IMG/VR virus record: IMGVR_UViG_3300009419_002129
Reading direction: 5' to 3' (one strand)
Length of the DNA stretch: 5,753 nucleotides
Source: a virus
Below, in pieces: positions 1-5,753 of the stretch; positions within the stretch are counted from its first letter, which is position 1; each line of letters opens with the position of its first letter. Made by a program: the position numbers and the translations under genes. The notes under the pieces were generated by a model. The model saw only the letters and a program-made list of their open reading frames with translations. It did not search any database and was not told where the DNA came from.

Positions 1-123
1 AGCAATTACGCCGAGTTTGCACCACGCTTGGTGTAACGCCATGCAACAAACAGAGCAATAACAACAAGAGCACCACCAAAAATTAATTTGGCATTTGCAG
101 TAACAGAAGTTAAACCTGATGTG
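1..123. repeat. Terminal redundancy, copy 1 (identical to 5631-5753); it marks the window as a circular 5630-bp replicon
   Basis: A base-by-base comparison of 1-123 with 5631-5753 shows 123/123 identity. The repeat boundary falls inside the coat-protein CDS, so it is not an att or LTR-type repeat. Confidence 0.9.
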
Positions 124-266
124 AATGCAGTAACATCAAGATCACCTTCAGCATGTGCAGCAGATGAAAGAACAGCTAAACCAGCAACAGTTGTAGCAAC
201 CCCAAGTTTTGTATAAGCATCATTTACTTTCTGAGCAATTGATGGTTTTTTTTCTTGAATTTCCAT
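6..266 (-). CDS. Major coat protein precursor (pVIII-like)
   Basis: The product is 86 aa. It has a hydrophobic leader ending in AHA followed by EGDLDV (an AXA signal-peptidase site after residue 39). The mature ~47-aa peptide has an acidic N-terminus (EGDLDV), a hydrophobic core (LIFGGALVVIALFVAW) and a basic C-terminus (RYTKRGANSA). A strong SD (AGGAG) lies 8 nt upstream of the ATG. The gene sits before a strong terminator and the pIII-like gene, as in Ff phage. Confidence 0.85.
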   Translation of the reverse strand: MEIQEKKPSIAQKVNDAYTKLGVATTVAGLAVLSSAAHAEGDLDVTAFTSGLTSVTANAKLIFGGALVVIALFVAWRYTKRGANSA

Positions 267-276
267 TGAAATTCTC

Positions 277-471
277 CTAAAGCAATTTAGCGGCTTTGGC
301 TATGACCGCAAAAGAAACGAATACAATCCACAACTTGCCAAATTCTCTGTATATCAATCGGGCTTCTTCACCAGTGATAGCCAAATAATCTGTAAAGTTT
401 GACTGTACGACCCAAGAAGCACACGTTTGAACACCCTCAATTACTTGTAATGTTTCACAGACGTATGCCAT
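277..471 (-). CDS. Small hypothetical protein with a C-terminal hydrophobic segment, in the pVII/pIX position; possibly a minor coat or assembly protein
   Basis: This 64-aa ORF lies between the ssDNA-binding-position gene and the coat gene. It has a C-terminal hydrophobic stretch (LWIVFVSFAVIAKAA). Its TAG stop overlaps the coat gene SD. Its own SD is weak (GGA). I recognise no motif in it. Confidence 0.5.
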   Translation of the reverse strand: MAYVCETLQVIEGVQTCASWVVQSNFTDYLAITGEEARLIYREFGKLWIVFVSFAVIAKAAKLL

Positions 472-483
472 TTTTTAAAATCC

Positions 484-513
484 AAAAAAAACGCTCAGTA
501 AAAATTACTGAGC
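484..513 (-). terminator. Intrinsic terminator or attenuator at the 3' end of the gene-V-position CDS
   Basis: The minus strand reads GCTCAGTA-ATTTT-TACTGAGC (8-bp perfect stem, arms at 493-500 and 506-513) followed by G and T8 (complement of A8 at 484-491). The stem includes the TAA stop codon at 505-507. Confidence 0.7.
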
Positions 514-747
514 ATTAGAAATTTGAGCATTAGCAAAATACAAACGATCACCTTTTAGAATCAGTTGTAAATCGACAAATTCACCACTTTCCGCAAGATC
601 AGCCAACTGACCTTTTTCAGAATTGTTTGTATAAGCAACAAACTTGGTAACAGGCTCAACAACTTCAAAAGTAAAGAGCTGATTACCTTTTTTTGATTCA
701 AATGTATTTAATTTAACGCCTTCAACTAAAACTTTAATTCCGTCCAT
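505..747 (-). CDS. Putative ssDNA-binding protein (gene V-like by size and position)
   Basis: The product is 80 aa starting at MDGIKVLVEG. The SD GAAGGG lies 7-8 nt upstream of the ATG at 745-747. The longer ORF-track start at 822 lies inside the -35 box of the predicted promoter and is therefore rejected. A small protein directly downstream of rep and upstream of the coat genes matches the gene V position. There is no direct motif evidence. Confidence 0.55.
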   Translation of the reverse strand: MDGIKVLVEGVKLNTFESKKGNQLFTFEVVEPVTKFVAYTNNSEKGQLADLAESGEFVDLQLILKGDRLYFANAQISNAQ

Positions 748-793
748 TTCTTTACCCTTCTGTTTGTCTGTTATCACAAAGTTTGTACGAAAT

Positions 794-822
794 ATTATGT
801 TGTCATGACAACAAGTTGTCAA
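794..822 (-). promoter_or_regulatory. Near-consensus sigma70-type promoter for the ssb-coat structural operon
   Basis: The minus strand reads TTGACA (complement of 817-822), a 17-nt spacer, then CATAAT (complement of 794-799). The -35 box matches consensus 6/6 and the -10 box 5/6. It sits about 45 nt upstream of the ATG at 747. Confidence 0.7.
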
Positions 823-837
823 GACGAAATGACAACA
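798..837. promoter_or_regulatory. Two operator-like inverted repeats built from the half-site TGTTGTCA/TGACAACA
   Basis: O1 is a perfect 16-bp palindrome, TGTTGTCATGACAACA, at 798-813, inside the promoter spacer. O2 is GTTGTCA-N8-TGACAACA at 815-837 and overlaps both -35 boxes. A 14/16 copy lies at 2308-2323. Confidence 0.7.
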
Positions 838-844
838 ATAAATT
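816..844 (+). promoter_or_regulatory. Candidate divergent promoter for the 60-aa regulator gene
   Basis: The plus strand reads TTGTCA (816-821), a 17-nt spacer, then TAAATT (839-844), about 38 nt upstream of the ATG at 882. It is weaker than the opposing promoter, and the two -35 boxes overlap. Confidence 0.45.
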
Positions 845-881
845 ACACTAAAAAACTGAGTTTTTTTTAAGAGATTTCAAA

Positions 882-1064
882 ATGATGGCGTATTTACGAG
901 TAAAGAAGATAGAAGATGAGCTTCTAAAAAAGATAAGTGAAGAACTAAATAGACAACGTTTAGACTTAGGAAAGAACGTCATGAAAGATAGTGAAATCCT
1001 TCACGACGTACTAATAAAAGCTTTAGAAAAATGCAAAGTTGAAGAAGGTGAGTTAATAGTGTGA
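882..1064 (+). CDS. Small putative transcriptional regulator (ribbon-helix-helix-like pattern)
   Basis: This 60-aa ORF is the only plus-strand ORF not buried antisense in a long gene. It is divergent from the structural operon across an operator-rich region. Its pattern fits a beta strand (AYLRVKKI), helix (EDELLKKISEELNRQR), turn and helix (SEILHDVLIKALEK), as in the CopG/Arc-type fold. The SD is weak (AAGAG). A second ATG at 885 is an alternative start. Confidence 0.55.
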   Translation: MMAYLRVKKIEDELLKKISEELNRQRLDLGKNVMKDSEILHDVLIKALEKCKVEEGELIV

Positions 1065-2222
1065 TTCCATAGAAGCAATTTCTCTTTTTGCTAAATCTTC
1101 TATTAATAAATAGGCTTCACTGGTGATTGTGCCGTAGTTCCCTGAACTGTAATCATTCTCCAGTGCAGTTAAATAAGTGTGACGTTTTTGATATTTACAT
1201 AACAATGAAAAAATTAATTGTGGTACTTCTTCTAAAGTAATACCCATATTTTCTGTTTCTTCTGCTAGTTCTTCATCTGTTTTTTCTTCAATTTCTAAAA
1301 GCTTTTTAAGACCACGTGACCAAACCAATTGACGAGCACCTTTAAAAGCAACTCCAAATTCCTGATAGAGCTTTCCATGTTGTTCAGATAATTCATGTTC
1401 AAGCATAGAAGATTGAAGCAGATCGAAAGGAGTTAAACCACCTTCACGACCTTTTTTGATATGGCCTTTTGTTAATTCACTTTCAACACCCCATTTAGAA
1501 ACATATTGTTCAGCATAAGAACCATCACGAATATCTAAACCATGTTGAAGGGATGGAAGGGGAAGATTTGCTTTTTGACAGCAGTTAATCCAGTGTTTAG
1601 AGAGGGATTGTTTTAATTCAAAGAAATTTTCAACAGGCTGACCATTTGTAAAAATCAAAATATGATAATGAGGATGCCAGCCATTTTTACCATGAGTAAC
1701 TTCAAAAGCACGAACTTGATATTCACGACCTAAACAATCATCTAAAAGAAACTTACCTTTCCGATCACCAAAGAAATAGCCTAAGGCTTTTTTTTGTCCT
1801 GCAATAAGAGAACGGAGAGAATGACTAGCAGAATGACTATTTGTAAGAGTTAAAAGAAGAATTCCACCCTGAAAACGATCTTTCCAAGTTTTAACACCCT
1901 GCTTTAATTCTTCACGACGCTTTTCAGTAATTTGTTTAGCACAGACAGGACAAGTCCAAATAGAACCGCATCGTTGAACATTACTCCAGTGAGCTTTGCA
2001 TCTTTCTTCATTGTATTTAACAAAACGACCTTTAGATTTATCAATGCGTCTTTTTAAACAATTAGTGACTCTTTCACGGGGCAAAAGCTTTGCTGATTGA
2101 TCTTGTAATAAAAAATCATGAACCCTCTGAAAGCCTTTATTTTCGGGCGTGGACTGAGATTTCGTAAATATACCAAGGGCGTCGATTTTTGGGGTATTGA
2201 TTTGACTTAAAGAGGAATCCAT
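1053..2222 (-). CDS. Rolling-circle replication initiator, HUH endonuclease (pC194/pUB110 Rep_1-like motifs)
   Basis: The product is 389 aa. Motif 1 is ILLLTLTN (residues 121-128). The HUH motif WHPHYHILIF has the codons CAT CCT CAT TAT CAT, verified at 1662-1676. The candidate catalytic-Tyr motif is EQYVSK (Y240, codon at 1503-1505). An upstream Cys/His cluster reads C75-x2-H-x6-C85-x5-C91-P-V-C94, resembling the CxxxxCPxC element of Rep_1-family proteins as I recall it. Confidence 0.8.
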   Translation of the reverse strand: MDSSLSQINTPKIDALGIFTKSQSTPENKGFQRVHDFLLQDQSAKLLPRERVTNCLKRRIDKSKGRFVKYNEERCKAHWSNVQRCGSIWTCPVCAKQITEKRREELKQGVKTWKDRFQGGILLLTLTNSHSASHSLRSLIAGQKKALGYFFGDRKGKFLLDDCLGREYQVRAFEVTHGKNGWHPHYHILIFTNGQPVENFFELKQSLSKHWINCCQKANLPLPSLQHGLDIRDGSYAEQYVSKWGVESELTKGHIKKGREGGLTPFDLLQSSMLEHELSEQHGKLYQEFGVAFKGARQLVWSRGLKKLLEIEEKTDEELAEETENMGITLEEVPQLIFSLLCKYQKRHTYLTALENDYSSGNYGTITSEAYLLIEDLAKREIASMESHY

Positions 2223-2260
2223 TGTTTAATATATCCAGTGTCGCAAGCACAAATTCACCG

Positions 2261-2291
2261 AAAAAGCCTGAATTGCCGTTCAGGTTTTTTT
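2261..2291. terminator. Bidirectional terminator-like hairpin between the operator copy and the rep start
   Basis: The plus strand reads A5-G-CCTGAA (2267-2272), TTGCCG, TTCAGG (2279-2284), then T7 (2285-2291). The stem is 6 bp. The T-tract has 7 T on the plus strand and 5 T on the minus strand. Confidence 0.5.
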
Positions 2292-2299
2292 CGTCCTTA

Positions 2300-2327
2300 A
2301 AAATGTTTGTTGTCATGTAAACATTTT
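2300..2327. promoter_or_regulatory. Inverted repeat containing a third operator-like copy, upstream of rep
   Basis: AAAATGTTT (2300-2308) and AAACATTTT (2319-2327) form 9-bp perfect arms. Embedded at 2308-2323 is TGTTGTCATGTAAACA, which matches the 16-bp palindrome at 798-813 at 14/16 positions. Confidence 0.55.
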
Positions 2328-2436
2328 GATTAACTATAAAACAAAGCTGTAAAAAAATCTAATAAGAAAGCCAAAAACTAACAGCATAATGAAAAATTTA
2401 AGGCACCATTTAATAAAATCCATATTCCCTCAGTTC

Positions 2437-2484
2437 GCGCCCATGCGGGACGCTCTGTAACTCCCGTTTAAGATCATACGGGAG
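2437..2484. other. Pair of GC-rich hairpins just downstream of the zot-like stop (candidate packaging signal, complementary-strand origin or terminator)
   Basis: Hairpin A is GCGCCC-ATGC-GGG(A)CGC at 2437-2453, with 6 bp and one bulge. Hairpin B is CTCCCGT (2461-2467), a 10-nt loop, then ACGGGAG (2478-2484), with 7 bp perfect. The region is locally much more GC-rich than its surroundings. Confidence 0.45.
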
Positions 2485-2491
2485 CTTGTAA

Positions 2492-3859
2492 TCAGAGAGA
2501 AGAAGTTTCAGGATCAGATAATTGTTGTTCGGGAGCACTCCGCTCCCTCTGTTGCTGTTGTGATGAAGCAAAATAATTAAACGGACGATAACCATCTAAC
2601 CATCTTTGACAATCAGAAGCAGACACAGAAGGCATATAGTTACCTTGCTGATCTAAAGCCATAAGGCGACCACTGGAGAGCTTTACAACACCTGACATTC
2701 TAGGGAAGTCAGTAGGATTTAATTTTTCAGGTACATATTCAAAATCATAAGGCTTTGAAGGATTATAAACAGCTTGATAAACCTCTCCAGTAGAAGAAAC
2801 AGAAGATTTATTTTTAGAAAGATCATCAAACCATTTAACACATTCAGGCTTTTCGATATTTACTGCTTTTCTACATTCTTGGGAAAGATCACTGGAAGGA
2901 TTATCCATAGGCTTAGAACTAGAAGCCACAGTAGAAACGGTATTAGTATTTGATCCATTAGCTATTTCCTCTGCTTTTTTCTTATCAGATAAACCCCATG
3001 CAAACATAGCACCAGCGACACATAAAAATAAACCTAAAGGAATTAAACCAGCAGGTAAACGCTTTTTGTGGGTATCAATAGTTGTGGATTTATATAATTT
3101 AAAAACTCTAGGTTGTGGTTTAAAACTAAATTTTGATTCACAGTTAAGTTTATTTACTAATGTATTCGGATATTGTCGGCACGATCCAAACTGATAAACC
3201 TTCGGAGTACGTCCATAAGGTCGCGTGATATGCCAATGTACGCCAATCAATTCACGAACAATAGGATGAAGAAAAGAAGGTGATTGAGTAATCAAATAGA
3301 AATCAAAACCACGGTGACGATGAATTGTTAAATCCTGAATCATTCGATCATTGGATTTTTTGTCTGAATAAGGTTCTACGTTCTGAATCTCATCAATAAC
3401 AATAATAGAACCGTCTGGAGCTTCTCGCCAATCATGAATAAGAGCACGAACATTATCAATTTTTAGAGCTTTAATATTTGTGTAAATTGTGCGAACAGGT
3501 TGAAGAAACTCAAATTTTTGTTGTCCTTCACGATCATTAATACGCTCAATAATTTCGTTATAATAAATAGAACGCTGAAAATAAAAATCAGGACGTAAAT
3601 CATCAAATTCTTGATCTAAGAAATCCCAATAATCTTTATCAAAATTTAAAATCTCTGTTTTTAATTCATGACCTGAACCAACTTCATAGGTGTAATAATC
3701 AAAATCATCACGATAGAGATCAAATAAATTTTTATTGTGTTCATGAACAAGTTTATTTTTAGCAAGGTTGATTTTGTTTTTACGTTCAACTTCATCAAGT
3801 TTAGTGACTACAAAAGCGGTTTTACTTGCACCAGGTACGCCAGTAATTAAATGCAACAT
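2492..3859 (-). CDS. Zot/pI-like phage assembly ATPase
   Basis: The product is 455 aa. It has an N-terminal P-loop, GVPGASKT (residues 7-14, nt 3818-3841), a Walker B motif IIVIDE (152-157) and HRHRGFDFYLITQ, as in Zot-family proteins. A single central TM segment, LPAGLIPLGLFLCVAGAMFAWGL (~268-290), is followed by a Ser-rich C-terminal domain. The SD GAGGTG lies 9 nt upstream of the ATG. Confidence 0.85.
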   Translation of the reverse strand: MLHLITGVPGASKTAFVVTKLDEVERKNKINLAKNKLVHEHNKNLFDLYRDDFDYYTYEVGSGHELKTEILNFDKDYWDFLDQEFDDLRPDFYFQRSIYYNEIIERINDREGQQKFEFLQPVRTIYTNIKALKIDNVRALIHDWREAPDGSIIVIDEIQNVEPYSDKKSNDRMIQDLTIHRHRGFDFYLITQSPSFLHPIVRELIGVHWHITRPYGRTPKVYQFGSCRQYPNTLVNKLNCESKFSFKPQPRVFKLYKSTTIDTHKKRLPAGLIPLGLFLCVAGAMFAWGLSDKKKAEEIANGSNTNTVSTVASSSKPMDNPSSDLSQECRKAVNIEKPECVKWFDDLSKNKSSVSSTGEVYQAVYNPSKPYDFEYVPEKLNPTDFPRMSGVVKLSSGRLMALDQQGNYMPSVSASDCQRWLDGYRPFNYFASSQQQQRERSAPEQQLSDPETSSL

Positions 3860-3876
3860 TAGAAATTCACCTCAAT

Positions 3877-3926
3877 AAAAGCGCGCTTTAGGCTCGTCGA
3901 TGGCTCCTCGCCATTAGCGCGCTTTT
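3877..3926. terminator. Compound GC-rich hairpin between the pVI-like and zot-like genes (bidirectional terminator/attenuator or structural signal)
   Basis: The outer arms AAAAGCGCGCT (3877-3887) and AGCGCGCTTTT (3916-3926) are 11 bp perfect. An inner hairpin ATGGC-TCCTC-GCCAT lies at 3900-3914. T-tracts are present on both strands. The element abuts the pVI-like stop codon at 3927-3929. Confidence 0.55.
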
Positions 3927-4202
3927 TTATTGTTTGCCAAAAAATGTTTTTGTTGATTGTTGGGTGTATCTAGTAAGCATTGCACCCAAGATTAAAGAAA
4001 AGAAAATGTCAAAACCTGAAAGGCCCATTAGTTGAACTAATGTGTTAGGTATCTGGCCTAAAGATGATGTGAAAAGATCAATAGCCTGATTCAAGAAAAC
4101 AAGCATTGCACCACTGGTTAAAAGTGTTAATCCAGCACCTTCAAGAACATTCTTAAGAAAGCCTTTCTGTGTACTTGCTAAGATGGTTGATAAATTACTC
4201 AT
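3927..4202 (-). CDS. pVI/Ace-like small hydrophobic minor coat protein
   Basis: The 91-aa product has two to three hydrophobic segments (GAGLTLLTSGAMLVFL; GFDIFFSLILGAML). It lies between the pIII-like and pI-like genes, as in Ff and CTXphi. Its start overlaps the pIII-like stop (ATGAGTAA), which suggests translational coupling. Confidence 0.65.
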   Translation of the reverse strand: MSNLSTILASTQKGFLKNVLEGAGLTLLTSGAMLVFLNQAIDLFTSSLGQIPNTLVQLMGLSGFDIFFSLILGAMLTRYTQQSTKTFFGKQ

Positions 4203-5523
4203 TGACTTTCACCCCTCCAAGAATAAGAGCAGCTATAAAAGCACCGAGGGAAATAAGGATAGGTCTAACCCAATCAGAAAGAATCGAGCAGAAACCATCA
4301 AAAGAAAATTCAATTTTGAAAGGCTGACCGTAGAAATCAGAATCAATAAATACAACTGGAGCAGGACAACCAGAAGCTAAATTAATATCAACAGATTCAG
4401 CTTCTAAATCTAATTGTTCAACATCTACTTCTGTATCTTCTGAATCTTTTTCTTTTGTTGCCCATTCTTTAGCAGCAGTCCAAGCTTCTGAGATAGATAA
4501 AGCCCATTCTTCGGCTTTTGATTTTCCTGTTTCCCACCAATTTGTAAGAGTTTGAGGAAAAGAGATAACAACTTGAGCAGCTTCACAAACTAAAGGTGCC
4601 CAACCACAAAAAACAGGAAATTCTAAAGATAAATCCATTGCTTCGGGATTTTGAGTATTAGGCTTTGATTGTCCTTGAGCTTCATTGGCTTTTTCAGCAG
4701 CAGCTTCATCAGCAGGTTTTGTTTGAGCAGATGCTTCTAATTGTTGAGCAATAGGACGAGCTTTGGCATCGTCTTTTTCAGCTTCTGCAACAATGTCAGC
4801 AGCAGCAGCAGTTGTTGCAGCTTGAGCGTTTGTATCGCCTGATTCAGCATTTGAAATAACTTTTTGAGCTACAACTTCAAGAGGTAAAGTTTTTTGTTCT
4901 TCTTCAGGTTCAGCATTAGGATCATAATTAGGATTAGCAACACTTAAAGGATTAGCTTCATAGTTGCGATTAGGATAGCCAGGATAAGTGAGAACGGCTG
5001 TACATTTAATACGAACACCAGGTGTTTTAACTGATGAAGCAGTGGGACAAGAATAAGATTGAATAGTCCAACCTGCCATGTTTGTATTTAAAATTTTTCG
5101 AACAACTGAATCAAGAGATTCACAAGTACCACCATTCCAAGTCCAACAAACTGGGGAATCAGGAGGAACCTTTGTAGGGTCTTGTGGTTTTGTATAAACA
5201 ATCTGATTGTTTGCAGGATCAAGAACCCAATCTACAGAACCTAATAATTGTTCAACAGCTACAGACAAGGCATAACCAGCAGCACCACGAGCAAGAACTT
5301 TGGCAACACCACTTGCAGGAGGAGTAATTTTTGCAGTGCCTTTTTTTATATAATCGACACCATCAATAACAACTTTTTTTGTACCTTCATAAACAGTAGA
5401 AGCACCTTGAGCGACACCACCACCCAAAGTCCAACCGCCAACATTGGCAGCATAAATATTTGTACTAATCAAATTAAAACAAAGGACAAAAATCAGAGCT
5501 ATAAAGCTTTTATTATTAGCCAT
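4195..5523 (-). CDS. pIII-like adsorption/minor coat protein
   Basis: The product is 442 aa counted from MANNKSF, with the SD GGTGG 5 nt upstream of the ATG at 5521-5523. The signal peptide ends at IYA followed by A. The mature protein has eight Cys in four plausible pairs, followed by an Ala/Glu/Gln-rich low-complexity linker. The C-terminus, CPAPVVF...GQPFKIEFSFDGFC plus the TM anchor ILISLGAFIAALILGG, resembles the M13 g3p C-domain (CRPFVF..GKPYEFSIDC plus anchor) as I recall it. Confidence 0.8.
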   Translation of the reverse strand: MANNKSFIALIFVLCFNLISTNIYAANVGGWTLGGGVAQGASTVYEGTKKVVIDGVDYIKKGTAKITPPASGVAKVLARGAAGYALSVAVEQLLGSVDWVLDPANNQIVYTKPQDPTKVPPDSPVCWTWNGGTCESLDSVVRKILNTNMAGWTIQSYSCPTASSVKTPGVRIKCTAVLTYPGYPNRNYEANPLSVANPNYDPNAEPEEEQKTLPLEVVAQKVISNAESGDTNAQAATTAAAADIVAEAEKDDAKARPIAQQLEASAQTKPADEAAAEKANEAQGQSKPNTQNPEAMDLSLEFPVFCGWAPLVCEAAQVVISFPQTLTNWWETGKSKAEEWALSISEAWTAAKEWATKEKDSEDTEVDVEQLDLEAESVDINLASGCPAPVVFIDSDFYGQPFKIEFSFDGFCSILSDWVRPILISLGAFIAALILGGVKVNE

Positions 5524-5593
5524 GTTGCCACCGTTAAAATAATTACTGGAGTCCAATTTAGGATTGATGGATCTTCTAACATGCTTACCCCCT

Positions 5594-5620
5594 AAAAGAA
5601 GAAAGCCCCATTTCTGGGGC
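5594..5620 (-). terminator. Strong intrinsic terminator after the major coat gene
   Basis: The minus strand reads GCCCCA-GAAA-TGGGGC (arms at 5605-5610 and 5615-5620) followed by TTTCTTCTTTT (complement of 5594-5604). It lies 15 nt downstream of the coat TAA stop at 5636-5638. This matches the placement of the post-gene-VIII terminator in Ff phage. Confidence 0.8.
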
Positions 5621-5630
5621 GTTTCAAAAC

Positions 5631-5753
5631 AGCAATTACGCCGAGTTTGCACCACGCTTGGTGTAACGCCATGCAACAAACAGAGCAATAACAACAAGAG
5701 CACCACCAAAAATTAATTTGGCATTTGCAGTAACAGAAGTTAAACCTGATGTG
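5631..5753. repeat. Terminal redundancy, copy 2, containing a duplicate of the 3' end of the coat CDS (5636-5753, minus strand)
   Basis: This segment is identical to 1-123. It is not an independent gene. Confidence 0.9.

Follow-up and report, generated by a model that had tools for sequence, protein, structure and literature searches.

Closure of the circle and completeness of the genome

The question raised by the window, the whole stretch of 5,753 nucleotides analysed here, is whether it represents the complete genome of a filamentous phage or a piece of something larger, and how such a phage could live. The two ends of the window carry the same sequence.

1..123, unstranded: terminal direct repeat, left copy, the same as 5631-5753; assembler overlap of a circular contig
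5631..5753, unstranded: terminal direct repeat, right copy; the coat gene's 3' end occurs here a second time

The longest terminal overlap is 123 bases, and positions 1-123 match 5631-5753 exactly. The repeat spans the last 39 codons of the coat ORF, its stop codon and five further bases; therefore it falls inside the coat gene, as the preliminary description had it (86-aa ORF at 6-266, minus strand). Without the repeat the true unit is 1-5630, i.e. 5,630 bp with 36% G+C. It was found that contig k141_838035 of ENA ERZ27245771 (L012; 5,772 bp, 141-bp terminal repeat, unit of 5,631 bp) is the same genome in circularly permuted form, 99.9% identical with three mismatches and one gap over the whole genome. 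Its positions 2837/2838 correspond to window positions 1/5630, so that the junction is read straight across, and five further contigs (L004, L011, L015, L017 and L019) also cross it. Circularity is thus borne out at the level of contigs. Because permuted contigs read through the junction, the terminal repeat is the k-mer overlap left by an assembler on a circle; from its length we infer a de Bruijn assembler, and the overlaps in sister contigs are 141, 127 or 30 bases, with ENA contig names starting k123_ or k141_. A monomer circle and a head-to-tail concatemer are indistinguishable from assembly alone.

The genome had been placed at the small end of the Inoviridae. It does lie low, but still inside the ICTV range of 5.5-10.6 kb (PMC8491893), and circular relatives of 5,571 and 5,585 bp were found. 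With the circle closed and the core genes present, the view of a complete small circular inovirus-like genome rather than a chromosomal segment held. We consider it highly probable that the window comprises one full 5,630-bp turn of the genome of an uncultivated filamentous phage (inovirus-like, Tubulavirales) and 123 bp of assembler overlap, and that this phage, most likely of Acinetobacter, lives as proposed below.

Structural and assembly genes

The genome encodes an inovirus core of Zot/pI ATPase, pVI-like DUF2523 protein, pIII/TspB-like protein, pVIII-type coat protein and a Rep_1 HUH initiator, and in addition four small ORFs.

6..266, minus strand: major coat protein precursor, 86 aa (PF05356, PHROG, hydropathy)
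277..471, minus strand: p64, 64 aa (phrog_13391, E 5e-8; hydropathy)
2334..2423, minus strand: ORF p29, 29-aa hydrophobic peptide MDFIKWCLKFFIMLLVFGFLIRFFYSFVL, with Shine-Dalgarno GAGGGA and conserved position
2492..3859, minus strand: Zot/pI-like assembly ATPase, 455 aa (PF05707, phrog_197)
3873..3932, minus strand: GC-rich branched hairpin between the pVI-like gene and zot
3927..4202, minus strand: pVI-like minor coat protein, 91 aa, DUF2523 (PF10734, phrog_1242)
4195..5523, minus strand: pIII/TspB-like adsorption protein, 442 aa from the ATG at 5523 (phrog_7568, E 3e-83)
5605..5620, minus strand: terminator-like hairpin GCCCCAGAAATGGGGC followed by a T-run, directly 3' of the coat gene

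Eight ORFs had been described, and their order was confirmed on the minus strand, with the 60-aa ORF on the plus strand: Rep, antisense 60-aa ORF, 80-aa protein, 64-aa membrane protein, coat, pIII-like, DUF2523/pVI-like and Zot/pI. An independent gene caller gave the same products in related contigs (389, 60, 80, 64, 86, 442, 91 and 455 aa). The number of genes needs correction, as nine are plausible; the conserved hydrophobic ORF p29 had been missed. Homologues of p29 with 31-32 aa occupy the same place in pANC7912.4 (L024) and in the A. lwoffii pmZS prophage (L027), and by hydropathy p29 is probably a membrane peptide.

The Zot/pI-like assignment was upheld by a PF05707 match above cutoff (46.2 bits against 20.3) and by phrog_197 (E 7e-55). 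The protein has Walker A (GVPGASKT) and Walker B (IVIDE) motifs; it crosses the membrane once, at about residues 267-291, and its C-terminal part is periplasmic. The pVI-like protein matches PF10734 with 35.6 bits (cutoff 22.1) and has two to three hydrophobic segments. The coat protein lies just under the cutoff of PF05356 (Phage_Coat_B; 22.1 against 23.5 bits) and its PHROG coat-family matches are weak; in the hydropathy profile its leader ends in AHA and the 47-aa mature part has an acidic N-terminus, a hydrophobic core and a basic C-terminus. p64, with a C-terminal membrane span and the position of genes VII/IX, has homologues in Acinetobacter and Moraxella prophages (30-47% identical) and is presumed to be a minor virion or assembly protein. 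The hairpin at 3873..3932 may be a packaging signal or an attenuator of zot; hairpins unrelated in sequence occur at the pVI-zot position in L013/L016, Acinetobacter phage M02, L034 and L035.

Hydropathy of the pIII-like protein indicates a signal peptide, an Ala/Glu/Gln-rich linker and a C-terminal membrane anchor. Its centre (about 4483-5200) is hypervariable among otherwise near-identical genomes, and this diversification of the receptor-binding part implies selection on adsorption. The core genes are under purifying selection: synonymous/non-synonymous differences against L011 were 21/0 for Rep, 11/0 for p60, 17/0 for the pVI-like gene and 9/0 for the coat gene, and 9/1 for Zot against close relatives. 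The ORF survey of the genome found no secretin gene.

The replication cassette and its relation to small plasmids

1053..2222, minus strand: Rep, 389 aa, HUH rolling-circle initiator of the Rep_1 (pC194/pUB110) family (PF01446, phrog_11698)
2154..2177, minus strand: element B, CTTGGTATATTTACGAAATCTCAG, rep codons 16-23, frozen codons
2267..2284, minus strand: terminator-like hairpin CCTGAACGGCAATTCAGG followed by a T-run; ends the long structural/assembly unit, just upstream of rep
2300..2328, minus strand: 9-bp hairpin (AAAATGTTT…AAACATTTT) whose loop holds a fifth GTTGTCA/TGACAAC copy
2430..2505, minus strand: element A, a pyrimidine tract, invariant CTGATTACA (AGCTCCC) and two hairpins; overlaps the zot stop codon
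976..1009, minus strand: terminator-like hairpin about 45 nt 3' of the rep stop, within the antisense p60 coding region

Rep matches PF01446 with 45.1 bits (cutoff 33.2) and phrog_11698 with E 1e-111. It carries TLT (125-127), HPHxH (183-187) and Y240-V-x-K243, and an N-terminal Cys-rich CGSIWTCPVC; the TLT, HPHxH and Y240-x-x-K243 columns are invariant in alignment A5. The promoter scan gave no convincing candidate for a rep promoter.

Two elements could serve as origins. In element B, codon identity at identical amino acids is 55/55, as against 0.55 gene-wide and 0.81 in the next best 8-codon window. CTTGGTATA of this element is present once on the rep-sense strand in 13 of the 14 Rep_1 replicons tested, most of which lack the canonical CTTGATA on the strand in question. 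The nick consensus of Rep_1 is CTTGATA (PMC10378824), and CTTG/GTATA in element B is one base off it. Element B is the candidate double-strand origin and the likely nick site. Two observations count against this reading: the same codons encode the conserved peptide LGIFTKS, and the motif departs from the consensus by the one base. Element A is a candidate minus-strand (single-strand) origin; alternatively, it could be a packaging signal. Among its 35 distinct instances, changes in the stem of hairpin 2 are compensated. It lies just 3' of zot in both Rep_1-type and Phage_CRI-type inoviruses of the Acinetobacter-associated group (carriers include phage M02, pANC7912.4 and an A. lwoffii prophage), and it is also present in Rep_1 plasmids without zot.

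The cassette is of the type of small Acinetobacter rolling-circle plasmids, while structurally related Acinetobacter inoviruses use a gene-II-type (Phage_CRI) Rep. The Rep is 52-61% identical to those of plasmids of 1.6-2.7 kb. The plasmids compared were pA85-1a, pAb-B004d-c_4, pMRSN56-1 (types R1-T2, T3 and T6; PMC9927589), pM131-9 and A. tandoii p2. They resemble the window in the HUH and Tyr motifs, in an identical element B inside rep and in a non-coding element A, but have neither coat nor assembly genes, and p60 and p80 homologues went undetected in them. Replication genes and candidate origins are thus common to the phage and to small Acinetobacter plasmids.

This raises the alternative that the window is such a plasmid with a captured inovirus module and little or no virion production, which we regard as improbable. 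Its Rep and elements A and B are indeed those of the small plasmids, but the morphogenesis and coat genes are all intact under strong purifying selection, and the receptor-binding part of pIII continues to diversify. The related 6.4-kb pANC7912.4 was deposited as a plasmid of a cultured isolate; however, the replicative form of an inovirus is a plasmid-like circle and this label therefore discriminates neither reading. Missing secretin and integration functions would also suit a plasmid, but several established inoviruses lack a secretin, and CTXφ exports through the host secretin EpsD.

Small proteins and the divergent promoter region

490..516, minus strand: terminator/attenuator-like hairpin; overlaps the p80 stop codon
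505..747, minus strand: p80, 80 aa, gene-V position (AlphaFold2 OB fold)
794..844, both strands: divergent promoter/operator region, promoter-like boxes on both strands and half-sites
882..1064, plus strand: p60, 60 aa (phrog_5642, E 2e-15); overlaps the rep 3' end by 12 nt

p80 has no Pfam match. Its AlphaFold2 model (pLDDT 83) has the topology β1-β2-β3-α-β4-β5, and its Foldseek matches are OB folds including those of ssDNA-binding Rim1, LEF-3 and RPA (TM about 0.6, E 8e-4 to 5e-2). It is presumed from this model to bind ssDNA, and its earlier designation as a gene-V-position protein fits well with such a role.

The region between p80 and p60 holds TTGACA-17-CATAAT on the minus strand (822→794), facing p80, and TTGTCA-17-TAAATT on the plus strand (816-844), facing p60. 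At 799-836 there are four GTTGTCA half-sites, arranged as two inverted pairs; the motif has 5 copies as against 0.86 expected, a number reached in 1 of 200 shuffles. This arrangement is kept in all relatives carrying p60. The p60 family has 23 representatives, of about 60-69 aa save a few odd lengths, and its distant members stand divergent from rep in Phage_CRI-type inoviruses, i.e. in the slot of a divergent repressor. Pfam, model and structure searches gave p60 no recognisable DNA-binding fold, fold match or family match. The term regulator that had been applied to this ORF is therefore backed by position, operator-like repeats and distant kin, but not by homology or fold, and p60 is presumed to be a transcription regulator or an immunity protein. 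The TGACAAC repeats are also found in plasmid pA85-1a, where p60 is undetectable; therefore another protein, perhaps Rep, may bind them.

Host, integration and population

The host is most likely an Acinetobacter species. Matches to plasmid DNA were in Acinetobacter in 150 of 154 cases. The best Zot matches are all in Moraxellaceae, with 59% identity to a prophage copy in Acinetobacter sp. MD2, and the pIII-like protein is 60% identical to the pANC7912.4 copy and 31% to a TspB-related protein of M02. Structural genes, too, resemble those of filamentous phages and prophages of Acinetobacter. The assignment is by similarity; neither a CRISPR spacer match nor an integrated copy of the lineage backs it. 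IMG/VR, ENA and Logan already contain uncultivated genomes that are nearly identical; IMG/VR contigs are about 94% identical and an identical Rep is encoded by 17 public contigs. The genome had been called unplaceable as any named phage. Although it does match none, its place is among the Acinetobacter-associated inoviruses, a known group in which it is nothing out of the ordinary.

It could be argued that the apparent circle is a tandem prophage array, or a piece of a larger replicon, collapsed by the assembler. Integrated copies of related structural modules do occur, both in genomes of Acinetobacter, Moraxella and Psychrobacter and on the 186-kb plasmid pmZS, but the Rep_1, p60 or p80 cassette was present at 0 of 48 Zot-bearing loci of representative genomes, and the surveys found no integrase or transposase (ORF and Pfam) and no dif-like site in the genome. 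Tandem repeats are presumed for some of the filamentous A. baumannii prophages (PMC11209303), and contigs L082 and L084 are head-to-tail dimers; these are, however, without host flanks. The identical Rep is found on 17 contigs of at most 6.5 kb, all free of host DNA, longer contigs being phage dimers. Such a collapsed array or larger replicon is thus very improbable.

The population is strongly mosaic, with one Rep cassette on at least two unrelated structural modules, and L021 and L084 are assembly walks through two different genomes (in L021 a Phage_CRI-type and then a Rep_1-type genome, with a single structural module common to both). Nevertheless, that the gene combination of the window is an unnatural chimera of co-occurring variants is scarcely credible, since L012, from another assembly with another k, reproduces the whole genome and L015, L017, L011 and L019 from other sequencing runs keep the arrangement with 95-99% identity outside the variable pIII segment.

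Proposed life cycle

The phage is known here from assemblies alone; virion, ssDNA and host are not among the observations. Rep would nick the viral (coding) strand at CTTG/GTATA within rep (element B, codons 16-23) and start rolling-circle synthesis. The hairpins of element A just 3' of zot would act as a host-dependent minus-strand origin by which incoming ssDNA is converted to the replicative form, and progeny ssDNA would be coated by the OB-fold protein p80. Transcription of p80, p64 and coat could start at one strong promoter (822→794). Terminators would stand behind p80 and the coat gene, and pIII, pVI, Zot and p29 would be made at lower levels by read-through. p60 could be controlling expression or immunity through the four half-sites over this promoter and the one upstream of rep. 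Zot and the minor proteins would extrude the virions through a secretin of the host, because the phage encodes none. Persistence would be as an episome, because integrase, transposase, dif-like site and host-flanked copy are all absent.

Comparison with known systems

Next to L012, the uncultivated L004 (IMGVR_UViG_3300011892_000013) aligns with about 96% of the unit at 90-95% identity and keeps gene content and order; it has about 250 bases more than the window between element A and p29, and its pIII is only 72% identical. pANC7912.4 (Acinetobacter sp. ANC 7912, NZ_CP156799, 6,373 bp) and the A. lwoffii pmZS prophage (NZ_CP019144) have the same structural/assembly layout, with a p29 homologue and element A directly 3' of zot as in the window. 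Identity is 52-60% for pIII, where about 1 kb aligns at 85% in DNA, and only 36-41% for Zot. The Rep of pANC7912.4 is of gene-II type (Phage_CRI and G2P_X_C), as in M02, Dulem virus 65 and the first Rep of L021, and that of pmZS is annotated as 'II/X family', in contrast to Rep_1 in the window. Both have a small reverse ORF upstream of rep, and the pmZS copy is integrated in the 186-kb plasmid.

Dulem virus 65 (PP511900, Inoviridae, lemur saliva, 6,177 bp), also a small circular genome with the same gene order, is the one deposited phage to match at DNA level, with 69.5% identity across 795 bp of zot. Protein identities are 49% for Zot, 48% for pVI, 41% for coat and 44% for p64; it differs in its Phage_CRI Rep and in a G+C content of 31%, and element A is absent from it when up to two mismatches are allowed. 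The filamentous Acinetobacter phage M02 (OQ693633, 6,243 bp) has the TspB-like pIII, a Zot with 33% identity and element A after zot, but a Phage_CRI Rep. The Af phages of A. baumannii are filamentous phages of the presumed host genus; among them, Af1 (7.2 kb) exists as an integrated prophage and encodes an IS110-type transposase together with a NicK-domain Rep (PMC11209303).

Rep_1-related Reps are also present in two cultured filamentous phages, Pseudomonas phage PMBT54 (OR047306) and Propionibacterium phage B5 (NC_003460, 5,804 bp), with 27-32% identity to the window Rep and Pfam Rep_1 scores of 32.5 and 33.8 bits. A 64-aa reverse ORF of PMBT54 overlaps the rep 3' end like p60, and B5 is similarly small; p60 and p80 have no detectable similarity to the counterparts in these phages. 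PMBT54 has its own secretin gene, unlike the window, and B5 has a Gram-positive host and is classified in Paulinoviridae.

In Ff phages (M13/f1/fd) and CTXφ, which served as functional models, the modules follow the order replication, ssDNA-binding protein, small membrane proteins, pVIII, pIII, pVI and pI. They also have a terminator behind the coat gene (gene VIII in Ff phages) and an intergenic region with origin hairpins, and CTXφ has a divergently transcribed regulator. The window differs from them in the absence of a gene IV secretin, in the Rep family and in a candidate nick site inside rep, and from CTXφ in that a XerCD/dif site was not found in the window. What it has in common with these phages is the module order, the terminator after the coat gene and the intergenic origin hairpins.

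Circular genome and its unit

Positions 1-123 of the 5,753-bp window (36% G+C) are repeated exactly at 5631-5753; there is no longer terminal overlap in it, and the genome unit is 5,630 bp. The repeat takes in the final 39 codons and the stop codon of the 86-aa coat ORF (6-266, minus strand), as the preliminary description had it when it placed the overlap inside the coat gene. Assemblies made independently were used to check circularity. At least 17 public contigs, all of 6.5 kb or less, encode a Rep protein identical to that of the window. The contig L012 (ENA ERZ27245771, k141_838035) is 5,772 bp long with a 141-bp terminal repeat, giving a unit of 5,631 bp, and, in circularly permuted form, it matches the window at 99.9% identity. 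Window 1/5630 falls at its positions 2837/2838, so the junction is crossed without a break. Five other comparison sequences (L004, L011, L015, L017 and L019) also span it, which confirms the earlier claim of a complete, circular genome. The end overlaps in sister contigs are 141, 127 or 30 bases and the ENA contig names start with k123_ or k141_; from this we infer that the 123-bp repeat is a k-mer overlap left on a circular path by a de Bruijn assembler and not a biological duplication. A monomer circle and a head-to-tail concatemer look alike in an assembly, and the genome unit is defined in both cases. The data show a closed circle of 5.63 kb that bears a Rep_1 replicon and the full inovirus gene set, under constraint.

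Gene content and constraint

With the exception of p60, every long ORF is on the minus strand (small ORFs are named by their length in aa).

Open reading frames in transcription order, followed by terminator-like hairpins
1053-2222, minus strand: Rep, 389 aa; Pfam Rep_1 (PF01446) 45.1 bits, cutoff 33.2; phrog_11698, E 1e-111
882-1064, plus strand: p60, 60 aa; phrog_5642; 12-nt overlap with the 3' end of rep
505-747, minus strand: p80, 80 aa; OB fold predicted
277-471, minus strand: p64, 64 aa; membrane span at the C-terminus
6-266, minus strand: coat, 86 aa; Phage_Coat_B 22.1 bits, cutoff 23.5
4195-5523, minus strand: pIII/TspB-like, 442 aa; phrog_7568, E 3e-83
3927-4202, minus strand: pVI-like, 91 aa; DUF2523 35.6 bits, cutoff 22.1
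2492-3859, minus strand: Zot/pI, 455 aa; PF05707 46.2 bits, cutoff 20.3
516→490, minus strand: hairpin after p80
5620→5605, minus strand: hairpin after coat
1009→976, minus strand: hairpin after rep

The coat precursor has a leader ending in AHA and a mature part of 47 aa that runs from an acidic N-terminus through a hydrophobic core to a basic C-terminus; its membership of the Pfam family Phage_Coat_B is marginal, the score being below the cutoff. Between the coat gene and pI sit the pIII-like gene, whose product combines a signal peptide with an Ala/Glu/Gln-rich linker and is anchored at its C-terminus, and then the pVI-like gene. Zot contains Walker A and B motifs and one hydrophobic membrane span at residues 267-291. 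Gene calling done independently on related contigs yielded the same products. In Rep the motifs TLT (125-127), HPHxH (183-187) and Y240-V-x-K243 are invariant among nine sequences of phage and plasmid homologues; judged from its sequence, Rep carries the motifs expected of an active HUH initiator. Synonymous and non-synonymous differences from close relatives number 21 and 0 in Rep, 11 and 0 in p60, 17 and 0 in pVI, 9 and 0 in coat, and 9 and 1 in Zot, which reveals strong purifying selection. The central part of pIII (window ~4483-5200) diverges strongly, and pIII is 66-73% identical where the flanking genes are 97-100% identical, which suggests diversification or recombination of the receptor-binding part.

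A further ORF, p29 (2334-2423, minus strand), codes for 29 hydrophobic aa behind a strong Shine-Dalgarno sequence and lies between rep and element A, the conserved block beside the zot end. Homologues of 31-32 aa occupy the same place in pANC7912.4 and in the A. lwoffii pmZS prophage, which are distantly related Acinetobacter elements. Rfam and tRNA scans gave no hits.

The unit has a pI/Zot protein with a membrane span, a pVIII-type coat, pIII and pVI analogues, a rolling-circle initiator and a circular genome, as filamentous phages have, and its initiator combines the PF01446 match with HUH and catalytic Tyr motifs. With 5,630 bp and nine ORFs it falls inside the ICTV range for filamentous phages (5.5-10.6 kb, 7-15 proteins; PMC8491893). 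The initial classification as inovirus-like is therefore upheld by the PF05707 HMM match and the coat, pIII and pVI analogues. All eight genes then listed are present, with p29 missed as the ninth. A position at the small end of Inoviridae also agrees with the low end of that range, but there are smaller circular relatives, of 5,571 and 5,585 bp.

Relatives and host

No near match exists among 50,697 deposited phage records. The sole DNA-level match in them is Dulem virus 65, over 795 bp of zot at 69.5%; at the protein level the pIII-like product has counterparts in Acinetobacter phage M02 (31%) and Dulem virus 65. The window is ~94% identical to the IMG/VR genome L004 (IMGVR_UViG_3300011892_000013; segments 90-95%) and essentially identical to L012. 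The 90-95% shared with L004 comes near the species threshold of 95%. Thus the earlier statement that it could not be placed as any named phage holds for named phages, but the genome can be placed beside these IMG/VR and ENA genomes. It is an undescribed new member of a known group, at most a new species or genus among the Acinetobacter filamentous phages, whose diversity was recognised only recently (PMC11209303). At ~5760-5884 plus 1-150 (window ~2424-2430), L004 has ~250 extra bases between element A and p29, encoding a 33-aa Cys/His-rich ORF (MRSDNIRCTLCGKIIQKRF…) and a 27-aa hydrophobic ORF.

Among DNA matches in plasmid records, 150 of 154 are from Acinetobacter, and they are of two kinds, structural genes and Rep. 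For the structural genes the counterparts are a prophage carried by the A. lwoffii plasmid pmZS and pANC7912.4, a 6.4-kb 'plasmid' that looks like an inovirus replicative form because it has the full inovirus gene set. Rep matches rolling-circle plasmids of 1.6-2.7 kb with 52-61% protein identity; of such plasmids pA85-1a is type R1-T2 and pAb-B004d-c_4 type R1-T3 (PMC9927589). When a Zot alignment was used to search one genome per species, the best matches were found only in Moraxellaceae (among them Acinetobacter sp. MD2, A. rongchengensis, A. guerrae, Moraxella, Psychrobacter), and the Zot of Acinetobacter sp. MD2, integrated in a 258-kb contig, is 59% identical. The Rep_1, p60 or p80 cassette was found in none of 48 Zot-bearing genomic loci. 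Going by these matches, the host is most likely Acinetobacter.

Element B as candidate double-strand origin

Scoring k-mers shared between the window and plasmids gave two blocks, element A and element B. Element B is the 24-base sequence CTTGGTATATTTACGAAATCTCAG (window 2177→2154, minus strand) covering rep codons 16-23. Across eight plasmids, codons at positions of identical amino acid are the same in 55 of 55 cases, against a gene-wide fraction of 0.55; the next best window of eight codons, at the HUH motif, reaches 0.81. Synonymous sites of element B are fully frozen among Rep_1 genes of plasmids and phages whose proteins share only 52-61% identity. CTTGGTATA occurs in exactly one copy on the rep-sense strand in 13 of 14 Rep_1 replicons.

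The canonical Rep_1 nick sequence on the leading strand of the origin is CTTGATA (PMC10378824). It is absent from the rep-sense strand in most of the 14 replicons and from the coding strand of the window, where it occurs on the non-coding strand only, at chance frequency, and was rejected as the origin. Inside rep, CTTGGTATA is a one-base variant of CTTGATA in frozen codons. Element B is taken as the putative double-strand origin, with CTTG/GTATA as the candidate nick. A second candidate, the pC194-like intergenic sequence CTTTCTTATTAGAT (~2368-2355, minus strand; resembling TTCTTATCTTGATA), was rejected because it is kept only in near-identical relatives and is missing from the plasmids and from the contigs L021-L023. 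It is located within the p29 ORF.

Element A and the pVI-zot hairpin

Element A (window ~2505→2430) overlaps the zot stop codon and consists of a pyrimidine tract and an invariant CTGATTACA followed by two hairpins. The element, with its CTGATTACAAGCTCCC, is common to inoviruses of two Rep families and to small Rep_1 plasmids. Whichever Rep type the inovirus has, it stands directly 3' of zot: so in M02, in pANC7912.4, in the A. lwoffii prophage and in 22 further IMG/VR contigs with Zot down to 22-30% identical. In Rep_1 plasmids, which have no zot, it lies in the non-coding part, and in a 1,579-bp Rep-only plasmid it is the single conserved non-coding block. Its locations include L001:3533, L024:1282 (pANC7912.4), L027 (the pmZS prophage), L028-L033 and the 22 IMG/VR loci. 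Across 35 distinct instances the position of hairpin 2 is constant and stem changes are compensated (for example GCGTCCC/GGGCGC, GCATCCC/GGGTGC, CGAGC/GCTCG, CGGGC/GCCCG, GCGTCAC/GTGCGC). These stems come from per-sequence folds; RNAalifold on the mixed alignment was uninformative, as the two hairpin-2 classes misalign.

Since element A is common to replicons with unrelated initiators, it is unlikely to be Rep-specific, and the most economical reading of its distribution is a host-read minus-strand (single-strand) origin. It may also have a role in packaging. In a wider proposal, this cis signal, read by the host and shared among the ssDNA replicons of Acinetobacter, would in addition serve packaging or recombination, with the abundant small plasmids as natural 'phagemids' packaged and spread by Acinetobacter filamentous phages and phage-plasmid cassette exchange taking place there; we consider this wider proposal improbable. 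An attachment site was rejected, as integrated relatives have a single copy with no flanking duplicate and the element is unlike dif. The sewage plasmidome paper PMC9600348 contains no mention of either element. In L061 (Rheinheimera riviphila), the element-A probe matched within two mismatches at five copies spaced by 35-36 bp (4035-4177), probably an unrelated tandem or CRISPR-like repeat matched by chance.

Apart from the putative minus-strand origin, a long, branched, GC-rich hairpin occupies 3873-3932 (minus strand), between the pVI-like gene and zot. In several Acinetobacter inoviruses (L013:1205-1320, L001:2390-2485, L034:7900-8015) the position is kept with unrelated sequence; genomes in which the two genes overlap lack the hairpin. 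Its role may be that of a packaging signal or an attenuator of zot.

p80, p60 and the operator-like sites

The AlphaFold2 model of p80 (24-sequence alignment, pLDDT 83) has the topology β1-β2-β3-α-β4-β5 of an OB fold, and Foldseek against PDB returned OB folds including the ssDNA-binding Rim1, LEF-3 and RPA (TM ~0.6, E 8e-4 to 5e-2). The predicted fold fits a gene-V-like role. p80 has no match to the Pfam families Phage_DNA_bind, ssDBP and G5P and no similarity to the ssDNA-binding protein of phage PMBT54; what is supported is the OB fold alone.

p60 was modelled with pLDDT 95 as two helices and a β-hairpin, with nothing significant in PDB, BFVD, Pfam or a profile search of PDB sequences. A ribbon-helix-helix repressor, hinted at by the sequence pattern, gained no support from the fold and profile searches, and hhalign found no similarity to the protein in the corresponding position of PMBT54. 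Among 1.84 billion representative proteins, a full HMMER search gave just 23 relatives, nearly all of ~60-69 aa. Two distant members belong to 5.6-5.8 kb inoviruses with a gene-II-type (Phage_CRI) Rep, where they lie immediately upstream of rep and divergent from it. Very small Phage_CRI inoviruses with distant p60-family members in this divergent-regulator slot are L208 (5,761 bp) and L209-L211 (Logan SRR7339962, SRR7339992, SRR7339947; 5,614 bp each), the 5,614-bp genome recurring in three sequencing runs. Repressors, RstR of CTXφ for example, take this divergent position upstream of rep.

Here p60 and the p80-coat operon diverge from a 134-bp spacer. No promoter match in the window is better than the one in this spacer, TTGACA-17-CATAAT (822→794), and four GTTGTCA half-sites, arranged as two inverted pairs (799-836), overlap it. 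A hairpin loop upstream of rep carries a fifth GTTGTCA/TGACAAC copy (2309-2315), giving 5 copies against 0.86 expected, a number reached in 1 of 200 shuffles. From the divergent slot of distant members and the layout of promoter and half-sites, it is reasonable to regard p60 as a putative regulator. The preliminary description had already called it a regulator; the position and the GTTGTCA sites at the promoter speak for this, but fold and family searches gave no significant match. In plasmid pA85-1a, where p60 was not detected, TGACAAC occurs as four or five direct repeats (1537-1583 and 2186), so the binding protein is uncertain and the sites may be bound by a protein other than p60.

Mosaicism and probable episomal state

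The population is markedly mosaic. Contigs carrying the replication cassette have the same Rep and p60 proteins (100% identity), and their p80 proteins agree at 78-100%. The same cassette stands on at least two structural modules, with Zot 48-53% identical and coat similarity undetectable. Between genomes with neighbouring genes 97-100% identical, pIII differs by 27-34%. The contig L021 (JGI 3300076574, 8,295 bp) runs through a Phage_CRI-type and a Rep_1-type genome with one common structural module. For L021, with L022 and L023, the first of the two genomes combines a Phage_CRI Rep with an HTH_3 regulator; the second has Rep_1, p60 and a 100-aa protein. The shared ends of L021 are 96.5% and 100% identical, and the exchange boundaries are element A and the p64 start. 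L021 is either a true heterodimer or an assembly walk, and it marks the boundaries of replication-cassette exchange; under the phagemid proposal, the walk would point to phage-plasmid exchange at element A.

No integrase, transposase or dif-like site is present in the genome, and no host-flanked copy was found among 17 contigs with identical Rep, the 48 Zot loci, L082 and L084. Taken together, these make maintenance as an episome probable. Longer contigs were considered as evidence of integration and rejected, with host flanks in none of three: L082 (ENA ERZ28615135, 12,956 bp) is a head-to-tail dimer of a 6,750-bp Rep_1-type relative with extra small ORFs, L084 (JGI 3300057063, 11,687 bp) joins two different Rep_1-type genomes, and L021 is likewise a two-genome walk. 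RS1-satellite-like mini-replicons of Rep_1, p60 and p80 were also dismissed, as the 1.9-2.4 kb p60 contigs are fragments of full phages.

Proposed life cycle and significance

In the proposed cycle Rep would nick at element B and start rolling-circle synthesis of the coding strand, element A would prime synthesis of the complementary strand, and p80 would sequester the progeny ssDNA. The 822→794 promoter would give high expression of p80, p64 and coat, with read-through yielding less pIII, pVI, Zot and p29 and ending at 2284→2267, and p60 could be regulating through the GTTGTCA sites. Virions would leave through a host secretin, proposed since the phage encodes none, and the phage would persist as an episome.

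Taken alone, the finding is one more small uncultivated inovirus among the many catalogued from metagenomes. Filamentous phages of Acinetobacter were first characterised only in 2024 (PMC11209303), and the genus now gains a widespread, probably episomal lineage of 5.6-6.8 kb which has no deposited phage records and recurs in many public assemblies. It offers a clean natural case of replication-module exchange: near-identical structural modules carry a gene-II-type or a Rep_1 cassette and, conversely, identical Rep_1 cassettes stand on unrelated structural modules. Two testable origin-like DNA elements link the phages to cryptic Rep_1 plasmids of clinical and environmental Acinetobacter, and elements A and B could explain how small Rep_1 plasmids replicate and possibly move.

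Comparison with known systems

The small Rep_1 plasmids of Acinetobacter (R1 types, PMC9927589) are below 3 kb and have rep with a few small ORFs at most. They have the replicon in common with the window, but at 5.63 kb with Zot, pIII-like, pVI-like and coat genes it is not such a plasmid. Inoviruses of the CTXφ type that integrate by XerCD carry a dif-like XerC/XerD site and are integrated, often in tandem, at the host dif. Neither feature was found here; the Acinetobacter dif/pdif consensus has no match in the window within 3 mismatches. M02, pANC7912.4 and Dulem virus 65 have the structural module and element A in common with the window lineage, whereas their Rep is of the Phage_CRI and G2P_X_C type (PF05144, PF05155) and the window Rep matches Rep_1 only. 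Cultured filamentous phages with a Rep_1-like initiator are B5 (33.8 bits with the Pfam model) and PMBT54 (32.5 bits), and in PMBT54 a reverse ORF overlaps the 3' end of rep as p60 does here. Since Rep_1-like initiators already exist in B5 and PMBT54, a Rep of this type is not new for the virus order.

Follow-up and report, generated by a model that had tools for sequence, protein, structure and literature searches.

A conserved array of 8-bp units in an inovirus operon promoter and a divergent gene for a 60-residue putative repressor

Gene order and promoters of the genome

The window, that is, the whole stretch of 5,753 nucleotides that was analysed (IMG/VR record IMGVR_UViG_3300009419_002129), ends in an exact 123-nt terminal repeat. 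Since bases 1-123 recur at 5631-5753, the window represents a circular genome, a complete inovirus genome of 5,630 nt whose assembly ran past its own start. The hallmarks of the Inoviridae were all found: a Zot/pI ATPase, a Coat B protein, a DUF2523 pVI-like protein, a rolling-circle Rep and one main coding strand (Table 1). All sizeable ORFs lie on the minus strand, with the exception of a 60-residue frame, hereafter ORF60. The nearest deposited genome, that of Dulem virus 65, aligns in the Zot gene alone (69.5% identity), and a search of Rfam found no family. The genome lacks an integrase and is that of a small non-integrating, probably episomal inovirus; the host is probably a member of the Moraxellaceae (Acinetobacter-like).

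Assemblies of various unrelated organisms also contained close relatives of Rep (54-75% identity; L022-L027), on short contigs (0.7-3 kb). The organisms are Acinetobacter lwoffii, an Acinetobacter sp. (with a coverage of 1249 in the contig name), Ancylomarina, Agromyces and a Pseudobdellovibrionaceae MAG. These contigs look like carry-over of, or contamination by, an Acinetobacter-associated inovirus rather than a record of true hosts. No ORF60 homologue was found on them or at the distant Rep loci L003-L007.

Table 1 Features of the inovirus genome, in order of position in the window
Feature	Position	Strand	Remarks
Coat B protein	6-266	-	
64-aa ORF	277-471	-	
Terminator-like hairpin	490-516	-	directly after the gene-V-position ORF
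80-aa ORF, gene-V position	505-747	-	first gene after P_struct; role deduced from location alone
P_struct -10 hexamer CATAAT	794-799	-	11/12 match; ATTATG invariant in 7 relatives
Unit 1, TGTTGTCA	798-805	+	forward; in the P_struct spacer, overlaps the -10
Unit 2, TGACAACA	806-813	-	reverse; units 1+2 form the 16-bp palindrome
Unit 3, AGTTGTCA	814-821	+	forward, 1 mismatch; covers both -35 boxes
Candidate ORF60 promoter, TTGTCA (816-821)-17-TAAATT (839-844)	816-844	+	9/12 match
P_struct -35 hexamer TTGACA	817-822	-	TGTCAA invariant in all relatives
Unit 5, TGACAACA	830-837	-	reverse; in the ORF60 promoter spacer
ORF60, 60 residues, putative repressor, phrog_5642	882-1064	+	only plus-strand gene
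rep (Rep_1 family)	1053-2222	-	PF01446, E = 1.1e-11 (Pfam)
Hairpin between putative operator copy and rep start	2267-2284	both	terminator-like on both strands
Putative operator copy, TGTTGTCATGTAAACAT	2308-2324	+	17-mer invariant in 8 relatives; flanks vary
Candidate rep promoter, TAGATT (2361-2356)-17-TATAGT (2338-2333)	2333-2361	-	8/12 match; found by eye, below scan threshold
Zot/pI ATPase	2492-3859	-	
DUF2523/pVI-like protein	3927-4202	-	
442-aa pIII-like protein	4195-5523	-	
Terminator-like hairpin	5605-5620	-	directly after the major coat gene

The two terminator-like hairpins that follow the gene-V-position ORF and the major coat gene suggest nested or graded transcripts of falling abundance, as in Ff phages. 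Two GC-rich hairpins of another kind lie on the viral strand at 2436-2484 (GCGTCCC-GCAT-GGGCGC and CTCCCGT...ACGGGAG) and are kept with compensatory changes in L010 (~1960-2060); they are candidates for a packaging signal or a complementary-strand origin. The Rep of L001 is 99% identical to that of the window, yet the two genomes diverge completely on one side of the first of these hairpins (L001 ~120-150), which suggests a recombination junction.

Leftward transcription of the operon is assigned to a predicted promoter, P_struct, TTGACA (822-817)-17-CATAAT (799-794), the sole 11/12 sigma-70 match that a promoter scan returned in the window and one that is conserved in relatives, its frame recurring in lineages at 48-54% protein identity. 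A perfect 16-bp palindrome, TGTTGTCATGACAACA (798-813), lies between its -35 and -10 hexamers, and a second inverted repeat, composed of GTTGTCA (815-821) and TGACAAC (830-836) with an 8-nt gap, covers two overlapping, opposed -35 boxes. An earlier reading of this DNA from its letters alone (the sequence-only reading) had described both elements, and their coordinates proved exact. The palindrome alone is unremarkable, because 158 of 1000 dinucleotide-shuffled genomes contained a perfect 16-bp palindrome. The recurrence of the 16-mer and of its half-site within the genome is significant: the 16-mer occurs twice at up to 3 mismatches (0.08 expected) and the half-site 15 times at up to 1 mismatch (7.5 +/- 2.7 expected; 0/200 shuffles reached 15). 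Four of the five exact half-site copies fall within 40 bp, at spacings that are multiples of 8.

The opposed rightward promoter, proposed earlier to drive ORF60, has exactly the sequence that had been given for it, but its match to the consensus is weak. Twelve sigma-70 sites of at least 9/12 were found in the window against 17.6 expected by chance, and the 9/12 ORF60 promoter is therefore not above chance by itself. The position of TTGTCA-17-TAA(A/T)TT is kept in five of the seven close relatives; in L008 and L013 the promoter is unrecognisable.

ORF60 has 37 homologues at 77-100% identity, and the homologue contigs that were fetched are inoviruses of about 5.6-6.3 kb with the gene order of the window. 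Pairwise dN/dS values of 0.03-0.19, with dS above 1 or saturated, indicate that ORF60 is a real gene under strong purifying selection. Over residues 1-59 it matches phrog_5642 (E = 1.7e-15), a PHROGs family without an annotated function that four of its distant homologues match as well. A profile search returned further distant homologues at 30-55% identity, including proteins of Acinetobacter baumannii, A. guillouiae and Neisseria perflava. In a tblastn search against deposited phages ORF60 gave no match, and a distant family member matched only 'hypothetical protein' genes, which is how the deposited copies are annotated.

In the window ORF60 lies between rep and the gene-V position, diverging from the gene-V-position ORF (for which no Pfam match was found), and rep converges on it with a 12-nt overlap. 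The sequence-only reading had set this position of the repressor gene apart from that in CTXphi, and the gene order confirms it. Distant homologues do sit divergently upstream of rep, as in L029, L030, L031, L032, L035, L036 and Dulem virus 65 (L028), and in these loci rep mostly encodes a Phage_CRI protein, unrelated to the Rep_1 protein of the window. At the end of the A. baumannii contig RFCN01000013.1 (L031, 4071-8201), rep, ORF66 and a 100-aa ORF are tandemly duplicated, with 95% identity between the two ORF66 copies, as expected for tandem filamentous prophages.

Conservation of the repeat units and co-variation with the ORF60 family

For the comparison of intergenic regions, seven distinct relatives were anchored on the -35 box. 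The block 795-824 (ATTATG...TTGTCAAGA) was nearly invariant among them, and its flanks varied. As synonymous sites are saturated between these genomes, the conserved non-coding blocks 795-824 and 2308-2324 are under selection.

Within the first block the palindrome resolves into 8-bp units. Units 1-5 read TGTTGTCA, TGACAACA, AGTTGTCA, AGACGAAA and TGACAACA in the window; TGTTGTCA, TGACAACA, TGTTGTCA, AGACTAAT and TGACAACA in L008; TGTTGTCA, TGTTTTCA, TGTTGTCA, AGACGAAA and TGACAACA in L016; and TGTTTATA, TGTTGTCA, TGTTGTCA, AGACTACA and AGCAAACA in L010. Unit 2 is forward-oriented in the latter two (TGTTTTCA and TGTTGTCA, respectively), which is an orientation flip and not drift. Unit 5 (830-837) is kept in four of the seven close relatives and is lacking in, for example, L012 and L013. 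The promoter frame A(T/G)TATG-N17-TGTCAA recurs in lineages at 45-55% protein identity, where it holds three direct copies of the unit (L040), four direct copies (L043), two direct copies and one near-copy (L042), or the pattern →←→ (L046). L034 has TGACAACA, TGTTGTCT and TGTTGTCA in succession, then ATACA, then TGACAACA. Arrangements across the relatives thus include →←→·←, →→→·← and →→→→.

On this comparison, what is conserved is not a palindrome but a run of contiguous 8-bp TGTTGTCA units in a fixed promoter register, given that unit 2 flips in L016 and L010 and that other lineages carry three to four direct repeats. Sigma-70 places no constraint on the bases of the spacer; that units 1 and 2 are nevertheless conserved is counted in favour of units recognised by a protein. 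The behaviour of the array fits a protein that reads individual units, and not a hairpin or cruciform. With regard to the palindromic operator proposed earlier, the repeat-filled promoter is indeed conserved, but the functional unit appears to be the 8-bp array, and the distal arm of the second repeat (830-837) is kept in four of seven relatives only.

A second site, upstream of rep, had also been pointed out in the sequence-only reading: TGTTGTCATGTAAACA at 2308-2323 is a 14/16 copy of TGTTGTCATGACAACA, and the motif is invariant in the relatives. On the coding (minus) strand the 17-mer lies 9 nt downstream of a -10-like TATAGT, and a TATAGT-like -10 before rep is kept in all relatives. If TAGATT-17-TATAGT is the rep promoter, an assignment that we make with low confidence, the putative operator copy would span about +3 to +18. 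Between the hairpin at 2267-2284 and the rep start codon no acceptable -35/-10 pair was found. Two other candidates in this region were discarded: TTTACA-17-AAGGAC, which overlaps the putative operator copy, has a -10 that is poor and not conserved, and a larger palindrome around 2308-2323 (AAAATGTTT...AAACATTTT) is not conserved in L013.

The hairpin at 2267-2284 is followed by a run of 7 T on the plus strand (8-9 in relatives) and by CTTTTT on the minus strand, and it shows compensatory substitutions in L010, L013, L016 and L019. Between the ORF60 stop (1064) and 2267-2291 the plus strand contains no terminator-like site, and the ORF60 transcript could therefore extend across all of rep in antisense. 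Directly ahead of the rep start codon lie 45 nt (2222-2266, minus strand; GGTGAATTTGTGCTTGCGACACTGGATATATTAAACAATG) that are almost invariant in all relatives; this leader lacks a Shine-Dalgarno sequence, a feature that is clear in the remaining genes. Two copies of the pC194-type nick motif CTTGATA are present, both inside genes and none intergenic, and the motif is not commoner than chance.

Beyond the close relatives, the repeat motif was compared with the N-terminus of the adjacent ORF60-family protein. Homologues with the N-terminal pattern YLRI(K/N) or Y-x-R-x-(K/N) keep TGTTGTCA/TGACAACA sites down to about 31% identity. These sites are found with L033/L034 (41% identity), as well as with the A. 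baumannii prophage L031 and L048-L052, which have a YxRIK N-terminus at 31-39% identity and a Phage_CRI Rep. Other N-termini go with other repeats: QNLRLNK with ACATGTATACA-type repeats (L032), KSLRIKE with ATGCA-type repeats (L035), QNLRLTK with TAAACAAATAA (L036), TNIRLTQ with GCACACA (L037 / Pseudomonas phage NEU2023), and SIALNEW with about 8 copies of CTATAGAAAT upstream (Dulem virus 65). In the last case (L028 2278-2403) the copies, (C)TATAGAA(A/T), occur in both orientations between the ORF60 homologue and rep. In terms of the proposed function, the Dulem virus 65 repeats are a different putative operator vocabulary used with the same protein family. Across these loci the repeat motif follows the ORF60-family protein and not Rep. 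The motif is found with two unrelated Rep families and changes with the N-terminus of the protein; this co-variation of subfamily and motif is the best computational support available for a protein of this family reading the repeats.

Fold prediction, proposed mechanism and alternatives

Pfam scans of ORF60 and 25 family members identified no DNA-binding family and no helix-turn-helix (HTH) family, and searches of PDB sequences with two profiles gave nothing below E = 0.3. An AlphaFold monomer built on 25 close homologues consists of helix 2-28, helix 36-50 and a C-terminal hairpin (pLDDT 94.5). With 51 more diverse sequences, residues 1-8 became non-helical and extended, followed by helix 9-28, helix 36-50 and the hairpin (pLDDT 93.1). 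That residues 2-8 are helical or extended depending on alignment depth, with high AlphaFold confidence both times, calls for caution with small obligate oligomers. Foldseek searches of both models against the PDB, and of the second also against BFVD, returned no match with E < 0.01.

In the family alignment residues 4-8 are strand-like, hydrophobic at positions 5 and 7 and polar at 4, 6 and 8, and two members have a proline at position 9; the alignment thereby favours a strand at residues 4-8. R6, E11, N23, S37 and H41 are invariant, S37 being at the start of the second helix. When compared by hhalign with a hand-entered alignment of Arc, Mnt, CopG and MetJ, the N-terminus of ORF60 falls in the ribbon-helix-helix (RHH) register of Arc, at a probability of 1%, which is not significant. 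The RHH fold suggested by the sequence-only reading accordingly found no match in Pfam, PDB or Foldseek searches, and the predicted order of elements is compatible with it only with the deeper alignment; an RHH assignment is a reasonable hypothesis for ORF60, not a result.

Considering the observed layout, the coding selection on ORF60, the conserved register of array and promoter, and the co-variation of subfamily and motif, we think it probable that an oligomer of ORF60 occludes the operon promoter, its own promoter and the site before rep; that the protein binds, in which sense it regulates, where transcription starts, how ORF60 oligomerises and how it folds are inferred. ORF60 would be a DNA-binding protein that recognises 8-bp TGTTGTCA-type units, with copies binding next to one another, each on a unit or a unit junction, irrespective of how the units are oriented. 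Occupation of units 1-3 in the spacer and -35 of P_struct would exclude RNA polymerase. P_struct is taken to drive the gene-V-position ORF, the coat genes and the Zot/assembly genes, and its occupancy would throttle the production of ssDNA and virions. Units 3 and 5, located in the -35 and spacer of the weak ORF60 promoter, would bring about negative autoregulation at higher occupancy where unit 5 exists; autoregulation may not be general, as this distal unit is absent in three of the seven close relatives. With the -35 boxes overlapping, shutting the strong promoter first may free the weak one, comparable to Mnt at P22 Pant/Pmnt. Finally, the two-unit site at 2308-2323, just downstream of the -10-like element, would form a roadblock to rep transcription. 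Of the repressor switch outlined earlier, a conserved divergent small gene beside a repeat-filled promoter and an invariant motif before rep were retained, whereas the definition of the operator had to be revised.

The units might instead be recognised by a transcription factor of the host, such as an Acinetobacter regulator, with ORF60 having another role. The motif does occur in unrelated inoviruses with apparent Acinetobacter-type hosts (A. baumannii for L031; Rep relatives in A. lwoffii contigs), ORF60 has no recognised DNA-binding domain, and host and protein lineage may co-vary, the TGTTGTCA lineages perhaps all being Acinetobacter-like. We nevertheless consider a host factor unlikely: in every locus examined the motif directly precedes a gene of the ORF60 family, a different N-terminal segment in the encoded protein goes with a different motif, and a contiguous unit array by a small divergent gene is the usual sign of an element-encoded regulator.

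It is likewise improbable that ORF60 binds the array but acts as a Cro-like protein, an activator or an omega/ParG-like organiser of the RF, with promoter occlusion as a side effect. In the case of the RHH protein omega, contiguous arrays of mixed orientation function as centromeres as well (PMC9499535), and a genome that lacks an integrase and is probably episomal would suit such a role. Against this, the genome encodes no ParA-type partner, the array is locked in register with the -35/-10 of a near-consensus promoter in all lineages, and a location within the spacer is one suited to repression.

We see still less room for palindromes that act as DNA structure and regard this as highly improbable. 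Candidates for such a role would be an ssDNA promoter, an origin of replication, a site bound by Rep, or a hairpin or cruciform formed in the ssDNA or the RF. The predicted fold of the viral strand between 785 and 850 (-9.8 kcal/mol) is better than that of shuffled sequences (z = -2.95), and one of the copies is located near rep in the large intergenic region, but L016, L010, L040 and L043 have direct instead of inverted repeats and still keep the units and their register. The motif moreover accompanies two Rep families that are unrelated, the larger palindrome (around 2308-2323) lacks conservation in L013, and an intergenic pC194-type nick motif is missing. A chance occurrence of palindrome and promoter-like hexamers in AT-rich DNA, to which the 16% of shuffles with a perfect 16-bp palindrome and the non-significance of 9/12 promoter matches might point, is effectively refuted already by the conservation data, in view of the recurrence statistics of 16-mer and half-site, the near-invariance across genomes with saturated synonymous divergence, and the same architecture recurring independently in lineages at 35-55% protein identity.

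Promoter occlusion by ORF60 can be extended to a more speculative joint reading, which we put forward as a tentative possibility. The phrog_5642 proteins might be immunity repressors of filamentous phages, of minimal size (~60 residues) and of a class overlooked so far, which would read 8-bp units singly, whatever the orientation or copy number of the units. Specificity would reside in a few residues of the N-terminal strand (Y4, R6 and K/N8 for TGTTGTCA) and give rise to heteroimmune types, and in the window the module would have moved from a rep-proximal to a gene-V-proximal position. Its transcript may run antisense through rep to the hairpin and T-run at 2267-2291, adding replication control by convergent transcription or antisense RNA.

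Comparison with known systems

Filamentous phages that persist without killing their host need to throttle their own production. To our knowledge, only a few repressors of filamentous-phage production have been studied, RstR, Pf4r and FpsR, all of the HTH type. The operators of P22, a phage with very small repressors, are single sites of 21 bp or 17 bp, and Mnt acts on Pmnt in that the shutting of Pant frees this weaker promoter. The account of the P22 immI region in PMC2724298 describes the small repressors Arc and Mnt, with an operator in or over the core of a strong promoter and two opposed, overlapping promoters. The locus described here resembles immI in having a very small putative repressor, a putative operator overlapping a strong promoter, and one short region that would serve two opposed promoters. 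It differs in that ORF60 has no detectable sequence or fold match to Arc/Mnt and is one protein, not two, and in that the sites form an array of 8-bp units of variable orientation in an ssDNA filamentous phage.

RstR of CTXphi is an HTH protein of approximately 110 residues. In the part of PMC4762005 that deals with CTXphi, rstR is transcribed divergently from rstA across ig-2, which holds three RstR sites, and is autoregulated. As with RstR, an inovirus gene is transcribed against the phage operon here, with several putative sites in a compact intergenic region, and the distant ORF60 homologues occupy exactly the rstR position, divergent upstream of rep. ORF60 itself, at 60 residues, has no HTH match and is modelled as two long helices and a hairpin, unlike RstR. 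The gene in the window also faces the gene-V-position ORF instead of diverging from rep, and rep has a separate site.

Pf4r of Pf4 and FpsR of SW1 are described as phage-encoded repressors that govern both superinfection and the production of filamentous phage (PMC8402870, PMC4762005). According to the description of SW1 in PMC4762005, FpsR is an HTH Cro/cI-like protein, the regulatory region is long, at 621 bp, and FpsR leaves its own promoter unbound. Both Pf4r and FpsR are HTH, cI-like proteins, which distinguishes them from ORF60. The only study that we found on filamentous phages of Acinetobacter notes a replicative/regulatory module and characterises no repressor (PMC11209303).

With respect to the form of the sites, there are parallels in two RHH proteins. 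The omega protein (ParB of pSM19035) acts both in repression and at the centromere; its sites are contiguous 7-bp heptads, of which mixed orientations are functional (PMC9499535). The arrangements →←→, →→→ and →→→→ observed here are reminiscent of the omega heptads, binding by ORF60 being a prediction; the units are of 8 bp rather than 7 bp, no sequence similarity to omega was detected, and a ParA partner is lacking. The metboxes of Escherichia coli MetJ share the 8-bp repeat period, and the profile comparison with MetJ was not significant. Each metbox is a palindrome in its own right, and MetJ depends on a co-repressor. The predicted first helix of ORF60 and the loop that follows it are long, as in MetJ, a resemblance that we treat as a lead only.

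Taken together, the locus most likely represents a known kind of switch, in which the new aspects are the uncharacterised protein family and its position in the genome. The analysis provides a testable operator-repressor assignment for a PHROG family without an assigned function, phrog_5642, which is present in many uncultivated inoviruses and in A. baumannii and A. guillouiae prophages with TGTTGTCA-type units. The natural variation in number and orientation of the units offers ready-made material for asking how so small a protein reads sites in tandem. If the assignment is true, the units would be markers of superinfection immunity types in Acinetobacter filamentous phages, and ORF60 with its 8-bp units would constitute a compact orthogonal repressor-operator pair.
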